From NCBI GenBank assembly GCA_041486775.1, contig JBGPMB010000001.1, forward strand, positions 1,505-65,504: a DNA stretch of 64,000 nt. The letters are read 5' to 3'. The notes beneath the pieces are model-generated. The model did no database searches. It worked only from the letters and a program-made list of their open reading frames with translations, and was not told the DNA's origin. Source of the stretch: Candidatus Eiseniibacteriota bacterium (GTDB taxonomy: Bacteria; Eisenbacteria; RBG-16-71-46; SZUA-252). The translations under genes were made by a program, and so were the position numbers. Every line of letters begins with the position of its first letter. Positions within the stretch are counted from its first letter, which is position 1. Shown here in pieces: positions 1 through 64,000 of the stretch.

Positions 1-1
1 C

Positions 2-1303
2 AATGCGGGCCGCTATTTCCGGACGGTTCGCCTCGCGCCTGAGATCACGCCGCAGCATCTCCTTAATCTCGTGGGGGACAGCCGCGAAGCGATCGACATC
101 CCGCGCGAGGAGGAGGAGCACTACTCGAGGCTCATCCGCGAAGCCTTGGCGCTCTTCGGCGCGCATCATTACCGCGAGTACCACTTCCTCTACACGCTGA
201 GCGACCACGTGCCCTATTTCGGGCTGGAGCACCACGAGTCCAGCGACGACCGCGGTCCGGAGCGCTCGTTGATCGACGCGGACCAGGAGCTCCGCATGGC
301 CGACCTCCTGTCGCACGAGTTCGCGCATTCCTGGAACGGCAAGTACCGGCGTCCCGCCGACCTGACGACGCCGAACTACGAGGCGCCGATGCAGACGGAC
401 CTGCTCTGGGTCTATGAGGGGCTGACCCAGTATCTGGGCTGGATCCTCGCCGCGCGCAGCGGGCTCCTGAACCCGGAGCAGGCGCGCGCCTACCTCGCGG
501 AAACCGCCGCCTACCAGGACAAGGAGCCGGGGAGGGCGTGGAGACCGCTTCTCGACACCGCGATCTCAGCCCAGTTCCTCTATGAAAGCGACTGGGCGTG
601 GACCGGCTGGCGACGAAGCGTCGATTTCTACGACGAGAGCCTCCTCTTCTGGCTCGAGGCGGACGCGATCATTCGCTCGGAGAGCAAGGGCCAACGATCC
701 CTCGACGATTTCTGCCGCCGGTTTCATGGCGGCGCGAGCGGGCCGCCGATGGTGAAGCCGTACACGTTCGACGACGTCGTGGCGGCGATGAACGAAGTCC
801 AGCCCTACGACTGGCGGGGATTCTTCAAGGAGCGGGTCGATGCCGTGCAGGCGCGCGCGCCTCTGGGAGGGATCACGCGGGGAGGGTGGAAGCTCACGTA
901 CGCCGATTCCGCTTCCGCCTATCACTCGAGCCTCGAAAAAGCGCGGAAGCGCTTCGATTTCAGGTACTCGCTCGGCCTCTTTCTCGACGACCAGGGAGTG
1001 GTCGTGGATGCCTGGCCCAAGACCCCGGCCGCCCTGGCCGGGATCTCACCCGGGGTGAAGCTGATCGCGGTGAACGGCAGGCAGTGGACGGAAGACGTCA
1101 TGCACGAGGCGATCCGCGCGGCCGCGCGTTCCCGCGCTCCGATCGAAATCCTGGCCAAGAACGGGGAGTTCTACGCGACGTACAAGATCGACTACCGGGG
1201 GGGAGAGCGTTACCCGAAGCTCGTGCGCGTCGAAGGCTCGCCGGATCTCCTGGATCAAGACCTGGCACCCAGGGTCCCGCCCGGGGGCGAGACGAAGCAT
1301 TAG
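2..1303 (+). CDS. M61 family zinc metallopeptidase (glycyl-aminopeptidase-like) with C-terminal PDZ-like domain. The 5' end lies outside the window.
   Basis: HEFAHSWNG (HExxH) zinc motif at about residue 80 of the visible part. M61 proteins are about 600 aa with the motif near residue 260, so the N-terminus is upstream of position 1. The frame is open to the window edge. C-terminal GISPGVKLIAVNG is PDZ-like. Confidence 0.8.
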   Translation, partial: NAGRYFRTVRLAPEITPQHLLNLVGDSREAIDIPREEEEHYSRLIREALALFGAHHYREYHFLYTLSDHVPYFGLEHHESSDDRGPERSLIDADQELRMADLLSHEFAHSWNGKYRRPADLTTPNYEAPMQTDLLWVYEGLTQYLGWILAARSGLLNPEQARAYLAETAAYQDKEPGRAWRPLLDTAISAQFLYESDWAWTGWRRSVDFYDESLLFWLEADAIIRSESKGQRSLDDFCRRFHGGASGPPMVKPYTFDDVVAAMNEVQPYDWRGFFKERVDAVQARAPLGGITRGGWKLTYADSASAYHSSLEKARKRFDFRYSLGLFLDDQGVVVDAWPKTPAALAGISPGVKLIAVNGRQWTEDVMHEAIRAAARSRAPIEILAKNGEFYATYKIDYRGGERYPKLVRVEGSPDLLDQDLAPRVPPGGETKH

Positions 1304-2043
1304 GGAGCGTGGATTCTCCGCCGCGCGAAGTCCACGGCCTTCCGTGCGGTCCAGAAGCCCAGCGCCGCGCCCGCCACGACGTCGCTCGACCAGTGCTCGC
1401 CGTCGCGCATCCGAGACCAACCCACCAGACCCGCCAGCGGATAGACCACGTAGGGGACCCACCGGGCCGAAGTCTCCTTGTCGATGGCGGCGGCGATCCC
1501 GAAGGCGAGCGCCGTGTGTCCCGAGGGAAACGAGGCGTTTCCCGAGAACGGACGGACCACGCCCGGGTCGCCCGGTGTCTGGTACGGCCGCGCCCGGCCC
1601 ACCGCGAGCTTCACCACGCTGACCGCGACGGATGCGGCGACGGCGCCTTCGGCGATTCTCACCAGGGAAGCGGCGCGATCGGAACGATGCTCGAAGGCGT
1701 CCGCGGCGCGAACCACGAGGAACGCGGGGACCAGGTAGAGCGGGTTCCCGAGTCGCTCGCCGGCGTGCGACGCGCCCACCGCGAAGGCCCCGTTGTTCTC
1801 CGGCGCCTCCTCGGCGGCCCAATGGTCCAGGCGCGTCGCGAGCGCGACCGAGGTCACGGTGGCGGCCGCGAACCAGGCGTCGCCGCGCGTGAAGAGCGGA
1901 TGGCCGGATGCCGCGCCGGCGGACCACGTGTCGGGGGACCGTGGGAGTGCCGCGGTGGAGTCGGAGGGGTTCGCCGAAGCCTGCGTGGCGGAGCACACGC
2001 AGGCGAGGGCGAGGATCGGAAGAACGGACCGGAGTCGGCGCAC
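1300..2043 (-). CDS. PAP2 family (acid phosphatase / lipid phosphatase) protein, secreted
   Basis: The three PAP2 signature motifs are present: KLAVGRARP, PSGHT and SRMRDGEHWSSDVVAGA. There is an N-terminal signal peptide (ILALACVCSA). The gene lies 35 nt downstream of the feoB-associated gene on the same strand. Confidence 0.85.
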   Translation of the reverse strand: MRRLRSVLPILALACVCSATQASANPSDSTAALPRSPDTWSAGAASGHPLFTRGDAWFAAATVTSVALATRLDHWAAEEAPENNGAFAVGASHAGERLGNPLYLVPAFLVVRAADAFEHRSDRAASLVRIAEGAVAASVAVSVVKLAVGRARPYQTPGDPGVVRPFSGNASFPSGHTALAFGIAAAIDKETSARWVPYVVYPLAGLVGWSRMRDGEHWSSDVVAGAALGFWTARKAVDFARRRIHAP

Positions 2044-2077
2044 GCTCCTGGAACCCCGCGGAGCGGGATCCTGCTCC

Positions 2078-2257
2078 CTAGGAATCGGGATTCGCCTTCG
2101 CGGGGCGCTGCCCCATCCGCGAGTGCACCATCGCCGCGCAGCTGTCGCACCCCTTCCGGGTGCGCCGCTTGACGAGCCAGCGGCGGAAGAGCCAGGCGAC
2201 TGCCGCCAGGGCGGCGAGCGCTACGATCAGGTCCTGCTGCCAGCCCGGCATCCTCAT
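2078..2257 (-). CDS. FeoB-associated Cys-rich small membrane protein
   Basis: A 59-aa protein, MRMPGWQQDLIVALAALAAVAWLFRRWLVKRRTRKGCDSC..., with one TM helix, a basic stretch and a GCxxC motif. Its ATG overlaps the feoB TGA (ATGA), which suggests translational coupling. I shortened the ORF-track entry 2078..2401 to this internal start. Confidence 0.6.
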   Translation of the reverse strand: MRMPGWQQDLIVALAALAAVAWLFRRWLVKRRTRKGCDSCAAMVHSRMGQRPAKANPDS

Positions 2258-4497
2258 CCGAGCCCCAGCGCTTTCCCGCCCTGGAAGACCGCGAAGGAAG
2301 CGACCCAGGCGAGCGCGTTCATCATCAGCACCATGAAGATGGGCCAGCGCCAGGAGTTCGTCTCCCGGCGCACGACCGCGACTGTGGACATGCACTGGCA
2401 CGCCAGCACGAAGAACACCATGAGGCTCACCGCCATGAGCGGCGAATACGCCCGCTCTCCCGTCCGCGGATTCTCCGCGTGGCGGAGCTTCTCCCGGAGT
2501 GATACCGAGGTCTGGTCGGCGTCCCCGAGGTTGTAGACCGTCGCCATGGTGGAGACCATGACTTCACGGGCGGCGAAGGAGGAGAGAAGCGCGATCCCGA
2601 TCTTCCAGTCGAATCCCAGCGGCGCGATGGCGGGCTCGATGAGACGTCCCGCGCGGCCGGCGAAGGAGTCGCGGAGTGAAACGCCGGCGATCTCGTTCCG
2701 GAGCTGTACTACCTCGGCTCCCTGTGCGTTCGCGGCGCCCCGTTCCACCGCCTCGAGCCGCTTCTCCAACGGCTTCACCTCCGCGGTCTTCGGGTAGGAC
2801 GCCAGGAACCAGAGCACAATCGAGACCGCGAGGATTACCGTCCCGGCCTTCTGCACGAAGAGCCCCGCGCGGTCCCGAACGGTGAGGAGCACGGAACGCC
2901 ATGAGGGCACACGGTAGGGAGGCAGCTCCATCACGTAGAGCGGTCGGGGCCCCCGCAGCGCCGTGCGCTTCAAGACCCACGCCACGAGCACCGCCGCCAG
3001 GATTCCCATCATGTAGAGCGAGAAGAGCACGAGACCCGGGAGGCTCAGGAAGCCGAAGACCATTCTGTTCGGGATGAAGGCGCCGATCAGGAGCGCGTAC
3101 ACGGGCAGCCTCGCGCTGCAGGACATGAAGGGCGCGATGAGGATGGTGGTGAGCCGGTCGCGACGGTTGTCGATGGTTCGGGTCGCCATGATCCCCGGGA
3201 TCGCGCACGCGAAGGACGAGAGGAGCGGGATGAAGGCGCGCCCCGACAACCCGACGCCGCGCATGAGGCGGTCCATGATGAAGGCCGCCCGGGCCAGGTA
3301 TCCCGAGTCCTCCATCAAGGCGATGAAGAGGAAGAGGATCGCGATCTGGGGCACGAACGTCACCACGGCGCCGACCCCCGCGATCGCCCCGTCCACGACG
3401 AGCGACCGGATGGGCCCCGCCGGCAGCAGGGGCGCTAAGGCGCGGCCCAGCGCGGAAACGCCGGCGTCGATGGCGTTCATGATCGGGGTCGCCCAGAGGA
3501 ACATGGACTGGAAGATCACGGCCATCAACGCGGCGAAGAGGATCGGGCCCAGGATCCGGTGCGTGAGCACGCGGTCGATGCGCTCGCGCACCGAGGTCTC
3601 GGGCTTGAGCCGGAGCGTGGAGCGCCGGATCAAGTCCTCGATGGTCCGGTAATGGCCGATCGGCTCGTGCGAGCGCCACTCGGGGATCTCCCGGTCGAGG
3701 CGCGCGCGAAGGGCCAGGACGTCGCGGCGAACGGGCTGCGGCACCGCGCGCATGAGCGAGTCGTCCTCCCCCTCGTCCAGGAGGAGCGCCATGGCGACAT
3801 GGAAGCGGCTCAAGCTCGCCAGCGGTCCGCCGCCGGGAAGCACCCGCGCGAGATTCTCCACGGCGGCGCGCATCGGCTCCGGAAGGGTGCGCGTCACCGC
3901 GCGCGGGGGCGCGACCTCCCGGTCCATCGCGAGGAGCAGCTCGTGCATCCCGCTTCCGGTGCGCGCGGAGATGGGAACCACCGGCGCGCCGAACGCCCGC
4001 TCCAGGAGTGCGGCGTCGACGTCCAGCCCTTCATTCTTCGCCGTGTCCATCATGTTGAGGGCGATCACCACCGGCCGGCCGATCTCGATCAACTGCATGC
4101 AGAGGTAGAGCTGCCGATCCAGGCAGGTGGAATCCAGGACGAGCAGCGTGAGGTCGGGGAGCGGTGTGGAGGCCTGCACGCCCAGGAGAACGTCCCGCAC
4201 CACGACCTCGTCGGGGGAGCCGGGGCGGAGGCTGTACGTGCCCGGGAGGTCGAGCACTTCCACCGTTCGGCCCGAGGGAAGCGGCACGAAACCCGCCTTC
4301 TTCTCCACGGTCACGCCCGGATAGTTGGCGACCTTCTGCCTCAACCCGGTGAGCTTGTTGAAGAGGGTGGATTTCCCGCAGTTGGGCCCGCCGGCGATCG
4401 CGACCAGCTTGCGCCGGGTGCGGCGTCCCGGTTCCGGGTGGCGTTCCGCGTCCTTCAGAGAGGGCTGGGCGGTCGCCAGATCAGATGGGATCGACAT
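2254..4497 (-). CDS. feoB: Ferrous iron transporter FeoB (N-terminal GTPase plus permease domain)
   Basis: It has a G-protein P-loop (GGPNCGKSTLFNKLTG) and DxxG (VLDLPGTYSL), followed by a multi-TM core of about 450 aa, for 747 aa in total. It sits in an operon with feoA. Confidence 0.95.
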   Translation of the reverse strand: MSIPSDLATAQPSLKDAERHPEPGRRTRRKLVAIAGGPNCGKSTLFNKLTGLRQKVANYPGVTVEKKAGFVPLPSGRTVEVLDLPGTYSLRPGSPDEVVVRDVLLGVQASTPLPDLTLLVLDSTCLDRQLYLCMQLIEIGRPVVIALNMMDTAKNEGLDVDAALLERAFGAPVVPISARTGSGMHELLLAMDREVAPPRAVTRTLPEPMRAAVENLARVLPGGGPLASLSRFHVAMALLLDEGEDDSLMRAVPQPVRRDVLALRARLDREIPEWRSHEPIGHYRTIEDLIRRSTLRLKPETSVRERIDRVLTHRILGPILFAALMAVIFQSMFLWATPIMNAIDAGVSALGRALAPLLPAGPIRSLVVDGAIAGVGAVVTFVPQIAILFLFIALMEDSGYLARAAFIMDRLMRGVGLSGRAFIPLLSSFACAIPGIMATRTIDNRRDRLTTILIAPFMSCSARLPVYALLIGAFIPNRMVFGFLSLPGLVLFSLYMMGILAAVLVAWVLKRTALRGPRPLYVMELPPYRVPSWRSVLLTVRDRAGLFVQKAGTVILAVSIVLWFLASYPKTAEVKPLEKRLEAVERGAANAQGAEVVQLRNEIAGVSLRDSFAGRAGRLIEPAIAPLGFDWKIGIALLSSFAAREVMVSTMATVYNLGDADQTSVSLREKLRHAENPRTGERAYSPLMAVSLMVFFVLACQCMSTVAVVRRETNSWRWPIFMVLMMNALAWVASFAVFQGGKALGLG

Positions 4498-4738
4498 CGA
4501 TGCGGTCCGCCTCCGAGCTCCGGATGGAGAAATGGGTGCCGCGAAGCCGGAGCTCGATCGGGTCGCCCATCGGGGCGCGCCGCACGAGCGTGACCGTCGT
4601 TCCTGGAACGAAGCCGAGCTCCATGAGACGGTGGAGAAGCTCCGGCTCGCCGCCCACCCGACGGACGACGGCGCGGGTTCCCGCTTTGAGCTCGCCCAGC
4701 TTCCGGGTTCGCCGCTCGGTGCGGCCGCGCGGGGTCAT
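4481..4738 (-). CDS. feoA: FeoA family protein (SH3-like)
   Basis: An 85-aa protein with the FeoA pattern L..L..G.......TTVTLVRRAPMGDPIELRLRGTHFSIRSSEADRIDV. Its ATG overlaps the stop of the DtxR-like gene (ATGA). Confidence 0.85.
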   Translation of the reverse strand: MTPRGRTERRTRKLGELKAGTRAVVRRVGGEPELLHRLMELGFVPGTTVTLVRRAPMGDPIELRLRGTHFSIRSSEADRIDVDPI

Positions 4739-5310
4739 TCGGCCACTCCTTCCCCGAACTTACCGGCGAGCCCCGGAAAGGTTTCCGCGAGGCAGCGCCC
4801 GCTCTTGCACACCGGGCACTCCTTGGAGGTCTGCTTGCTCGCGCACCGGTGCTGGTAGGCGCGGAAGGCGTCGCGGAAGCGCTCGGCCGTGGGATCGTCG
4901 GATCCGATGAACGCGGTCAGGCGAAGGAACTGGATCATCGACTCGGGCCCGACCAAATGCTCGATCATGCACGCGTCCTCGTAGGCGATCTCCTCGGGGA
5001 CGCGAAGGATGTGGGTGAAGAACATCGTGAGGACCTGGCGGTTGCCCTCGGTTTGGCGAGCGAGACGCCGTCCATCCTCCGTCAGCTCGACGCATCCATA
5101 GGGCTCGTGGGTCACCAGTCCGCGCGAGGAAAGCGAGCGGAGCATGCCCGTGACGCCGCTCTTGGATACCCCCAGGCGATCGGCGATATCACCGACCCGG
5201 GCGTGTCCTTTTTCCTCCTTGAGGCCGGCCACCGCCTGGAGATAGTGGGCCATGGAGTGCGTCAACTCTTTGCCGCTGAATCGTTTCCAGATCTCCATCG
5301 ACGCCTCCAC
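4735..5310 (-). CDS. DtxR/IdeR/MntR-family metal-dependent transcriptional repressor with a C-terminal Cys-rich tail
   Basis: The HTH and metal-site region (HYLQAVAGL...ARVGDIADRLGVSKSGVTGMLRSLSSRGLV) and the dimerisation region match the DtxR family. The C-terminus (HRCASKQTSKECPVCKSGRC) replaces the usual SH3-like domain. Start is GTG at 5310; an alternative ATG lies 4 codons in. Confidence 0.85.
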   Translation of the reverse strand: MEASMEIWKRFSGKELTHSMAHYLQAVAGLKEEKGHARVGDIADRLGVSKSGVTGMLRSLSSRGLVTHEPYGCVELTEDGRRLARQTEGNRQVLTMFFTHILRVPEEIAYEDACMIEHLVGPESMIQFLRLTAFIGSDDPTAERFRDAFRAYQHRCASKQTSKECPVCKSGRCLAETFPGLAGKFGEGVAE

Positions 5311-5321
5311 GAACCGGACAC

Positions 5322-5348
5322 AGCATGCTGAATAAAGTTCAGTATGCT
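5322..5348. promoter_or_regulatory. Imperfect palindrome in an AT-rich island upstream of the DtxR-family gene; candidate metalloregulator operator
   Basis: AGCATGCTGAATAAAGTTCAGTATGCT has arms AGCAT-n-CTGAA / TTCAG-n-ATGCT. It lies 12-40 nt upstream of the regulator start, in the only AT-rich stretch of the 5311-5400 promoter region. Confidence 0.35.
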
Positions 5349-5403
5349 TAAATATCGGCTACGGGGAAGCAATGTCAAGGGAGACTTGAGTACCACGTGG
5401 CCT

Positions 5404-5688
5404 TTACCTGTGCTCCAGGTAATACAGCGCGCCGAACGCGAGTCCCAGGAGGATGAAGGGAAGCGCCAAGCGTCGCGCGCATCGCCAGGGCTTCGTCCAA
5501 TCCGCCGTCGCGAGGAAGACCAGGAGCGTCGGCGCCATCGCCGCGATGGAGAGCTGGAAGATGTGCGCGCCCGTGCCTTCGTCCGGCTGGGGCGGCTGGT
5601 TGTATCCGATGAGTATCGGACTCAGCGCCATGAGAGGTAAGACGATGAGGACCCTGCCGGCGACGCGATTGACTTGCTGCGTGGTCAC
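5404..5688 (-). CDS. Hypothetical small membrane protein
   Basis: 94 aa with 2-3 hydrophobic helices. It overlaps the end of the upstream gene by 4 nt. It is called only from the ORF and its operon context. Confidence 0.4.
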   Translation of the reverse strand: MTTQQVNRVAGRVLIVLPLMALSPILIGYNQPPQPDEGTGAHIFQLSIAAMAPTLLVFLATADWTKPWRCARRLALPFILLGLAFGALYYLEHR

Positions 5689-6392
5689 AACCCGAACCAG
5701 ATCTTGCGGTGAAAGGGGCTCAGCTCGTGCCCGATCAGGAACGAGGATTCCGGGTCCGCGTTTCCCACGAAGAGCCGGGCTCCGCTCACGTCCTCGGGGA
5801 GATCGAAGACCAGCTCCGTGAGATAGGACTCGCCGGGAACGAGCGGGCGGGAGAGCGGCGTCGACGGGACGCCCGCGTCCCCGAGGGCGCGCGCGCCCGC
5901 CGGCGAGAGCTCGAAGCGCCGGCCGGTGGCATCCACGATGTAGACCTGCCGCGGATTCGGGTAGAGCGGCGCGTCTTTCGGGCGCATCGGCGAGATGGTG
6001 CTCTCGTCGAACCAGGTCTTCAGCGAGATGACGTAGAAGGTCCCGGCCGCGCGCACGGGCCGCGCGTGGTTTCCGAGCGTTTTCGACGTGACGACGCGCT
6101 CCACCGAATACGCCAGGTGGCAGTCGATCTCGCAGAAGTACTTCTTCGCGCCGTGGGGGAGGACCCGCTCCTGGCTCGTGAGTGAGGCGCCGAGGAGCAG
6201 TGTCGCGTATCCTGCCGGGATCGCGAGCAGGGCGATGGCCGCCCCGAGGCGGACCCTCGCGTGATTCCGGGCGACGCCGTAGACGAGGACCGCCGCGGAC
6301 AGCATCCCGGCCAGGATGGAGCCGAGGAACAAGAGGACGACGATCGGAGCGTACGAGGGCATGAGCACCATGAGAAGCACTTTATGATACAA
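5685..6392 (-). CDS. Hypothetical membrane-anchored protein (N-terminal TM helices plus soluble domain with a CxxxC motif)
   Basis: 235 aa, with an N-terminal hydrophobic segment and a YFCEIDCH motif. It is divergent from the TauE gene. I could not recognise a family by eye. Confidence 0.5.
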   Translation of the reverse strand: MYHKVLLMVLMPSYAPIVVLLFLGSILAGMLSAAVLVYGVARNHARVRLGAAIALLAIPAGYATLLLGASLTSQERVLPHGAKKYFCEIDCHLAYSVERVVTSKTLGNHARPVRAAGTFYVISLKTWFDESTISPMRPKDAPLYPNPRQVYIVDATGRRFELSPAGARALGDAGVPSTPLSRPLVPGESYLTELVFDLPEDVSGARLFVGNADPESSFLIGHELSPFHRKIWFGL

Positions 6393-6424
6393 AGTTCATC
6401 CTGTCAAGCCCCTCTCGTAGGCGC

Positions 6425-7195
6425 GTGCACCCCTTAGCGCTTCCGACCCTCCTCGTCCTGATCGCCGCCGCCTTCTTCGCGGGCGCGGTGGACGCCGTCG
6501 GAGGGGGCGGGGGTCTCATCATGGTCCCGGCCCTGCTCGCGGCCGGGCTCCCGCCGCACCTGGCTCTCGGTACCAACAAAGGGCAATCCATATTCGGGTC
6601 CATGGCGGCGACGGTCCGCTTCGCGCGCGGGGGACTGGTGGACGGGCGCATCGCGCGAGTCACGTTTCCGGCGGCATTCGTGGGCGCCCTGGCCGGATCG
6701 GCGCTCGTGCTGGTACTGAAGCCCGAGGTGCTGCGCCCGCTCGTGCTCGTTCTCCTCGTGGCGGCGGCCGTTCTCGTCACCGTCATGAGGCCGCGATCGA
6801 AGGAGGACTCTCGAGGCCCGAGGGCGGGTGCTATGCGGATCGCGGGCTCGATCGCCCTTCTCGTGGGGGTCTACGACGGGTTCTTCGGCCCGGGATCGGG
6901 GACCTTCTACATCGCCGGATTCGTGGGGCTCCTGGGGCTCTCGATGGCGCGCGCCAGCGCGGACGCCAAGGTGGCCAACTTCGCCTCGAACCTCGCGGCC
7001 ATGGTGCTCTTCGCGCACCGCGGCGTCATCGTGTGGGCGATCGCGCTCCCGCTGGCGGGAGGCCAGATCCTGGGAGGCTTTCTCGGCGCGCACTTCACCG
7101 TGCGTCGAGGTGACCCGCTCGTGCGCGTGGTGGTCTTGGCCGTCGTGCTCGCGCTCGTGATCAAGGTCGGGCGCGATCTCTACCTGGCGCGGTAG
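6425..7195 (+). CDS. TauE/SafE (DUF81) family sulfite/anion exporter-like membrane protein
   Basis: A two-fold repeated 4-TM architecture with the glycine-rich motifs (GGGGGLIMVPALL and GFFGPGSGTFYIAGF) typical of TauE/SafE. Confidence 0.85.
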   Translation: MHPLALPTLLVLIAAAFFAGAVDAVGGGGGLIMVPALLAAGLPPHLALGTNKGQSIFGSMAATVRFARGGLVDGRIARVTFPAAFVGALAGSALVLVLKPEVLRPLVLVLLVAAAVLVTVMRPRSKEDSRGPRAGAMRIAGSIALLVGVYDGFFGPGSGTFYIAGFVGLLGLSMARASADAKVANFASNLAAMVLFAHRGVIVWAIALPLAGGQILGGFLGAHFTVRRGDPLVRVVVLAVVLALVIKVGRDLYLAR

Positions 7196-7220
7196 CTGGA
7201 CCGCTCCGCGGAGGGAATCC

Positions 7221-8891
7221 GTGCCTGGCACGCCTGAGCCGTTTCTCGCGGGACGCCGCGGACTGAGGCTCCTCTTGCTCGGAGGCGTCACCGTTCTCAC
7301 GCTTCTTCCGTTCACCGGAAAAGCGTTCCACATCGACGATCCGATGTACATCTGGGCGGCCAAGCAGATCCAGAGCAAGCCGCTCGACCCGTACGGGCTG
7401 GAGGTCAACTGGTACGGGTTTCCGATGCGGATGTCGGACGCCAACAAGAATCCGCCCCTGGCCTCCTTCTACATCGCGGGGACCGCCCGGGTGTTCGGCT
7501 GGGGGGAGCGAGCCCTGCACTTCGCGTTTCTCGCCCCAGCCGTCATCGTCGTCCTCGGAACGTACCTGCTCGCGGAGCGCCTGTGCCGGCGGCCGCTCCT
7601 CGCGGCCTTCTGCACGCTCTTCACGCCGGTATTTCTCGTTTCCAGCACCAACGTGATGTCGGACATCCCGATGCTCGCCTTCTGGGTGCTCGCGGCGTAC
7701 TTGTGGCTCGCGGGGTTGGAGCGCAGGTGCGCATGGCGCCTGCTCGCCTCGGCCGTGCTGATGACGCTGAGCGCGTTGTCGAAGTACTACGGGATGGCCT
7801 TGGTCCCCCTGCTTTTCATCTACACGCTGCTGGAGGAGCGCGGACCGCGATGGACTCTGGCGTATTTCCTCGTGCCCGTCGTTCTTCTCGGCGCCTACCA
7901 ATGGGCCACGCTCTCGTTGTACGGACGCGGTCTCCTCCTCGACGCGGCGTCGTACGCAACCGATCTGCCGTCCCAATGGGGGAAGTGGTCGATCGCGAAG
8001 CTCCTGATCGGTCTCGCCTTCACCGGCGGATGCCTGGGCGCCATCTGGCTCTTCGCGCTCTGGAGATGGTCCCGGTGGGCCTGGCTCGCGGCCGCGGCTG
8101 TGGGCGCGACGGTGATCATCACATCGGCGGTCACTCGCAGCATCGCCGGCAGCGCCATGCATGTCACCGAGGAAAACGTGTGGACCTCCGCGGCGCTCCT
8201 CGGAGTCTTCGCGACAGGCGGGGCCGTCCTGCTCGCGACCGCGGTCGAGGAAGTCGTGAGGCGGCGGGACGCGGACTCTTGGCTGCTCTGCCTCTGGATT
8301 CTCGGGACATTCGTGTTCGCCGCGGTCGTGAACTGGACGACGAGCGGGCGGTCGATTCTCCCCATGGTTCCCGCCGTCGCAATCCTGGTCGCACGGCGGA
8401 TGGAGGCGCCAGGGAGAAAAGAGGCGCAGCATCGGCTCGGAACGATCGCCGTCACATTGTGCTCGGCGTTGCTGGCCGTCGGGGTCGCCCGGGCAGATCT
8501 GACCTACGCCAATAGCGCGCGGGAGGCCGCGCGGAGAATCCATGACAAGTACGCGGGTGGGACGCACGCCGTGCTGTTCGAGGGGCACTGGGGTTTCCAG
8601 TACTACATGGAGGCTCTGGGCGGGAAGGCGGTAAATCTGTCAGCCCCCTCCGCGAAGCCAGGGGACATTGTCGTCGTTCCGGAAAACAACTCGAGCGTCT
8701 ACTGGCCCAAAGAGGCGACGTCGACGCTTGTGGAGACGATGGAGGTTCCGTCCAGCACGTGGATCGCGACGATGCGCACCGAGCTGGGCGCCGGTTTCTA
8801 TGCCGACCAGATCGGCCCACTGCCGTTCGCGGTGGGGAAGGTTCCGCCCGAGCGGTACTACATCTTCAGGGTCGCGCCCGTGAAGAGGTGA
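7221..8891 (+). CDS. GT-C fold glycosyltransferase, family 39/83 (ArnT/PMT-like), paralogue 1
   Basis: Multi-TM protein of 556 aa. The first-loop acidic motif HIDDPMYIWAAKQI aligns with the ArnT/PMT D-E/D-D catalytic loop. Confidence 0.8.
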   Translation: MPGTPEPFLAGRRGLRLLLLGGVTVLTLLPFTGKAFHIDDPMYIWAAKQIQSKPLDPYGLEVNWYGFPMRMSDANKNPPLASFYIAGTARVFGWGERALHFAFLAPAVIVVLGTYLLAERLCRRPLLAAFCTLFTPVFLVSSTNVMSDIPMLAFWVLAAYLWLAGLERRCAWRLLASAVLMTLSALSKYYGMALVPLLFIYTLLEERGPRWTLAYFLVPVVLLGAYQWATLSLYGRGLLLDAASYATDLPSQWGKWSIAKLLIGLAFTGGCLGAIWLFALWRWSRWAWLAAAAVGATVIITSAVTRSIAGSAMHVTEENVWTSAALLGVFATGGAVLLATAVEEVVRRRDADSWLLCLWILGTFVFAAVVNWTTSGRSILPMVPAVAILVARRMEAPGRKEAQHRLGTIAVTLCSALLAVGVARADLTYANSAREAARRIHDKYAGGTHAVLFEGHWGFQYYMEALGGKAVNLSAPSAKPGDIVVVPENNSSVYWPKEATSTLVETMEVPSSTWIATMRTELGAGFYADQIGPLPFAVGKVPPERYYIFRVAPVKR

Positions 8892-8930
8892 GGGCACGAT
8901 GCCGCCGAAACTCTGCTAGCATCCTGCGCC

Positions 8931-9716
8931 ATGGCCGACCGCCTTGATCAGGAGCTCGCCTCGTTTCGAGGACTGTGGAAGGGCGGATACTGGGCAGCGG
9001 ATCCACTACGCCCTCAAGGCAGCGCGTATGGGGTCTTCGGGCAGATGGGCACGTCCCACGCCACGTACCTGCGCTGCATCAAGCCGTATGTGAACGAGCA
9101 ATCCACCGTGCTGGAGATCGGCCCGGGGAGAGGCGCCTGGACCAAGACTCTTCTTCGCGCCAAGCGCGTTCATTGTCTGGATGCCCTGTCCGCGGAACAC
9201 AATGGATTCTGGGAGAACATCGGAAGGCTCGCCCATGTGACCTATGAGCAGGTGCGGGACTTTTCATGTGAGTCCCTACGAGACGACTGCTTCACCTACG
9301 CATTCTCGTACGACGCGCTCTGTCACGTGTCCTTCGAAGGAATCACCGCCTACGCCAAGAACCTGTTTCCGAAACTGCGCGCGGGGGCCAACGGCTTCTT
9401 CATGATCGCCGACTACGAGAAGTACAACTCCTTCGTGGCGGCTCTGGATGAGCACAGCGCGCTGGCAACACTGCTGCCGAAGAACAGGATGCCCTGGCTC
9501 AAGGCGCTGTGGCGGCCCATCAATCGTTTCTACGCGAGGCGATACGGGCTGCGCCCTCTCGATATCCGGGAGGACGATACTCCGAGACCGGGCCGCTGGT
9601 ATCACGCGGGGATGGGTCGCACCTGCGCGTTACTGAAAGACGTGGGCTACGAGGTCCTGGACGAGGATGTTGGAACGGACTTCCGCAGCCCCATCATCCA
9701 TTTCTCAAAGCCATAA
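8931..9716 (+). CDS. Class I SAM-dependent methyltransferase
   Basis: Motif I VLEIGPGRGAWT with a downstream acidic residue; 261 aa, soluble. Confidence 0.8.
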   Translation: MADRLDQELASFRGLWKGGYWAADPLRPQGSAYGVFGQMGTSHATYLRCIKPYVNEQSTVLEIGPGRGAWTKTLLRAKRVHCLDALSAEHNGFWENIGRLAHVTYEQVRDFSCESLRDDCFTYAFSYDALCHVSFEGITAYAKNLFPKLRAGANGFFMIADYEKYNSFVAALDEHSALATLLPKNRMPWLKALWRPINRFYARRYGLRPLDIREDDTPRPGRWYHAGMGRTCALLKDVGYEVLDEDVGTDFRSPIIHFSKP

Positions 9717-9820
9717 GCCGCAAGAGCCTGCGCGTGAATCCGCTCCCATCCTGAACGGAAGCCAAACGTTTCATCGGCACCGAAACGAACGTCCACCGTA
9801 GACAGGAGATAGGGCCGTTC

Positions 9821-11602
9821 GTGACGGCCACCCGTTCAGGATCTGGTAAGCCGCGGAGGAGATTCTCCAAAGGAATGAGCGTGATCGACGCCTTCCGGTC
9901 ACATGGTCCGGGGTGGCCGGAGGAAGGCATACCCGGTTGGGGCGAACGCATCGTCCTCGCGATGGCGGTCATCGCTCAAGTCGTGCTCCGGGTCTGGTAC
10001 GTCCTGAATCACCGCGCCGATTTCGACGAACCCCAGCATTTGCATGTCGTCTGGGGCTGGACCCAAGGCCTGGTGCAGTACCGCGACCTCTTCGACAACC
10101 ACGCGCCGCTCTTTCACCTGACGATGGCTCCAGCGGTCGGCGTACTGGGCGAGCGTGCCGACCTTCTGATTCTCGCCCGCTGGATGATGCTTCCACTGGT
10201 CGGCTTGACGTTGTGGGCGACGTATCGTATCGGCCGGGCGCTCTGGTCACCTCGGGTTGGCTTGTGGGCGGCTCTGCTGGCCGGGTTCGTACCAAGCTTC
10301 CTACTCACTTCCACGGAATTTCGCACCGATGTCCTCTGGATGACAGGATGGATATCGATGCTCGCGGTACTCCTATGCGGACCGTTCGCCCCGCGGCGAG
10401 CCGGGTTTGCGGGACTGCTCCTCGGACTGACCTTGGCGACATCGCTCAAGACGACGATCTTGCTCTTGGCCCTCGTCATGGCAGCGATGGTCACCGGTGT
10501 TCTCTGCCGGCGCGAGAGAAGCCGCGCTCTTCCGCATGGATTGTGGCGATCCGTCGCGTGGATGGCCGTGGGGAGTACGGTCGTCCCGCTGCTGGTCCTC
10601 GCCGTGTTCTGGCGCCTGCACGCTCTCCGATCGCTCGTGTATTGCACCGTGGCATACAACCTCGTGCCCAACCTCGGGCTTTGGCAGACAGCTTCCCACC
10701 GGATTTGGATCCTCCCCGCAGCGTTCCTGATTCTGATCGGATTCTTGATCGCCCTCAGGAGAATCCTCGGAAAGCCCCTGCGGCCGGGCCAAGTCCTCGT
10801 GCTCCTCATGGCCGGTCTGTATCTGGCTCTTCTCAACGCGTCCTGGCCTCTCATCACGAAACAGGACTTTCTCCCGTCGACGCCTCTGGTGGCCCTGCTC
10901 CTGGTCGCGGGAGCGATGTGGCTTGTCACGACTCTCGAGCGGGCGGGGACGCCATTGCGGAGTGCCCGCTTGAGCGTGGCCGTCATGGCCGCGATGTGCG
11001 TGATCGACGTCGTGGCGTTGTGCCAGGGTCAGCTTCCATGGCGCAACGCGAATGAGGCGGAGGACCGGATGCTCCGGGACGTCCTACTTGACACGCGACC
11101 CGGCGAGCCCATCATGGATACCCGCGGGGAAACGGTGTTCCGGCCGCGCCCCTATTACTACGTCCTCGAGGACGTTACGGAATCGCGGCTGGCGATGGGC
11201 CTGCTTCACGACAGGATCGCGGACGACGTTGTGCGGACCCGGACGCATTTCGCAGTGCCCGACACACCGCTCTTCCCACCCCTGGCGCGCCGGTTTCTCA
11301 ACGAACATTTCCTGCCGTTCGGGGCCTTGCGAGTGCTGGGGAAAGACCTCGGCGACAGTTCCAGCTCAGCCGACAAGCTGCGCCGATTCGACGTGAGCTA
11401 CACGGAGCGATTCGCCGTCCTCGCCGATGGCGCGATCGGTCGGGGCGCTCTCGATGGCCTCCGCTATCGCGGCCCCACCCTTCTGCGCCCGGGGGTACAC
11501 TTCTATTGCTGTTCGGGCCGGGAGCGACACGTCCAGGTCGTCTGGGCGGGCGCGCTGGGTCGCAGTCGCGTGGGCGAATCCGCCCCGTGGAGGGCGGATT
11601 GA
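9821..11602 (+). CDS. GT-C-like polytopic membrane glycosyltransferase (ArnT/PMT-related), paralogue 2
   Basis: 593 aa with about 12 TM helices. The first-loop motif ADFDEPQHLHVVWGW is DE-containing like ArnT/PMT. The true start may be an internal Met (e.g. MSVIDAF). Confidence 0.6.
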   Translation: MTATRSGSGKPRRRFSKGMSVIDAFRSHGPGWPEEGIPGWGERIVLAMAVIAQVVLRVWYVLNHRADFDEPQHLHVVWGWTQGLVQYRDLFDNHAPLFHLTMAPAVGVLGERADLLILARWMMLPLVGLTLWATYRIGRALWSPRVGLWAALLAGFVPSFLLTSTEFRTDVLWMTGWISMLAVLLCGPFAPRRAGFAGLLLGLTLATSLKTTILLLALVMAAMVTGVLCRRERSRALPHGLWRSVAWMAVGSTVVPLLVLAVFWRLHALRSLVYCTVAYNLVPNLGLWQTASHRIWILPAAFLILIGFLIALRRILGKPLRPGQVLVLLMAGLYLALLNASWPLITKQDFLPSTPLVALLLVAGAMWLVTTLERAGTPLRSARLSVAVMAAMCVIDVVALCQGQLPWRNANEAEDRMLRDVLLDTRPGEPIMDTRGETVFRPRPYYYVLEDVTESRLAMGLLHDRIADDVVRTRTHFAVPDTPLFPPLARRFLNEHFLPFGALRVLGKDLGDSSSSADKLRRFDVSYTERFAVLADGAIGRGALDGLRYRGPTLLRPGVHFYCCSGRERHVQVVWAGALGRSRVGESAPWRAD

Positions 11603-11640
11603 TCGAAGTTCGGCGGCGCCTGGTCGCAACGGACCGAGTC

Positions 11641-12747
11641 ATGGTGCTCGCGCCACACCCGGACGACGAGTCGGTCGCGACCGGGGGCGCGCTTCAGGTT
11701 GCGGTCTCGGCGGGAGCCGAGGTAAGGGTCGTGTACCTGACCGACGGTGAGGATAACCCCTGGGCGCAACGCGCCACCGAACTCCGCTGGCGCATCTCGG
11801 AGCGCGACCGGGTACGCTGGGGAACGCGCCGGCGTCGCGAGGCGGTCGCGGCCCTGAATTGTCTGGGCGTCCCTCCCTCGAGCGTGCGATTCCTGGGATT
11901 CCAGGATCAACGCGTCACCGAGGCGCTGATCGGCGGGACGCACGCGGCCGTCGAGCGGCTCGCGGAGGAAATCGCGGGATGGCGGCCCACGTTTCTCTTC
12001 ATGCCGTCGCTCGAGGATCGACACCCCGATCATGGCGCCACGGGCGTCCTGGCTCGGCTCGCCATGGCTCAAGCACCGTGGAAGGCGTGGCCCCAGGTCT
12101 TCGAGTACATCGTCCACGCCCCGGCCGCAGGCGGATCGGGCCGGTGTGATGCCGTATGCGTGCTATCGGGGTCCGAGCGCGAGGTGAAGCGGAGGGCCAT
12201 TCTTCTGCATGCTTCGCAGTTGAGGCTCCGACGGAGCTTTCTGCTTGGTTTCGCGGACGAGACGGAGACTTTCTCGTGCGGACCGTTCACGCCGGCCGTG
12301 AATCACGCGGCGCACCCGCTGCACGTTCTTCAGACAAGAGGGGATCAGTGGTCCTTCGCCGTCCGGCGCACGCCGCATGTCGCCCTCGACCGAGCCACGC
12401 TTCTCCTGATCTCCCAGGGCGACGGAGAGATGAGCTCACTGCGCGTCACGTTGCCACGCCGTGCCGGGCTTACTCCGCTGTGGGGCACGGGTCGTGGGAG
12501 CATGATTGGTGAGATGGAGGCGCGCCGGGACGGCGCCTCGCTGATGGTGACGATCACGAGCCCAGCCCTGCGCCACGCCGATTTCCGCCTGGCGAAGCTG
12601 GACCTGCCCTTGCAACGGAGAATCGGCCTCTTTGACTCTTGGCCCTGGCTGAGTTTCGGCTCCATGCGTGTGCAGGCCACCCAGCCGCGATCCGAATCGA
12701 GCACCACCGATTCCAGTGAGCCCGTCGCCACCCTGGTGGAATCTTGA
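11641..12747 (+). CDS. PIG-L/LmbE family N-acetylglucosaminyl deacetylase with an extra C-terminal domain of about 150 aa
   Basis: VMVLAPHPDDESVATGG is the HPDDE zinc-site motif and EDRHPDHGATG the second His motif. An alternative TTG start at 11599 overlaps the upstream stop. Confidence 0.85.
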   Translation: MVLAPHPDDESVATGGALQVAVSAGAEVRVVYLTDGEDNPWAQRATELRWRISERDRVRWGTRRRREAVAALNCLGVPPSSVRFLGFQDQRVTEALIGGTHAAVERLAEEIAGWRPTFLFMPSLEDRHPDHGATGVLARLAMAQAPWKAWPQVFEYIVHAPAAGGSGRCDAVCVLSGSEREVKRRAILLHASQLRLRRSFLLGFADETETFSCGPFTPAVNHAAHPLHVLQTRGDQWSFAVRRTPHVALDRATLLLISQGDGEMSSLRVTLPRRAGLTPLWGTGRGSMIGEMEARRDGASLMVTITSPALRHADFRLAKLDLPLQRRIGLFDSWPWLSFGSMRVQATQPRSESSTTDSSEPVATLVES

Positions 12748-14381
12748 CGGGCCGGCGGCTCCGCGTCGCCGTACTGCTCCTGCTCTGCGGTGTCGCCTTC
12801 TGGTGGCGCCTGGGGTATCTCGGCCTCATCGACCCGGACGAGCCCTTCTACGCGCAATCGTCCCGCGAAATGCTCGCGGCCCATGATTGGTCCACTCCGC
12901 GAATCTTCGACCAGCCTCAGTTCGAAAAACCGATCTTTCTCTATTGGCTTTCCATGGGCTCGTTCCGGATGTTCGGGGACAATGAGTTCGCCGCGCGGGC
13001 GCCCGCCGCGCTCTTTGCCACCTTGCTGGTACTCCTCACCTGGGCGTTTGGAGCGAGCGCATTCAGCGGGCGGGCTGCGTTCCTTGCTGCCGTCGTGCTC
13101 GCGACGAGCGTGGAATTCCTCGTCTCCGCGCGGATGATGCTGACCGACATGGTATTCGCCGCGTTCGTTTGTGGCTCGGTGTTCTCGCTGTGGCGGGCCA
13201 GCGGCGGCGCGCGGCGCCCCGGATTGTGGTTCGTTGCCTCGTGCGGGATGAGCGCTCTCGCGGTGCTGACCAAGGGACCACTCGGACTGCTCCTGCCCGC
13301 GCTCGCGATTCCCGCGATGCTCCTCGTGCGAGGGCATCGCCTGTCGGTCCGACCCCTTGCGCTGCTCGGTGGACTGGCGATGTTCGCCGCGATCGCGGTG
13401 CCGTGGTACGCGATCATGCTGCAGAAGTTCGGGAGGCCCTATTTCGAAGCGTTCTTCATCCACGAAAACGTGGAACGGTTCTTCCACGCGGAACATCGGA
13501 ACAACAATCACGTCTACTACTACCTCGCCGTGCTCGCCGGGGGCTCGATCCCGTGGATGCCCGCCGTGGCAGCCCTGGCGAGCCCCGCCCGAAGGCGGGC
13601 GATGTGGGATGACACGTCGCGCTTTCTAGGCTCCTGGGGGCTCCTCTGCCTCGCCTTCTTCACGCTCGCGCAGTCGAAGCTGCCCAGCTACGTGCTCTTT
13701 CTCTTCGTGCCTCTGGCCTTGCTGATCGGGCGGGCTCTGGACTTGCTGCTGCGGGCCGAGGGGCGGAGCCGCCCGGAAGCGTGGGTGATGGGGGCGTTGG
13801 GTCTCGCTCAGGTGGTCCCGTTCGTCGTGGGCCCGCGCATGCTGCCGTACCGCGTCCTCGCGTTGCCCCTCGGACTGGTCGCAGGGTGCCTCACCATCGC
13901 GCTCGTCCTCCAGACGCGCCGCATCTCGCTCGCGTGGATTGCCGCGAGCGCCTCGAGCTCGATCGTCCTGCTCTTGGTGTGCCTGGCCTGGGCGGGCCCG
14001 TCCGTCGACGCCATCCTCTCCACGCGCTCTCTCTCCCGGGAGATCTTGGGGGAGTTGCAACCGTCCGAAACACTCATGACCTCCCCCCTTCTTGCCCGGG
14101 GCGTCTTCTATTACACACGACGGCCGGTGACCGTCCTCTCCGACCGCACCCGGCCATTCTTCACACCCCACCCGCTGCCGATCGTCAACGGATTCCGGGG
14201 CCTGGGCCCGTACCTGGACCGAGGCGGCTCGGTCCTGTGCGCCACGTCGGGGAGAGATTGGGCACGGCTCAAGGGTGCCCTGCCACGCGACGCGGGGGTC
14301 GTGCTCGACTCCGTCGGCGACAAAGTCATCGCCCGCGTATCCACGGTCCGCGCGGCCCTTCCCGGGAATCGCGTTCCATGA
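12744..14381 (+). CDS. ArnT-family (GT83/GT39) undecaprenyl-phosphate-aminosugar:lipid glycosyltransferase, paralogue 3
   Basis: GLIDPDEPFYAQSSREMLAAHDWSTPRIFDQPQFEKPIFLYW is a close match to the ArnT N-terminal catalytic loop. About 12 TM helices. The TTG start overlaps the PIG-L stop (TTGA). Confidence 0.85.
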   Translation: MTGRRLRVAVLLLLCGVAFWWRLGYLGLIDPDEPFYAQSSREMLAAHDWSTPRIFDQPQFEKPIFLYWLSMGSFRMFGDNEFAARAPAALFATLLVLLTWAFGASAFSGRAAFLAAVVLATSVEFLVSARMMLTDMVFAAFVCGSVFSLWRASGGARRPGLWFVASCGMSALAVLTKGPLGLLLPALAIPAMLLVRGHRLSVRPLALLGGLAMFAAIAVPWYAIMLQKFGRPYFEAFFIHENVERFFHAEHRNNNHVYYYLAVLAGGSIPWMPAVAALASPARRRAMWDDTSRFLGSWGLLCLAFFTLAQSKLPSYVLFLFVPLALLIGRALDLLLRAEGRSRPEAWVMGALGLAQVVPFVVGPRMLPYRVLALPLGLVAGCLTIALVLQTRRISLAWIAASASSSIVLLLVCLAWAGPSVDAILSTRSLSREILGELQPSETLMTSPLLARGVFYYTRRPVTVLSDRTRPFFTPHPLPIVNGFRGLGPYLDRGGSVLCATSGRDWARLKGALPRDAGVVLDSVGDKVIARVSTVRAALPGNRVP

Positions 14382-14409
14382 CCGATAGGGAGGGGCGACA
14401 ACGCGCGTC

Positions 14410-15075
14410 TTGATCGTCGAGGATAGCGGTCCGACACGAGACTTGCTCGTGCGTGCGCTCGAGTCCGATGGGGCCACCGTGACGGCGGCGGCTCGCCTCT
14501 CGAGCGGTCTACGCCACGCAGCGACCGCGGAGTTCGACCTCATCATTCTCGACCGGATGTTGCCGGACGGCGAGGGCCTCGACCTCTGCCGTCAGATTCG
14601 GGCCGAAGGGGTCGCGACCCCGATTCTTTGCCTGAGCGCCATGGCCGAAGTCGCAGACAGGATCGAAGGCCTGGACGCGGGAGCCGACGACTATCTCCGC
14701 AAGCCGTTCGCGCTCGCCGAGCTTAGGGCCCGGGTCCGCGCCCTGGGGAGGCGCGCCGGACATACGGCACCGGGGCTTCTGGAGACCGGCTCGGTGCGGA
14801 TCGACTTCCGGGCGCGTCGGTTCGAGCGTGACCGGCGGGAAGTGCCGCTGACCGCCCGTGAGTGGGCCGTGCTCGAGGCGCTCGTCTCGAAGTCGGGACA
14901 CCTCGTCGCGCGGCGCGACCTCTTGGAGGACGTCTGGCACGACGCGGGGCGTTCCTCCTCCGAGAGCCTCGACGTCATCCTGAGCCGCCTCCGGCGGAAG
15001 CTCGGGCGCGTCGAAGACGGCTGCGCCATCCGTACCGTGCGCGGCGAGGGGTTCGTGTTCGAGACGCGGCGATGA
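14410..15075 (+). CDS. OmpR/PhoB-family response regulator (receiver plus winged-helix)
   Basis: The receiver has the phospho-Asp context DLIILDRMLPDGEG and the conserved Lys in YLRKPF. The C-terminal wHTH has RLRRKLG...IRTVRGEGF. TTG start with a GGAGGGG ribosome-binding site upstream. Confidence 0.9.
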   Translation: MIVEDSGPTRDLLVRALESDGATVTAAARLSSGLRHAATAEFDLIILDRMLPDGEGLDLCRQIRAEGVATPILCLSAMAEVADRIEGLDAGADDYLRKPFALAELRARVRALGRRAGHTAPGLLETGSVRIDFRARRFERDRREVPLTAREWAVLEALVSKSGHLVARRDLLEDVWHDAGRSSSESLDVILSRLRRKLGRVEDGCAIRTVRGEGFVFETRR

Positions 15076-16415
15076 GCACGCGCTCCCTCGTCCAGCGTCT
15101 CTCGACGCTCGAACTGATCCTCTCCGGAGCGCTGATTGTCGTCTTCGCGGGGTCGGCGATCGGGCTCTCCGCGCGGACACTCGAGCGGGAGGAAGCCGCA
15201 TTCCTGAGCAACGCCGCGGTGCAGATGGCCGAGAATCTCGATGGTGAGTGGCAAGAGGAAGGGGATCTCCGCCGCGCGGCCGCCTCCGCGATGGCGGAGG
15301 ACGAGCCGCCCGGAATCGATTTCGACGTCTTCGACGCCTCGGGTCGCCGGGTCTTTTCGACGCGAACGGCGGCGGGTCCGAGGCCCATCCAGCACGAGCG
15401 CTCGGTCAAGGCGCCGTTGCGCCACGGGGGGTGGATTGTCGCTTCGGTCTCGGTCGAACCGCGTCGCCGCGCCATCGCGGCGCTCGCCACCGCGATCGCC
15501 TTGACCGCGATTCCCCTCTTCATCGCGGCGGCCTTCGTGAGCCGGCTCGTGGCCCGGCGGGCGCTCCGTCCGCTCTCGCGCATCACCGCGGAAGTCGACG
15601 AGGCGACCCGCCGCGGATTCCTCTCCCGGCTCGAACATCCATCCGATCCGGCCGAAGTGGCGACGCTGGCGGCGGCATTCGACCGGCTCTTCGGGCGACT
15701 GGACGACACGCTCCGAGCGGAACGGCACTTCACCCAGGACGCGGCGCACGAGCTCCGGACTCCCCTCACCGTCCTTTCGGGCGAATTGGAGTACGCTTTA
15801 CAAGATTCGTCGCTTCCCGAGAAACATCGCTCCGGCCTGGAGCGCGCCTTTCGAGAGGTGAACGCGCTCGGCGATTTGGTGGAGGCCTTGCTCCTCCTCC
15901 GGCGGGCCGACTCGGATCCCCTTCGCGACGGGGAGACGATACCGGTGAACCTGGCGGACGTGGTGCGGGACCTCACGCGGGAATTTGCTGGGCGCCAGCC
16001 GCAGCGCGCCGCGGACCTCTCCGTGGAAGCGGCGGATGAGGCGTTCGTCGCCGGGCACGCCACGCTCATCACGGCGGCGATTCGTAACCTCCTCTCGAAC
16101 GCTTTCAAATTCACTCGCGCCGGCCAACGCATTCGCGTGGCGGTCGCCTCGACCGGCGATCGGTGCACGGTGGTGGTGGAGGACGCCGGGCCGGGCATCC
16201 CGCCTCCCGACCGGGAGCGCGTCTTTGATCCTTTCTTCCGTGGTGGAGAAGCTCGAGGCAGCTTCGATGGGGTCGGGCTTGGTTTGCCGATCCTGCGCCG
16301 CCTGGCCCGCGCGCACGGCGGCGATGTGCGACTCGATGAGTCGGTGCTCGGCGGAGCCCGATTCGAGCTCTCGCTTCCCGCTTGGAAGCCCGAGGGCGCC
16401 ATTCAGACTTCGTAA
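15072..16415 (+). CDS. Sensor histidine kinase (HisKA plus HATPase_c), PmrB/PhoR-like
   Basis: H-box HELRTPLT, N-box LLSNAFKFT, G1 VEDAGPGIP, F DPFFRG, G2 GLGLPILRRLARAHGG. Two N-terminal TM helices. The ATG overlaps the response-regulator stop (ATGA). Confidence 0.9.
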   Translation: MSTRSLVQRLSTLELILSGALIVVFAGSAIGLSARTLEREEAAFLSNAAVQMAENLDGEWQEEGDLRRAAASAMAEDEPPGIDFDVFDASGRRVFSTRTAAGPRPIQHERSVKAPLRHGGWIVASVSVEPRRRAIAALATAIALTAIPLFIAAAFVSRLVARRALRPLSRITAEVDEATRRGFLSRLEHPSDPAEVATLAAAFDRLFGRLDDTLRAERHFTQDAAHELRTPLTVLSGELEYALQDSSLPEKHRSGLERAFREVNALGDLVEALLLLRRADSDPLRDGETIPVNLADVVRDLTREFAGRQPQRAADLSVEAADEAFVAGHATLITAAIRNLLSNAFKFTRAGQRIRVAVASTGDRCTVVVEDAGPGIPPPDRERVFDPFFRGGEARGSFDGVGLGLPILRRLARAHGGDVRLDESVLGGARFELSLPAWKPEGAIQTS

Positions 16416-16617
16416 CACCTCCTGCCGACAGACCGAGACAGCCCGGACGCTCCGCGCGCACGAGGTTCAGATCGATGCGTGATGGGCGAGTGGCTCATTC
16501 GGTGCAGGTCGGAGCTCCAGCGTCATAGACTTGGCCCGCTGGCGGGCCTAGAGTTGTCATGGTGTAGTGCATTCGAGCGAGATCGCGAGCCCGCAGCATG
16601 ATCAGGGAGAAAATGTG

Positions 16618-18156
16618 ATGGCCGGAAAGCGGACCGCTGGCGCTGCGTTAGCTCTGGTGATCCTTCTTGGCGGCTGCGCGCACGTCGGCCGATTGACCAT
16701 CGTGCCTCAGACCCTTACGCCCGCCGACACGACCGGGGGACATCATCCAGAGCGGAGCACCTTCCACACAGGGGGACCGCACGCGCTGTTCGGGCCCGAC
16801 ACCCTGATCGGCTTTCAGCCGGGCACCGGTGATTCCTCGCGGCGTTATCTGGGACGCCTGCGCGACGGCTACACGGCCGACACACTCAACATCATCCTCT
16901 TGGGCGACAATCGACCGGGCTTTCGCATGGCGCGGCTCAATTCGGAAATGGTCACCATCCAGCAGGGACTCTCTCTCAATCCATTGAGGATCGGCAAAGC
17001 GCTGATCACGATTCCCTATGCCTTCGTCAAGGCCATGGTTCCCGATCTGGGTCTCCTGCGCGACATTCCCCCGCAGTTCACGGGTCTGCCCACGTACGGT
17101 CGCGAGCACCAGGTCCTGAACGCGATCCTCGCGAAGGTCGACTCCCTCAAGACCCAACACCGGCTCGTCGCCGTGGCGATCAACACCGGGGACCTCGTGT
17201 ACGATGGAAGGAACCCCGCCCAATGGCAGCGATTCCTGCGCCTCACCCAGCCGCTTTCCTCCCGCGTGCCCTACTTCGCGGTGGCAGGCAACCACGAACA
17301 AACCTATACGGTGGAGGGAATCGCGAATTGGCGCGCCGCGACGGGGCTCCCCATCGCCGGAGACCGCATGTACTACTGCTTCGATTCGGCGGACGGCTGG
17401 GTGCGTTTCCTCGCGCTGGACTCGAACCCCATCACGATGCCCGGCGTACACTGGTCGAAGGACATTCAGATTAAGTACTCCAAGGAGGAAGTGGACTGGC
17501 TGACCGCGCGGCTCAAGGAGCATCGAGGTCCTTCGTTCGTGTTCATTCACAGTCCTCCTTTCTCCGCCGGTTATCACCGGATGGAGTGGGAGATGGATCC
17601 GGTCATGCGTGAGCGCCGCGACCAGATCGTGAGGGCGATGCACGAGGGGGGGATTTCGATTCTGGCCAGCGGTCACGAGCACGACTACCAACGCGCCCTG
17701 GTCACCTTCCCCGACGGAAGCGTGCTCATCGCCATCGTCCAGGGCGGCGCGGGCGCGCCGCTCCATCCGCTGCCCCCGCCGGCGGAGGCCGCCCGGCTGT
17801 TCAGCACGTACAAGCTCGCCGGAGGCGTCATCAAACCGGAAAACGTCTACACGGCGGAGATCAACAATTTCACGTTTCTTCGGTTGTGGTTCGGAGGAGG
17901 GGAGCTAGAGACGTACGCGGTCTACAAGAACGGGACCGTCAAGCTGGTGGACCAGCTCAGCATCGACCTCAAACGCTACGGGACCCCGAAAATCGATCAG
18001 CACAAGGTGCCGGTCGCCGCCACGGGGCGAGTCGCTCCTTCCGGCATGGAAACCAAAGCGAAGCAGGGCGTGGCACCGGCCAAGACCGACACCACGGCGG
18101 CCAGCGAGAGGATCCAGACGCATCCTCCGCCGGGCAAGAAGAAGCCGCCCCGCTGA
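16618..18156 (+). CDS. Calcineurin-like metallophosphoesterase, probable lipoprotein
   Basis: GDLVYDG, GNHE and GHEHDYQR metal-ligand motifs. The N-terminus AALALVILLGGCA is lipobox-like. The start was chosen at the ATG with a GGGAGA ribosome-binding site; the ORF-track entry starts at 16567. Confidence 0.8.
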   Translation: MAGKRTAGAALALVILLGGCAHVGRLTIVPQTLTPADTTGGHHPERSTFHTGGPHALFGPDTLIGFQPGTGDSSRRYLGRLRDGYTADTLNIILLGDNRPGFRMARLNSEMVTIQQGLSLNPLRIGKALITIPYAFVKAMVPDLGLLRDIPPQFTGLPTYGREHQVLNAILAKVDSLKTQHRLVAVAINTGDLVYDGRNPAQWQRFLRLTQPLSSRVPYFAVAGNHEQTYTVEGIANWRAATGLPIAGDRMYYCFDSADGWVRFLALDSNPITMPGVHWSKDIQIKYSKEEVDWLTARLKEHRGPSFVFIHSPPFSAGYHRMEWEMDPVMRERRDQIVRAMHEGGISILASGHEHDYQRALVTFPDGSVLIAIVQGGAGAPLHPLPPPAEAARLFSTYKLAGGVIKPENVYTAEINNFTFLRLWFGGGELETYAVYKNGTVKLVDQLSIDLKRYGTPKIDQHKVPVAATGRVAPSGMETKAKQGVAPAKTDTTAASERIQTHPPPGKKKPPR

Positions 18157-18165
18157 GCGCCGTGC

Positions 18166-19887
18166 CTACCCGTGTCTCACCAGGGTTACGAGCCAGTCCG
18201 TACCCCTCCGCGTCAACTCGACGCGTACCGGCTTCGCTCCGCTCCCGGTGATGGATACCTGGATCGAGACTCGCGGCGCGCCGATCTCGAGATCTTGAAG
18301 AGGCAGAACCGGGTCGGAGAGGTGAACGTGCTTCGGCGTCTGGGCGCGCGACCCTGCCGACTCGATCTCCACATCGTAGGCGCGCGCGCTCGTGAGGCCG
18401 ATGTCTTGAGCGAGGTCGTGAAAACGCAATTCCTGATCTTGCACCACGAAGAAGTCGAGCGGCGCGAGACGGCCGAACCAATACCGTGCGATCTTGTCCC
18501 GACGTTCGATCAGGCTCCGCACCAGGAACTCGCGCGCACGCGGGTCGTCATACTGCGCCGCGTCCACCGCCGCAGCGATTTGACCGTCCGAGAAAGACGC
18601 CACGATCTTCGCACCCCAGTAGGCGTCGCCGTCGGTCATCTCGTGATAGGCCAGGTCCGGCACGCCGGGCACGAATTCCCCCGGATCGAAGACCGCCGAC
18701 TCGAATCTCCCGATCGACGGGATCCCGGTTTCCTGGCGAGCTCGTCTCCACGGCTCGATCACGAAGCCGAGCGTGATGAATCGCCGCGCCATCCAGCCGA
18801 AGTCGACGAAGCCCTCGAATCCATCCTGCAGCATCTTGGGGCCGAGGGCGTCCGCCCCGAACGAGGAACCGGGATCGAGGATGTAGTGAGCGACGTGGCC
18901 GAGGGAGTCCCGAGTGGAGACGAAGGTATCGAGGAAATCGGCATCCTTCGTGTCCCAGAAGCCGAGCCATGAGCTCACAACGTAGAGCCCTCGCAGCTCG
19001 CGACGGTTCGGATGCGAGTACCGGTCGTTGAGGTCGCCGGGCCGCAATCGGAACAAGCTCGGAGATCCCAGGACGTGGCCGGATAGGAACAGGCTCGCGA
19101 TCGCCGAGTGGGATCCGTCGGGGAAGACGGCGCCCTTGGTCAGCAGTGAATCCAGATCGGCGTCCGTAAGACGCTCGCCCTTGGTCCCGCGCTCCAAGTC
19201 TTGGTTGAGCGTGAGGTCACCGCGCTCGAAGCGGACCGGCTCGTTGTGGGGCACGTTGTACCCCGCGGCGTGTAGCAGGGTCCTTGCCACCATGTCGGCG
19301 CCCGTGCAGAGCTGCGGATGGCCGGGTGGGTCGAGTTTCACCAGCCATTTCTTCCCGTGGGCGTCCTTGATCTGGAATCCCACGCTCGCGCCGCCGTGCT
19401 TCGCGTGCGTGATGGTCCACGGCTTCGCGGGGAGGTACGTGGAGTCCGGCCCCATCCGGAGTTCCGCCACCGGGACGGCACGGATGTGGTTGCGGTTGGT
19501 GAACCACGTGGAATTGGGTACCTCGTCGAACGCGTTCACGTTCACGGCATCGCGCCGTGTTTGGGCGCCGAAGGCGCGCGCCACAAACAACATCTTGTCG
19601 GGGATGTCGAAGGCGTGCGAGAGGGGCTCGACGATCGCTTCGCGGAACTGATGCCCCAGGAAGTTAGGGTCCCAATCGGGCGGCTGGGGAATCGGGCGCC
19701 CGTCGTGGTCCGCCCAGGTGGCGGCGTCCGTTTCCGAGTCCGACGTATCGGGCGCGGCGCTCGAGAACTCGGCCCCCGGCGCAGGATTCTCCGCCGGGGA
19801 GCCGAGGACCCCGGCGGGCACGGCGAGCAGCAGCGCCCAGGAGAGAGCCAGAGTCAGAACCGGCCGGGAACGGATCCAGGGACGCAT
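18166..19887 (-). CDS. Hypothetical secreted protein, 573 aa (signal peptide; no recognised family)
   Basis: N-terminal signal peptide MRPWIRSRPVLTLALSWALLLAVPAGVLG. The start overlaps the stop of the upstream OMP gene by 1 nt. It is conserved-looking and non-repetitive, but I could not match its motifs by eye. Confidence 0.6.
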   Translation of the reverse strand: MRPWIRSRPVLTLALSWALLLAVPAGVLGSPAENPAPGAEFSSAAPDTSDSETDAATWADHDGRPIPQPPDWDPNFLGHQFREAIVEPLSHAFDIPDKMLFVARAFGAQTRRDAVNVNAFDEVPNSTWFTNRNHIRAVPVAELRMGPDSTYLPAKPWTITHAKHGGASVGFQIKDAHGKKWLVKLDPPGHPQLCTGADMVARTLLHAAGYNVPHNEPVRFERGDLTLNQDLERGTKGERLTDADLDSLLTKGAVFPDGSHSAIASLFLSGHVLGSPSLFRLRPGDLNDRYSHPNRRELRGLYVVSSWLGFWDTKDADFLDTFVSTRDSLGHVAHYILDPGSSFGADALGPKMLQDGFEGFVDFGWMARRFITLGFVIEPWRRARQETGIPSIGRFESAVFDPGEFVPGVPDLAYHEMTDGDAYWGAKIVASFSDGQIAAAVDAAQYDDPRAREFLVRSLIERRDKIARYWFGRLAPLDFFVVQDQELRFHDLAQDIGLTSARAYDVEIESAGSRAQTPKHVHLSDPVLPLQDLEIGAPRVSIQVSITGSGAKPVRVELTRRGTDWLVTLVRHG

Positions 19888-21200
19888 CAGAAGCTGCTTC
19901 GCATCGTGAAGGTCCCCTCGAGCCCTTCGACGCTCTCGGCCACCTCGAGTCGGATGGCTGCTTCATTGGTTAGCCCGTAGCGCAATCCGCCGCCGTAGGA
20001 CCAACGCGCGGCACGGGCCGTGAACGCGCTTGCCTGGGGCGCGACCTCGCCAAGCTCGTACAGGGCGAGCGCGCGGACGCGTCCCCAGACCTCCCAGCGA
20101 TATTCGATACGGCCCAGCAGAAGTTGCCGGTCCTGGAATCGGTGCGAGGGGTAACCGGCGAAACGCAGATCTCCGTCGCTCTGGACGAGCCTGTCGAACG
20201 GCATGGTCGTCGTCCCGCCGACCGGATCGACCCCGGCGTACACTCCGCGAAGCGCGATCACCCGGCGCTTCGCGAAGACGGGTGCGTAGGCGCGTCCCTC
20301 CAGCAACCATTGATTGAAATCGGGATCGGCGTCGCGAACACCGGCGGCACGCCGGAACTCGCCACGGCCGTGCACGCCGACCGAGGGGTCTCGTTCGTCG
20401 TCGAGCGAGGCGAAATCACCCGTCGCACCGTAGAGAAATTCCTGTGTCGCCTGGTGGTCGTAGGGCAGGGTGCCCGGTGGGAAGACGTCTTCGAGCAAAG
20501 GCTGGCCCCGATAGCCGCGACGCGGGCTCAGGGCCGAGTAGCCGCCCACGAGCCGCAACTGTCGGAGCGGCGATGCGCCGAGAAGCAGTGAGGCTTCTCC
20601 GCTCGTGCTCTCCAGCAGGAAGATGGAGCGGTCCGCCGCCGATGTCTCGTTGCCGATGCCATAGAAGCGGAGGTTGGGTCTGGAGTCGTAGCCGGCGAGC
20701 AGGCGAAAACCGACGGGCCGTCGGGCGCCGATCCGCTCGCTCAACCGCGCGCGGCGGCGATCGGTGGTGGACCACGAGCCGCTGAGGACGAGCTTCGAGT
20801 CGCCGGACGGGAACCCGGCCCATGTGATGGAGGGGCCGCCGCCGATCTCGGTCGGGCCGCCGGCCTCGATCTGCGGCGCGACCTTGAGCCCCCCCGCCGC
20901 GCGCTTCGGTCCGGGATTCATGAAATGGTCGCCGTAAAAACCCACTGCCACTTCCGTGCCGCGCGCGACGAGCCGCATCGGAAAGAACGCGACCCGGAAC
21001 GGAAGGCGCAGCGCCGTTTCCCACCGGCGCTCGTGGTCGGGAAGGGCGACACGGGGCCCGTCCGCCGATGGATCTCCGATGTCGGCTACGTTCGGAGCCA
21101 CCCAGCTGGAATCGCCGAAGCGCGGGTCCGCCCCGGATGCGCCGGCGTGGAAGAGGAGAGAGCAGCCCAGAACCGCGAGGGCCACACGGGGGGTATGCAT
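19887..21200 (-). CDS. Outer-membrane beta-barrel protein, Omp85/bacterial-surface-antigen-like C-terminal domain, without POTRA
   Basis: It has a signal peptide, alternating-hydrophobic beta-strand periodicity, a C-terminus ...GGGLRYGLTNEAAIRLEVAESVEGLEGTFTMRSSF ending in Phe, and a Gly/aromatic-rich barrel. Confidence 0.65.
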   Translation of the reverse strand: MHTPRVALAVLGCSLLFHAGASGADPRFGDSSWVAPNVADIGDPSADGPRVALPDHERRWETALRLPFRVAFFPMRLVARGTEVAVGFYGDHFMNPGPKRAAGGLKVAPQIEAGGPTEIGGGPSITWAGFPSGDSKLVLSGSWSTTDRRRARLSERIGARRPVGFRLLAGYDSRPNLRFYGIGNETSAADRSIFLLESTSGEASLLLGASPLRQLRLVGGYSALSPRRGYRGQPLLEDVFPPGTLPYDHQATQEFLYGATGDFASLDDERDPSVGVHGRGEFRRAAGVRDADPDFNQWLLEGRAYAPVFAKRRVIALRGVYAGVDPVGGTTTMPFDRLVQSDGDLRFAGYPSHRFQDRQLLLGRIEYRWEVWGRVRALALYELGEVAPQASAFTARAARWSYGGGLRYGLTNEAAIRLEVAESVEGLEGTFTMRSSF

Positions 21201-21203
21201 GAG

Positions 21204-22841
21204 CTACGGCAGCGGGAGCTTGAAGTCCGCCCGCGCCCACGCGCGCGTGAAGCGTTTCTTCATCGTGAGCGCCTCGGTCACCCGTCCCCTCGCGTTCAGC
21301 GCCTCCCCGAGGCCGTAGAGCGACCATCCGTTCGAAGGATAGCGCTTGAGATCCTCGCGGAACGCCGTCTCCGCGTCCGCGGACTTGCCGGCCTTGAGGA
21401 GCGCTGACCCGAGCGCCTGGCGCGTGGGGTAGTACCAGGCCGGCGGCTCGTCGTAGTGGAGTGAGTCCTCCGCCGCGACCGCGCCGCGGAAGCTCTCCAC
21501 GGCCTCCTCGTAGTGCCCGGCCCGCAACGCCATCTCCCCGTCCAGCTCGTCGGTCGCTAGGCGTAGGAGCGGTGCCGCGTGATTGAGCCCTTCCACGGCG
21601 TCCGCGGGGATCGCCGCGGCGATCGCGGCGACGCTGTCGCGCTCCGCCAAAGCCTCGTCGGGCTTTCCGGTCGCGGCGAGGGCCAGGCCGCGCGCGTAGT
21701 GCCACATCCCCGAGGTATAGCGGAAATCGGGAGGGGGCGCGGGCTCCGCGAGCATCTCCTCCCATTTTCCGAACCGCGCCAGCGCGTAATAGGGAACCGG
21801 CAGCCAGAACTCCATCGGCGGCATCATCCGGACCGCTTCGGGCGAGACGTGATCGGCCACGGTGCGGGCCATGCGGATCGCTTCCTTGCTCTGCCCCTCG
21901 AACATCATCGCCGCCCAGGCCATGTGCATGTTGTGGACGTAGTACATCATGGGGTAGATGCCCGTCGGCTTCTCCGCCTCGATGTAGGCGTGGTCCACCG
22001 CGATGGCCTTGCGGTTCAAGATCGCCGCGTCATTGTAGCGGCCCACCCGCATGTAGATATGGGAGGGCATGTGGACCAGATGCCCCGCGTTCGGTGCCAG
22101 CGCGGCCAGCCGGTTCGCGGCCAGGAGCGCGCGTCCTGGCGCGGGGGATTCCTCGACCGCGTGGATGAAGAGATGGATCGCCCCGGTGTGGGAGGGATTC
22201 TTCTTGAGCACCCGGTTGAGCGCCGCGATCGCGTCCTCGATGCCGGCCTCGGGCTTGCCGTCGTTCGTCCACCAGTCCCAGGGCGTGACGTCGAGGAGCG
22301 CCTCGGCGTAGATCGTGGAGGCGTCCGGGTCGAGGGGGTATTTCGCGGCAAGGTCCCGCATCGCGTCCGCGTAGGCGCTGTCCAGCGCGTGGAGATCCGC
22401 CTTCGGGTCGTCCGAGTAGCGCTTCGCCATCGCCTCGATCCAGGCGCGCTCGCGCGGCGTCGCCTTGGCTGCCAGGGCCTTCGCCTTCCCGATCTCGGCG
22501 AACGCCTCCTTCTCCCGGTCGGAATCGACCGGGAAATTCACGTTCGGTCCGAGGGCGTAGGCGATCCCCCAGTGCGCCATCGCGCACGAGGGATCGAGCC
22601 GCGCCGCTTCCCGGAACGCGCGGATCGCCTCCTCGTGATTGAAGGCGTAACAGAGCCTTAGTCCCTGGTCGAAATACTTCTGGGCCACCGGGGACCGGGT
22701 CGTCACCGCGAGGTGCGGCGTCCCGAGACCCGTAATGAGGGGAACAGCGCCTGAGGAGACGCCGGTCAAGCCGGGAAGGCCTAGAAGACAAAGGCTGAGA
22801 AGACTGAAGAGAGCGCTCGAAACCGTCCTAAGCCGTCGCAT
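21204..22841 (-). CDS. Secreted tetratricopeptide-repeat (TPR) protein
   Basis: Starts at MRRLRTVSSALFSLLSLCLLG with a GGAGG ribosome-binding site 6 nt upstream. It has repeated helical TPR-like segments (AIRAFREAARLDPSCAMAHWGIAYAL and ALGSALLKAGKSADAETAFREDLKRYPSNGWSLYGLGEAL). The 5' 460 codons of the 1012-aa ORF-track entry are an antisense shadow of the FAD oxidase gene. Confidence 0.7.
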   Translation of the reverse strand: MRRLRTVSSALFSLLSLCLLGLPGLTGVSSGAVPLITGLGTPHLAVTTRSPVAQKYFDQGLRLCYAFNHEEAIRAFREAARLDPSCAMAHWGIAYALGPNVNFPVDSDREKEAFAEIGKAKALAAKATPRERAWIEAMAKRYSDDPKADLHALDSAYADAMRDLAAKYPLDPDASTIYAEALLDVTPWDWWTNDGKPEAGIEDAIAALNRVLKKNPSHTGAIHLFIHAVEESPAPGRALLAANRLAALAPNAGHLVHMPSHIYMRVGRYNDAAILNRKAIAVDHAYIEAEKPTGIYPMMYYVHNMHMAWAAMMFEGQSKEAIRMARTVADHVSPEAVRMMPPMEFWLPVPYYALARFGKWEEMLAEPAPPPDFRYTSGMWHYARGLALAATGKPDEALAERDSVAAIAAAIPADAVEGLNHAAPLLRLATDELDGEMALRAGHYEEAVESFRGAVAAEDSLHYDEPPAWYYPTRQALGSALLKAGKSADAETAFREDLKRYPSNGWSLYGLGEALNARGRVTEALTMKKRFTRAWARADFKLPLP

Positions 22842-22934
22842 ACGACCTCCCTGGCCTTGCGTGTGTTTTCCAACCTGATCCGGTAAGATAGCGGCTTCGC
22901 CTCCCTTTCGCAAAGCTCGGAGACCCGTCGCCTC

Positions 22935-24353
22935 GTGGATCGCCTGTACCAACTTCTCCAGAACCGGATCGAGGGCTCGGTCGCGACGCCCGACGAATTC
23001 CATCCGGCCCTGCTGACCAATTTCGGGAACCTCTTTCAATGGACGCCGCGCCTCGTGGTTTCGCCGGCCTCGGCCAAGGACGTGGCCTCGACCGTGGCCT
23101 TCGCCCGCGAGAACCGCCTCTCCGTGTCGACCCGGGGGGCGGGGCACAGCCAGAGCCGGATCGCCATCAGCGACGGCGGCATTCTCCTTTCGATGTCCTC
23201 CATGAACCGGATCTCCCCGGTCGACCGCTCGGCCAAGACCGTCGACGTGGAGGCGGGGGTGGTGTGGCGCGATCTCGTGCGGCACCTCACGCCCGAGGCG
23301 CTGGTGCCTCCCGTGCTCACGAACAACCTGAGCGTCACGGTGGGGGGCACGCTCGCGGTCGCGGGGATCGGGCTCGCCTCCTTCAAGTACGGGACCCAGG
23401 GCGACAACGTTCGCGAGCTGGACGTGGTGACGGGGACCGGGGAAACGATCACCTGCGATCGCAAGCGCCACCCGGATCTCTTCTGGGGCGTGATCGCGGG
23501 GCTGGGGCAGACCGGGATCATCACCCGTGCGCGCCTGGATCTCCGGGCCACGAAGCCCATGACCCGTACCTACTACCTCCTGTACCACGAGCTCTCTTCC
23601 TTCCTCGAGGACGCGAAGCTCGCCATGGACTGCGGGCGCTTCGACGCCATCGAGAGCTGGGCGTCGCCGTGTCCCCAGGGACTGAAGCCGGTGGGGGGAC
23701 GTCGCCAGCCGTTCGCGCGGTGGTTTTTCCCCGTGCACTTGACGGTGGAGTACGATCCCGGCCACCCGCCCGACGACGCCAAGCTCCTCCGCGGATTGAA
23801 GCCCGACGAGCGTCTGTACACCGACGACGCCCCGACCCCCGAATTCTTCGAGCGCATGGTTCCGGTCTTCGATCTCTGGAAACGGGGCGGCACGTGGCGC
23901 CACGTCCACGCCTGGATCGAGAGTGTGCTGCCGTGGGAGCGGGCTGTGGATTGCGTGGAGTCCGTGCTTCCCGACCTTCCGCCCTCGGTTCTCGTCGGCG
24001 GGCACGTGCTCCTCTGGCCCGCCAAGGGGAATTCCTCGCAGTCGCGTCTGTTCATGCGCCCCCCGGGAGAGAACCTCCTGGGATTCGGCGTGCTCCCGGC
24101 GATCCCGCCGCGCTACTGGGAACAGGCGCGCCCCATGCTCGAGAATCTGGGCCGGCTCACGGAGGTCATGGGCGGGAAGCGCTACCTGTCGGGCTACATC
24201 GACTGGGACGAGGAGGGCTGGCGCCAGCATTTCGGCGATCAATGGGAGCCTTACTGCGCGCTCAAGCGAACCTACGATCCGGACTCCATCCTGAATCCAG
24301 GCTTCGTGCCGTTTCCGGCCGCGCGTCCCTCGGGCGTCCCGGCCGCCGACTGA
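22935..24353 (+). CDS. FAD-linked oxidase (FAD_binding_4 / PCMH-type, vanillyl-alcohol-oxidase / CKX-like)
   Basis: The N-terminal FAD_binding_4 region (RLVVSPASAKDVASTVAFARENRLSVSTRGAGHS...GGTLAVAGIGLASFKYG) is followed by a substrate domain of about 250 aa. Confidence 0.85.
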   Translation: MDRLYQLLQNRIEGSVATPDEFHPALLTNFGNLFQWTPRLVVSPASAKDVASTVAFARENRLSVSTRGAGHSQSRIAISDGGILLSMSSMNRISPVDRSAKTVDVEAGVVWRDLVRHLTPEALVPPVLTNNLSVTVGGTLAVAGIGLASFKYGTQGDNVRELDVVTGTGETITCDRKRHPDLFWGVIAGLGQTGIITRARLDLRATKPMTRTYYLLYHELSSFLEDAKLAMDCGRFDAIESWASPCPQGLKPVGGRRQPFARWFFPVHLTVEYDPGHPPDDAKLLRGLKPDERLYTDDAPTPEFFERMVPVFDLWKRGGTWRHVHAWIESVLPWERAVDCVESVLPDLPPSVLVGGHVLLWPAKGNSSQSRLFMRPPGENLLGFGVLPAIPPRYWEQARPMLENLGRLTEVMGGKRYLSGYIDWDEEGWRQHFGDQWEPYCALKRTYDPDSILNPGFVPFPAARPSGVPAAD

Positions 24354-24778
24354 TGGCGCTCGACTTCGGCACGCCCGAGTGGGCCCGCTCGCTCGCCGCC
24401 GCGATCAACGCGTCGAGCGAGTACCGGAATTCCGGGGCCTCGTGGGGCGTGGGATTCAACGGCAACATCCTCTTCGTGTTCGAGTCCGGGGGGCCGCTCG
24501 ACCGGACGCTCCATCTTCTGGTGAAGCTCGAGGGCGGCGCCTGCCGGGGCGCGGAATTCGTTCCCGGGCCCTCGCATCCCGACGCCGGCTTCACGCTGCG
24601 CGCCCCCTTTCCGGTCTGGCGTGAGATCCTGACCGGCAAGACGCTCGCCGCGACCGCGATCCTCACGGGACGGATGAAGGTCGGGGGGAACACCATCACA
24701 CTGCTCAAGCACGCCGGAGCCCATCGTTCGCTGATCCATTGCGTCGCGTCGCTCGACACGCGTTATCCCGGAGCCTAG
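24353..24778 (+). CDS. SCP2 sterol-carrier-like domain protein
   Basis: 141 aa, with FNGNILFVFESGG...LTGKTLAATAILTGRMKVGGN typical of SCP2/alkyl-sulfatase C-terminal lipid-binding domains. The ATG overlaps the oxidase stop (TGATG). Confidence 0.75.
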   Translation: MALDFGTPEWARSLAAAINASSEYRNSGASWGVGFNGNILFVFESGGPLDRTLHLLVKLEGGACRGAEFVPGPSHPDAGFTLRAPFPVWREILTGKTLAATAILTGRMKVGGNTITLLKHAGAHRSLIHCVASLDTRYPGA

Positions 24779-24788
24779 GAGGAACGCC

Positions 24789-25085
24789 ATGCCCTTACCC
24801 TCGCGCAGAATGAAGCGCCGCCGCTTCGTGACGCTGGTCGCCATGAGCGGCGCCGCACTTCTCACCTCGCCCCTCTCCCGAGCCGCCGCGGCCATGACCC
24901 GCGCCACGGCTACGGCCTCGTCCGGGCGCCGCGCGGCCTCGCCGGCCGTCCGGAAGGAGATCGCGAATCAGGAGAAGTCGCTCGCGGATCAGCTCAAGGT
25001 GATCCGGGGCTACACGCTTCCCCCCGGCAGCCCGATGGCCTTCGCCTTCAAGCCGCTTCGGGCGCGGCGGGGGTCCAAGCCATGA
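24789..25085 (+). CDS. Hypothetical small protein with a twin-arginine (Tat) signal peptide
   Basis: MKRRRFVTLVAMSGAALLTSPLSRAAAAM matches RRxFVxL plus a hydrophobic h-region. 98 aa. The stop overlaps the amidase ATG (ATGA). Confidence 0.4.
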   Translation: MPLPSRRMKRRRFVTLVAMSGAALLTSPLSRAAAAMTRATATASSGRRAASPAVRKEIANQEKSLADQLKVIRGYTLPPGSPMAFAFKPLRARRGSKP

Positions 25086-26494
25086 TCGGCGAGGACGTTC
25101 TCTACCTCTCGGTCTCGGAGCTGGGCGATCGCATCCGCTCGCGGCGGCTCTCGCCGGTCGAGCTGACCGAAGCCTATCTCGATCGGATCCACCGTCGCGC
25201 CCCCACGCTGAACGCGTTCGCCACCGTCACCCCCGACCTGGCACGCGAGCAGGCCCGCGCCGCCGAGAGCGAGATCGGGAAGGGGCATTATCGCGGGCCG
25301 CTCCACGGCATCCCGTACGGGGCCAAGGATCTCTTCGCCACCGCGGGGATCAAGACCACGTGGGGTGCCGCGCCCACGAAGGATCAGATGTTCGACAAGG
25401 ACGCGACCGTGGTGCGGAAGCTCCGCGAGGCGGGCGCCGTGCTGCTGGGCAAGCTTTCGTGTGTCGAGTTCGCGGGATGTCTGGGCTATCGCTTCGCCGA
25501 CGCGTCCCTCCAGGGGCCGGGCAAGAATCCCTGGGATCCCGAGCGGTGGACCGGCGGCTCTTCCTCTGGATCCGGCGCCGCGACGGCCTCGGCGCTCGTC
25601 GCCTTCTCCATCGGCACGGAGACCTGGGGCTCGATCCTCTGTCCGTCCGCGTTCTGCGGCGTGACGGGGCTTCGCCCGACGTACGGGCGCGTGAGCCGCG
25701 CGGGAGGCATGGTGGGCTCCTTCACCTTCGACAAGGTCGGCCCCATCGCGCGGGCGGCCGAGGACTGTAGGATTGTGCTCCAGGCGATCGCGGGTCCGGA
25801 TCCGGACGACCCCAGCGCCGCGGAGGAGCCCGTCCGGCTGGACCGCGCCCGCGTGGATCTCTCCCGCGTGCGCGCGGCGCTGATCCCGATGGATTTCGCG
25901 AAGACGAAGGGAGCCGAGGCCGAGGTGAAGACCGCGTTCGACGGCGCGGTGGCAGAATTGAAATCGGCGGGGCTCAAGCTCACGGAGACCAAGCTTCCCG
26001 ATCTTCCAGCCTCCGAGGTGGCGGGTCTCATCATCAACGCCGAAGCCCTCTCGACGTTCGAGAAGTTCTTCGACGACGGCACCGTGTGGCAGCTCAAAGA
26101 TCCCTACGCTCCCTACCAGCGCGAGATCACGCGCGCCTTGAACGGCGCCGATCTGGTCAAGGCCTGGCGGATGCGGACGGTGTTGCAGGAGAAGATGGCG
26201 GAGTTCTTCGGCGAGTACGACGTGATCGTGACACCCAACTTCATGTCCGTCGCTCCGTCGATCCACGACGATCTGAACAAGTCGCTTCCCTACGCCGATC
26301 CGGTGGGCGGCATCGGAAACGCGTGCGGCCTGCCGTCGATAGCGCTGCCGTGCGGGTTCGGCAAGGGACACATGCCGGTGGGATTCCAGATCATGGGTGC
26401 GCCGTTCTCGGAGTCGATGCTTCTCGGGCTGGGGGACCTCTACCAGTCGCGGACCCGCTTCCACAAGGAGCGCCCGCCGCTCTTCGCGTCGTAG
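25082..26494 (+). CDS. Amidase-signature family amidase (GatA-like)
   Basis: The amidase signature GGSSSGSGAATASALVAFSIGTETWGSILCPSAFCG with a Ser-cisSer-Lys triad context; 470 aa; no signal peptide of its own. Confidence 0.9.
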   Translation: MIGEDVLYLSVSELGDRIRSRRLSPVELTEAYLDRIHRRAPTLNAFATVTPDLAREQARAAESEIGKGHYRGPLHGIPYGAKDLFATAGIKTTWGAAPTKDQMFDKDATVVRKLREAGAVLLGKLSCVEFAGCLGYRFADASLQGPGKNPWDPERWTGGSSSGSGAATASALVAFSIGTETWGSILCPSAFCGVTGLRPTYGRVSRAGGMVGSFTFDKVGPIARAAEDCRIVLQAIAGPDPDDPSAAEEPVRLDRARVDLSRVRAALIPMDFAKTKGAEAEVKTAFDGAVAELKSAGLKLTETKLPDLPASEVAGLIINAEALSTFEKFFDDGTVWQLKDPYAPYQREITRALNGADLVKAWRMRTVLQEKMAEFFGEYDVIVTPNFMSVAPSIHDDLNKSLPYADPVGGIGNACGLPSIALPCGFGKGHMPVGFQIMGAPFSESMLLGLGDLYQSRTRFHKERPPLFAS

Positions 26495-26516
26495 GCCCGG
26501 CGCGAGACCGGCTAAC

Positions 26517-26957
26517 CTAACCTCGAAACCGGGTCTCCACCAGGAAGCAGCTTCCGTCGGCGATCACCTCCAGCCCGAGCTCGCGGGCCAGGCGGATCGC
26601 CTCGGGGCTCTCGGCGCCCGGTTGCATCCAGACGAATCGCGCGCCCGCGTCCGCCGCCTCCCGCACGATCCGCTCGGTGACCGCGGGCGGCGTGATGATC
26701 GAGACGCCCCGCGGCTTCTCGGGCAGAGACCGGAGATCCGGGTACGCGGTGAGGCCCTCGATCACGGGCTCGCGCGGGTTCACCGGGTACACCTTCCAGC
26801 CTTTGTGCTGATACGCCCGGAGCACGCGGTTCCCGTACTTGGCCCGGTTGCTGGAAGCGCCCGCCACGGCGTACGGCCCCTCGGCCAGGAAGTCGGCGAT
26901 GATCTCCCGCACCGGACGCTCCGGGGCGCGCGCCCCGGTCTTGCCGCCTGTGCTCAT
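26517..26957 (-). CDS. CoA-binding domain protein (CoA_binding_2 / YccU-like)
   Basis: MSTGGKTGARAPERPVREIIADFLAEGPYAVAGASSNRAKYGNRVLRAYQHKGWKVYPVNP is a CoA-binding Rossmann-like fold. I could not reconcile the ORF-track translation with my reading of one 10-mer near the start, so the start coordinate is +/-1. The N-terminal part of the ORF-track entry is antisense shadow. Confidence 0.7.
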   Translation of the reverse strand: MSTGGKTGARAPERPVREIIADFLAEGPYAVAGASSNRAKYGNRVLRAYQHKGWKVYPVNPREPVIEGLTAYPDLRSLPEKPRGVSIITPPAVTERIVREAADAGARFVWMQPGAESPEAIRLARELGLEVIADGSCFLVETRFRG

Positions 26958-27604
26958 TCGAGAGCCCTCCAGAGATACCAGCTCGCCACGGTGCGGTACG
27001 GCCTCCACCGCTCGCCGCGGCGCGCGACCGACTCGGGCTTCGGCATCTCGCGCCTGCCGAAGGCCAGCTTGAAACCTTTCCGGACCCCGTAATCGTGGAT
27101 GGGGAGCACGTCGGGCCGCCCCAGCCGGAACATGAGGAACATCTCCGCGGTCCATCGCCCGATCCCGCGCACCACCGTGAGCCGCTCGACGATCTCCTCA
27201 TCCTCCATCGCGCGGAGGCGCGCCATCGCGGGAAGGGTGCCGTCGAGAGATTTCGCGGCGAGGTCGCGAAGGGCCGCGACTTTCCCCCGCGACAGCCCGG
27301 CCTCGCGAAGGACTGCGTCCGTGGCCTCGAGGACGCGCTCGGGCGGAGGGAAGCGGCCGTCGCCGACCCGCTCGCGGAAGCGTCCCGCGATCGTCTCCGC
27401 GGCACGGCCCGTGATCTGCTGGTAGATAATGCTCTCGCAGAGCGCCTCGAACGGCGTCGCGACCCGGTCCAGCTTCATCCGGAACGCTCCGACCCGCTCG
27501 ATCAGGACCTGGAGCTTGGGATCCCGCCCGCAGAGGTGGGCGACCGCCGCTTCCGTGTCGAACCGGACGTTCGTCCCTCGGGTCCTCGAAGATCGGCCTG
27601 CCAT
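26954..27604 (-). CDS. HhH-GPD DNA glycosylase (DNA-3-methyladenine glycosylase II / AlkA-like)
   Basis: The HhH-GPD motif LTVVRGIGRWTAEMFLMF is followed by the catalytic Asp in PDVLPIHDYG. It starts at MAGRSS. The 5' half of the 402-aa ORF-track entry is antisense to PPK2. Confidence 0.8.
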   Translation of the reverse strand: MAGRSSRTRGTNVRFDTEAAVAHLCGRDPKLQVLIERVGAFRMKLDRVATPFEALCESIIYQQITGRAAETIAGRFRERVGDGRFPPPERVLEATDAVLREAGLSRGKVAALRDLAAKSLDGTLPAMARLRAMEDEEIVERLTVVRGIGRWTAEMFLMFRLGRPDVLPIHDYGVRKGFKLAFGRREMPKPESVARRGERWRPYRTVASWYLWRALE

Positions 27605-27649
27605 GGGACCCCATTGTACCGATCCGGGCTTCCGGCGCATACTGGGCGC

Positions 27650-28459
27650 ATGAAACTCATGGATAAGCTCATCGTGAAACCCGGAAGCCGGGTCCGGATC
27701 GCGGACCTTCCCACCGATACCACGCCCGGATTCAAGGGGAAGCCCGACGTCGAGGCGATCCTCCGCGAGACGGCCGCGAAGATGGCGGAGCTCCAGTACC
27801 TCATGTACGCGGAGAACAAGCGATCCCTCCTGGTCGTGCTCCAGGCCATGGACACCGGAGGAAAAGACGGTACCGTCCGCCACGTCATGACGGGGCTCAA
27901 TCCGACCGGCATGATCGTCAAGTCGTTCAAGGTGCCCTCCGAGGAAGAGCTGGACCACGATTATCTCTGGCGCATCCACCAGGCGGTGCCCGGCCGGGGC
28001 GACTTCGCGATCTTCAACCGCTCCCACTACGAAGACGTGATCGTGGTGCGGGTGCACGAGCTGGCGCCGCGGCCCGTCTGGAAGAAGCGCTACGCGCAGA
28101 TCAACGCCTTCGAGAAGGACCTGACCGAGAACCGTGTGACGGTCCTCAAGTTCTTCCTTCACATCAGCAAGGACGAGCAGAAGAGAAGAATCGAGGACCG
28201 GATTAAGGACCCCCAGAAGCGCTGGAAGCTCTCTCCGGCGGACTTCAAGGAGCGCGTGTACTGGGACGACTACCAGGCGGCGTACGAGGACGTCCTGAAC
28301 CGATGCAGCACGAAGTGGGCGCCCTGGTACGTCATTCCGGCCGACAAGAAATGGTTTCGCAATCTCGCCGTCGCGGAGATCATGCTCGAGACGCTCGAGT
28401 CGATGAAGATGAAGTTCCCCAAGGCCTCATTCGATCCGACGAAGCTGAAGCTTCGTTGA
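27650..28459 (+). CDS. Polyphosphate kinase 2 (PPK2) family polyphosphate:nucleotide phosphotransferase
   Basis: Walker-A-like VLQAMDTGGKDGT and the PPK2 lid region; 269 aa. Confidence 0.9.
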   Translation: MKLMDKLIVKPGSRVRIADLPTDTTPGFKGKPDVEAILRETAAKMAELQYLMYAENKRSLLVVLQAMDTGGKDGTVRHVMTGLNPTGMIVKSFKVPSEEELDHDYLWRIHQAVPGRGDFAIFNRSHYEDVIVVRVHELAPRPVWKKRYAQINAFEKDLTENRVTVLKFFLHISKDEQKRRIEDRIKDPQKRWKLSPADFKERVYWDDYQAAYEDVLNRCSTKWAPWYVIPADKKWFRNLAVAEIMLETLESMKMKFPKASFDPTKLKLR

Positions 28460-29097
28460 GCCGCGCATCCGGCGCGGCGCGCCCGCCCGCCGGCGCCGGC
28501 CTGCTCCATTCCCTCAGCAGGATTCCGTTCACGCTCTTCTTCGAGACGGCGATCGTCGCGATCGCGTTGTGGAACGGGTCCGCGCAAGGACGGCTGAGCG
28601 CGGATCTGAGGCACCAGTGGGGATTCGCCCCGCTCTACTTCTGGCGCGAGCACTGGCATACGCTGGTGACCGGCGCCTTCTTCGTTCGAAGCGCCATCAT
28701 GCTGCTCGGCATGGCGCTCTTCGTCGCGGCCTCGGTCGGCGTCTACGAATGGCTGGCGGGCACGCGACGCGCTCTCCTCGTCTTCTGGGCCGCCAACGTG
28801 GTCACACTGCTCCTCACCGCCGCCTGCGTCGTCTTCCCCATGCACCTGGCCGGCGTGCCGCCCCGGTGGGATTGGGCCCCATCCGGGGACGTGGGAGCCA
28901 GCTTCGGCGGGTTCGGGTGCATCGGCGCCTGGATGATGGGGGTGAGCGGCACGCGAAGGAGGATCATCCTCGTCGCGATCGTCACCGCGGGGCTGGTCGT
29001 GAAGTTCCTTCTCCAGCCCGAGATCTTCCCGGACGCGGGGCATTTGGTGGCGTTCCTGGCCGGGGTGGCGCTGGGGGCCGTACTCCGAAGTCGTTGA
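28456..29097 (+). CDS. Rhomboid-family intramembrane serine protease-like protein
   Basis: Six TM helices. The GxSx-type catalytic region is VGASFGGFGCIGAW and the TM6 His is in AGHLVAFLAGVALG. The start is uncertain: I propose TTG at 28456, overlapping the PPK2 TGA. The ORF-track entry begins inside PPK2. Confidence 0.55.
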   Translation: MSRASGAARPPAGAGLLHSLSRIPFTLFFETAIVAIALWNGSAQGRLSADLRHQWGFAPLYFWREHWHTLVTGAFFVRSAIMLLGMALFVAASVGVYEWLAGTRRALLVFWAANVVTLLLTAACVVFPMHLAGVPPRWDWAPSGDVGASFGGFGCIGAWMMGVSGTRRRIILVAIVTAGLVVKFLLQPEIFPDAGHLVAFLAGVALGAVLRSR

Positions 29098-29180
29098 TCC
29101 CGAGCGTCCTTGGTGCTATCCTCCCTTCTTCCCCGGGGCCATTTCCACGCGAACTTCACACGGCTAAGGAGGAATCCCCC

Positions 29181-30218
29181 ATGCGAAGGAAGCAAAAGCC
29201 GCTTGTCCTGCTGGTCGCCTCGCTTCTCTTGTTCGCGGCGGTCGCGCTGGTTCTCTCGAGCTGCAGCCGGGACCAGGCTTCCGTCCTCAACGCGCCGACC
29301 AGCTCCGCAAGCTCCAGCGTCGCGGGCTCCGCGCTCTCGCCGCACAACCCCGCCGATGTCGCGGTGGCCATGCGGGCGCAGAACGCCCACACGCCGGATC
29401 TGCTCCGCATCCCGGATGTGGTCGGGACCGGAACGGGAGTCGGCGCCAATGGCCGCCTCGCCGTGCTGGTTCTCACGCGGCGCGCCGGCGTCGGCAACAT
29501 CCCCGGCAACGTGGACGGCGTTCCGACCGAGGTTCGCGTCGTGGGCGACGTCGTTCCCTACGCCAAGCCGGGCAGCGGCAATCCCCAGTGCGGGACCTCG
29601 ACCGGAAACAACCTCGAGTGCGCGGCGGGGACGATCGGCGCCGTGGTCCTGAAGGGCTCGACCAAGTATCTGCTCTCCAACAATCACGTCTACGCGCGCG
29701 AGAACGCCGCCAGTATCGGGGAGCGCGAGGATGCGCCGGGCCGTTACGACGGGAAGCCGAGATGCGCCGTGACGCCGGCATGCGGCACGCTGGCCGATTT
29801 TCGGGCCATCAGCTTCAGCGGCAACAACACCATCGACTGCGCGATCGCGTTGATGGACACCAGCCGGCCCACCAGCGTGGTCCAGTCGGGCGGCTACACC
29901 GCGAGCTCGACCGTCGTGGCTCCGAGCGTGGGATTGGCCGTCAAGAAGTCGGGCCGCACGTCGGGCCTCACGACCGGAACGATCCAGGCGATCAACGTCA
30001 CGATCACGGTTCAATACTCGGCGGGAATCGCCACGTTCACCGGCCAGATCATGACCCCGGGCAGCTTCATCCGCTCGGGCGATTCCGGCTCGCTGATGGT
30101 GACCCAGACGGGGAACAATCCGGTCGGACTCTGCTTCGCCGGCGGATCGGGCGGCTCGTTCGCCAATCCGATCGGACCGGTGCTCCAGGCCTTCGGCGCG
30201 TCCGTCGCCACGCAGTAG
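29181..30218 (+). CDS. Lipoprotein with a chymotrypsin-fold (S1-like) serine peptidase domain
   Basis: Ribosome-binding site AAGGAGGA, then a signal/lipobox VLSSCS. GDSGSLMV resembles the S1 catalytic GDSGG; upstream are NNHVYAR (a His candidate) and several Cys pairs, as in alpha-lytic/streptogrisin-like proteases. Confidence 0.6.
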   Translation: MRRKQKPLVLLVASLLLFAAVALVLSSCSRDQASVLNAPTSSASSSVAGSALSPHNPADVAVAMRAQNAHTPDLLRIPDVVGTGTGVGANGRLAVLVLTRRAGVGNIPGNVDGVPTEVRVVGDVVPYAKPGSGNPQCGTSTGNNLECAAGTIGAVVLKGSTKYLLSNNHVYARENAASIGEREDAPGRYDGKPRCAVTPACGTLADFRAISFSGNNTIDCAIALMDTSRPTSVVQSGGYTASSTVVAPSVGLAVKKSGRTSGLTTGTIQAINVTITVQYSAGIATFTGQIMTPGSFIRSGDSGSLMVTQTGNNPVGLCFAGGSGGSFANPIGPVLQAFGASVATQ

Positions 30219-30330
30219 TCGCAGGCTTCAGCACACTAGGAATTGCTGGGGGAGGCCAGCCGCCGGGTGGCCTCCCTCTTCTTTGTGATGTCGAGACGTT
30301 CGTGACCCCGGAACAGGGAGGTAGCTTCGA

Positions 30331-32157
30331 GTGAAAGTTGCCGATTCGATCCGCAACATCGCGATCATCGCGCACGTGGACCACGGAAAGACCACGCTGG
30401 TGGACGCGATGCTGAAGCAGAGCGGCACCTACCGCCTGAACGAGCGGATCATCGAGCGGGTCATGGACAGCATGGATCTCGAGAAGGAGCGCGGGATCAC
30501 GATCATGGCCAAGAACACCTCGGTTCACTACGAAGGCGTGAAGATCAACATCGTGGACACGCCGGGGCACTCCGACTTCGGAGGCGAGGTGGAGCGCGTG
30601 CTCAAGATGGTGGACGGCGTCATGCTCCTGGTGGACGCCTCGGAAGGACCGCTGCCTCAGACGCGGTTCGTGCTGCGGAAGGCGCTCGAGCAATCGCTCC
30701 CGGCGATCGTGGTCGTGAACAAGATCGATCGCCAAGACGCCCGGCCGCAAGAGGTCGTGAACGAGATCTACGACCTCTTCATCGACCTGGACGCGAACGA
30801 GCGGCAGATCGAGTTTCCCATCCTCTACGCCATAAGCCGCGACGGGATCGCGAAGAAGGCGCTCGCCGACTGCGGCACGGACTTGCGGCCCCTGTTCGAC
30901 GAGATCGTGCGGAGCATCCCGGCCCCGCGGGCCCGCATGGAGGGCAAGCTCCAGCTCCTGGTCGCCAACCTGGACTACGACGATTACGTCGGCCGGATCG
31001 CGATCGGACGGGTCTTCTCCGGATCGATCAAGGTCGGGGACCAGGTCTCCGTCTGCAAGCTGGACGGGACCGAGGTCAAGACCCGGATCACGCAGCTCTA
31101 CACGTTCGAGGGGTTGAAGCGGGCCCCCATCCAGGAGGCGGGCGTGGGGGAGATCGTCGCCCTGGCGGGGATCGAGGGGATCTACATCGGCGAGACCGTG
31201 TCCTCGCTCGAGGATCCCGCGCGGCTGCCGCCCATCACGGTGGACGAGCCCACGATCTCCATGATCTTCACCGTGAACAATTCGCCCTTCGCGGGCCGGG
31301 ACGGCCGCTACGTGACCTCGCGCCAGGTGCGGGACCGCCTCTACAAGGAGACTCTCGGCAACGTCTCGATCCGCGTGGAGGACGCCGAGGGTGGGGAGGG
31401 CTGCAAAGTTTCCGGCCGCGGCGAGCTCCAGCTCGCGATTCTCATCGAGATGATGCGCCGCGAGGGATTCGAGATGCAGGTGTCGAAGCCCGAAGTCATC
31501 ACCCGCGAGGTGGACGGCAAGCGGCTCGAGCCCATCGAGCTGGTCGTGGTCGACGCGCCCGAGACGTTCATCGGGATCATCACCGAGGCGCTGGGCCGCC
31601 GCAAGGGGCAGATGACCAAGATGGTGAACCACGGGAAAGGCGGAGGATTGAACCGCGTGCGGATGGAGTTCGAAGTACCGACCCGCGGCCTGATCGGGTT
31701 CCGCTCGGAGTTTCTGACCGACACGAAGGGCACCGGGCTCTTGAACACCCTCTTCCTGCGCTGGGGCGTATGGCAGGGGACCATCACCAATCGGCTGACC
31801 GGCGCTCTCGTCTCGGACCGCGTCGGTCCCGCGACGCCCTACGCGCTCTACAATCTCCAAGAGCGGGGCGAGCTCTTCATCCGGCCGGGGACGGCCGTGT
31901 ACGAGGGCATGATCGTCGGGGAGAACGCGCGCGAGGCGGACATGGACGTGAACGTGACGCGCGAGAAGAAGCTGACCAACATGCGCGCCTCGGGATCGGA
32001 CGAGGCGGTGCGCTTGATTCCCTTCCGCGAGCTCTCGCTGGAACAGGCGCTCGAGTTCATCACGGGGGACGAGTTGGTCGAGGTCACGCCGGCCGCGATC
32101 CGGCTGCGGAAGCGGATCCTGGCCGCGAACGTGCGGCCGAAGCGCCGCGACGAGTAG
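30331..32157 (+). CDS. typA: Translational GTPase TypA/BipA
   Basis: G1 [10 protein letters not shown]3 DTPGH, G4 NKIDR; EF-G-like domains II, III and V plus the BipA C-terminal domain; 608 aa. Confidence 0.95.
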
Positions 32158-32314
32158 GGCACGCACGCTGGGCTCTGAACCACGAATCCAAAGTTAAGTT
32201 ATTTCGCCGCTTGGGCTTCCTCATCCCGAACTCGTCCCAGGACGAGTGATTCATTACGTACTTCCCACGAGAAATGACGCGCGGCCATGAGCACTTTGAA
32301 CTTGCGGTGTGGTC

Positions 32315-32334
32315 GATATTACGATATCGTAATA
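32315..32334. promoter_or_regulatory. Perfect 20-bp palindrome ATATTACGATATCGTAATAT; candidate MarR operator
   Basis: It is an exact reverse-complement palindrome in a short AT-rich island about 40 nt upstream of the MarR start codon. Confidence 0.5.
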
Positions 32335-32373
32335 TACGAAACCGTAGTATTGGAGTCGGACCCCGAACCGAGG

Positions 32374-32820
32374 ATGCGCGTGCCGCTTCGATACCTTTCG
32401 CCGATCCACAGGGCCGTGCGCCAGATCACCCTCTACCTGGAGCCCCGGTGTGCCGCTCTCGGCGTGAGCCCGACGGAGGGGCATCTCCTCTCCTACCTCC
32501 GCACCTACGCGCCGTGCCCGATCGTCGAGATCCTGCGCGTGTTCGGCATCCGCCCTTCGACCATGACGAGCATTCTCGAGCGGCTGGACGAGCGCGGACT
32601 CCTGACCAGGAAGCCCGACCCGGAGGATCGCCGGTCGGTGCGGGTGAGCTTGACGCGGGAGGGGAGGACCGTCGCGGACCACATCAATCGCATCCTCCGC
32701 GACCTCGAGAGTCGCATCGGGGCGGGGGTGGGGAAACGAGAGCTGGCCGGGTTCGAAACCGTGATGGGCGCCGTCGAGTCCGCGACGGGTGTTCGAGTCA
32801 GAAAGGAGCCGTCGTCATGA
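32374..32820 (+). CDS. MarR-family transcriptional regulator
   Basis: The wHTH region LSPIHRAVRQITLYLEP...GHLLSYLRTYAPCPIVEILRVFGIRPSTMTSILERLDERGLLTRKPDPEDRRSVRVSLTREG is a canonical MarR fold. I set the start at the ATG downstream of the palindrome; the ORF-track entry starts at 32287, across the palindrome. Confidence 0.85.
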   Translation: MRVPLRYLSPIHRAVRQITLYLEPRCAALGVSPTEGHLLSYLRTYAPCPIVEILRVFGIRPSTMTSILERLDERGLLTRKPDPEDRRSVRVSLTREGRTVADHINRILRDLESRIGAGVGKRELAGFETVMGAVESATGVRVRKEPSS

Positions 32821-33278
32821 CCCGAGAAGGATTGAAGCGACTGTTCGAGCTGAACCACTACGCGATCGGTGTGAACGCGCGGGATCTGAGCCACGAAGAG
32901 AGCCTCCTGGGGCCGGGCCCGGCCGGAAACTGCGCGAACTGGGTTCTGGGCCATATCGTGGCCAACCGGGGCGCGATTCTGTCGCTGGTCGGCGAGCAAC
33001 CGGTCTGGGACGCGGACACGGTGGAGCGCTACAAACGGGGCTCCTCGCCGATCACCAAGGACAAGGCGAAGCCGTTCCCCGAGATCCTGGAATCCCTTGA
33101 TCGCTCACAGGAGCGTCTCGTCGCGGGGCTGGCGCGTCTGAACGAGGGGGATCTCGGGAAGGACGATGGGGAAAGCCTGGGATCGAAGCTCGCGTTCCTC
33201 CAGTTCCACGAGGCGTATCATGCCGGCCAGCTGGGGCTCCTCCGCCGCATCGCCGGGAAGAAGGGGGCCATCCAGTAA
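32817..33278 (+). CDS. DinB/YfiT-like (DinB_2) metal-dependent four-helix-bundle protein
   Basis: The His-triad pattern has H in ELNHYAIGVN, then WVLGHIVAN, then FHEAYHAGQL. The ATG overlaps the MarR stop (ATGA). Confidence 0.75.
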   Translation: MTREGLKRLFELNHYAIGVNARDLSHEESLLGPGPAGNCANWVLGHIVANRGAILSLVGEQPVWDADTVERYKRGSSPITKDKAKPFPEILESLDRSQERLVAGLARLNEGDLGKDDGESLGSKLAFLQFHEAYHAGQLGLLRRIAGKKGAIQ

Positions 33279-33568
33279 TGGCGCACTTCCTCGCGATCTA
33301 CCGGCCGCCCCGTCCCACGTTCGGAAGCGACGCCACCGAGGAGGAGGGACGTATCATCGGAGAGCACTTCCAATACCTGAAACGCCTCCTCGCGGAGGGA
33401 AAGCTCCTCATCGCCGGTCCCTGCGAGGACGCCTCCATGGGGATCGCCGTATTCGAGGCACGCGACGAGGCCGAAGCGAGGAGTATTCTCGCGGCGGACC
33501 CGGCGGTAACCGGAGGAGTCTTCCGCGGCGAGGTCAAGCCGTACCGGGTGTCGCTCATGAGGAAGTAG
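33278..33568 (+). CDS. YciI-like family protein
   Basis: 96 aa. The MAHFLAIYRP...GKLLIAGP...GIAVFEARDEAEARSILAADPAV pattern matches a YciI/Dabb-fold stress protein. It overlaps the DinB stop (TAATG). Confidence 0.7.
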   Translation: MAHFLAIYRPPRPTFGSDATEEEGRIIGEHFQYLKRLLAEGKLLIAGPCEDASMGIAVFEARDEAEARSILAADPAVTGGVFRGEVKPYRVSLMRK

Positions 33569-33605
33569 GAAGGGATACCCAGCCGTTCACTCTCGGGAGG
33601 AGACC

Positions 33606-34382
33606 ATGAAGCGTTGCGCCCTGTTGACGCTCTTCATCGCCCTGTCGGCCGGTTGTGCCGCGGTGCCCCCGCAGCACGTCGGCGTCTTGGAATCGTTCGG
33701 AAAGGTGCAGGACCAGACCTGGGCATCGGGCCTGCATGCCTGGGCGCCGTGGTTCGGAGTGCACCGGATCAATTGTCAGACGTTGCAGGAAGAGGAGCAA
33801 ACCACGACGCCGACCGGGGAAGGGCTCCTCGTGGGGCTGGACGTCAGCGTGGTGTATCACGCCAACCCCGACAAGGCGGCCGAGATCTATTCGCGCTACG
33901 GCGGGCTCTCCGGGATCGAGACGAACGTGCTCGCCCCGGAATTCCGATCCACCATCCGCGACGTCACGGCAGGCTTCAACGCGGTGGATCTCTACTCGGC
34001 CCGGCGCCAGGAGGTGAGCGCGACCATGCTGAACGAGCTGCGGAAGCGGCTCGAGGGCCGCGGCATCACCATCGAGGCCGTGCTCTTGCGGAACGTCCAG
34101 ATGCCCAGGCAGGTCTCCGAGGCCGTGGAGACGAAGCTCGCGGCGGACCAGAAGGCGCAGCAGATGGAGTTCGTGCTCCGGAAGGAGAAGAGCGAGGCCG
34201 AGCGGAAGCGGATCGAGGCCCAGGGGATCGCCGACTTCCAGAAGATCGTGACGGCGGGGATCACGCCCGGCCTCCTCACCTGGAAGGGGATCGAGGCGAC
34301 CGAGAAGCTCGCGGAGTCCCCGAACTCCAAGTTCGTGGTGATCGGAGGCAAGAACGGGCTACCGCTCATCCTGAATCCCTGA
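33606..34382 (+). CDS. SPFH/Band-7 (prohibitin-like) domain lipoprotein
   Basis: Lipobox LSAGCA. The SPFH core (VVYHANPDKAAEIYSRYG...EAVLLRNVQMPRQVSEAVETKLAADQ) is followed by a coiled-coil. Confidence 0.8.
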   Translation: MKRCALLTLFIALSAGCAAVPPQHVGVLESFGKVQDQTWASGLHAWAPWFGVHRINCQTLQEEEQTTTPTGEGLLVGLDVSVVYHANPDKAAEIYSRYGGLSGIETNVLAPEFRSTIRDVTAGFNAVDLYSARRQEVSATMLNELRKRLEGRGITIEAVLLRNVQMPRQVSEAVETKLAADQKAQQMEFVLRKEKSEAERKRIEAQGIADFQKIVTAGITPGLLTWKGIEATEKLAESPNSKFVVIGGKNGLPLILNP

Positions 34383-34474
34383 TCGGCATCCTACTTCCGG
34401 ATAAGTCGACGCGGGCCGCCCGCCGTGGTTGACTCACCGGGATGAGACTTCTATCGACTGCGGGAGACCCAACG

Positions 34475-36157
34475 ATGTCCGGTGCCGAACGCTATCTCCG
34501 CGTCTCGTCTCGTGGCGAGGCGTTGAAGGAAGACCCGGCCCTCAACAAGGGGACCTGCTTCACGCGGGAGGAGCGCGAGCAATTCGGGCTCCTGGGCCTC
34601 CTGCCCCCCGGGATCTCGACGCGCGAGGAGCAGGCGGCCCGCGCGTACGGGAACTACCGCGAGGCGGGCGACGACGTGCACCGCTACCTCTTCCTCGCCT
34701 CGTTACAGGACAGGAACGAGACTCTGTTCTACCAGCTTCTCCTCGACCACCTGGAGGAGATGGCGCCCATCGTCTACACCCCGACCGTGGGCCTGGTCTG
34801 CGAGCAATTCAGCCACATCTACCGGCGTCCCCGGGGGGTCTACATCTCCTCGGAGGACCGGGGTCGCGTGGCGGAGCTTCTCGCGAACGCGCCGCAGAAG
34901 GACTGCCGGGTGATCGTGGCGACCGACAACGAAGCCATCTTAGGCCTGGGAGACCTGGGCGTCGGAGGCATCGCGATCGCGATCGGGAAGCTCGCGCTCT
35001 ACACCGCAGGCGCGGGTATCCATCCCTCCCTCTGCCTGCCTCTCGACATCGACGTCGGCACGGACAACGAGGTGTTGCTCCGCGATCCGCTCTACCTCGG
35101 GGTTCGCCGGAAGCGATTGCGCGGGGAGGAATACTTCTCCCTCCTGGACGAGATCGTGGAAGCCCTGGGCAAGGTATTTCCGAAGGCCCTCATCCAGTGG
35201 GAAGACTTCGCGAACCGCAATGCCTTCGAGATCCTGAGCCGCTACCGGCGGAAGACCCTGTCCTTCGATGACGACATTCAGGGCACGGGCGCCGTGGTCG
35301 TCTCGGGCATCAAGGCCGGGCTGAAGCAGGCCGGGAGGTCGATTGAAAACGAACGGGTCGTCTTCTACGGCGCGGGCGCTTCAGGGGCGGGCTGCGCCAT
35401 GGCGACGCGGCGGGCGATGCGCGACGCCGGCGTTCCCGAAGCGATGCTCGGCGCGCACGTGATCGCGCTGGACTCGCGCGGGCTCATCCTGAGCGACCGC
35501 TCGGGGCTCTCGCCGGAGAAGAAGGAGATCGCGGCCGATCCCGCGCTCGTTTCGGGCTGGACCAAGGGGCCGGGTGGAGGGATCGGACTGGCGGACGTGA
35601 TCCGCGGGTTCAAGCCCACCGTGCTCGTGGGCGCCTCGGGGCAGCCGGGCGCCTTCGACCAGGCGATCGTCCAATCGATGCTCCGAAGCTGCCCGCGGCC
35701 GATCATCCTCCCGCTCACGAACCCGACGAGCCGGGCGGAGGCGACGCCTCGGGACCTGATCGAGTGGACGAAGGGCGCTGCCATCGTCGGAACGGGAAGT
35801 CCGTTCCCGCCGGTCGAGCACGCGGGTGTGACGTACGAGATCGGGCAAGGGAACAACGCGCTCATCTTCCCGGGCGTGGGACTGGGCGCCGTGTCGGTCG
35901 AAGCGAAATGGCTTCCGGACGAGGCCTTCCTGGCCGCGAGCCGGGCGCTCCTCGCGTTCACCGCTCCCTCGGGGCAGCCGGGGTCGCCCATCTACCCGCC
36001 GCTGCGCCGCCTGCGGGAAGTCTCCTTCGCGGTTGCCGTGGAGGTGGCGCGCACGCTGGTGGATCTGGGCGCGGCGCCCCGGCCCAAGGAGCCGATCGAG
36101 GCCCGGATTCGATCCAACATGTGGGAGCCCGTGTACCTGCCGTACCGCCCCGCCTAG
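34475..36157 (+). CDS. NAD(P)-dependent malic enzyme
   Basis: N-terminal malic-enzyme motifs (NKGTCFTREEREQFGLLGLLPP, VYTPTVG) and an NAD-binding Rossmann GAGASGAG; about 560 aa. Confidence 0.95.
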   Translation: MSGAERYLRVSSRGEALKEDPALNKGTCFTREEREQFGLLGLLPPGISTREEQAARAYGNYREAGDDVHRYLFLASLQDRNETLFYQLLLDHLEEMAPIVYTPTVGLVCEQFSHIYRRPRGVYISSEDRGRVAELLANAPQKDCRVIVATDNEAILGLGDLGVGGIAIAIGKLALYTAGAGIHPSLCLPLDIDVGTDNEVLLRDPLYLGVRRKRLRGEEYFSLLDEIVEALGKVFPKALIQWEDFANRNAFEILSRYRRKTLSFDDDIQGTGAVVVSGIKAGLKQAGRSIENERVVFYGAGASGAGCAMATRRAMRDAGVPEAMLGAHVIALDSRGLILSDRSGLSPEKKEIAADPALVSGWTKGPGGGIGLADVIRGFKPTVLVGASGQPGAFDQAIVQSMLRSCPRPIILPLTNPTSRAEATPRDLIEWTKGAAIVGTGSPFPPVEHAGVTYEIGQGNNALIFPGVGLGAVSVEAKWLPDEAFLAASRALLAFTAPSGQPGSPIYPPLRRLREVSFAVAVEVARTLVDLGAAPRPKEPIEARIRSNMWEPVYLPYRPA

Positions 36158-36582
36158 CTCGAGGCTCCGTTTCGCGGCTTGATCAACATCGCGCTCAGCA
36201 AGAGGGCCACGCCGACCCCCGCCGGGACCAATCCCACCGCCCAGGCATTCTTCTCAGTCTCCATGAGGTAGAGGAACACGCCGACCGAGATGCCCACGAG
36301 GAGCGTGACGACTCCGCCGATCAGAAGGCCATGGTAGCGACGCAGCGGGCTGTACGTGCCGCCGTACGACCCCGGCCCGTAGTCGATGACCGGGGGAGGT
36401 GGGAGCTTGGCGGGGTCGACGCCCCGTTCGATCGCGGCAATCCGCTCCTTGTGCGCCAGCTCCGCCATTCTTTGCTGCCCGAGCGTCCTTACGACCGCCA
36501 CCGTGATGCCTCCGATGATGGCCACGATCGGGATGGCCATGGCGAAGATGCCTGTGAAGCTATCCGAGTCTATATGGAACAT
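36154..36582 (-). CDS. Hypothetical membrane protein (2-3 TM)
   Basis: 142 aa, hydrophobic. It overlaps the malic-enzyme stop by 4 nt on the opposite strand. It is divergent from an ECF sigma gene and is called from the ORF only. Confidence 0.4.
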   Translation of the reverse strand: MFHIDSDSFTGIFAMAIPIVAIIGGITVAVVRTLGQQRMAELAHKERIAAIERGVDPAKLPPPPVIDYGPGSYGGTYSPLRRYHGLLIGGVVTLLVGISVGVFLYLMETEKNAWAVGLVPAGVGVALLLSAMLIKPRNGASS

Positions 36583-36690
36583 CGTCGAGCCCTCCTTCTG
36601 AGTGGTGCGCTATTATCGCCCTGCTTCCACCGCGTTGGACCGGGAGGCGTGGTCCGGCGGTTTCAGGAAAATCCACACCCCATGTAGGCT

Positions 36691-37332
36691 TTGTTGAAAC
36701 CGACGCCGGCCGTTCCCCGGTCCAACCCAGAGGTGGTTACCGTCCCGGATCCGGTGCAGGCAGCATCGCCCGAGAGCGAGGAGGAGCGCGGCTGGATCGA
36801 GCGCGCGCGCGCGGGGGACACCCAGGCGTTTCGATGCCTGGCCGAGCGGTACGGCGATCGCGCGTACGGCCTGGCGTTTCGCATGCTCGGCTCCGCTCCC
36901 GAGGCCGAGGAGGTGGCGCAGGACGCTCTCGTTCGGGCGTGGCGCGCGATGCCCCGGTTTCGAGGCGACTCGAGCTTCTCCACGTGGCTTCATCGGATCG
37001 TGGTGCGGCGCGCTCTGGATCGCTCGGCGACCTTGAAGGCGCGGCGCGCCCGGGAGGCGCCGTTCGAGGAGGCTGGTCCCGAGGAGCGGGTCGCGCCGGC
37101 CCCGGGAGATACTACCGGGCAGGAGCAACTCTCCCTGCGACTCGGCCGGCTCCTGGGCTCGCTTTCCGACGTGCAGCGGGCGGTGGTGGTGCTGTATTAC
37201 TACGAGGATCGTTCGGTGGACGAAGTGGCCTCGGTGCTGGGAATCCCCGAGGGAACCGTGAAGACGCACCTCCATCGCGCGCGCGGCCTTCTGCGAGCGG
37301 GCTGGATGGCGGAGGAGAAGAAGGGTCGATGA
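36691..37332 (+). CDS. ECF-subfamily RNA polymerase sigma-70 factor
   Basis: Region 2 (IERARAGDTQAFRCLAERYGDRAYGLAFRMLG...AQDALVRAWRAMPRF) and region 4 (LGSLSDVQRAVVVLYYYEDRSVDEVASVLGIPEGTVKTHLHRAR). The true start is probably an internal GTG/ATG. Confidence 0.85.
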   Translation: MLKPTPAVPRSNPEVVTVPDPVQAASPESEEERGWIERARAGDTQAFRCLAERYGDRAYGLAFRMLGSAPEAEEVAQDALVRAWRAMPRFRGDSSFSTWLHRIVVRRALDRSATLKARRAREAPFEEAGPEERVAPAPGDTTGQEQLSLRLGRLLGSLSDVQRAVVVLYYYEDRSVDEVASVLGIPEGTVKTHLHRARGLLRAGWMAEEKKGR

Positions 37333-37769
37333 ACCGCTCGGAATTCACACGCTGGCTCGACGCCGGCGGGCCCGCTCCTTCGCTGCCGGACCGCGCTGCC
37401 TTCATGGATCGGGTCATGGCCGAGGTTGCCTCCACCAGGCAAGAGCCGCGCCCTTACCTCTTACCCGCTCCGCCTGCTCTGCCGTGGTGGGTGCAGGCGG
37501 CCGCGGACCCGGCCGCCGTGCTCGCCTGCGCGCTGCTGGCGCTCCTCTTGTGGAGGCCCGACGCCCTTTCCGACCTGGCCCGCCTCCTCTCGGATCGCTT
37601 CAGCGTCCTCGCGTGGCCCGTGGTCGCACAGGCGCGCTCCTATCTGGGGCTCGAGCGCCCCTTGATCGCGGGCGTGCTCGGGTTCCTGGCGCTCTTCCTG
37701 ATCGGGTGGATTTCGCTCCACCTCTATCGCTGGACCGAGCGGGTGACGCGCCGCTCGGCCGGCGCCTGA
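37329..37769 (+). CDS. Putative membrane anti-sigma factor
   Basis: 146 aa, 2-3 TM helices. Its ATG overlaps the sigma-gene stop (ATGA), so it is translationally coupled to the ECF sigma gene. Confidence 0.55.
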   Translation: MNRSEFTRWLDAGGPAPSLPDRAAFMDRVMAEVASTRQEPRPYLLPAPPALPWWVQAAADPAAVLACALLALLLWRPDALSDLARLLSDRFSVLAWPVVAQARSYLGLERPLIAGVLGFLALFLIGWISLHLYRWTERVTRRSAGA

Positions 37770-37776
37770 CGCCGCC

Positions 37777-38178
37777 CTACCCCCGCCGTCTCTTCCGCAT
37801 GGACCCGTCCATGGAGAACGGCCCGCCGCCGTGCGCCGCGAGGAAGAGAAAGACGAACGAGTAGAGAGCGGCCAGCTCCCCGTGATTCAGGAGCGGAACC
37901 CACCCGTGCGGCGCGTGCGCCTTGAAGTAGGCCACCGCCATCTCGCCCGAGAGAAGGAACGCGGTGGGGCGGGTGAGCAAGCCCAGCACGATGAGCACGC
38001 CCCCCACCAGCTCCAGCACTCCCGCGAACCAGGGTAGCTGGGGGAACGCCAGCGCCATCCTCTGCGAGCCGGGCTCCACGAACCAACCCAGGAGCTTCTG
38101 TGCTCCATGACAGAAAAAGAGAAAGCCGGTCACGATCCGAAGAACCGTGAGCGCCAGATCACTCAGCTTACTTCCCAT
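37777..38178 (-). CDS. DoxX-family membrane protein
   Basis: LTVLRIVTGFLFFCHGAQKL...LELVGGVLIVLGLLTRPTAFLLSGEMAVAYF is a typical DoxX motif; 133 aa. Confidence 0.8.
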   Translation of the reverse strand: MGSKLSDLALTVLRIVTGFLFFCHGAQKLLGWFVEPGSQRMALAFPQLPWFAGVLELVGGVLIVLGLLTRPTAFLLSGEMAVAYFKAHAPHGWVPLLNHGELAALYSFVFLFLAAHGGGPFSMDGSMRKRRRG

Positions 38179-38890
38179 CGCGCGTCCCTCCTTGAGAACG
38201 GATCCCTTCCGCGACTCCCATGCCGTACCAGAATCCGGCGTCGGGTCGCTTGGACCACGCCCGCAACGCCTCCACCGCGCCGTCCAGGGCGCGCCCGTCC
38301 AGGAGCCTCGTCGCGAGGATTTCCTCCCTCGCTCCCTCCATGATGCGGCTCATGTTCTCCACAAGGCCCGGGAAATGCGGCGAGCCGGAGCACCCGCCGA
38401 AGAAGATCCAGTTGTTCCGAGCCGGTTCGGCGCCCGCCCGGCGCAAGAGCTCCACGAGCTTCTTCCCGACGTGAGGATCGTTCCCCAGCCGAGCGTAGGT
38501 CTGCATGTAGGCGCGCCAGAGGGCTTCGACCCCAGGGGGCTCGGGCCACAGGCGCAGGATGTCGTGGTCTTCGTCTTCGAGCACGATCCGCCCTCCGGGC
38601 CGCACGGCAGAAACCATGGTGCGCACCACGGCCTCGGGATCGGGCACGTGCTCCAGGAGAAAGCGCGCGTGCGCCACATCGAACGTGCCCCACTCCTCCT
38701 CGCGCAGGGGGGGATGGATCGCGTCTCCCACCCGGAACTCGACCCAGCCCTCTTCCTTCGCGGCCTTCGCGAGGCGCTTTGCTTCCTCCGTCTGCTCCGG
38801 GCTCGCGTCGATCCCCACCGCCTTGCCCCTCTGGCCCGAGGCGATCGCCATGGAGCGCGTGAGCTGACCCAGGCCCGAGCCCAGGTCCAA
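38168..38890 (-). CDS. Class I SAM-dependent methyltransferase (conserved core; N-terminal extension likely, see findings)
   Basis: Motif I VLDLGSGLGQLT, an acidic residue in VGIDAS, and motif post-I/II. The frame stays open 42 codons further upstream with a conserved-looking ...EIDIRPGERVLDLGSG, but it has no ATG/GTG/TTG. Confidence 0.75.
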   Translation of the reverse strand: MDLGSGLGQLTRSMAIASGQRGKAVGIDASPEQTEEAKRLAKAAKEEGWVEFRVGDAIHPPLREEEWGTFDVAHARFLLEHVPDPEAVVRTMVSAVRPGGRIVLEDEDHDILRLWPEPPGVEALWRAYMQTYARLGNDPHVGKKLVELLRRAGAEPARNNWIFFGGCSGSPHFPGLVENMSRIMEGAREEILATRLLDGRALDGAVEALRAWSKRPDAGFWYGMGVAEGIRSQGGTRDGK

Positions 38891-39012
38891 GACGCGCTCG
38901 CCGGGTCGAATGTCGATCTCACGGAGCGAGGCCGTGTTCAGCCGCTCGTTCAGCCGGGAAAGGCGGAGCTGCTCTTCGGGATCCGTGCCGTGGATGTAGG
39001 ACGAGGGCCGGC

Positions 39013-39399
39013 TCAGCGGCGCTCCCGCATGGCGGAGATCAACGCTTCCATGTGGTCCAGGTAGCGGAGCAGGGCGCGGCGGCCCGGCTCGGTGATGCGG
39101 AACTCGGTCTTCGGAAGGCGCCCCTCGTAGCTCTTAACGCACGAAATGTATCGCGCCTGCTCCAGCTTCCGGGCGTGCACGCTCAGGTTACCGTCCGTCG
39201 CGTGGATCAGGGCCTTGAGCTCGTTGAAGGTGAGCGACTCGTTGACCGCGAGCGCGCTCAAGATCGCGAGGCGCAGCCTTTCATGGATCAGCCAGTCCAC
39301 CTCGGGCGGGCCCACCGCGTGCGCGTGCGGCACGGCGGACGCGACCGTTCTCGGGCGCTCGACGCGGCGAACGCGCTTGCGGGGCGCGGGCTCAGCCAC
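39013..39399 (-). CDS. Winged-helix transcriptional regulator (ArsR/MarR-like wHTH)
   Basis: LRLAILSALAVNESLTFNELKALIHATDGNLSVHARKLEQARYISCVKSYEGRLPKTEFRITEPGRRALLRYLDHMEAL has the shape helix-turn-helix plus wing plus C-terminal dimerisation helix. Confidence 0.6.
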   Translation of the reverse strand: MAEPAPRKRVRRVERPRTVASAVPHAHAVGPPEVDWLIHERLRLAILSALAVNESLTFNELKALIHATDGNLSVHARKLEQARYISCVKSYEGRLPKTEFRITEPGRRALLRYLDHMEALISAMRERR

Positions 39400-40003
39400 C
39401 GTACCTCCTCGCGATCGCGACCCCGAAGGCCATGTGGAGCCCGCCGAAGCCCGCGGCCATCAAGGGATCTCCCCAGGCCGGAGGGCCGTAGAGCGCGCAC
39501 GCGCCCAGCAAGAGAAAGCAGATCCCCATGACCGGGACCACCGCGACCGAGAAGAGCCCGCCCGTCACGATTCCGGTTCCGTACAGGGCGAGCCAGAGGC
39601 CGGGCAGGCGGTCCGAGGCGCTCGAGTGGAGCAGGGGCGGGGTCAGGAGCGCGCCGACGACGATCGGCAGGCCGAAGCTCAGGGCGAATTTCCTGCTCGC
39701 TCCGGTGAATAGCGGCAGGTCCGCGGCCCGGGCCTTCCTCGCGATCGCCCAGGCGGAGATGACGAGCGCCAGAAGCGCCTCCGCGATCCAGACCCAGACC
39801 CATTCCCCGCGGGTGGCCCGGCCGGCCGCGATCCAAGCCGCCGCGAGGGCCGTGAGGCCGACCGCGATCTGCCCCTTTCCGGAGACGGCGGTGAAGGAAC
39901 CGGCGCGCTCGATCGCTCCGCGGATGAAGGAGAGATTGTCCATGGCCCGCAGGTGGAGCGGGACGGGCTCGGCGCGCGAGGCGGGTGGGAACGGCTTGGG
40001 CAT
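39392..40003 (-). CDS. Hypothetical polytopic membrane protein
   Basis: 203 aa with about 5 TM helices. It overlaps the start of the downstream regulator by 8 nt. ORF and context only. Confidence 0.45.
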   Translation of the reverse strand: MPKPFPPASRAEPVPLHLRAMDNLSFIRGAIERAGSFTAVSGKGQIAVGLTALAAAWIAAGRATRGEWVWVWIAEALLALVISAWAIARKARAADLPLFTGASRKFALSFGLPIVVGALLTPPLLHSSASDRLPGLWLALYGTGIVTGGLFSVAVVPVMGICFLLLGACALYGPPAWGDPLMAAGFGGLHMAFGVAIARRYGG

Positions 40004-40059
40004 CCCGTGATGCTAAGAACGGCGGCGCACCGGGTCAAGCGCCGCTTTACGGCTCAAAG

Positions 40060-41247
40060 TTACTGGTCGTCGCCGGAGTCGTCGTCCGAATCGTCCTTGT
40101 CGCCCTTCTCCGACTTCGACTTGTCGCCCTTGTGAAGCTTGTCCGCCTTGTTCCCGTTCTCGTCGTTCTCGTCGCTGTCGCAGGTGGAGCGGGCCTCGCC
40201 GGGCCGCCTGAGGAAGATCGTGCCCTGGAACGACTCCAGCTCGAACTTGGCGCGTCCGGTGCCGAGCGTCGTCTCGAAGCGGCGGGACTTGATCTTCTTC
40301 AGGGTCACCGGGAAGCTGGAGTCGATGCCGCCGCTGAAGGTGGAGAGGGAGAGCGTGGCGTTGGACCTCTCGGGCATCGCGACGTCGATGCATCCGTTGT
40401 GGGTCGCGAATCGGTAGAAGCCGCGATCGGCCACTTGCCCCTCGAACGTGACCGGGCCGTTGACCGTGGAAGCGTCGACGGAATCCGACGAGGCGCCCTC
40501 GATCTCGATCCCACCGTTCACCGACTCGGCGAAGATGGATCCCGTCACGTTCGCGAGACGGACCGTCTCGTTGACCGAGCTGGCCTCGACGCGGCCGCGC
40601 ACGTCCTGCGCCAAGATTCCGCCCTGAACCGAGCTGAGCGAGGCGAACCCCGTCGAGCGCTTGAGTGTGATGTCGCCCTGGACGGTCTCGAGCCGGACTT
40701 CGCCGCGCGTGTCCGTGACGTCGATGTCCGTGTTGATTCCCGACAGCTCGAGCTTCATCCAGCGCGGCGCCACGATGCGGTAGCGGACCGTGGCGGGGAT
40801 CCACCGACGCGAATTCACCTTGAGACGAATCGCCGAGCCGGTCCGCTCGATCATCACGCGGTCGCGGACCGAGTGGTCCGCGGCGATCTTGATCGCGTCC
40901 TTGTCCCAGGTTTTCACGCTGATCGAGCCGCCGAAGTTCTCGATCTCGAGAGCGGTGCCGGGGCGCACCGCCATCGTGGTGTCCGGTTGGGGAACCGTGT
41001 CCTCGTCTCCCTCCTCCTCGGCGTCCGAATCCTCGGAATCGTCATGGGAGAAGGCCTCGAGGGTGGGAAGCGATGTCTCGACCACGGATACGGCCGCCGC
41101 AACCGCGGATTTGGCGATCACGGCCGCGGCCTTGACGGCTGCCTCGACCGCGGACTCGATCTCGGGATCCGGACAGTCGGCCCGGACGGCCTGCGGGAGG
41201 ACGATGAAGGCCGCGAGTGCTACGGCCGCGAGCGCTGCGCGCATCAA
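40060..41247 (-). CDS. DUF4097-type putative adhesin/beta-helix protein with a poly-acidic C-terminal tail
   Basis: Repetitive beta-strand units (GSISVKT.., GEVRLETVQGDITLK, GRVEASSVNETVRLANVTGSIFAESVNGGIEI) as in DUF4097 proteins downstream of anti-sigma factors. The tail is ...DENDENGNKADKLHKGDKSKSEKGDKDDSDDDSGDDQ. Confidence 0.7.
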   Translation of the reverse strand: MMRAALAAVALAAFIVLPQAVRADCPDPEIESAVEAAVKAAAVIAKSAVAAAVSVVETSLPTLEAFSHDDSEDSDAEEEGDEDTVPQPDTTMAVRPGTALEIENFGGSISVKTWDKDAIKIAADHSVRDRVMIERTGSAIRLKVNSRRWIPATVRYRIVAPRWMKLELSGINTDIDVTDTRGEVRLETVQGDITLKRSTGFASLSSVQGGILAQDVRGRVEASSVNETVRLANVTGSIFAESVNGGIEIEGASSDSVDASTVNGPVTFEGQVADRGFYRFATHNGCIDVAMPERSNATLSLSTFSGGIDSSFPVTLKKIKSRRFETTLGTGRAKFELESFQGTIFLRRPGEARSTCDSDENDENGNKADKLHKGDKSKSEKGDKDDSDDDSGDDQ

Positions 41248-42062
41248 CGGGGTCCCTCCGCACTGGATGTGCTGGCGAGCATGGTGGCGCGCTGGAGAAG
41301 CTCGACCCGGCGGCGCATGGTCTCCGCCAAGTGCTGCTTCACGTACGAATCGGCCGGATCGGCCGCGAGCGCGCGTTTCCCTTGATCGATCGCGAGATCG
41401 ATGATGGCAAGATTGGCTTCGAGCGTCCGGATGGTCGTGGGATCGAGCCGGTCACGCTCCCTGGCGAGCGCCTTCCGGAGCTCGGAGATGGCCTCTTCCT
41501 TCGGCGTCTCCGGTGTCTGCGCCGCGAGAGAGGCTTCGGGACCGGTCCGCTCGGCGGGGACCGCCGCGACCGAAGCCGGGGGCTCGGCCCGCCTCTCCTC
41601 CGACGCCTCGGACTTGGGCTCGGCCCCGTCGCTCTTGACCTCGGGCCCGCGGGCCAGAGTCCCGGCGGGCGCTGTTCCCGCCGCCGGCTCGTGATGGCGC
41701 AGGACCAGGAAGACGGAGCCCGCGGAAAGGATCGCGACCGCGAGACAGGCGGCCAGGAGCTCGGGGAGCGAGAAGAATCGCGTGCGGCGCGGAGGTCCCA
41801 ATAGAGTGATCTTGTCGGACTCCGCCCCCGGACGCGCGACGCCGCCCTCCGCGATCGCTTTCTCGATGCGCGGCCAGAGCTCCGCCGGAGCGGGAGGCCG
41901 TGGCATCTCACGAGCCTGCGCGCGGACTTTTCCCAGGTCCTCGAGCACCCGCGCGCATTCCGCGCATTGCTGGAGGTGCGCTTCGAGCGTCTCGCGATCG
42001 GAGCGGTCCAATTCTCCGTCCAGATATTCGGAGAGGCGTTCCATCCAGGGGTCTTGCATCAC
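41244..42062 (-). CDS. Anti-sigma factor with N-terminal zf-HC2 zinc-finger and one TM helix
   Basis: LEAHLQQCAECARVLEDL matches the HxxxCxxC zf-HC2 anti-sigma motif. A TM helix near residue 120 is followed by a Pro/Ala-rich periplasmic region. Its start overlaps the DUF4097 gene by 4 nt. Confidence 0.75.
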   Translation of the reverse strand: MMQDPWMERLSEYLDGELDRSDRETLEAHLQQCAECARVLEDLGKVRAQAREMPRPPAPAELWPRIEKAIAEGGVARPGAESDKITLLGPPRRTRFFSLPELLAACLAVAILSAGSVFLVLRHHEPAAGTAPAGTLARGPEVKSDGAEPKSEASEERRAEPPASVAAVPAERTGPEASLAAQTPETPKEEAISELRKALARERDRLDPTTIRTLEANLAIIDLAIDQGKRALAADPADSYVKQHLAETMRRRVELLQRATMLASTSSAEGPR

Positions 42063-42072
42063 ATCACTCCAG

Positions 42073-42651
42073 TCATCGTGTGAGATGCCGGCGCAGGATC
42101 ATGCGCGCCCGGTGCAGTTGCGCTTTCGAGGTGCCGGATGAAATCCCCAGCATCGTCGCGATCTCCTCGTGCTGGTATCCCTCCACGTCGTACAGCACGA
42201 ATACCGTTTTCGCCCCGTCGGGCAGGTGCTCGATGGCCCGCTCGAAGTCCATGCCCAGATCCGTCGGGCCGGGCTTGGCGGGGACGGCGTCCAGAACCCC
42301 CTCCTCGTCGGAGATGCGGCTCCATTCGGTTCGAAGAGCCGCCCGGCGGGCGAGGATCACGTTCACCGCGAGCCTGTGGAGCCAGGTCCCGAAGGCGGAC
42401 TCGCCCCGGAAGGTCCCGAGCTTTTCCCACGCTCTGAGGAAGATGTCCTGGGTGAGATCCACCGCCGATTCGTTCGTCGTCATGCGCCGCGCCAGATTGA
42501 AGATACGGGCCGAATGGGCGCGGTACAGGCGCGCGAAGGCGCGCACGTCCCCCCCGGCGGCGAGGGCCACGTCCTCTCGGTCCTTGTACCTCGAAGGTAG
42601 TCCTTCCGAGTCCTGGCTCGGTGTCATGGTCCCGCCGGCCGAGTAGCTCAT
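42073..42651 (-). CDS. ECF-subfamily RNA polymerase sigma-70 factor
   Basis: Region 2 (FARLYRAHSARIFNLARRMTTNESAVDLTQDIFLRAWEKLGTFRG) and region 4 (LPDGAKTVFVLYDVEGYQHEEIATMLGISSGTSKAQLHRAR). Confidence 0.9.
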   Translation of the reverse strand: MSYSAGGTMTPSQDSEGLPSRYKDREDVALAAGGDVRAFARLYRAHSARIFNLARRMTTNESAVDLTQDIFLRAWEKLGTFRGESAFGTWLHRLAVNVILARRAALRTEWSRISDEEGVLDAVPAKPGPTDLGMDFERAIEHLPDGAKTVFVLYDVEGYQHEEIATMLGISSGTSKAQLHRARMILRRHLTR

Positions 42652-42682
42652 TCACACCTTTGGATAGAGATGAGGCTCTTGG

Positions 42683-42718
42683 GGTTGGAATCGAAGCACC
42701 CGCACTCCCGTTCCAACC
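42683..42718. promoter_or_regulatory. Palindromic GGTTGGAA-N19-TTCCAACC element with ECF-type promoter motifs on both strands
   Basis: The minus strand reads GGAAC-N17-GATTCC, 35-65 nt upstream of the ECF sigma start. The plus strand reads GGAAT-N17-CGTT, pointing toward the DUF5916 gene. ECF -35 elements are typically GGAAC. Confidence 0.3.
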
Positions 42719-42891
42719 AATTCCGCCGGCCCGCCATCATAGGACGTACATCGCCGCCGCGCACGCCCGCTTCGACCTGGACGGTCCCCGGCATTGCACG
42801 AAACCGGACCCGCCCGCGAACGCGTAGAAACATCGTGCGGGGCGCTGCACGCTCCGTGACGTTCCGAAACCAAGCCCTGGAGAGCCCGCAG

Positions 42892-45552
42892 ATGCTCGTG
42901 ATCTTGCTGCTCGCCTTGTTCGCCGCCTCGCCCGCCTTAGGTCAGCCCGCGGATTCCACGCATGTCTACAACCATGCGGACGCGCCGGCGATCCACGCCC
43001 TGCAGATCACCGAGCACATCAAGGTGGACGGCAAGCTGGATGAGCCCGCCTGGGCCAAGGCGGAAGCGGTGGATCGCTTCACCCAGCGTGATCCCGACGA
43101 GGGAAAGCCGGTTTCGGAGCGCACGGAGGTCCGCATCCTGATCAGCGACGACGCCCTCTACGTCGGGGCCCGCCTCTACGATCACGATGCGGCGAAGATC
43201 CGGCGCCGGCTGGTTCGCCGCGACGAGGACCTGGCCTCCGATTATTTCGCGCTGCTCCTCGATTCCTATCACGACCATCTGACCACGTATCGCTTCCGGG
43301 TGAATCCCGCGGGCTCCTACGACGATTCCTACATCGATTCGCGGGGGAACGCGGACTTCTCCTGGGATCCGGTCTGGCACGTGCACACCACGATCGATTC
43401 TCTGGGCTGGACGGCGGAGATGGAGATCCCCCTCTCCCAGCTCCGCTTCAACCCGTCCTCCGACGCGGTGTGGGGGATCCAGATGCGGCGGTGGATCGAC
43501 CGCAAGCAGGAGCTGGCCGAATTCTCGTTCACGCCCAAGAAGGAGCAGGAAGACGCGGGCCGTTACGGGCATCTCGTGGGCCTGGGGGACCTCTCCTCGC
43601 CGCGGCATGTCGAGATCCTTCCGTACAGCCTCGCGAAGGCGGATTACCACGCCATGACGCCCGGGGATCCGTTCCAGGACGGCTCCGAGGGGGTCGGGTC
43701 CCTGGGGGCGGATTTCAAGTACGGACTCACGAGTAATCTGACGCTCGACGCAACGGTGAACCCGGATTTCGGGCAGGTCGAAGTCGACCCCGCCGTGGTG
43801 AATCTCACCGCCGTGGAGACTTTCTTCCCGGAGAGGCGGCCCTTCTTCATCGAGGGGGCCGATCTGTTCCGGTTCGGCCAGAGCCGGAGCCAGAACAGCT
43901 TCAACACCACCATCCCCTTCCACGCCCGGCGGATCGGCAGGACACCGCAGCTCGCGCTGGGAGGGACCGGCTACAACTTCGTGGACGCCCCATCGGTGAC
44001 GACGATCGACACGGCGCTCAAGCTCACGGGGAAGACAAAGAAAGGGTGGTCGGTGGGGGTTCTCGACGCCCTGACGTCGCGGGAGCGCGCCCGATATCTC
44101 GACGATGCCGGGCTCATGCACCGAGAGCCCATCGAGCCTTTGACGAACTACTTCGTGGGGAGGCTCCGGCGCGAGTACGGCGGCGGCAATACCTCGATCG
44201 GCCTGCTCGGCACCGCCGCCTCACGCGACGGATCGGACCCGACCCTCGCTTCCATGCTCCGGTCGGGGGCCTACGTCAGCGGGATGGACTTCAACCGGTT
44301 CTGGTCCAACCGGAGCTGGTCTCTGGATGGATTCATCCTCGGAAGCTACATCCGCGGCACCGCCGCGGCCATCGATCGGGCGCAGCGCTCGAGCGTCCGC
44401 TACTTCCAGCGTCCGGACGCGAGCCACCTGCACTACGACCCGACGCGGACTTCCCTGGCCGGCGGCGCGGGTCAGCTCTCGCTGAACAAGATCGGCGGCG
44501 AGCACTGGGTCGGCACCGCCACCTATCAGGATTGGAGTCCAGGATTCGAGATCAACGACGTGGGATACCAGAACGCGGCGGACTGCCGAGGCTTCTCGTG
44601 GCTCGGGCTCTACAAGGAAAGCAAGCCGAGCAAGCTCTTCCACAACTGGGACGCCTTCGTTTTCACGAATCATTCGTTCAACTACGCGGGGGACCTCACC
44701 TACCAGGGTTACGAGGCGGACGCCGAGGGCACCTTCCGCAACTACTGGTATGGGGACACCCGGGTCTCCTGGTATCCGGGCGGCTACGACGACCGTCTCA
44801 CCCGCGGAGGTCCCATGTCGCGTGTCCCGCCCGGGGGGCGCGTGCGGTTCACGGTGAACTCGGATTTCCGGAAAACCTATCAGGCCGGATGGCAGGGCAA
44901 CTGGACGTGGGACGACGCGGGCGGGCGGTCCGTCCAGCAAACGCCGTCGCTCGCGCTCCATCCCTCTTCCTCCGTGCTGGTCCGCTTCGACCCCACGATC
45001 CGGGTCTCCCGGGACATGGCGCAATTCGTCACCACCGTCCCGGATTCCACGGCGGGCGCGACCTACGGCTCCCGCTATGTGTTCGCGACCCTGGAGCAGA
45101 CCTCGGTCTCGCTCGATACGCGGGTCAACTGGACCTTCTCGCCGAAGCTCAGCCTGCAGCTCTACCTCCAGCCGTTCGTGGTGAGCGGCCTCTACAAGGA
45201 TTTGAAGCAGCTCACGGCCCCGCGGGAATACGAGTTCGGCGTGTACGGGCGGAACACGGGCACGGTCCAGCGCGACTCCACCGGCGCCTACAAGATCGAT
45301 CCCGACGGCGCCGGACCGGCGTCCGCCTTCACGGTCGCCGACCCCAACTTCAACTTCCGCTCGCTCCTGGGCAACGCCGTGCTCCGCTGGGAGTACCGGC
45401 CCGGCTCGGCGGTCTTCCTGGTCTGGCAGCAGAGCCGCAGCGAATCGCAGCCGTTCGGGGACTTCGATTTCTCCCGCGATTTCCGCGCCCTTCTCGACAA
45501 CGGCCCCGAGAACATCTTCGCCATCAAGGCGACCTACTGGCTGGGCATCTGA
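42892..45552 (+). CDS. DUF5916-family protein with N-terminal carbohydrate-binding (CBM9-like) module; probable outer-membrane barrel
   Basis: Starts at MLVILLLALFAASPALGQ (signal peptide). The N-terminal IKVDGKLDEPAWAKAEAVDRFTQRDP is CBM9-like. The C-terminal 600 aa have alternating-strand barrel character ending ...IKATYWLGI. 886 aa. Confidence 0.7.
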   Translation: MLVILLLALFAASPALGQPADSTHVYNHADAPAIHALQITEHIKVDGKLDEPAWAKAEAVDRFTQRDPDEGKPVSERTEVRILISDDALYVGARLYDHDAAKIRRRLVRRDEDLASDYFALLLDSYHDHLTTYRFRVNPAGSYDDSYIDSRGNADFSWDPVWHVHTTIDSLGWTAEMEIPLSQLRFNPSSDAVWGIQMRRWIDRKQELAEFSFTPKKEQEDAGRYGHLVGLGDLSSPRHVEILPYSLAKADYHAMTPGDPFQDGSEGVGSLGADFKYGLTSNLTLDATVNPDFGQVEVDPAVVNLTAVETFFPERRPFFIEGADLFRFGQSRSQNSFNTTIPFHARRIGRTPQLALGGTGYNFVDAPSVTTIDTALKLTGKTKKGWSVGVLDALTSRERARYLDDAGLMHREPIEPLTNYFVGRLRREYGGGNTSIGLLGTAASRDGSDPTLASMLRSGAYVSGMDFNRFWSNRSWSLDGFILGSYIRGTAAAIDRAQRSSVRYFQRPDASHLHYDPTRTSLAGGAGQLSLNKIGGEHWVGTATYQDWSPGFEINDVGYQNAADCRGFSWLGLYKESKPSKLFHNWDAFVFTNHSFNYAGDLTYQGYEADAEGTFRNYWYGDTRVSWYPGGYDDRLTRGGPMSRVPPGGRVRFTVNSDFRKTYQAGWQGNWTWDDAGGRSVQQTPSLALHPSSSVLVRFDPTIRVSRDMAQFVTTVPDSTAGATYGSRYVFATLEQTSVSLDTRVNWTFSPKLSLQLYLQPFVVSGLYKDLKQLTAPREYEFGVYGRNTGTVQRDSTGAYKIDPDGAGPASAFTVADPNFNFRSLLGNAVLRWEYRPGSAVFLVWQQSRSESQPFGDFDFSRDFRALLDNGPENIFAIKATYWLGI

Positions 45553-45611
45553 ATCTGCTATTCTGACCGCTTCACCTCCACCCAAGACAGAACCCCATCC
45601 GAGAGGCCCCT

Positions 45612-46190
45612 ATGTCCGAGGTCGTAAAGTCCCTTCTCCGGCCGGCGGAGGGCTTTCGCTCCCGCGAGGCCGCCGGCTTCTATGCTCAGCTCGAGGATCA
45701 GGCCCGGATTCTCCGCGAATCCATTCAGGGGATCACGCCGCAAGAGCTGGAGTGGCAACCCGAGCGCGGCATGAACACCATCGGGATGCTCCTGGCGCAC
45801 AACGCCATCGTCGACGTCTTCTGGACCCAGGCCGGGGTTCTCGGAATGAAGGATTTCGACAGCCTGCCCGTCCTTGGAATCACGATGGACGACGACGGGA
45901 TGCCGCTCGCTCCGGACGCGGAGGGGCCGGCCAATCTCAAGGGGAAGCCCGTGGCCTTCTATGAGGATCTGCTGGCCCGGGGACGGGCCTACCTCAAGGA
46001 GGCATGGGCCAAGGTCTCGGACGCGGACCTGGACAAGGAGATCACGCGGGACCGCCCCGATGGGAGCAAGCGGGTCTTGAGCATGCGCTGGGCCATGTAC
46101 CACGTCGTCGAGCACTACGCGGGGCACCGCGGGCAGATCCAGCTTCTGCGCCATCTGTATCGCGCGACCGTCGGCGCTCCCTCGAGGTAA
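45612..46190 (+). CDS. DinB/YfiT-like (DinB_2) protein, second copy
   Basis: GMLLAHNAIVDVFW ... MYHVVEHYAGHRGQI is the His-triad four-helix-bundle pattern. Confidence 0.75.
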   Translation: MSEVVKSLLRPAEGFRSREAAGFYAQLEDQARILRESIQGITPQELEWQPERGMNTIGMLLAHNAIVDVFWTQAGVLGMKDFDSLPVLGITMDDDGMPLAPDAEGPANLKGKPVAFYEDLLARGRAYLKEAWAKVSDADLDKEITRDRPDGSKRVLSMRWAMYHVVEHYAGHRGQIQLLRHLYRATVGAPSR

Positions 46191-46196
46191 CCCGCG

Positions 46197-47015
46197 ATGA
46201 GCCGGAGAAAGAGCGACGGGAGCGGCGGTCCGGGGACCGTGCGCTACGAGGTCTACACCTGGGTTCCCGAGGACATGCTCGCGGAGTGGAACGACTGGCA
46301 CAACCGCGTTCACATCCCGCACGTGCTCGCAGCGCCCCAGATGAAGAGTGTCCGGAAGTTTCGCGTGCACGACAGCACGGGGGACCTGAGATTCCGCCCG
46401 CAATACGTGACGGTGTACGAGCTGCCGAGCGCGGCGGATTTCGAGACGTACCGCACGGGTCCCGGGGTCGCCATGAAGCGCGAGTACGACGAGCGGTACG
46501 GCGGTGTGGGGAAGATCGCCCGCATCGTCTACGTCGAGACGCCGCTCGGGCAGATTTCGCCCGCGCGCCTCCCGGAGGAGATCCCGCTCGTGCGCTCGCT
46601 GTTCGAGGAGTACGCGGAGTCCTTGGGATTCGATCTCTCCTTCCAGGATTTCGCGCGGGAGCTTCAGAGCCTCCCCGGAGACTACGCCGCGCCCGGCGGG
46701 GCGATCCTCATCGCGCGCGAAGGGGATCGAATCCTCGGCTGCGTCGCGCTCCGGCCCATGGGGCAGGGCGTCTGCGAGATGAAGCGGCTGTTCGTCCGCC
46801 CCGACGCGCGCGGGCGCGCGCTGGGGCGCGGACTCGCGGAGGCGGTGATCGCCGAAGGCGTCGCGAGGGGCCACAAGAAGATGCGGCTCGACACCGTTCC
46901 CGCCATGATCGAGGCGATCGCGCTCTACCGCTCGCTCGGCTTCAAGGCCATCGAGCCCTACCGCGCCAATCCGATCCCGGGGGCGCTCTTCTTCGAGAAG
47001 AATCTTGGCGCGTGA
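46197..47015 (+). CDS. GNAT-family N-acetyltransferase fused to an N-terminal domain of unknown function
   Basis: The C-terminal acetyl-CoA motif A is CEMKRLFVRPDARGRALGRGL. The N-terminal 120 aa (VRYEVYTWVPEDMLAEWNDWHNRVHIPHV) are unassigned. Confidence 0.75.
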   Translation: MSRRKSDGSGGPGTVRYEVYTWVPEDMLAEWNDWHNRVHIPHVLAAPQMKSVRKFRVHDSTGDLRFRPQYVTVYELPSAADFETYRTGPGVAMKREYDERYGGVGKIARIVYVETPLGQISPARLPEEIPLVRSLFEEYAESLGFDLSFQDFARELQSLPGDYAAPGGAILIAREGDRILGCVALRPMGQGVCEMKRLFVRPDARGRALGRGLAEAVIAEGVARGHKKMRLDTVPAMIEAIALYRSLGFKAIEPYRANPIPGALFFEKNLGA

Positions 47016-47025
47016 AGCCCGACCC

Positions 47026-48210
47026 ATGACGCTCCGGCGGGCGTTGAGGCGAATCGCATGGCAGAGCTTCCTGGCCGTGCCGTTCGCGATCTTCTTCAAT
47101 CTGCTCTATGGAGGCGGGTTCAAGTCCTTCGGCTCCTATTTCGCCGTCTCGCTCCTCTTCGCCTATGTGATCGGCGCCACCGTCGCGATCAATCGTGCGT
47201 GGATCCTCCCCCGGCTCCGGAAGGCGATCCGGGCCGAAGGGAATACCGGCCTTGTCATCGAGATCGGGTCCTTCGCCCTAGCGAGCATGATGGGCGCCAT
47301 CATCTCCGGCCTGATCTTGAACGCGGCTCTCGGGCACGGGCGGGCCATCTCCGGGCGCACCATCGCGAGTTTCCTCGCGTTCACGGTTCTCTTCTCCGCC
47401 CTGTTCATGGGCTGGATCTACGCGCTTCGCTTCCAGCGGCGCCTCACGGACCGCATCCGCGCCGAGGCGGAGGAGAAGGCCCGGGAAGAGCAGGAGCTTC
47501 GGATCGCGGGAGAGATCCAGCGCGCGCTCCAGCCCGGCCGTCCCCGGGTGACGCGCTCCTTCGCGGCCGCGGGAGCCGCGATCGCCTGCCGCACGATCGG
47601 CGGAGACTTCTTCGATTACTTCGATCTTCCTGGAGGACGTCTCGGATTCGCGCTGGGAGACGTGGCGGGCAAGGGACCGCCGGCGGCGCTCCTGGCCGCG
47701 ATGGTGCAGGGCATCTTCACGTCCCACGTGGACGACGGACACGGGCCCGCGGGAACCATCGAGCGCGTGAACCGCGTTCTGAACGGGCGCATCGTGGAAG
47801 GGCGGTTCGCGACCATCTTCTACGCGGTGCTCTCCCCGGACGGAACGCTCCTCTCGTGTAATGCGGGCAACAACCATCCGTACCTCGTAAGTCGCGACGG
47901 CTCGGTGCGGCGCCTCGAGAAGGGAGGGGTCCCGATCGGTCCCTTCACGGAGCCGACCTACGAGGAAGAAGAGACCGCCCTCCGTCCCGGGGACACGCTG
48001 ATCCTCTACAGCGATGGCGTGAGCGATGCGGCCGACGCCAACGACGAGCCCTTCGGCGAGGAGCGTCTGTTGAAGTCCCTGAACGGTGCCTGCGCGATGG
48101 AGCCGGAGCGGTTGATCGAGCACGTTCTGGGGGAAGTGCGCGCGTTCGCCGCGGACCGTCCGCAGTTCGACGACATCACGCTCCTCGTGGTGCGGTACGC
48201 GGGAGAGTAG
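47026..48210 (+). CDS. PP2C-family (SpoIIE/RsbU-like) serine phosphatase with N-terminal 4-TM sensor region
   Basis: GDFFDYFDL...FALGDVAGKGPPAALLAAM...ILYSDGVSDA are the PP2C metal-binding Asp motifs. The start was chosen at the Met after the GNAT stop; the ORF-track entry starts at 47005. Confidence 0.8.
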   Translation: MTLRRALRRIAWQSFLAVPFAIFFNLLYGGGFKSFGSYFAVSLLFAYVIGATVAINRAWILPRLRKAIRAEGNTGLVIEIGSFALASMMGAIISGLILNAALGHGRAISGRTIASFLAFTVLFSALFMGWIYALRFQRRLTDRIRAEAEEKAREEQELRIAGEIQRALQPGRPRVTRSFAAAGAAIACRTIGGDFFDYFDLPGGRLGFALGDVAGKGPPAALLAAMVQGIFTSHVDDGHGPAGTIERVNRVLNGRIVEGRFATIFYAVLSPDGTLLSCNAGNNHPYLVSRDGSVRRLEKGGVPIGPFTEPTYEEEETALRPGDTLILYSDGVSDAADANDEPFGEERLLKSLNGACAMEPERLIEHVLGEVRAFAADRPQFDDITLLVVRYAGE

Positions 48211-48226
48211 GCCCCTCCCGGACCCG

Positions 48227-49354
48227 CTACCCCAGCCGCTTCTGGAACCTCTTCACGCTGAAGCCGAAGAAGACGAGTGCCAGGAGGAGCAGCATCAGAG
48301 TCTGCGGCAGCACGTCGAGAAAGTTCTCTCCCTTCAAGATCACCCCGCGCAGGATCTGGAGATAATACGTGAGCGGGAACAAGAGCCCCACCTCGCGCGC
48401 CACGTGCGGCATTCCCTCACGAGGGAACATGAACCCCGAGAGGAGCACGTTGGGGAGGAAGAAGAAATAGGAGCCCTGCATCGACTGCGCCTGCGTCTTG
48501 GCGAGGGTGGAGATGAAGAGCCCCAATCCGAGATTCGCCGTGATGAAGAGGAACGTGACCGCGTAGATCACCAGAAGGCTTCCGCGGATGGGCACGTTGA
48601 AGATGAAGTGCCCCAGCGTGAGCACGGCCGTGAGCTGCACGTATCCGACCAGCACGTAGGGGGCGATCTTTCCGATCATGATCTCCCCGCGGGTGATCGG
48701 CGTCACGATGAGCTGCTCCAGCGTGCCCTGTTCCCGCTCCCGGACGACCGACATCGACGTGATGATCATCATGGTGATGGAGAGAATCATCCCGATGATG
48801 CCGGGCACGATGAAGATGGAGCTCTTGAGGGCCGGGTTGTAGAGGGGGCGGACGCGGATGTCCACCGGGGGCGTCTCGATCTTGAGCGGCGCTCCGGATC
48901 GCGCGGCAAGGATCTCGACGTTCTTCCTCTGGCCCACCAGCTGTGCCGCGGCGATCGCGTTCTGGGAGGTGTTCGGATCGGAGGCGTCCACCAGGAGCTG
49001 GGCGGTTGCCGGCCGGCCGCGCTTCAATCGGCGGGCGAAGTCCCCCGGAATCACGATGGAGGCCCGCACGGTGCCCGTGTCGATCAACCGGGTCGCCTCC
49101 TGGTAGGACGCCGCGTGCCGCGTCACGACGAAATTGTCCGTGGCCGTGAGCTTCTGGATCAGATCGCGGCTCTCCTGGGTGCGGCTCTCGTCGTAGACCG
49201 CCATCGGCAGATGTCGCACGTCCATGTGGATGGCGAAGCCGAACACCAGGAGCTGGATGACCGGGATTCCCAGCATCATCGCCACGGTGGCGCGGTCGCG
49301 GCGCATCTGGATGAACTCCTTCCAGATCATCGAGCGCAGGCGGTGGACGGTCAC
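48227..49354 (-). CDS. ABC-2 type transporter permease
   Basis: N-terminal TM helix, a large periplasmic loop, and five C-terminal TM helices (ABC2_membrane_3 architecture). The start overlaps the ATPase stop. Confidence 0.85.
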   Translation of the reverse strand: MTVHRLRSMIWKEFIQMRRDRATVAMMLGIPVIQLLVFGFAIHMDVRHLPMAVYDESRTQESRDLIQKLTATDNFVVTRHAASYQEATRLIDTGTVRASIVIPGDFARRLKRGRPATAQLLVDASDPNTSQNAIAAAQLVGQRKNVEILAARSGAPLKIETPPVDIRVRPLYNPALKSSIFIVPGIIGMILSITMMIITSMSVVREREQGTLEQLIVTPITRGEIMIGKIAPYVLVGYVQLTAVLTLGHFIFNVPIRGSLLVIYAVTFLFITANLGLGLFISTLAKTQAQSMQGSYFFFLPNVLLSGFMFPREGMPHVAREVGLLFPLTYYLQILRGVILKGENFLDVLPQTLMLLLLALVFFGFSVKRFQKRLG

Positions 49355-50142
49355 GCTCCCTCGCGCTCCTGTAACGTCACGAAGATGTCCTCGAGGCTCT
49401 GTCCGGCCCCGAAGCTCGTCTTCACTTCGGTCGGCGTGCCCACCGCCTTGAGGCGGCCCTGGGAAAGAAACGCCAGGCGATCGAATTTCTCCGCCTCGTC
49501 CATGTAGTGTGTGGTGACGATCATCGTGGTTCCCTCATCCGCGAACCCGCGGATGATCCGCCAGAAGAGCCGCCGCGCCGCGGGGTCGACCCCGGCCGTG
49601 GGCTCGTCCAGGAACACGACGGGAGGGCGGTGGAGGAGGGCGCAGGCCAGGGCGAGCCTCTGCTTGATCCCGCCGGAGAGCGTGCCGGCGAGCTGGCTGG
49701 GAGTCGCGGTGATGTGCATCGCGCCGACGGCCCAGCTCACGCGCTCGCGCCAATCCTGGTCGAGGCCGTAGACCCCGGCATAGAAGCGCAGGTTCTCCTC
49801 GATCGTGAGGTCACGGTAGAGCCCGAACGCCTGCGACATGTAGCCGATCCGGGATTTCACCGCGTCGGGGTCCTGGACGACGTCGATCCCCGCGACGCGC
49901 GCGGTGCCCGACGTGGGCTGGAGCAGGCCGCAGAGAATCCGGATGGTGGTGGTCTTTCCGGAGCCGTTGGGCCCCAGGATCCCGAAAATCTCCCCGGGCC
50001 GGATCTCGAAGGAGACGTCGTCGACCGCCGTGATCTTGCCGAACCGGCGCACGATGGAGCGAACCTCGACGACGGGGCTCGCCGGGGCGACGGTGGTCCC
50101 GCCGTGTCCGCCCGGATCAGCTTCCGGGAAGGATCCGGGCAT
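49351..50142 (-). CDS. ABC transporter ATP-binding protein
   Basis: Walker A GPNGSGKTT, signature LSGGIKQRL, Walker B VVFLDEPTAGVDP. Confidence 0.9.
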   Translation of the reverse strand: MPGSFPEADPGGHGGTTVAPASPVVEVRSIVRRFGKITAVDDVSFEIRPGEIFGILGPNGSGKTTTIRILCGLLQPTSGTARVAGIDVVQDPDAVKSRIGYMSQAFGLYRDLTIEENLRFYAGVYGLDQDWRERVSWAVGAMHITATPSQLAGTLSGGIKQRLALACALLHRPPVVFLDEPTAGVDPAARRLFWRIIRGFADEGTTMIVTTHYMDEAEKFDRLAFLSQGRLKAVGTPTEVKTSFGAGQSLEDIFVTLQEREGA

Positions 50143-51118
50143 CCGCGGGCAATCCGGGTTTGAGGCCGCCGTTCTGGGCGTCGATCGCCACCTTGACGCC
50201 GAACACGATGTTGGCGCGCTCCTCCTCGGTCAGGGCCGCGCGCGGCGTGAACTCCGCGCGCGTGGCGATCTCGATCACCCGGCCCGGGTAGGCACGGTTG
50301 TCGCCGAGAACGGTAACGGAAACCCGGTCCCCGAGGTGGACCCCCACGACCCGCGGCGCCTCGATGTAGACGCGGATCCAGAGCTTCTTCGGGTCGCCCA
50401 GGGTGAGCAGCGGCACGGTGGGGCCGACGACCTCCCCCTGCTCCACGCTCTTCAGGAGCACGACGCCGGAAATCGGCGCCGTGAGCACCAGCTCGCGCGC
50501 CTTGCTCCGCGCCGACTGGAGCCCGGCCCGGGCGGCCTCCGCGCCTTGGCGCGCCGCGTCCACCATCTGCTTGCGGTATCCGGACTCGAGCAAACGATAG
50601 CGCTGCGCGGCGCCGTCGCGGCCGGCCGCGGCTTGATCGCGCTGCGTCACGGCCCGGTCGAGGTCGGCCTGCGCGGCGAGCTGCTTCGCGAAGAGCGCCC
50701 GCACGCGGGTGAGCTCGATTTCCGCGAGGGACAGGGCGGCCACCGCGGTGTCCAGGTCCGCCTTCGCCGCGCTCCGCTCCTCGGGCCGCGGCCCCTGCTC
50801 CTGATCCCGCGCCAGGGCGCCCGCGCGCTCCACCTCGGCCTCCTGCTCGCGCACCCCGGCCGTGACCTCACCCTGCGACAGGATCACCAGCGTATCGCCG
50901 ACCTGGACCGAATCGCCCTCGTTCACCCGGATCTCCGTCACGCGTCCGCCCACCAGGGAGGCCACGTCGACCTCGTTCAGCTCGATGGTTCCGCTGCCGC
51001 GGACTCCGGAACTCCCCTTCGAGCAGCCTGCGAGGACGGCGACGAGGAGCGCTGCCGCGGGCACAAGCCGCGCTCGCGGCCGTGCCCACGTGGTCGTCAT
51101 CGTGCGGAGATTCTTCAT
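50117..51118 (-). CDS. HlyD-family periplasmic adaptor (membrane fusion protein)
   Basis: Signal/lipobox LLVAVLAGCS; a biotinyl-lipoyl-like VNEGDSVQVGDTLVIL; a long coiled-coil; the beta-barrel PISGVV. The start was chosen at MKNLRT; the ORF-track entry starts at 51154. Confidence 0.8.
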   Translation of the reverse strand: MKNLRTMTTTWARPRARLVPAAALLVAVLAGCSKGSSGVRGSGTIELNEVDVASLVGGRVTEIRVNEGDSVQVGDTLVILSQGEVTAGVREQEAEVERAGALARDQEQGPRPEERSAAKADLDTAVAALSLAEIELTRVRALFAKQLAAQADLDRAVTQRDQAAAGRDGAAQRYRLLESGYRKQMVDAARQGAEAARAGLQSARSKARELVLTAPISGVVLLKSVEQGEVVGPTVPLLTLGDPKKLWIRVYIEAPRVVGVHLGDRVSVTVLGDNRAYPGRVIEIATRAEFTPRAALTEEERANIVFGVKVAIDAQNGGLKPGLPADARILPGS

Positions 51119-51141
51119 CGCTGGTACTATATCAGCCTCCC

Positions 51142-52941
51142 ATGAAAACGGCATTCGAGGGAATCCGTCCGCGCGTCGATCCCGGCGTCACCACCCGCCG
51201 TGTCGCGCTCTCCCTGGCCGTGGCGGCGCAGGGGATGATCAATCTCTTCTCGGCGCTCCTCTCCCATCCGCCCCAGCGCCTGGTGGCGTTGCGGCGCATC
51301 GTTCCCACGACGGTGCTGGACACCAGCCGCACCTTCACGCTCCTCGCGGGCGTGCTCCTGCTCCTCACCGCCTGGGGGCTTCGGCGCGGCAAGCGGCGCG
51401 CGTTCGTGGCCGCCATGTTCCTCTGCGCGGTCTCCGTGCCGGTGAACATGCTCAAGGCGTTCGATTTCGAGGAAGCGACCGCGGCGACGGCGCTCCTGTT
51501 CGCGCTGGGGGTGAGCGGAGACGCCTTCCGGGTGAAAAGCCGCGAGCTCTCGTTGCGGGCGCTGCGGTCCCGCGCGCTCGTCGCGGCGGTTGCCTTCGCG
51601 ATCTACGCGGTGGCGGGGTGCTGGATCCTGGAATCCATCTACGGTGGGGCCGGGTCGTTCGGGCGGGCGGTGGCCGAGTCCGCCTACCGGCTCTTCGGAA
51701 TCGGTCACGAAAGCTTCACCCTTCCGTATCAGGTAGGGCCGCACGCCCGGAACGTCGTCCGGTGGTTTCTCGACTCGCTGAGCATCCTCGCGTTCACGTT
51801 CGTGGCCGGAATCGGCCTCGCCGCCTTGAAACCGGTCCAGCACCGGGGGCGCCACCGTCTCGAATCGGCCCGGGTCCAGGAGTTGCTCGAGCAATACGGT
51901 GACTCCTCGGTGGCCGCTTTCGCGCTGGCGCCCGACGCGGACTATTTCTTCAGCGCCAACGGCCGCGCAGTGATCGCCTACAGGTTCGAGTCGGACACCC
52001 TGATCGCGATCGGGGATCCGGTGGGGCCGGAGGAAGAGCACCTGCCTCTGCTCCTGGCGTTCGCGGCGCACTGCTCGGAGCGGGATTGGAGCTTCGCGCT
52101 CTTCCAGGCGCGGCCCGAGCGGCTTCCGATGTACCGCTCGCTCGGATGGCGGGCGCTCCACATCGGGGAGGACCCGATTCTCTGGACCGACCGGTTCACG
52201 CTCGAGGGCTCGGCGATGGGGGATGTGCGGCGGGCGACGCGGAAGCTCGAAGCCTCGGGCATCGAGGTACGCCATTTCGTCCCGGGGCTGAACCCGTTCG
52301 ACAGCGCCCACTCGGGCGGTCTGGTGGATCAGCTGCGACAGATCTCGAGCGAGTGGCTGGCGGAGCGGCGCGGCGGCGAAATGGGTTTCTCCATGGGGCG
52401 GTTCGATCCGCATCGCCTCTCCCGGGAATGGGTCGCGGTGGCCTGGGACAAGACGCGCCAGCGCGCGATCGCGTTCATGACGTGGGTGCCGATCTGGGCC
52501 CGCCGCGGCTGGGCGCTCGACCTCATGCGGCGGCGCGGCGACGCTCCCGCCGGGTCCATGGAATTCCTGATCGCGAAGTCGGTCGAGGCGGCCAAGGAGC
52601 GCGGCGACGCCCTGCTCTCGCTCTCGCTCTCGCCGCTGGCGATGGTGGACGGCGCGGAGGGGAAGGCTGCGGGCGACGAGGCGTTCGACAAAGGGCCGGA
52701 GCGCGCGCGCGCGTTTCTCATGCAGCATCTGGCGAGGTTCTACGAGTTCGAGGGACTGTTCCGGTGGAAGGAAAAATTCAATCCGGCGTTCGAGGATCGC
52801 TACCTGGTCTACCCGGATCCCATGGCGCTGCCTCAGGTGGCTTTGGCACTCGCCCGGGCGCAGACCTCGGGGGGCATCCGGTCCTATTTCCGTTCCCCGG
52901 ACCGCGCGGCGCCTGCCAGACAAGCTATACCAGCATCGTGA
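51142..52941 (+). CDS. MprF-like protein: aminoacyl-phosphatidylglycerol synthase C-terminal domain (DUF2156) with a shortened N-terminal membrane domain
   Basis: About 6 TM helices, then the LPG-synthase_C fold (SANGRAVIAYRFESDTLIAIGDPVGP...ERDWSFALFQARPERLPMYRSLGWRALHIGEDPILW...WVPIWARRGWALDLMRRR...YEFEGLFRWKEKFNPAFEDRYLVYP). Confidence 0.75.
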   Translation: MKTAFEGIRPRVDPGVTTRRVALSLAVAAQGMINLFSALLSHPPQRLVALRRIVPTTVLDTSRTFTLLAGVLLLLTAWGLRRGKRRAFVAAMFLCAVSVPVNMLKAFDFEEATAATALLFALGVSGDAFRVKSRELSLRALRSRALVAAVAFAIYAVAGCWILESIYGGAGSFGRAVAESAYRLFGIGHESFTLPYQVGPHARNVVRWFLDSLSILAFTFVAGIGLAALKPVQHRGRHRLESARVQELLEQYGDSSVAAFALAPDADYFFSANGRAVIAYRFESDTLIAIGDPVGPEEEHLPLLLAFAAHCSERDWSFALFQARPERLPMYRSLGWRALHIGEDPILWTDRFTLEGSAMGDVRRATRKLEASGIEVRHFVPGLNPFDSAHSGGLVDQLRQISSEWLAERRGGEMGFSMGRFDPHRLSREWVAVAWDKTRQRAIAFMTWVPIWARRGWALDLMRRRGDAPAGSMEFLIAKSVEAAKERGDALLSLSLSPLAMVDGAEGKAAGDEAFDKGPERARAFLMQHLARFYEFEGLFRWKEKFNPAFEDRYLVYPDPMALPQVALALARAQTSGGIRSYFRSPDRAAPARQAIPAS

Positions 52942-53065
52942 GTTACGGGGTGGACAGGGTCCAGTCTCGGGGCATTTCTCGAGAGGGAACCCGCCGCTTC
53001 GCGAGGGGTAGGAACACGTGGGGACGCGCCACGGATTGGCCGGGCGCAGAGGAGCCGGAGCTTTC

Positions 53066-53734
53066 GTGAATCGACAGTGGATCTTCGTAGCGTTGGTCGC
53101 CTCGGCGGCGCTCGTTTTCGCGGGCTCGTCCGAAGCAGCTAATACTGTTTCCTCCCCCCCGGCGCCCCCCCGAGCAGCCGCCTCCCCGCGGCACTCGGTG
53201 GCGGGCGCGTCGACCACCGCAACGCACGCGGCCCGATCGCGCCATGGGCGGAAGCACCATCGGCACCATACGGCCGACCGGACTCAGCTCATCGCGCGCA
53301 ATCCCATGAGTGCGGCTGGAGGATCCCCCCCACAGCCGGCTCGTCACCTCCCGCACCAGCACGCCGCGCTTCGGCCCTCATCCCATGGGTATCGCCAGCA
53401 CGAGCGCAGCAGGACGGGAAGTCACGGGCCGCAGGCGGAGTCTCCGGACCGCATCGACATATCCACGGCGACGGCGCGGCTGGATCTCCGCGCGCTGGCC
53501 ACGCCGAACTCGCACGTCGAAATGGTAAGCCGGGGCCGCGGCCCCCCGAGGGCCGGTCCCCGTCTTGATCTCACTTCTTCTCCCTCTCCGTACGAAGTTC
53601 TCGGCAGCACCGCTTTCCCGACGTACCACCCACTCACAATCGCATTCGATGTGTCCAGGGACCGGCTTGTGAGCCGGCCTCCCCACCCCGTACGCCTGGA
53701 GGGCGCGACGGTGTGTTTCGATTGCCCTCCATAG
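53066..53734 (+). CDS. Hypothetical secreted His/Pro-rich protein (weak call)
   Basis: GTG start with a GGAGG site 12 nt upstream and a signal peptide WIFVALVASAALVFAGSSEAAN. The body is low-complexity (HGRKHHRHHT). It could be a high-GC artefact. Confidence 0.25.
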   Translation: MNRQWIFVALVASAALVFAGSSEAANTVSSPPAPPRAAASPRHSVAGASTTATHAARSRHGRKHHRHHTADRTQLIARNPMSAAGGSPPQPARHLPHQHAALRPSSHGYRQHERSRTGSHGPQAESPDRIDISTATARLDLRALATPNSHVEMVSRGRGPPRAGPRLDLTSSPSPYEVLGSTAFPTYHPLTIAFDVSRDRLVSRPPHPVRLEGATVCFDCPP

Positions 53735-53744
53735 GAGACTCTCC

Positions 53745-54188
53745 ATGATTCGCTCGAACCAGATTCGCACGCTTTCCGCCTTCGCCATCGCGATCCTGCT
53801 TCCGATCGCGGCGTTCGCGGCCACGGGTACGGCCAAGTCCTCCGCGACACCGGCCCCGAAGGCTGCGGTAACCAACGCGACGGCAACCACGGCCCATTCG
53901 CACCCGGCGCACCTGGCCTCGAAGACCAAGCGCGCCCCCGCGGTGGACATCAACAGCGCGAGCAAGGAAGACCTGATGAAGCTGCCGGGCATCACCGACG
54001 AGCTCGCGCAGAAGATCATCGACGCCCGGCCGTACAAGACGAAGATGGAGCTCACCAAGAAGAACGTGCTCACGAAGCTCGAGTACGGCAAGGTGCGCGG
54101 CCACGTGATCGCGAAGCAGGAAGCCAAGACGCCGGAAGCCAAGTCGACGGAGACCACGCCCGAGACGAAGACGCCGGATTCCAAGTAG
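53745..54188 (+). CDS. ComEA-like helix-hairpin-helix DNA-binding protein, secreted
   Basis: Signal peptide; C-terminal VDINSASKEDLMKLPGITDELAQKIIDARPYKT is the ComEA tandem HhH motif; Lys/Thr/Pro-rich tail. Confidence 0.75.
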   Translation: MIRSNQIRTLSAFAIAILLPIAAFAATGTAKSSATPAPKAAVTNATATTAHSHPAHLASKTKRAPAVDINSASKEDLMKLPGITDELAQKIIDARPYKTKMELTKKNVLTKLEYGKVRGHVIAKQEAKTPEAKSTETTPETKTPDSK

Positions 54189-54206
54189 TTCGTCGTTTCT
54201 TTCTGG

Positions 54207-54255
54207 CCCGTGGAGGGGCGGAAGCCTAGAGTCTCTCCACGGGCTTTTTTATTTT
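54207..54255 (+). terminator. Rho-independent terminator after the comEA-like gene
   Basis: CCCGUGGAG-(19 nt loop)-CUCCACGGG is followed by CUUUUUUAUUUU. This is the only strong T-run in the region. Confidence 0.6.
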
Positions 54256-54270
54256 CCGTCCTCGCCGAGG

Positions 54271-56490
54271 GTGTGCATGTTTCGACTCATCGCGCGCTAC
54301 ACCGAATGGCTCCACACGCGCTGGCCCGCCGGAACCGTGGAGAGGCTCCCGGAGGCGGCCCCGGATGGGACGACCAACGTTCCGGGGGTCTCGATCTCGG
54401 GGGATCTGACCGGCATCCCGCTTCTCAAGTTCGCCCTCGACTCCGGGGCGCGCGCCGCGCGCTCGGCCGCGCCGGGCGCGCCGGACGGCGTGCTCGATCT
54501 CGCGATCGTGGGCGCCGGCGTGTCCGGGATGGCGGCCGCGGTCGAGGCCCGGAAGCTCGGACTCGCCTTCGAGATTCTCGAGGCGGCGGAGCCTTTCTCC
54601 ACGCTCGTGAATTTTCCGAAGGGGAAGCCGATCTACACCTACCCGCGCTCGATGAAGCCGGCGGGGGACCTGCAAGTGAGGGCCGAGGTGAAAGAGGACC
54701 TGGTCTCCGAGCTCAGGTCCCAGACCGAGAGAGCCGGGATCCGTCCTAAGGCGGCCCGCGCGGAGCGCGTGGAGCGAGCGGGCAATCTTCTCGGCGTGCG
54801 CCTCGAGGGAGGCGCCACGCTCAAGGCGCGCCGGGTGTTGATCGCGATCGGGAAGAGCGGGGGTCACCGGATGCTGGGCGTGCCGGGTGAGCACCTCGAC
54901 AAAGTGTACAACCGTCTCTACGACCCCAAGGACTACGCGGGGCAGGAGGCGCTGGTCGTCGGAGGCGGGGATTCCGCGCTGGAGACCGCGATCGCGCTCG
55001 TCCAGGCGGGCGCGCACGTCACGCTCTCCTATCGCCGGAAGGAATTCTCGCGCGCGAAGGGCGAGAACATAGCGAAGCTCTACCTCCTCGAGGAAGGAGG
55101 GGCGCTCCGGCTCCGGTTGGGCACGCAGGTGAAGGAGATCCGCCCGAGCGAGGTAGCACTCGCGGACGGCGGGGAGGAGACGATTCGAAACGACGTCGTC
55201 TTCACGATGCTCGGCCGCGAGGCGCCGCTGGAATTCTTCCGGCGCTCCGGGATCCGGATCGCCGGGGAGATGCGCGGCGCGCAATGGGCGGCGCTATCGC
55301 TCTTCGTCCTCTTCTGCGTCTGGCTCTACAACTGGAAATCCGGCGGCTCCATGTCGCAGCTCTTCGCCGACCGCCACTGGTTCCCGTTCAACCTGCCCGA
55401 TCTCCTGAGCCGGCTCGGGGGCGCGATCGCGGCCGACGCCCGGACACCCCGAACGCTTCTCGGCACGATCGCCATCAGCGCCTCGGGCCCCTCGTTCTGG
55501 TACACGCTCGCCTACTCCACCGTGGTGGTGATCTTCGGGCTCAAGCGCATCCGCCGGCGGAAGACTCCCTACGTGACCGCCCAGACGACGACGCTCATGA
55601 TGGTCCAGGTCCTTCCGCTCTTTCTCCTGCCCGAGATCATTCTGCCGCAGCTCGCCTACCACGGCCTCCTGCCGCGCGGGCTCCTGGACGCGCTCTTTCC
55701 CGTCGTGACGTACGGGCACGGCCGGGAATTCTGGCGCGCGTACGGGCTCATCCTCGCGTGGCCGCTGGACGTCTACAACATCTTCACCCACGACCCCCTG
55801 TGGTGGTGGATCGGGATCGGAGTCGTTCAGACCCTCGTCCTGATCCCGCTCGGCATCTACTTCTTCGGCAAGGGTGTCTATTGCGGCTGGATCTGCTCGT
55901 GCGGCGCGCTCGCCGAAACCCTGGGGGACACGCACCGCCACAAGATGCCCCACGGGCCCGCCTGGAACCGCCTGAACATGGCGGGGCAGGGCGTTCTTCT
56001 GATCGCGGTCCTCATCCTCCTCATCCGGATCGTCGGCTGGATTCTTCCGGACGGGAACGCCATCGATTCCGTGTTCGATCCCTTCTTCAAGACGCCGTAC
56101 AAGTGGGGGGTCGACGTGTTCCTCGCGGGGGTACTGGGCTACGGGCTCTACTTCTGGTTCTCGGGCCGCGTCTGGTGCCGCTTCTTCTGTCCGCTGGCCG
56201 CGCTCATGCACGTCTACGCGCGCTTCAGCCGGTTCGCGATCGTCGCCGACAAGAAGAAATGCATCTCCTGCAATGTGTGCACTTCGGTCTGCCATCAGGG
56301 GATCGACGTGATGAACTTCGCGAACAAGGGCGCGCCGATGCAGGACCCCGAGTGCGTGCGCTGCTCGGCGTGCGTGCAGAGCTGCCCCACCGGGGTGCTC
56401 CAGTTCGGCCAGGTCGACCGGAAAGGGAAGACCCTGAAGCTGGACCTCCTCCCGGCGTCCCCGGTGATCATGCGGGAAGGGCCGGCGTGA
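54271..56490 (+). CDS. Fusion protein: FAD/NAD(P)-binding pyridine-nucleotide-disulfide-oxidoreductase-like flavoprotein, then polytopic membrane domain with NapH/CcoG-type and 2x[4Fe-4S] ferredoxin Cys motifs
   Basis: There are two Rossmann dinucleotide sites (DLAIVGAGVSGMAAA and ALVVGGGDSALETAIAL), about 8 TM helices, and membrane-proximal Cys motifs (GVYCGWICSCGAL and RVWCRFFCPLAAL). The C-terminal 4Fe-4S motifs are CISCNVCTSVCHQG and CVRCSACVQSCPTG. 739 aa. Confidence 0.8.
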   Translation: MCMFRLIARYTEWLHTRWPAGTVERLPEAAPDGTTNVPGVSISGDLTGIPLLKFALDSGARAARSAAPGAPDGVLDLAIVGAGVSGMAAAVEARKLGLAFEILEAAEPFSTLVNFPKGKPIYTYPRSMKPAGDLQVRAEVKEDLVSELRSQTERAGIRPKAARAERVERAGNLLGVRLEGGATLKARRVLIAIGKSGGHRMLGVPGEHLDKVYNRLYDPKDYAGQEALVVGGGDSALETAIALVQAGAHVTLSYRRKEFSRAKGENIAKLYLLEEGGALRLRLGTQVKEIRPSEVALADGGEETIRNDVVFTMLGREAPLEFFRRSGIRIAGEMRGAQWAALSLFVLFCVWLYNWKSGGSMSQLFADRHWFPFNLPDLLSRLGGAIAADARTPRTLLGTIAISASGPSFWYTLAYSTVVVIFGLKRIRRRKTPYVTAQTTTLMMVQVLPLFLLPEIILPQLAYHGLLPRGLLDALFPVVTYGHGREFWRAYGLILAWPLDVYNIFTHDPLWWWIGIGVVQTLVLIPLGIYFFGKGVYCGWICSCGALAETLGDTHRHKMPHGPAWNRLNMAGQGVLLIAVLILLIRIVGWILPDGNAIDSVFDPFFKTPYKWGVDVFLAGVLGYGLYFWFSGRVWCRFFCPLAALMHVYARFSRFAIVADKKKCISCNVCTSVCHQGIDVMNFANKGAPMQDPECVRCSACVQSCPTGVLQFGQVDRKGKTLKLDLLPASPVIMREGPA

Positions 56491-56491
56491 G

Positions 56492-57355
56492 GTGATGGGC
56501 GGCCCCCGGGTGGAGTTTCGGTCTCTGGACACCGTCTGGGTCCAGATTACCGGCACGCTCTGCAACATCGCCTGCCGCCACTGCTTCGTGAGCGCCGGGC
56601 CCAAGAGCGATTCGCTCGCGCTCATGACGCGGGCGCAGGTGGAGACGGCCCTCACGGAAGGGGCCGAGCTGGGGGCGCGGGATGCTTACTTCACCGGAGG
56701 GGAGCCTTTCCTCCATCCCGAGATCCGGAGTCTGGTGGACTTCGCTCTCCAGCGGATGCCGCTCACCATCCTGACCAACGCGCTCCTCATCGACGAGGAG
56801 CTCGCCGGGTGGATCGCGGACCGCTTCTCGGGAAGCCGCTACTCCTTCGATCTCCGCGTGAGCCTCGACGGCACGACCGCCGAGCGGAACGACCGGGTGC
56901 GTGGACGGGGCGTCTTCGACGGCGTCGTGGCCGCGCTCGGACATCTGGCGCGGGCCGGCGTCTCGCCGGTGGTCACCGTGGTGGAGCACGAGGAGGCGTT
57001 GAAGGCTGCGGAGGCGCGTGCGGTGTTCACGGAGTTCCTGCGCGGGCTGGGGCTCCCGCATCCGCGGATCAAGTTCCTGCCTCTGCTCCGCATCGGGAGG
57101 GAAGTGCGGCGCTCGCGCGGGTACCTCGAGCGCGAGGCGTTGGGGCCCGAGCCTCTCGCCCCCGAGGTCGAGGAATCGCTGATCTGCTCCTCGAGCCGGA
57201 CCGTGACGGCCCAAGGCGTCATGACCTGCCCGATTCTGGTCGAGGTTCCCGAGGCGCGGCTGGGAGATTCGCTCCGTCAGGCGGAGCGCGCCATCCAGCT
57301 TCGCTGGCGCGCCTGCCACACGTGCGTCGTGGAAGGGCTTCGCTGCGCGACGTGA
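56492..57355 (+). CDS. Radical SAM enzyme with C-terminal twitch/SPASM-like auxiliary cluster motif
   Basis: CNIACRHCF is the CxxxCxxC rSAM cluster site and FTGGEPFLHPE is the SAM-binding GGE motif. The C-terminus has Cx13C...CHTCVVEGLRC. The start lies 1 nt after the upstream TGA. Confidence 0.85.
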   Translation: MMGGPRVEFRSLDTVWVQITGTLCNIACRHCFVSAGPKSDSLALMTRAQVETALTEGAELGARDAYFTGGEPFLHPEIRSLVDFALQRMPLTILTNALLIDEELAGWIADRFSGSRYSFDLRVSLDGTTAERNDRVRGRGVFDGVVAALGHLARAGVSPVVTVVEHEEALKAAEARAVFTEFLRGLGLPHPRIKFLPLLRIGREVRRSRGYLEREALGPEPLAPEVEESLICSSSRTVTAQGVMTCPILVEVPEARLGDSLRQAERAIQLRWRACHTCVVEGLRCAT

Positions 57356-57394
57356 GGGGCGGAGGCCAACCCGCGGCGCGAGACGGGGCCCGAG

Positions 57395-58789
57395 CTAGCG
57401 CTGCCGGGGCCCGTACGCCTGGCCCCGGGCCGGCTCCGCGCGGTCCAGGTCCGCGAGGGTCTGCGTGAGAGGCTCCCAGACCTGCCCGAACGCGAGCTTC
57501 GCCAGCTCGCCCTCGGGGGGCAGCTCGCCCAGGAAGAACGCCCGCCCGTTCGCCCGAAGCACCCAGCCGTCGCCGTAGCGCGACGCGTATCCGCTCCCAC
57601 GGTCGCTCCGCGTCCGCGCGAGGAGGTCGCCGAGCGTCCAGTCGCCGCAATGGTCCTGCCAGTCCGAGTCGACCCGCTTCGCCCGATCCGGGTCCTGCTT
57701 TCTCAGGTCGGGGGGAATCAGGCAGTAGTCCTTGTCGTCACCGCTCACGGGGGTCGATGCCAGAATGGAGTGGGCAAAGGCATGGAGCGTCCCCGAATTC
57801 CCGGTGATGGCCGTCTCATCCTCCACGTTCAGGATGGAGTACTCATAGCCCACCGACAGCTCGCGGTCGCGTGTCACAACGACCATCGTGCCTTCCGAAT
57901 AGCGCTCCCGTTCGGCGCCCTTGTCGTCCTTGTCCACGGTCTTGTGGTAGACGGTCTGGGTGAAGGCGCCGACATTCGTGTTGGTGCGCAGGCCGTAGAA
58001 CCGGCCCACGATCACGCGATCCACGCCCAGGTCGCGCCCGATGCGCGCGGCCTGCCGCGGGCTCAGTCGGTCGAGCATCGCCACGGGGAGCGCCTCATAG
58101 ACGCGCTCGCTCGGGATGAGCTCGGTGAAGCGGAAATCGGAGGAGGCGATCCTCCGCGACAGCTCGGCGTAGGCCCGGTCCGCGAATCCCTTGGAGAGGG
58201 CGCCGAGATCGGTCTCGTTCGCGAAAGGGAAGAACGCGACGCGGGGCTGGGTCTCGTCGTAGGCCTGCTGGATCCGGTGCGCGACGTCCCGGTACCGCGC
58301 CTGGAACTGCTGCGCCGTCTGGAACTCGTCGTAGGCGCGCTTGGGAGCGCCCCCCTCGAGATCGTCCACCGCCTGCGCGTACTCGATGCCCGCCGCGCCG
58401 TGCCGGATCGCCGCATCGTCGCGGTCGAACGCGGGATCGGGCGGGAGCACGATCCGATACGCCGCCAGCTCGTCCTGGAATTTGCCCAACTCGAGCGAGC
58501 GGTTCGCGGCCGCCAGGGTGTCCCGGGCCGCGAGCCTGCGGATCTCGGTCTCGCGCTCGTCCACGAGTCTCGTCGCGACCTGCGTCATCGCGGCTCGGGC
58601 CCGCTGGTTCTCGGGATCCTTCCGCAACGCGCGCGCGGCCTTCTGGTAGGCCTTATCCAGCTCACCCTGGCCGTACGCCTTTTCGCTTTGCTGCGCGAGC
58701 TTGTTCGATCCCGCGCATGAGAGCGCGAGCGTGCCGGCGACGAGAACCCCCACGAGCAGACGTGCCTTGAGCCCGAATCGATCGTTCAT
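57395..58789 (-). CDS. Hypothetical lipoprotein with N-terminal TPR-like helical region
   Basis: AGGAGGG ribosome-binding site; signal/lipobox LVAGTLALSCAGS. 464 aa; no family recognised. Confidence 0.55.
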   Translation of the reverse strand: MNDRFGLKARLLVGVLVAGTLALSCAGSNKLAQQSEKAYGQGELDKAYQKAARALRKDPENQRARAAMTQVATRLVDERETEIRRLAARDTLAAANRSLELGKFQDELAAYRIVLPPDPAFDRDDAAIRHGAAGIEYAQAVDDLEGGAPKRAYDEFQTAQQFQARYRDVAHRIQQAYDETQPRVAFFPFANETDLGALSKGFADRAYAELSRRIASSDFRFTELIPSERVYEALPVAMLDRLSPRQAARIGRDLGVDRVIVGRFYGLRTNTNVGAFTQTVYHKTVDKDDKGAERERYSEGTMVVVTRDRELSVGYEYSILNVEDETAITGNSGTLHAFAHSILASTPVSGDDKDYCLIPPDLRKQDPDRAKRVDSDWQDHCGDWTLGDLLARTRSDRGSGYASRYGDGWVLRANGRAFFLGELPPEGELAKLAFGQVWEPLTQTLADLDRAEPARGQAYGPRQR

Positions 58790-58932
58790 GATTCCCTCCT
58801 TGTCGTGCATCTATCGGCAGGTCCCGCCCAATGTATAGCCCTCCGGAACAGGTGCGGCCGTGGTAGGTTAGCCGGCATGGCGCCGGGAGCATCCCCTGCT
58901 CCCGGTCATGAACTCCGACACGGAGGTGAAGC

Positions 58933-59367
58933 GTGGCCAGGATCAACACAGGTCGCGTCATCCAGGGCGGGCTCCTCGCGGGATTGGTCATCAATGTGAT
59001 CTGCATGGTCAACATGGGCGTGATCTTGAGCCGCAAGCTCATGGAGGCCCAGAGCGAGGGGTCGTTCCTCAAGGAGCCCCGATTCGCGTTCGCGCCCGCG
59101 TGGGTGGTCGTGATGTTCCTTGCCGGGATCGCGCTCGTCTGGCTCTACGCCGCGGTGCGGCCGCGGTTGGGGCCCGGTCCGCGCACGGCGCTTCTGGTTG
59201 GGATCATCGCCGGGCTCCTCTCGGGCGTGCCCGACAACATGGCCAACGCGGCGTGGGGTCTTTCGGGCCGCTATCTACCGTTCATGTGGATGGTCGAGCG
59301 GGTCGTGTCCTTCGCCCTCGGGACGCTGATCGGCGCCTGGTGGTACAAGGAGGCAGGCGACGCGTGA
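58933..59367 (+). CDS. Hypothetical 4-TM membrane protein
   Basis: 144 aa. Its stop overlaps the M16 peptidase GTG (GTGA). Confidence 0.45.
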   Translation: MARINTGRVIQGGLLAGLVINVICMVNMGVILSRKLMEAQSEGSFLKEPRFAFAPAWVVVMFLAGIALVWLYAAVRPRLGPGPRTALLVGIIAGLLSGVPDNMANAAWGLSGRYLPFMWMVERVVSFALGTLIGAWWYKEAGDA

Positions 59368-60725
59368 AGTATCTCAGGCTCACCCGGATCGCCATTCTCC
59401 TGACGCTGGTCCTGCACCCCGGCCCGTCGCACGCGGTCGCGCCGCAGGGCGCGGGGCCCGCCGCCCGGGAGATCCACGTGCGGACGCTCGCGAACGGCAT
59501 GAAGATCCTGGTATGGCCGGACCACGACATTCCAAACGTCGCCGTCTACAACTGGTTCCATGTCGGCAGCCGGAACGAGCGACCCGGGATCACCGGACTC
59601 TCCCATTTCTTCGAGCACATGATGTTCAAGGGATCCGAGCACTATCCGCCCGGCGCGTTCGACCGGGTCATGGAAGAGAACGGCGGCTCGAACAACGCGT
59701 TCACGACCGAAGACGTGACCTGCTACCAGGACTGGTTCCCGAAGAGCATCCTGGAATTGATCTTCCGCCTCGAGGCCGACCGCATCTGCTGCCTCTCCTT
59801 CGACCCCAAGAACGTGGAGAGCGAGCGTCAGGTCGTCTATTCCGAGCGCCGGACCTCCGTCGACAATGACAACGAGAGTCTCCTCGACGAGCAGGTTCAG
59901 GCAGCGGCCTACGTCGGACATCCCTACCACAATCCGGTGATCGGCTGGCCGGGCGACATCGAGCGGTGGACCATCGACGACCTCCGCGAGTACTTCAAGG
60001 TTCACTACGCGCCGAACAACGCCACCCTGATCGTGGTGGGCGACGTGACGCCGGAGGAAGTCTTCCGCCTCGCGGAGCAGTACTTCGGCCCGATCCCCGC
60101 GGTCCCTCAGCCCAAGGACCGCGTGACCCAGGAGCCGCCCCAGGTAGGGGAGCGGCGCGTCTCGATCCGGAAGTTCGGACAGACTCCGCTCCTCGAGATG
60201 GCGTTCCACACCGGCGCCGCGGACGACAAGGACGCGGAGGCGCGCGATCTCCTGGTGGACATCCTGGGCTCGGGAGAATCCTCGCGGCTCTATCGAAGGC
60301 TGGTGGACCAGGATCGGCTGGCCATCGGCACGTCCGCCTCTCTGGGCCCGGAGGGTTTCGATCCGGGGCTGATCAAGATCTCGGTGACGGTGGCCCCGGA
60401 CAAGACGCTCGCGGCCTCGGAGACAGCGCTCCTCGATGAGCTTTCCAAGATGGCGGCCACGGGCCCCACGGAGGAGGAGCTTCGCAAGGCGAAGAATTCC
60501 GCGCTCGTGGGGTACTGGCGGGAATTGAAGGCGATCAACACCAAAGCCGAAGCGCTCGGAACCTTCGAGGTGCTCCGCGGCGATTACCGGAAGCTCTTCA
60601 CCGCCCCGGACCGTTACGAGCGGGTGACCCGCGCCGAGATCCAGGTCCTCGCGCGAAAGACGTTCGACGAGAAGAACCGGACGGTGGGCACCCTGGTGCC
60701 GGAGAAAGAGGAGGCAGCGCGATGA
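59364..60725 (+). CDS. M16-family (pitrilysin-like) zinc peptidase, catalytic subunit, secreted
   Basis: Signal peptide. Inverted zinc motif HFFEHMMFKGS (HxxEH) plus the downstream Glu region ENGGSNNAFT. Confidence 0.9.
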   Translation: MKYLRLTRIAILLTLVLHPGPSHAVAPQGAGPAAREIHVRTLANGMKILVWPDHDIPNVAVYNWFHVGSRNERPGITGLSHFFEHMMFKGSEHYPPGAFDRVMEENGGSNNAFTTEDVTCYQDWFPKSILELIFRLEADRICCLSFDPKNVESERQVVYSERRTSVDNDNESLLDEQVQAAAYVGHPYHNPVIGWPGDIERWTIDDLREYFKVHYAPNNATLIVVGDVTPEEVFRLAEQYFGPIPAVPQPKDRVTQEPPQVGERRVSIRKFGQTPLLEMAFHTGAADDKDAEARDLLVDILGSGESSRLYRRLVDQDRLAIGTSASLGPEGFDPGLIKISVTVAPDKTLAASETALLDELSKMAATGPTEEELRKAKNSALVGYWRELKAINTKAEALGTFEVLRGDYRKLFTAPDRYERVTRAEIQVLARKTFDEKNRTVGTLVPEKEEAAR

Positions 60726-62230
60726 TCCGCCTCGTGGCGCTCCTCCTGCTTCTGGGCGCGCCGCCCGCGGCGTCCGCGTTCGATATGCCCCGCACGCGCG
60801 AGGTCCGTCTCCCGAACGGCGCGCTCGTGATCATGGCCGAGAAGCACGACGTTCCGCTGATCGCGTTCCGCGCGCTCCTCCGAGGCGGCGCCATCGCCGA
60901 CGCTCCGGGGAAGGAGGGCGTGGCCTCGATCACCGGCGGGCTCTTGCGCAAGGGGGCGGGCAAGCGAACCGCGCAGGAGATCGCGGCACTGGTGGACGGA
61001 CTGGGCGCCGAGCTGGACACGGGGGCGGGGCTCGAGCTCTCGTACGTCACCGGGGAATTCATGTCACGGGACCAGGCGGTGATGCTGGACATCCTGGCCG
61101 ACGTCCTACGCCGGCCCACCTTCCCGGCGGAGGAGTTCGAGAAGCTGAAGAAGCAGACGATCGACGGCATCACGGCCGACAAGGACGACCCGCGGAACGT
61201 GATCGGCGAGTACGGATACACGTTCCTCTACGGGGACCATCCGTACGGGCGGCCGGTCGACGGGGACGAGGCGACCAATCGCGAGCTGGTGCGGGACGAC
61301 GCGCTTCGCTACTACCATGAGAACTACGGCGGGGACCGGCTGATTCTCAGCATGGTCGGAGATTTCAGCGCGCCGGCGATGGAGGCGAAGATCCGCGCGA
61401 AGCTCTCGGACTGGGCGAAGGCGCCCGGGCCGGCGCCTCAGGCGCCCCCGGCCTCGCGCCGCACGGGGCGCCGCGTCCTCCTCGTCGACAAACCCGACGC
61501 CACGCAGACCTATTTCTGGATGGGCACGATCGGCGTCACGCGCACGGATCCGGGCCGCCTTCCGCTCGACATCGCGAACACCGCTTACGGTGGACGATTC
61601 ACCTCCATCTTGAACACCGCGCTCCGGCTCGAGGGGGGCCTGACCTACGGGGCGGCGATCCGCGGCCCGCGTTACAGCCAGGCGGGGCCCTTGGCGATCA
61701 TCTCGTACACGAAGACCGAGACCACGGGGAAGGCGGTGGACCTGGCGCTCAAGACTCTGGAATCGGTCCGCAGCGCGGGCATCGATTCGACGACGCTGCT
61801 CTCGACGAAGACCTACATGGTGGGGCAATTCCCGCCGCGGCTCGAGACCGAGGATCAGATCGCGAGCGCGCTCGCGGACCTGGCGTTCTACGGCTTGGGG
61901 AAAGAGGAGCTGGAGCACTACACGGACCGCGTCGTGGCCGCCCGGCCGGAGGACGTGAAGCGCGCCATCACGCGCATCTACCCGCCCGCCGAGGACATCA
62001 CCTACGTGTTCGTGGGGAACGCCGCCGCCATCCGCGGGGTCGTGAAGAAGTACGGACCGGTAACCGAGGTACCCATCACGGATCCGATGCTCTCGATCCG
62101 CGCGGGCGGCGGCGCTTCTCGCGGCCCGCGTCCCGCACGGCGTGGGCCAGGACGAATTCGATCTGGCCGTTCACGCTCCGGAGCTCGTCCGCCGCCCACT
62201 GCTCGAGGCTCTCCCATAGCTCCGGGCTGA
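60722..62230 (+). CDS. M16-family peptidase, second (non-catalytic/partner) subunit, secreted
   Basis: Signal peptide [20 protein letters not shown]16 fold without an HxxEH motif. Its start overlaps the stop of the first M16 gene. The last 60 aa or so are low-complexity read-through before the first stop. Confidence 0.8.
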
Positions 62231-62269
62231 TTCGCAGCAAGAAAGCCTTCCGTTCGGCCACCTCGTCCC

Positions 62270-63142
62270 CTACTTGTAGAGCGTCCCGGTGTTCAGGACG
62301 GGGGTCACCGCGTGCTCGCCGCACAGCACGACGAGAAGATTGCTGACCATGGCGGCTTTCCGCTCTTCGTCCAGCTCCACGACATGGTTCTTCCCGAGCC
62401 GGTCCAGCGCCATCTCCACCATGCCGACCGCGCCCTCCACGATCCGCTGCCGCGCCGCGATGATCGCTCCCGCCTGCTGGCGCTGCAGCATCGCCTGTGC
62501 GATTTCCTGCGCGTAGGCCAGATGGCTGAGCCGCGTCTCCAACACCTCGACGCCCGCGGTCTTGAGCCGCTCGTGCAGCTCGACCTTGAGGAACTCCGAG
62601 ACCTTATCCGTGCTGCCGCGGAGCGAGATCCCGTCCGAATCGTAGTCGTCATACGGATAGGAGCTGGCCAGGTGCCGCACCGCGGTTTCGCTCTGCACCG
62701 TGACGAACCGCTCGTAGTCGTCCACGTCGAAGGTGGCCTGCGCCGTGTCGCGGACCTTCCAGACGACCACGGCCGCGATCTCGACGGGGTTTCCGTGCTG
62801 GTCGTTCACCTTGATGCGCTCGCCGTTCAAGCTTCGCGCCCGAAGCGAGAGCTTCTTCCGCGTGATGAACGGATTCATCCACCACCAGCCGCTTTGTCGC
62901 ACGGATCCGACGTAGCTCCCGAACAGGATCAATACGACGGACTGGTTCGGCTGCGCGGTGAAGAGCCCCGCCGCCGAAAGCGCTCCCAGCCCGATCGCGA
63001 GCACCGCGAGCAGGATGCCACCGAGCGGCTGCGGGCTTCCGACCGCCTGGATGAAGAGCCCGATGCCCGTGAAGAAGAGGAGGATGGTGACGGTGAGCCC
63101 CACGGCTCCGCTCACCGGCTTCGCGACGCGTTCTACAGTCAT
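62270..63142 (-). CDS. SPFH/Band-7 domain membrane protein
   Basis: N-terminal 2-TM hairpin, then the SPFH core ([55 protein letters not shown]). The start is at MTVERV with an AAGGAGA site 7 nt upstream; the ORF-track entry starts at 63199. Confidence 0.8.
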
Positions 63143-63152
63143 GTCCGTTCTC

Positions 63153-63205
63153 CTTGCGTTGAGGGTGACATCAATACGATAGCATAGTGATATCATCAAC
63201 GCAAG
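63153..63205 (-). promoter_or_regulatory. 5'-UTR stem-loop overlapping the ribosome-binding site of the SPFH gene
   Basis: CTTGCGTTGA (63153-63162) pairs with TCAACGCAAG (63196-63205), a 10-bp stem with a 33-nt AT-rich loop. In the mRNA the 3' arm runs into the AAGGAGA ribosome-binding site. Confidence 0.35.
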
Positions 63206-63286
63206 AGGAATCGGAATCTTCGCCTCTGTGCAACGGGGGCCGGACGATCGTCCGGCCCCCGAGGTTTGCTTCGTGTGGGATTCGTG

Positions 63287-64000
63287 CTACGGCATGGTGA
63301 TGGCGTTGCCGTCCATGGTCACCGCGCCGTTTTGCGCGAGGGCTCTGCCGACGAGACTCGCGCCCGTGCCCAGACTGATGCTGGTCAGAGCGATGATATT
63401 TCCCTTGAAGGCCGTGCCCAACCCCAGCGTCGCGGAGCTGCCGACCTGCCAGTACACGTTACGAGCCAAGCTGCCGCCGGTCATGACGACCGACGAGCTG
63501 CTCGCGGTATTGAGAGCGCTCGCTATTTTGAAAATGAATACCGAGCTCGCGTTGCCGTTGAGCGTGAGAGCGCCGGTCAGCTGGGCCGATGACGTGAAGC
63601 AATAAACGCCCTGCGTGAGCGTCTTGCCGCCGAGGTCCTGGCCGGTCAAAGACGTCCCGCACGTCTTGGCGGCGAGAGCATTGTATGCGGGCGTGAGGTC
63701 GGTCTGCGCCTGAGCGGAAGAGACGTCACCGGAATGGGTCGTTCCGGTGATCGTGCCGGGAGGAAAGCCGGTGGGCGAGATGCCGGGGCTGCCCACGCCG
63801 AGATCTCCGGTGATGGCGGTCGCGCCCGTATTCGTCACTGCGGACATGCCCAGCACCACATAGGACTGAGCCGTGCTGAGGACCGGAGCCGTGGGATTGG
63901 CCCCCGTTCCCGGGCCGGTGACGCTGGACTTGCCGTTGCTTCCGCAGGCTCCGGAGAACAGAGCGGCGGAGAGAAGAATGGCGGTGAGGCGTGCCGAAGG
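63287..64000 (-). CDS. DUF3494 ice-binding-like (IBP) beta-helix family lipoprotein; start codon beyond the window end
   Basis: GALTLNGNASSVFIFKI...NVYWQVGSSATLGLGTAFKGNIIALTSISLGTGASLVGRALAQNGAVTMDGNAIT matches the DUF3494 right-handed beta-helix. The frame is open to nt 64000, where it encodes a signal/lipobox-like ...LTAILLSAALFSGACGSNG. Confidence 0.6.
   Translation of the reverse strand, partial: PSARLTAILLSAALFSGACGSNGKSSVTGPGTGANPTAPVLSTAQSYVVLGMSAVTNTGATAITGDLGVGSPGISPTGFPPGTITGTTHSGDVSSAQAQTDLTPAYNALAAKTCGTSLTGQDLGGKTLTQGVYCFTSSAQLTGALTLNGNASSVFIFKIASALNTASSSSVVMTGGSLARNVYWQVGSSATLGLGTAFKGNIIALTSISLGTGASLVGRALAQNGAVTMDGNAITMP

Follow-up and report, generated by a model that had tools for sequence, protein, structure and literature searches.

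The window analyzed here (64,000 nucleotides of DNA from a Candidatus Eiseniibacteriota bacterium) carries ferrous iron uptake genes headed by a putative metal-dependent regulator, which raises the questions of what this regulator is, which metal it responds to, and how the genes are controlled. Regulation of Feo systems is poorly known outside proteobacteria and Firmicutes, and the role of Cys-rich "FeoC-like" elements is open (PMC8749426). We consider it probable that the locus is an autoregulated ferrous iron uptake operon, with one promoter and with the regulator as a metal-dependent repressor that has a second, four-cysteine (Cys4) site. We show the gene content and the conservation of synteny, of key residues, and of an operator; metal specificity and repression are argued by analogy, and the role of the tail is proposed.

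Five open reading frames (ORFs), all on the minus strand, follow one another in the order regulator (4735-5298, 187 aa), feoA (4481-4738, 85 aa), feoB (2254-4497, 747 aa), a small Cys-containing membrane ORF (2078-2257, 59 aa), and a PAP2-family phosphatase gene (1300-2043, 247 aa). With small corrections, these positions bore out the gene order and strand given in an earlier note on this DNA. That note also placed ATGA overlaps throughout the first four genes; such overlaps do join feoA to the regulator stop codon and the small ORF to feoB, but feoA and feoB overlap by 17 nt (ATGTCGATCCCATCTGA), an arrangement common to relatives. The successive overlaps of 4, 17, and 4 nt suggest translational coupling and were counted for the single-operon reading. 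FeoA matched PF04023 (E = 5e-24) and is a canonical stand-alone FeoA. FeoB matched FeoB_N, Gate, and FeoB_C and passed the equivalog cut-off of TIGR00437 (516.6 bits vs 315.65); a FeoB with G domain, Gate, and FeoB_C beside an adjoining FeoA identifies a Feo system. The small ORF has one transmembrane (TM) helix, a basic stretch, and the motif CDSC, and scored 22.9 bits against PF12669, under the Pfam cut-off of 27. A similar post-feoB ORF with the TM-basic-CxxC layout was present in at least 26 of 54 loci. The small ORF has just two cysteines; the motif described in PMC8749426 has four.

The regulator gene had been started at a GTG at 5310. The most likely start is instead the ATG at 5298, which has a Shine-Dalgarno GGAGG (5304-5308, minus strand, read from the sequence) 5 nt upstream and gives an N-terminus, MEIWKRF, that is common to homologues. 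Pfam identified a winged helix-turn-helix (PF01325, 50.7 bits vs a cut-off of 26, residues 11-68) and a metal-binding/dimerization domain (PF02742, 40.3 bits vs 27, residues 73-131), followed by a C-terminal extension, and gave no match to a FeoA/SH3 domain (PF04023) in the protein. These domains upheld the view of a feo operon led by a DtxR-family regulator lacking SH3. Foldseek matched the fold to MntR, DtxR, and IdeR structures, and the structure matches ended at about residue 135-150 by sequence and by Foldseek. The closest solved structure was that of Bacillus subtilis MntR, a manganese sensor (sequence E = 4e-20; Foldseek TM 0.8 over about 135 aa). The fold is the two-domain one of MntR, and by analogy we propose that the regulator is a dimeric two-domain member of the DtxR family. 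The earlier note had read the missing SH3 domain and the separate feoA as domain fission. This is unsupported because a separate feoA before feoB is the canonical Feo layout; moreover, the closest solved relatives are natively two-domain MntR proteins, and FeoA matched stand-alone FeoA structures with an E of 5e-14 vs 0.05 for a DtxR SH3 domain. FeoC was also tried as an identity for the regulator, with two results against it: PF09012 scored 19.8 bits vs 21 and matched generic helix-turn-helix residues 26-70, not the tail, and by position the gene sits before feoA, with a PF12669-like membrane peptide as the ORF after feoB.

We found 454 homologues of the regulator, which source databases label "Mn-dependent". 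We compared gene order around the regulator at 80 genome loci belonging to Eisenbacteria, Gemmatimonadota, and relatives. Downstream on the regulator's strand lay feoA in 79 of the 80 loci and feoB in 76; of the four loci lacking feoB, three run off the end of a contig, in one case before feoA, and the fourth has an internal deletion. Wherever the sequence allows, feoA-feoB follows the regulator. Judged from sequence, this regulator with its four-cysteine tail belongs to an undescribed subfamily that always stands before feoAB in Eisenbacteria and Gemmatimonadota.

Six residues of the regulator (H18, Q21, R87, C110, E113, and H114) align to D8, E11, H77, E99, E102, and H103 of B. subtilis MntR. 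All six were invariant in 75 homologous sequences, and the metal-site residues were present in all 79 complete homologues from the 80 loci. At four of the six ligand positions of the binuclear Mn site of MntR, the regulator thus has other residues: H, Q, R, and C, all of them invariant. MntR D8, E99, E102, and H103 correspond to M10, C102, E105, and H106 of the DtxR iron site (PMC4805248); mapped through the MntR alignment and this correspondence, three of the four residues of the DtxR primary iron site are kept (C110, E113, and H114), with Met changed to His18. The altered site, as aligned, resembles the DtxR primary site, and by analogy the metal bound would be divalent, most likely Fe2+. 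When metal is plentiful, the regulator would bind it at this single DtxR-like site (H18, C110, E113, and H114). Alternatively, the protein could be a true MntR manganese sensor whose FeoB imports Mn2+, like FeoB2 of Porphyromonas gingivalis. MntR models were its best NCBIfam matches, MntR proteins were the closest solved structures, and the JGI label of the homologues is "Mn-dependent DtxR family". However, the scores against the MntR equivalogs NF008273 and NF003025 missed their cut-offs widely (81.5 vs 153 and 75.7 vs 138 bits, respectively). The change of E99 to Cys, one of the four Mn ligand replacements, supplies an iron-type ligand of DtxR; PgMntR depends critically on Cys108 to bind Fe(II) (PMC4805248); and FeoB here passes the feoB equivalog cut-off. 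We regard a manganese sensor as quite improbable. The score against the DtxR equivalog, NF053665, was also below its cut-off (24.7 vs 290 bits).

The tail motif comprises C152, C161, C164, and C169, then L170 (4792-4845, minus strand), and was recognized by conservation in homologues as C-x(4-17)-C-x2-C-x(3-4)-C-L at the C-terminus. Among 75 sequences, C161, C164, and C169 were invariant and C152 nearly so, and the tail was present in 79 of 79 complete homologues (80 genome loci); the cysteines that the earlier note had singled out are genuine and conserved. When 1.84 billion proteins were searched with a profile, the motif turned up in this regulator family only. The protein does not end as had been described, but extends 18 residues past the last cysteine. 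Nor was the description "zinc-ribbon-like" supported. A zinc ribbon needs two CxxC knuckles on beta-hairpins, and the tail has one CxxC and two single cysteines; a Pfam search of the tail alone returned no domain, and no zinc-ribbon match even at E up to 10, and the AlphaFold model of residues 150-187 showed no strands or beta-hairpins, only a loop, predicted with modest confidence (pLDDT about 65).

From its sequence, we propose that the conserved Cys4 tail gives the MntR scaffold a second site, for a metal or cofactor. The candidates are structural zinc, as Zn(Cys)4, and an Fe-S or Fe site that would give redox or Fe-S-status input. If the site were purely structural zinc, as in Fur, it would carry no signal, and the protein would be a simple iron repressor with one input. 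Structural zinc is common in Cys4 sites, this tail is a short one outside the MntR core with a loop as its predicted structure, and the variable first spacer of 4-17 residues would suit a simple metal clasp. There is, however, only a single CxxC knuckle with no predicted hairpins, and the strict, exclusive link between tail and feo operon hints at a role tied to iron. Structural zinc is a serious possibility, to which we give somewhat less than an even chance. We hold more tentatively, as a rather doubtful possibility, that the tail binds an iron-sulfur cluster or redox-active iron like the FeoC motif, uniting two signals in one repressor. If so, the DtxR-like site would sense free Fe2+, and the tail would sense Fe-S or oxygen status. 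The protein would then be the first in the DtxR/MntR family to bear Fe-S, and a functional fusion of "FeoC" with a feo repressor, in phyla lacking FeoC or a described feo regulator.

The only sigma-70-like promoter match between positions 900 and 6000, a consensus match alone, was TTGACA-16-GATATT at 5378-5351 on the minus strand (-35-like hexamer at 5373-5378; -10-like hexamer at 5351-5356). This promoter would drive the regulator, feoA, feoB, and the small FeoB-associated membrane ORF. Same-strand genes upstream stop 26 nt ahead of the -35 box, and read-through from them is possible. In an alignment of 10 close relatives, TTGAC was invariant, as were GATA of the -10 hexamer and the TTAAG that follows, and the spacer between the hexamers varied. 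The -10 hexamer and the first operator half-site have base 5351 in common; in close relatives, where one T is missing, the overlap is two bases.

Directly after the promoter match lies the imperfect palindrome that the earlier note had taken for the operator (AGCATaCTGAA-N5-TTCAGcATGCT, 5322-5348, minus strand), in which 10 of 11 arm positions pair. No second copy occurs in the window even when 3 mismatches are allowed (shuffles expect 0.00), and the palindrome lies in the lowest-GC 27-mer of the window (22% vs 67% overall). The region stood as the best operator candidate, being conserved, overlapping the -10 box, and holding the single position weight matrix (PWM) site in the window. The 11-nt arms as such did not stand: the conserved element consists of three half-sites, TTAAG, CTGAA, and TTCAG, and extends 3 nt farther upstream. 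This candidate core operator (TTAAGCATACTGAACTTTATTCAG, 5328-5351, minus strand) is the local form of a family-wide element, GTTAAG-N4-CTYAAC-N4-TTSAG, and the long palindrome is a lineage-specific long-arm form of the second and third half-sites. As a regular expression, the element had a match in front of the regulator gene in 54 of 81 cases; within the window the pattern occurs once, against 0.01 expected by chance. A PWM trained solely on distant relatives (loci L010 and beyond) found a site in 58 of 80 loci and just one of at least 12 bits in the window (22.8 bits, 5324-5355). Over 740 kb of loci, nearly all off-position matches were the reverse strand of the same sites. The footprint of 10 relatives was invariant at TTGAC, GATA-TTAAG, the second half-site, and CTTTATTCAG, with varying surroundings. 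The third half-site is absent in 22 of 80 loci, which have the palindrome GTTAAG-N4-CTTAAC or variants alone.

The arms could instead form a 5' RNA hairpin that acts on mRNA stability or translation rather than binding protein. Lying downstream of the -10 box, the palindrome would be transcribed, its predicted fold at the transcript 5' end is -17.2 kcal/mol (z -2.85), and in locus L006 the outer arms co-change (AGCATGC/GCATGCT to GTAGCG/CGCTAC). Across the family, however, half-site sequence and not pairing is conserved, and most loci allow only a 5-bp stem. The arms are perfect in L001 and L003, but the left arm degrades in L002, L004, L007, and L008 while the half-sites are kept, and an Rfam search gave no match. 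A hairpin in place of an operator seems unlikely to us, and the two roles do not exclude each other. As an operator, the three half-sites would be occupied by the metal-loaded regulator from the last base of the -10 box to about +17, which would block RNA polymerase and shut off both the regulator gene and Feo.

The PAP2 gene has a GTG start and encodes an N-terminal signal-like peptide. The protein matched PF01569 (67.6 bits vs 27.2), and its motifs KxxxxxxRP, PSGH, and SRx5Hx3D are intact (KLAVGRARP, FPSGH, and SRMRDGEHWSSD in the translation); undecaprenyl-diphosphatase models matched weakly, below their cut-offs. The gene follows the small ORF on the same strand after 34 nt, not 35 as had been stated, and overlaps a convergent M61 peptidase gene by 4 nt. 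Neither a terminator-like site nor an unusual fold (z -0.18) was present in the gap after the small ORF, and the sigma-70-like scan of 900-6000 found no promoter match of its own for PAP2. Co-transcription with the feo genes was therefore not contradicted, and in this lineage PAP2 is probably driven by read-through from the regulator promoter. It might follow that PAP2 functions in iron uptake, for example by remodeling envelope lipids or releasing phosphate-bound iron, and the shared strand, the short gap with neither terminator nor promoter, and the retention of this arrangement in four close relatives all fit such a role. However, these four (L001, L002, L006, and L008) are the only ones of 54 loci with PAP2 after feoB. 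It is absent from that position in the other 50, including two close relatives, L004 and L007, of which L007 retains the small ORF and the M61 neighbor, a pattern of insertion or deletion between feo and the M61 peptidase gene. We consider a function in iron uptake very improbable; by its distribution, PAP2 looks to be only a recent neighbor of the feo operon.

These data describe a compact, strictly feo-linked subfamily of putative repressors, from soil and sediment phyla with few cultured members, for which both an operator and an altered metal site are predicted and in which an extra Cys4 module is conserved. The DtxR section of a 2024 family review does not mention such a module (PMC11672702). 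The subfamily makes it possible to test how a DtxR/MntR scaffold would be retuned from Mn to Fe and whether redox input comes from a second cofactor site, and its operator motif could guide the prediction of iron regulons in the genomes of Eisenbacteria and Gemmatimonadota.

Among known systems, the regulator is closest to B. subtilis MntR (PDB 1ON1, 2F5F, and 9C4C), with which it shares the winged helix-turn-helix, the helical dimerization/metal-binding domain, and the lack of SH3 (identity about 30%, Foldseek TM about 0.8, profile E 4e-20). MntR is a dimeric repressor of a metal importer, and we propose the same for the regulator by analogy. It differs from MntR in having H18, Q21, R87, and C110 for D8, E11, H77, and E99, in falling under the MntR equivalog cut-offs, and in heading feoAB; MntR has no Cys4 extension and ends at about residue 150 of the regulator, just before the first tail cysteine.

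The Cys-Glu-His triad of DtxR/IdeR from Corynebacterium and Mycobacterium (C102, E105, and H106) is kept as C110, E113, and H114, and the regulator is predicted to be, like them, an iron-type repressor of iron acquisition genes. The DtxR/IdeR box contains GTTAG, which the half-site GTTAAG resembles. The three half-sites form overlapping inverted repeats, to which more than one dimer may bind. Unlike the three-domain DtxR/IdeR, the regulator has a Cys4 tail instead of the SH3-like third domain, His for M10, and an invariant Arg for ancillary-site H79, and sequence similarity to DtxR/IdeR (E about 1e-7) is lower than to MntR. PgMntR of P. gingivalis is a DtxR-family regulator encoded in the FeoB2 operon, upstream of which it binds (PMC4805248). 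Both regulators thus share an operon with a FeoB-type transporter and have a mixed-type site with Cys at the E99/C102 position, but PgMntR has two fused FeoA domains and no Cys4 tail, whereas the regulator has no fused FeoA and a separate feoA adjoins it.

Like gamma-proteobacterial FeoC, the regulator is a winged-helix protein of a feo operon with four clustered cysteines. The FeoC motif, CX4CX2CX5C, binds a [4Fe-4S] cluster, and the tail resembles it weakly (hhalign probability 28%, P = 6e-4, for the tail; 40% for the helix-turn-helix). The tail consensus is C..H.PGxCxxCGxxCLRES, with L-R/A-E/D after the last Cys, and C-xn-C-x2-C-x3-5-C followed by L-R-E occurs in both FeoC and the regulator family. 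Feo operons repeatedly carry Cys-rich "FeoC-like elements", which may have arisen by convergence (PMC8749426). FeoC, a 78-aa protein encoded after feoB, has its cysteines in the wing of the helix-turn-helix, whereas the 187-aa regulator, encoded before feoA, has them in a tail after the dimerization domain.

The regulator, a 187-aa protein of the DtxR/MntR family, heads a minus-strand feo operon. ORF calls located the five genes of the earlier note on that strand within 1300-5400, in the same order. The regulator (4735-5298) matched Pfam Fe_dep_repress and Fe_dep_repr_C (50.7 and 40.3 bits), feoA (4481-4738) matched PF04023 (E 5e-24), and feoB (2254-4497) matched TIGR00437 (516 bits). These are followed by a small ORF of 59 aa (2078-2257) with a single hydrophobic helix, a basic stretch and CDSC, whose PF12669 score of 22.9 bits falls below the cut-off of 27, and by a PAP2 gene (1300-2043; PF01569, 67.6 bits) with 3 of 3 catalytic motifs present. 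Some details were corrected. The regulator start was moved, ATG 5298 being the most likely start because GGAGG lies 5 nt upstream and homologues share the N-terminus MEIWKRF. ATGA overlaps were confirmed for regulator/feoA and feoB/small ORF, whereas feoA and feoB overlap by 17 nt, as they also do in relatives, and PAP2 is separated from the small ORF by 34 nt, not 35 nt. An M61 peptidase gene is convergent with PAP2 (4-nt overlap). At 5404-6392, also on the minus strand, lie two overlapping hydrophobic ORFs of 235 aa and 94 aa, neither with a Pfam or NCBIfam match. This pair stops 26 nt short of the feo -35 box, and the 235-aa ORF is kept upstream of the operon in close relatives (loci L002-L006 and L008).

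A protein search identified 454 homologues of the regulator, approximately 180-200 aa long, labeled as Eisenbacteria, Latescibacteria or Gemmatimonadota and carrying generic protein names only. Among the homologues listed, identity to the window regulator was 56-95%, and the closest relatives (85-95%) are Eisenbacteria MAGs, which makes this phylum the most likely origin of the window. A scan of one genome per species yielded 80 loci (L001-L080), mostly from Candidatus Eisenbacteria and Gemmatimonadota. The regulators form a compact feo-linked subfamily: feoA followed on the same strand in 79 of the 80 loci and feoB in 76. The 4 loci without feoB were 3 contig ends, 1 of which also removed feoA, and an internal feoA/feoB deletion in L028. 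Contig ends apart, only L028 lacks an intact feoAB behind the regulator; at L028:650-1000, feoA stops after about 56 codons and runs into a short fragment of the FeoB G domain (...VVDATNLERQLYL), beyond which the sequence is unrelated. This junction represents either a deletion or a misassembly.

The best solved-structure matches of the regulator were B. subtilis MntR and other two-domain MntRs (profile E 4e-20), with DtxR and IdeR next (E about 1e-7). Foldseek gave a TM of approximately 0.8 across about 135 residues against MntR, and the regulator scored below every MntR and DtxR equivalog cut-off. In the profile alignment, MntR D8, E11, H77, E99, E102 and H103 were opposite H18, Q21, R87, C110, E113 and H114, all six of which are invariant in 75 family members. 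MntR D8, E99, E102 and H103 are the equivalents of the DtxR iron site M10, C102, E105 and H106 (PMC4805248). From the alignment and these equivalences, the family appears to retain the Cys-Glu-His triad found at the primary site of DtxR, with Met replaced by His. The second manganese site of MntR has been lost (Q21, R87). The first ancillary-site ligand of DtxR is absent as well: DtxR H79 aligns with MntR H77, whose counterpart in the regulator is R87. We infer a single regulatory site that is adapted to Fe2+ and not to Mn2+. Residues 64-69 of the helix-turn-helix wing (window 5092-5109) read HE[P/R]YGC, with H64, Y67 and G68 invariant and C69 mostly conserved, and this stretch may supply a further metal ligand.

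The earlier note's statement that the regulator lacks an SH3 domain was supported, FeoA/SH3 being absent in the Pfam scan. Its proposal of domain fission was rejected, since the nearest solved relatives are SH3-less MntRs, which never had this domain, and FeoA matched stand-alone FeoA structures (E 5e-14 to 1e-4) but reached no better than E 0.05 with the SH3 domain of a DtxR-family protein. A separate feoA ahead of feoB is, moreover, the canonical layout. Addition of a Cys4 tail to a two-domain scaffold is the simplest reading, with replacement of an SH3 domain as a possible alternative. At L070:2534-3325 (contig CAWGRN010000008.1), the regulator ORF extends in frame to 263 aa, with the C-terminal half of FeoA after the Cys4 tail (...LMDLGLVPGTPVRYVRAAPLGDPLELVVRGTHLSLRRSEAGRVHVEPV). 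Such a regulator-FeoA fusion, if natural, would recreate a DtxR-like three-part layout; the alternative is an indel error, the locus being from a long-read MAG.

The tail begins where MntR ends in the profile alignment, at about regulator residue 150. After the last cysteine the protein has 18 more residues, which corrects the earlier description of its end. The cysteines themselves are conserved, with all four present together with HxxxH[YF] and C[ML]xEH in 79/79 complete regulators of the loci. Across the 75 sequences, C161, C164 and C169 are invariant and C152 and L170 nearly so, giving the pattern C-x(4-9)-C-x2-C-x(3-4)-C-L-[R/A/K/H]-[E/D], most commonly as CAEHAPGACDLCGATCLRESL; the first spacer is longer (12-17 residues) in four Gemmatimonas-type loci. 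AlphaFold, run with the 75-sequence alignment (mean pLDDT 83, about 65 in the tail), predicted a helix at 136-153, a loop at 154-169, a short helix at 170-173 and no strands. With the tail alone, Pfam gave nothing even at E up to 10. When a profile of the tail was run on 1.84 billion representative proteins, 12 matched, and 10 of the 11 examined were family members or fragments. For the match P0252, similarity was confined to the Cys motif, and the twelfth match, a protein of 1278 aa, had four short stretches. Among the 11 examined matches, the tail occurred in no other domain context. These results lend no support to a zinc-ribbon fold for the tail, which may nonetheless form a Zn(Cys)4 site.

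Within 900-6000, TTGACA-16-GATATT (5378-5351) was the only sigma-70-like match, and no terminator-like site was found. Directly after the -10 box is the palindrome AGCATaCTGAA-N5-TTCAGcATGCT (5322-5348), with no second occurrence in the window even when 3 mismatches are allowed (chance expectation 0). As previously noted it is AT-rich, lying within the lowest-GC 27-mer of the 64-kb window (22% vs 67% overall). It was verified by script and pattern search; a repeat search with a 6-nt seed missed it because the single mismatch leaves only 5-nt exact runs per arm. The earlier note took this palindrome to be the operator. The region does hold a family-wide conserved candidate, but perfect 11-nt arms occur in L001 and L003, and L002, L004, L007 and L008 have degraded arms with the half-sites retained. 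In L006, the outer arms changed together. The long arms, and these only, could instead be a transcribed 5' hairpin, a minor rival that agrees with the predicted fold (z -2.85); however, an Rfam search of 900-6500 at E up to 1 matched nothing, and therefore this region has no known riboswitch or leader.

The candidate operator is better described by an element common to the upstream regions of the 80 loci, GTTAAG-N4-CTYAAC-N4-TTSAG, in which three half-sites form two overlapping inverted repeats; the window copy is TTAAG / CTGAA / TTCAG (5328-5351). The ten closest relatives all keep TTGAC, GATA-TTAAG, the second half-site and CTTTATTCAG unchanged but differ in the spacer and flanks. A PWM built from loci L010 and beyond only was conserved at positions that the selecting pattern left free (G before TTAAG, 39/43; C after the second half-site, 43/43; T at position 21, 37/43). 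It found one window site of at least 12 bits (22.8 bits, 5324-5355) and, for 58 of the 80 loci, a site no more than 220 nt upstream of the regulator; matches elsewhere in 740 kb were nearly all the opposite strand of the same sites. Most remaining loci retain the first palindrome only, e.g. GTTAAGCATACTTAAC, or variants. The core of this candidate operator starts at the final base of the -10 box and reaches about +17, where repression by occlusion would be expected to act.

In a search for a regulon, the PWM gave no further operator site across the 64 kb of the window. Operator-like sites in L042 and L044, two distant Eisenbacteria loci, were rejected as regulon members because they are parts of a larger repeated palindromic element beside genes unrelated to iron (a T2SS ATPase and a TMEM260-like transferase). 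An identical 18-nt hairpin, ACTCGTCCCAGGACGAGT, occurs at window 32230-32247, L044:3494-3511 and 9305-9322, and L042:6267-6284. In L044, it forms the centre of palindromes about 60 bp long, with arms (GTTAAsC..CCTCAAC) similar to the feo operator and with neighbouring genes that have no link to iron. The hairpin may be an intergenic element repeated across the phylum. Between candidate ORFs at 32316-32335, within the window's second most AT-rich patch, a perfect 20-bp palindrome, ATATTACGATATCGTAATAT, looks like an operator for another regulator.

Co-transcription of PAP2 with feo, as earlier proposed, is plausible within this lineage: no terminator or unusual structure was found between the small ORF and PAP2 (fold z -0.18), and PAP2 had no promoter match of its own within 900-6000. 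PAP2 is, however, outside the conserved module. A tblastn and six-frame motif scan of up to 3 kb after feoB detected it in only 4 of 54 loci (L001, L002, L006 and L008), all relatives at least 85% identical. In L007 (85% identical), the small ORF is followed directly by the M61 gene, and L004 (89% identical) has the small ORF with no PAP2 or M61 match.

The tail resembles the C-terminus of E. coli FeoC, which is CX4CX2CX5C followed by LRE. The central FeoC cysteines, C61 and C64, are required for full Feo function, since the phenotype of C61S and C64S resembles that of a FeoC deletion. Comparison by hhalign was weak both for the tail against the FeoC C-terminus (28% probability, P 6e-4) and for the regulator helix-turn-helix against FeoC (40%, including HEPYGC vs EEPDGC). 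The latter set the HE[P/R]YGC stretch opposite the first FeoC cysteine (EEPDGC56). Cys-rich elements of feo operons may be convergent (PMC8749426). For homology between the tail and FeoC, this similarity is a lead rather than a finding.

Regulation of iron and manganese importers by DtxR-family proteins is well established. PgMntR, of this family, shares an operon with a FeoB-type transporter (PMC4805248), SH3-less members have been described (PMC11672702), and so have PF12669 peptides after feoB (PMC8749426). In the literature searched, we found no description of a protein that unites an MntR fold and a DtxR-type Cys site with an invariant tail of four cysteines, strictly heads feoAB and goes with the operator described above. 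The regulator variant is real and conserved, and it would be of greater interest if the tail proved to carry an Fe-S cluster.

What the first reader, a model, noticed from the sequence alone, without database searches (positions are those of the whole stretch)
54271..57355. Flavoprotein-polyferredoxin membrane fusion directly upstream of a compact radical-SAM/twitch enzyme
The upstream gene encodes a single 739-aa polypeptide with three parts: a two-Rossmann FAD/NAD(P) oxidoreductase module, about 8 TM helices carrying NapH/CcoG-type Cys motifs (YCGWICSC, WCRFFCPLAAL), and two CxxCxxCxxxCP ferredoxin clusters. It stops (TGA 56488-56490) 1 nt before the GTG at 56492 of a 287-aa radical-SAM enzyme with a C-terminal auxiliary Cys cluster. 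The pair follows a strong terminator, so it is an autonomous two-gene unit. The simplest reading is a self-contained NAD(P)H to FAD to [4Fe-4S]n relay that supplies low-potential electrons at the membrane to a dedicated rSAM enzyme. I know of no characterised system with this architecture. The flavoprotein also begins with a GDLTG-like segment (PGVSISGDLTGIPLLKFALDSGARAA) that resembles the C-terminal FAD-contact motif of thioredoxin-reductase-like enzymes placed before the first GxGxxG, which hints at a domain permutation.
Basis: partly seen in the sequence, partly recalled or inferred. Interest (0 to 1): 0.75.

Follow-up and report, generated by a model that had tools for sequence, protein, structure and literature searches.

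The report
Membrane flavo-FeS reductase beside ArsS-like enzyme
A membrane-anchored NADPH/FAD/iron-sulfur protein and an ArsS-like radical SAM enzyme form a tight gene pair, but only in one soil-bacterial lineage; elsewhere each gene lives with other partners, so this is a local re-pairing of two uncharacterised families, not a universal new system.

Summary
Both ORFs, the 1-nt gap, the Cys motifs, the domain content and the upstream hairpin terminator are all present.

The pair is conserved only where the fusion protein is at least 75 % identical to the window's: 18 loci plus the window.
- In 80 loci of rSAM orthologs from many phyla, none has the fusion gene adjacent. There the rSAM is followed by a metallophosphoesterase in 73 of 80 loci. 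It often also has a soluble flavoprotein (adjacent or fused), DUF2064, an AhpD-like gene or an ArsM-type methyltransferase.
- In other clades of the fusion family, the downstream slot holds a small methyltransferase or unrelated genes.

The rSAM is a distant but full-length homolog of ArsS, the arsenosugar C–As bond-forming enzyme, and shares all five C-terminal cysteines. It fails the ArsS model cutoff.

The fusion is a stand-alone family: a Cys-free, apparently circularly permuted YpdA/TrxR-type flavoprotein, six TM helices, NapH-like Cys motifs and two [4Fe-4S] motifs, all cytoplasmic.

NAD(P)H flavoproteins of at least three unrelated architectures recur next to ArsS-class rSAMs. A functional reductase role for the fusion here is therefore plausible but unproven. 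Interest is moderate.

The parts
53745..54188 (+). Upstream gene: ComEA-like helix-hairpin-helix (HHH_3) protein, 147 aa. It is syntenic with the pair throughout the lineage.
   Evidence: ORF. PF12836 HHH_3 is called on the syntenic genes in L081 and L082. A family of 15 loci lies directly upstream of the fusion gene (fam9).
54205..54256 (+). Conserved hairpin (15-bp stem, 11-nt loop) followed by a U6AU4 tract. It is an intrinsic-terminator-like element between the HHH_3 gene and the fusion gene.
   Evidence: RNAfold gives dG -29.9 kcal/mol, z = -3.25. It is unique in the window. It is conserved in 14 distinct loci, with 14 pairs and one compensatory pair.
54271..56490 (+). ORF A: membrane flavo-iron-sulfur fusion protein, 739 aa from GTG 54271. 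The likely real start is ATG 54277, preceded by SD GAGGG at 54267-54271.
54367..54462 (+). ORF A aa 33-64: displaced GD/FAD-contact segment (TNVPGVSISGDLTGIPLLKFALDSGARAA), placed before the first GxGxxG. This is an apparent circular permutation.
   Evidence: G39, G44, D45, L46, G48, P50-K53, D57, G59 and A60 are invariant in 43 homologs. Solved relatives lack a counterpart after aa 345. AF2 models strand 40-43 plus helix 52-64.
54496..55272 (+). ORF A aa 76-334: two-Rossmann FAD/NAD(P)H module, YpdA/TrxR-type. It is Cys-free, with GAGVSG and GGGDSA motifs and an NADPH-type YRRxxxSR motif.
   Evidence: Pyr_redox_3 at 96 bits and Pyr_redox_2 at 84 bits. TIGR04018 YpdA at 112 bits, below its 340 cutoff. 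PDB YpdA/Bdr 7a76/7a7b and TrxR-type FNRs by sequence and by fold. Cys positions are listed.
55276..56157 (+). ORF A aa 336-629: membrane domain with six long TM helices (336-356, 407-430, 433-463, 511-532, 563-591, 597-629). Topology is N-in and C-in.
   Evidence: AF2 secondary structure. Hydropathy and loop charge, including KRIRRRK at 425-431.
55879..55905 (+). ORF A aa 537-545: YCGWICSCG, a NapH-type Cys motif (Cx3CxC) at the cytoplasmic end of TM4.
   Evidence: Pfam Fer4_5. C538, C542 and C544 are invariant.
56173..56205 (+). ORF A aa 635-645: WCRFFCPLAAL, a NapH-type Cx3CP motif at the cytoplasmic end of TM6.
   Evidence: Pfam Fer4_5, second stretch. C636, C640 and P641 are invariant.
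56239..56400 (+). ORF A aa 657-710: 2x[4Fe-4S] ferredoxin-type domain (CxxCxxCxxxCH and CxxCxxCxxxCP).
   Evidence: Fer4_10, Fer4_7, Fer4_21 and Fer4_9. NapH TIGR02163 at 66 bits, below its 213 cutoff. All eight Cys are invariant.
56492..57355 (+). ORF B: ArsS-like radical SAM enzyme, 287 aa from GTG 56492. The likely start is ATG 56495.
56561..56584 (+). ORF B aa 24-31: CNIACRHC radical SAM cluster motif, within the ArsS-like signature CNxACxHCxVxAGPK.
   Evidence: Invariant in the alignment. Aligned with ArsS.
57185..57346 (+). ORF B aa 232-285: C-terminal auxiliary-cluster domain with five invariant Cys (Cx13C...Cx2Cx6C). It is colinear with the five Cys of the ArsS DUF3641 domain.
   Evidence: Fold matches to twitch/SPASM enzymes SkfB, BlsE, MoaA and anSME.
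57395..58810 (-). Convergent downstream gene: 471-aa predicted lipoprotein with no Pfam hit. It marks the 3' boundary of the pair and is syntenic in the lineage.
   Evidence: Syntenic genes in L081 and L082 have no Pfam hit. Family of 16 loci (fam7).

Best explanation
The locus is a lineage-restricted operon that joins two independently widespread, uncharacterised gene families.

**Gene A** encodes a stand-alone membrane oxidoreductase. It has an NADPH-binding, Cys-free flavoprotein of the YpdA/TrxR-type ferredoxin-reductase class, whose last FAD-contact segment has moved to the N-terminus. This is followed by six TM helices carrying two NapH-type Cys motifs and a 2x[4Fe-4S] domain. All redox modules face the cytoplasm.

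**Gene B** encodes a compact ArsS-like radical SAM enzyme. Elsewhere this family works with a metallophosphoesterase, and often with a soluble flavoprotein, DUF2064, an AhpD-like protein and an ArsM-type methyltransferase.

ArsS-class enzymes repeatedly recruit an NAD(P)H flavoprotein. In this lineage A most likely fills that role: NADPH to FAD to [4Fe-4S]2, then on to B. The more likely target is B's clusters, so that SAM can be cleaved reductively. The less likely target is B's substrate.

**Shown:** the anatomy, homologies, gene-neighbourhood statistics and topology.
**Inferred:** cofactor content, direction of electron flow, any physical A-B contact, and B's chemistry (adenosyl or other radical transfer to a metalloid-type substrate, by analogy with ArsS).
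For: **Tight operonic arrangement.**
- The stop and start codons are 1-4 nt apart.
- The pair is kept in 18 further loci, down to 75 % (A) and 70 % (B) identity.

**A looks like a fused ferredoxin reductase plus ferredoxin.**
- YpdA/TrxR-type FNR relatives are found by sequence and by fold.
- There is no Cys in aa 76-334.
- Eight invariant ferredoxin Cys are present.
- The topology is cytoplasmic.

**B is ArsS-like.**
- hhalign gives 98.2 % probability, E = 5e-14, over 231 columns.
- All five C-terminal Cys align with those of ArsS.
- ArsM-type methyltransferases are adjacent to B-type rSAMs in 6 of 80 loci and fused in P0262.

**Flavoproteins recur with ArsS-class rSAMs.**
- The fam6 flavoprotein is adjacent in 25 of 80 B loci and fused in P0255 and P0261.
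- A MerA-like flavoprotein sits in 4 of 7 sampled ArsS operons.
- A-family genes lie next to bona fide ArsS-ArsM in the Acidoferrum lineage.
- So the A family sits next to ArsS-class rSAMs in two separate clades, involving two different rSAM subfamilies.

**Local context.** B's usual partners are absent from the window and from 168 kb of lineage loci.
Against: - 0 of 80 B-family loci have A adjacent. About 66 of 84 A-family loci have no B-type rSAM next to them. Each family therefore has a function independent of the other.
- The wider synteny (ABC transporter, HHH_3, convergent lipoprotein) is conserved as well as the pair is. The lineage-level conservation could reflect common descent alone.
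- The downstream slot of A is occupied by a Cys-free methyltransferase in the sister clade and by unrelated genes elsewhere.
- The A-ArsS adjacency is convergent and confined to one narrow lineage.
- The ArsS reaction is redox-neutral after priming (PMC13598754), so a dedicated reductase is not obviously needed.
- The membrane module has no evident role in reducing a soluble rSAM.
- No ars genes lie in the 64-kb window.
Confidence: 0.4

Rival explanations
1. Neighbours by descent only. The rSAM gene landed in, or was retained at, a permissive slot downstream of a stand-alone membrane oxidoreductase gene in the ancestor of one lineage. The two proteins have no functional connection. A serves some other membrane redox task, such as NAD(P)H:quinone or metal-ion reduction in the manner of NapH/CcoG relatives. 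B uses generic cellular reductants.
For: - The pair is restricted to one lineage.
- The flanking synteny is equally conserved.
- The slot downstream of A is variable: a methyltransferase in 11 loci and heterogeneous genes in about 30.
- The A family is very widespread without any rSAM (3903 hits).
- There is no compositional anomaly.
Against: - The 1-4 nt spacing suggests co-translation.
- A-family genes sit beside ArsS-class rSAMs in two independent clades. That is unlikely for rare single-copy genes.
- Flavoproteins recur with, and are even fused to, ArsS-class rSAMs.
Confidence: 0.33
2. Substrate-side coupling in metalloid metabolism. A is a membrane-associated reductase that generates or maintains the reduced (trivalent) metalloid substrate, or a thiol or cofactor needed for it. 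B then alkylates or adenosylates that substrate, by analogy with DMAs(III) for ArsS. A does not reduce B's cluster directly.
For: - The B family is linked to ArsM-type methyltransferases by adjacency and by fusion.
- A MerA-like disulfide or metal-ion reductase-type flavoprotein sits in ArsS operons.
- An A-family gene lies next to ArsM-ArsS.
- CcoG, a relative of the membrane module, is known as a cupric reductase (general knowledge).
Against: - There are no ars genes in the window.
- A's flavoprotein has no Cys for metalloid or thiol chemistry.
- Most A-family contexts show no metalloid theme.
- The replacement methyltransferase in the sister clade has no Cys at all (sequence).
Confidence: 0.15
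3. One reading: a self-contained, co-evolved two-gene module, made of a dedicated membrane reductase and its own rSAM, that constitutes a new conserved system recurring across phyla.
For: The architecture and the tight spacing in the window. Conservation within the lineage.
Against: - 0 of 80 rSAM loci across Myxococcota, Chloroflexota, Acidobacteriota, Eisenbacteria, Calditrichota, Fibrobacterota, Bacteroidota, Elusimicrobiota and others have the fusion gene.
- The rSAM's conserved partner is a metallophosphoesterase.
- The fusion family mostly lacks the rSAM.
Confidence: 0.04

Closest known systems
ArsS (TIGR04167), the arsenosugar-biosynthesis radical SAM enzyme that adenosylates DMAs(III) to form DDMAA
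   Same: - Homologous over about 230 columns (hhalign 98 %).
- Shares the signature CNxACxHCxVxAGPK.
- Has the same five C-terminal Cys in the same order.
- Family members are found adjacent or fused to ArsM-type methyltransferases, and next to DUF2064 (TIGR04282-like) and AhpD (TIGR04169-like) genes.
   Different: - Scores 65 bits against a cutoff of 300.
- Pfam DUF3641 is not detected.
- About 50 aa shorter, with two deletions.
- The near-universal partner is a metallophosphoesterase, which was not seen in the sampled ArsS operons.
- The window itself has no ArsM.
- The substrate is unknown.
NapH / MauN / NosR / CcoG family of membrane polyferredoxins (Fer4_5 plus 2x[4Fe-4S])
   Same: - TM helices are each followed by a cytoplasmic Cx3C(P) motif.
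- There is a C-terminal cytoplasmic domain with two 4Fe-4S motifs.
   Different: - Far below the family cutoffs (NapH 66 of 213; NosR 27 of 1000).
- Six TM helices instead of four.
- The first motif is Cx3CxC without Pro.
- The N-terminal NADPH flavoprotein is a new addition.
- There is no NapG/NapC/Nos/cbb3 context and no FixG_C domain.
YpdA/Bdr and TrxR-type ferredoxin-NADP+ reductases (PDB 7a76, 7a7b, 2zbw, 3ab1)
   Same: - Best sequence and fold matches for aa 76-345.
- Two Rossmann domains.
- No CxxC redox disulfide, as in TrxR-type FNRs.
   Different: - 112 bits against a cutoff of 340 for YpdA.
- The C-terminal GD/FAD segment appears moved to the N-terminus.
- No Cys at all.
- Covalently tethered to a membrane Fe-S module.
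Dedicated electron-donor modules for radical SAM enzymes: the flavodoxin domain of TYW1, Dph3/Cbr1 for Dph1-Dph2, and the flavodoxin or ferredoxin plus FNR systems (general knowledge)
   Same: The concept is the same: an NAD(P)H-flavoprotein-(Fe-S or flavin) chain is placed in cis or in an operon with an rSAM enzyme to reduce its cluster.
   Different: - Those donors are soluble. Here the candidate donor is an integral membrane protein.
- It usually occurs without any rSAM.
- No biochemical link has been shown.
Twitch/SPASM radical SAM enzymes (SkfB 6efn, BlsE 7vob, MoaA 2fb2, anSME 4k37)
   Same: These are the best full-length fold matches. They have a partial TIM barrel followed by a Cys-rich auxiliary-cluster domain.
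   Different: - No SPASM (PF13186) or TIGR04085 hit.
- The Cys spacing is of the ArsS type.
- Sequence identity is only 15-20 %.

Membership tests
ArsS (TIGR04167, arsenosugar radical SAM) | Whole-protein score at or above the curated cutoff of 300 bits | tested here: not met
   65.2 bits, covering only aa 9-156. A genuine ArsS from L156 scores 446 bits.
ArsS (TIGR04167, arsenosugar radical SAM) | C-terminal DUF3641 (PF12345) Cys-rich domain | tested here: inconclusive
   Pfam does not detect DUF3641. However, all five Cys of that domain align with C232, C246, C275, C278 and C285, and hhalign extends to the first two.
ArsS (TIGR04167, arsenosugar radical SAM) | Genomic linkage to the ArsM arsenite methyltransferase | tested here: not met
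   There is no ArsM-like sequence in the 64-kb window. Within the wider B family, ArsM is adjacent in 6 of 80 loci and fused in P0262.
ArsS (TIGR04167, arsenosugar radical SAM) | Catalyses 5'-deoxyadenosyl transfer to DMAs(III) | not testable with these tools
   This needs enzymology. The reaction is described in PMC13598754.
Radical SAM superfamily (PF04055) | CxxxCxxC motif in a partial TIM barrel, with a score above the gathering threshold | tested here: met
   54.7 bits against a cutoff of 29.5. C24, C28 and C31 are invariant.
SPASM/twitch subgroup | Hit to the SPASM HMM (PF13186 or TIGR04085) | tested here: not met
   Only Radical_SAM and Fer4_12 are hit. No SPASM-type NCBIfam model reaches its cutoff.
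SPASM/twitch subgroup | Cys-rich auxiliary-cluster domain after the barrel, structurally like twitch enzymes | tested here: met
   Five invariant Cys. The best Foldseek matches are SkfB (292 columns), BlsE, MoaA and anSME. The model has mean pLDDT 76.
NapH/MauN (TIGR02163) | Score at or above the cutoff of 213 bits | tested here: not met
   65.8 bits for aa 530-712.
NapH/MauN (TIGR02163) | Four TM helices with two cytoplasmic Cx3CP motifs, plus a C-terminal domain with two 4Fe-4S motifs | tested here: inconclusive
   The last four of six TM helices carry Cx3CxC (no Pro) and Cx3CP motifs. The 2x4Fe-4S motifs are present. The arrangement is similar but the architecture is extended.
CcoG/FixG/RdxA | C-terminal FixG_C (IPT-like) domain and a cbb3-oxidase assembly context | tested here: not met
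   No FixG_C hit. No cco genes appear in any neighbourhood.
YpdA/Bdr (TIGR04018) | Score at or above the cutoff of 339.9 bits | tested here: not met
   112.3 bits. It is nevertheless the closest solved relative.
Thioredoxin reductase (TIGR01292) | Redox-active CxxC in the NADPH domain | tested here: not met
   There is no Cys between residues 3 and 348. The score is 62 bits against a cutoff of 343.
   0 of 80 rSAM loci. 18 of 84 fusion loci, all in one clade with the fusion at least 75 % identical to the window's.

The most novel reading that the evidence does not exclude
The fusion family is a previously unrecognised membrane-bound NADPH-driven electron-input module for ArsS-class radical SAM chemistry. 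It is one of at least three non-orthologous flavoprotein solutions that organo-metalloid pathways recruit; the others are a MerA-like protein and the fam6 flavoprotein. The window's rSAM represents a second, widespread ArsS-like enzyme family, normally paired with a metallophosphoesterase, that makes an unknown organoarsenical or other organo-metalloid compound.
Probability: 0.2. Interest if true: 0.75.

Novelty: new variant of a known kind. Interest (0 to 1): 0.5.

Why it matters
**Gene B.** It flags a large ArsS-like radical SAM family with no curated model or characterised member. The family is present in hundreds of species genomes across many phyla, including the cultured Hyalangium gracile. 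Its gene partners (a metallophosphoesterase, a flavoprotein, DUF2064, AhpD and ArsM) suggest an unexplored organo-metalloid pathway parallel to arsenosugar synthesis.

**Gene A.** It is a widespread, uncharacterised membrane enzyme in soil phyla, with a rare circularly permuted flavoprotein fold.

**The recurring flavoprotein.** NAD(P)H flavoproteins appear repeatedly beside ArsS-class enzymes. This points to a reductase step in these pathways that has not been described: either cluster reduction or reduction of pentavalent methylarsenicals.

If A really reduces B, it would be the first membrane-anchored dedicated reductant for a radical SAM enzyme. If it does not, the locus is an ordinary lineage-specific gene juxtaposition.

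Tried and rejected
- **Fusion gene in the rSAM loci.** tblastn of the fusion protein in 80 rSAM-ortholog loci found none adjacent.
- **Usual rSAM partners in the window and its lineage.** tblastn and HMM searches for the metallophosphoesterase, fam6, DUF2064 and AhpD found none in the window or in 18 lineage loci.
- **fam6 versus the fusion's flavoprotein module.** BLASTP found nothing specific. hhalign matched only the generic NAD-binding half (96.9 %, 153 columns). fam6 is therefore not the same flavoprotein.
- **N-terminal 76 aa against NCBIfam at E <= 10.** No hits, so HMMs give no support for the permutation. A pairwise match to the TrxB GD motif was the only sequence support.
- **Universal neighbours of the fusion family.** None beyond shadow ORFs.
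- **Regulatory RNA.** Rfam at gathering threshold gave 0 hits over the whole window.
- **Promoter scan.** 0 sites.
- **Literature.** No relevant paper turned up for Rv1681 plus radical SAM, radical SAM plus metallophosphoesterase plus DUF2064, NapH/CcoG plus FAD fusion, or arsenosugar gene clusters.
- **Curated rSAM families.** Rv1681, MftC, StsB, HpnH, MoaA, NirJ, viperin, QueE and NrdG-type activases are all far below cutoff or absent.
- **Recent horizontal acquisition of B.** GC3 matches the neighbours, so this was rejected.
- **Hairpin as a dispersed REP-like repeat.** It is unique, so this was rejected.
- **Taxonomic naming of the lineage.** Only a 'Candidatus Binatia' MAG label on a 90 %-identical fusion protein was found.

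Full report
**1.

- ORF A (54271..56490, 739 aa) and ORF B (56492..57355, 287 aa) are on the + strand.
- The TGA at 56488-56490 is followed after one base by GTG 56492, with an ATG at 56495.
- Pfam and NCBIfam confirm the parts of A:
  - Pyr_redox_3/Pyr_redox_2 (aa 76-334). The best curated model is YpdA at 112 bits, below its 340 cutoff.
  - Two Fer4_5 stretches and a NapH-like match (aa 527-715) at 66 bits, below its 213 cutoff.
  - A 4Fe-4S dicluster domain (aa 657-710).
- B hits Radical_SAM only. There is no SPASM or twitch model, and no curated NCBIfam family comes near its cutoff. The best are Rv1681-like at 84 of 380 bits and ArsS at 65 of 300 bits.
- The upstream hairpin is a strong terminator-like structure: a 15-bp stem, -29.9 kcal/mol, z = -3.25, followed by U6AU4. 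The simple scan missed it because its loop is 11 nt.

- There are six long TM helices rather than eight (AF2; hydropathy and positive-inside loops). This places the flavoprotein, both Cys motifs and the ferredoxin domain on the cytoplasmic side.
- The first ferredoxin motif ends CH, not CP.
- The probable starts are ATG 54277 (SD GAGGG five bases upstream; homologs begin MF...) and ATG 56495 (the identical database protein P0001 has 286 aa).
- 'Autonomous unit' is not proven. Only about 10 nt lie between the U-tract and the SD, no promoter-like site was found, and no terminator follows B.

**2. The pair is lineage-restricted**

Both proteins have thousands of relatives.

*Starting from the rSAM.* A scan of one genome per species with an rSAM alignment found orthologs in at least 596 genomes. 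These include Myxococcota, Bradymonadia, Ktedonobacterales, Thermoanaerobaculia and other Acidobacteriota, Eisenbacteria, Fibrobacteres, Calditrichia, Bacteroidetes, Elusimicrobia and Omnitrophota. In the best 80 loci (38-62 % identity), tblastn found no adjacent fusion gene. There were only two weak partial hits, several kb away.

*Starting from the fusion protein.* A metagenome scan returned 80 loci, and look-ups added four more. The tally:

| Fusion identity to window | Downstream neighbour | Loci |
|---|---|---|
| 75 % or more | B-type rSAM directly downstream | 18 |
| 65-73 % | 243-aa, Cys-free Methyltransf_23 protein in the same slot | 11 |
| 54-56 % | Convergent ArsS-ArsM pair | 8 (near-identical) |
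| Various | Unrelated genes | about 30 |

See also for the unrelated neighbours.

Within the window's lineage the wider synteny is conserved too: ABC transporter, HlyD, HHH_3, A, B and a convergent lipoprotein. The conservation of the pair therefore does not exceed the background.

**3. What the rSAM family normally does business with**

I clustered all ORFs around the 80 orthologs and annotated the recurrent families:

| Partner | Frequency | Notes |
|---|---|---|
| Metallophosphoesterase (PF12850) | 73 of 80 | Directly downstream on the same strand; most exceptions are contig ends |
| Soluble Pyr_redox_3 flavoprotein, about 380 aa ('fam6') | 25 | Usually directly upstream |
| DUF2064 / TIGR04282-like | 19 | 115 bits against a cutoff of 134 |
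| AhpD / TIGR04169-like | 13 | 108 bits against a cutoff of 120 |

Rosetta-stone fusions confirm these links:
- fam6 fused to the rSAM (P0255, P0261; 39-45 % identical to fam6).
- The metallophosphoesterase fused to the rSAM (P0361).
- The rSAM fused to an ArsM-type methyltransferase (P0262; PRK11873 at 237 bits against a cutoff of 263).

ArsM-type genes are adjacent in 6 of 80 loci. The cultured Hyalangium gracile has the rSAM-metallophosphoesterase pair and no fusion gene.

None of these partners occurs in the window or in 168 kb of lineage loci.

**4. The rSAM is ArsS-like but not ArsS**

- Profile-profile comparison with genuine ArsS gives 98.2 % probability, E = 5e-14, over 231 columns.
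- A joint alignment shows the shared CNxACxHCxVxAGPK signature. All five C-terminal cysteines are colinear: Cx13-14C...Cx2Cx6-7C.
- The AF2 model (pLDDT 76) matches twitch/SPASM enzymes best over its full length: SkfB, BlsE, MoaA and anSME.
- It fails the ArsS model (65 of 300 bits). It lacks a detectable DUF3641, is about 50 aa shorter, and has a different core partner.
- ArsS adenosylates DMAs(III) in a redox-neutral reaction (PMC13598754).

**5. The fusion protein**

- The flavoprotein module is closest to YpdA/Bdr and to the TrxR-type ferredoxin-NADP+ reductases, by sequence and by fold.
- It contains no cysteine, so it is not a disulfide reductase.
- Solved relatives align only to aa 76-345, which equals their residues 5-274 of about 326. 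The missing C-terminal GD/FAD segment appears at the N-terminus:
  - The segment is invariant in 43 homologs.
  - It is modelled as strand plus helix with good confidence.
  - HMMs did not detect it.
- The permutation is therefore plausible, but no structure has confirmed it.
- The YRRxxxSR motif after the second Rossmann fold resembles the HRRxxxR NADPH motif of TrxR (established knowledge; this is an inference).

**6. A recurring theme that keeps the functional hypothesis alive**

- In the Acidoferrum lineage the fusion gene lies convergent to a bona fide ArsS (446 bits; DUF3641) and ArsM. The adjacency is lost at 73 % ArsS identity.
- In four of seven sampled ArsS operons there is a MerA/LpdA-type flavoprotein (NF004991, 720 bits against a cutoff of 620, with a CxxxxC motif). 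In two of them it overlaps the ArsS stop codon.
- Together with fam6, this makes three unrelated NAD(P)H flavoprotein architectures associated with ArsS-class rSAMs.
- The fusion family is found next to two different ArsS-class subfamilies, in two separate clades.

**7. Verdict**

- The strict reading, a self-contained and recurrent reductase-rSAM system, is not supported.
- The best-supported reading is a lineage-specific operon in which a stand-alone membrane NADPH-FAD-FeS oxidoreductase has been recruited as the flavoprotein partner of an ArsS-like enzyme (confidence about 0.4).
- The main rival is that the two genes are neighbours by descent without functional coupling (about 0.33).
- A second rival is substrate-side coupling in metalloid reduction (about 0.15).
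- Both families are uncharacterised variants of known kinds. Interest is moderate.

Noticed in passing
window 54205-54256; also L081 7690-7740, L085/L086 about 5930-5980, and others: The hairpin between the HHH_3 gene and the fusion gene is conserved in sequence, including its 11-13 nt loop (GCCTARAGTC), across 14 distinct loci. It has one compensatory pair (U-A to C-G), and it persists even where the U-tract has decayed. It is unique in the window and occurs once per locus. Because it sits only about 10 nt before the SD of the fusion gene, it may act as an attenuator or regulatory element rather than a plain terminator.
   Followed up: partly
L001-L080 (e.g. L072 7677-11637, L066 5046-11660) and L172 7001-8683: The B-type rSAM family has its own conserved cassette: the rSAM plus an overlapping metallophosphoesterase. 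Variable additions are DUF2064, AhpD-like, a roughly 380-aa flavoprotein, GT2 glycosyltransferases and ArsM. This parallels the 'arsenosugar' gene set, but every member scores below the curated cutoffs. It looks like an undescribed sister system.
   Followed up: partly
L167 3926-12293; L170 1152-8310; L168/L169 6001-8519: Bona fide ArsS operons often contain a MerA/LpdA-like flavoprotein (NF004991, with a CxxxxC motif), a PHO4-type transporter, a VTT/DedA protein and a DUF2064-GT2 fusion. In L168 and L169 the flavoprotein gene overlaps the ArsS stop codon. I found no description of a role for this flavoprotein in the papers searched.
   Followed up: partly
L083 12277-13005; L084 12372-13106; also L099, L103, L105, L108, L113, L119, L152: In the sister clade of the fusion family (65-73 % identity), a 243-aa methyltransferase (Methyltransf_23, no cysteine, no NCBIfam hit) occupies exactly the slot taken by the rSAM in the window. 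Its start overlaps or abuts the stop of the fusion gene.
   Followed up: partly
window 57395-58810 (-): The convergent 471-aa predicted lipoprotein has no Pfam hit on its syntenic homologs. It is conserved downstream of the pair in 16 loci of the lineage. Its function is unknown.
   Followed up: no
window 54226-55284 (-), 55294-56655 (-), 55284-56495 (+), 56468-57319 (-): Long 'shadow' ORFs of 280-450 aa overlap genes A and B in other frames. They recur in all homologous loci only because the underlying genes are conserved and GC3 is about 0.9. They are artefacts, not genes.
   Followed up: yes
L156 3034-5430 (+) and L165 10027-12417 (-): In the Acidoferrum lineage, the fusion gene is flanked on its other side by a conserved 796-aa fusion of an APH-type kinase domain and a class-III aminotransferase.
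   Followed up: no
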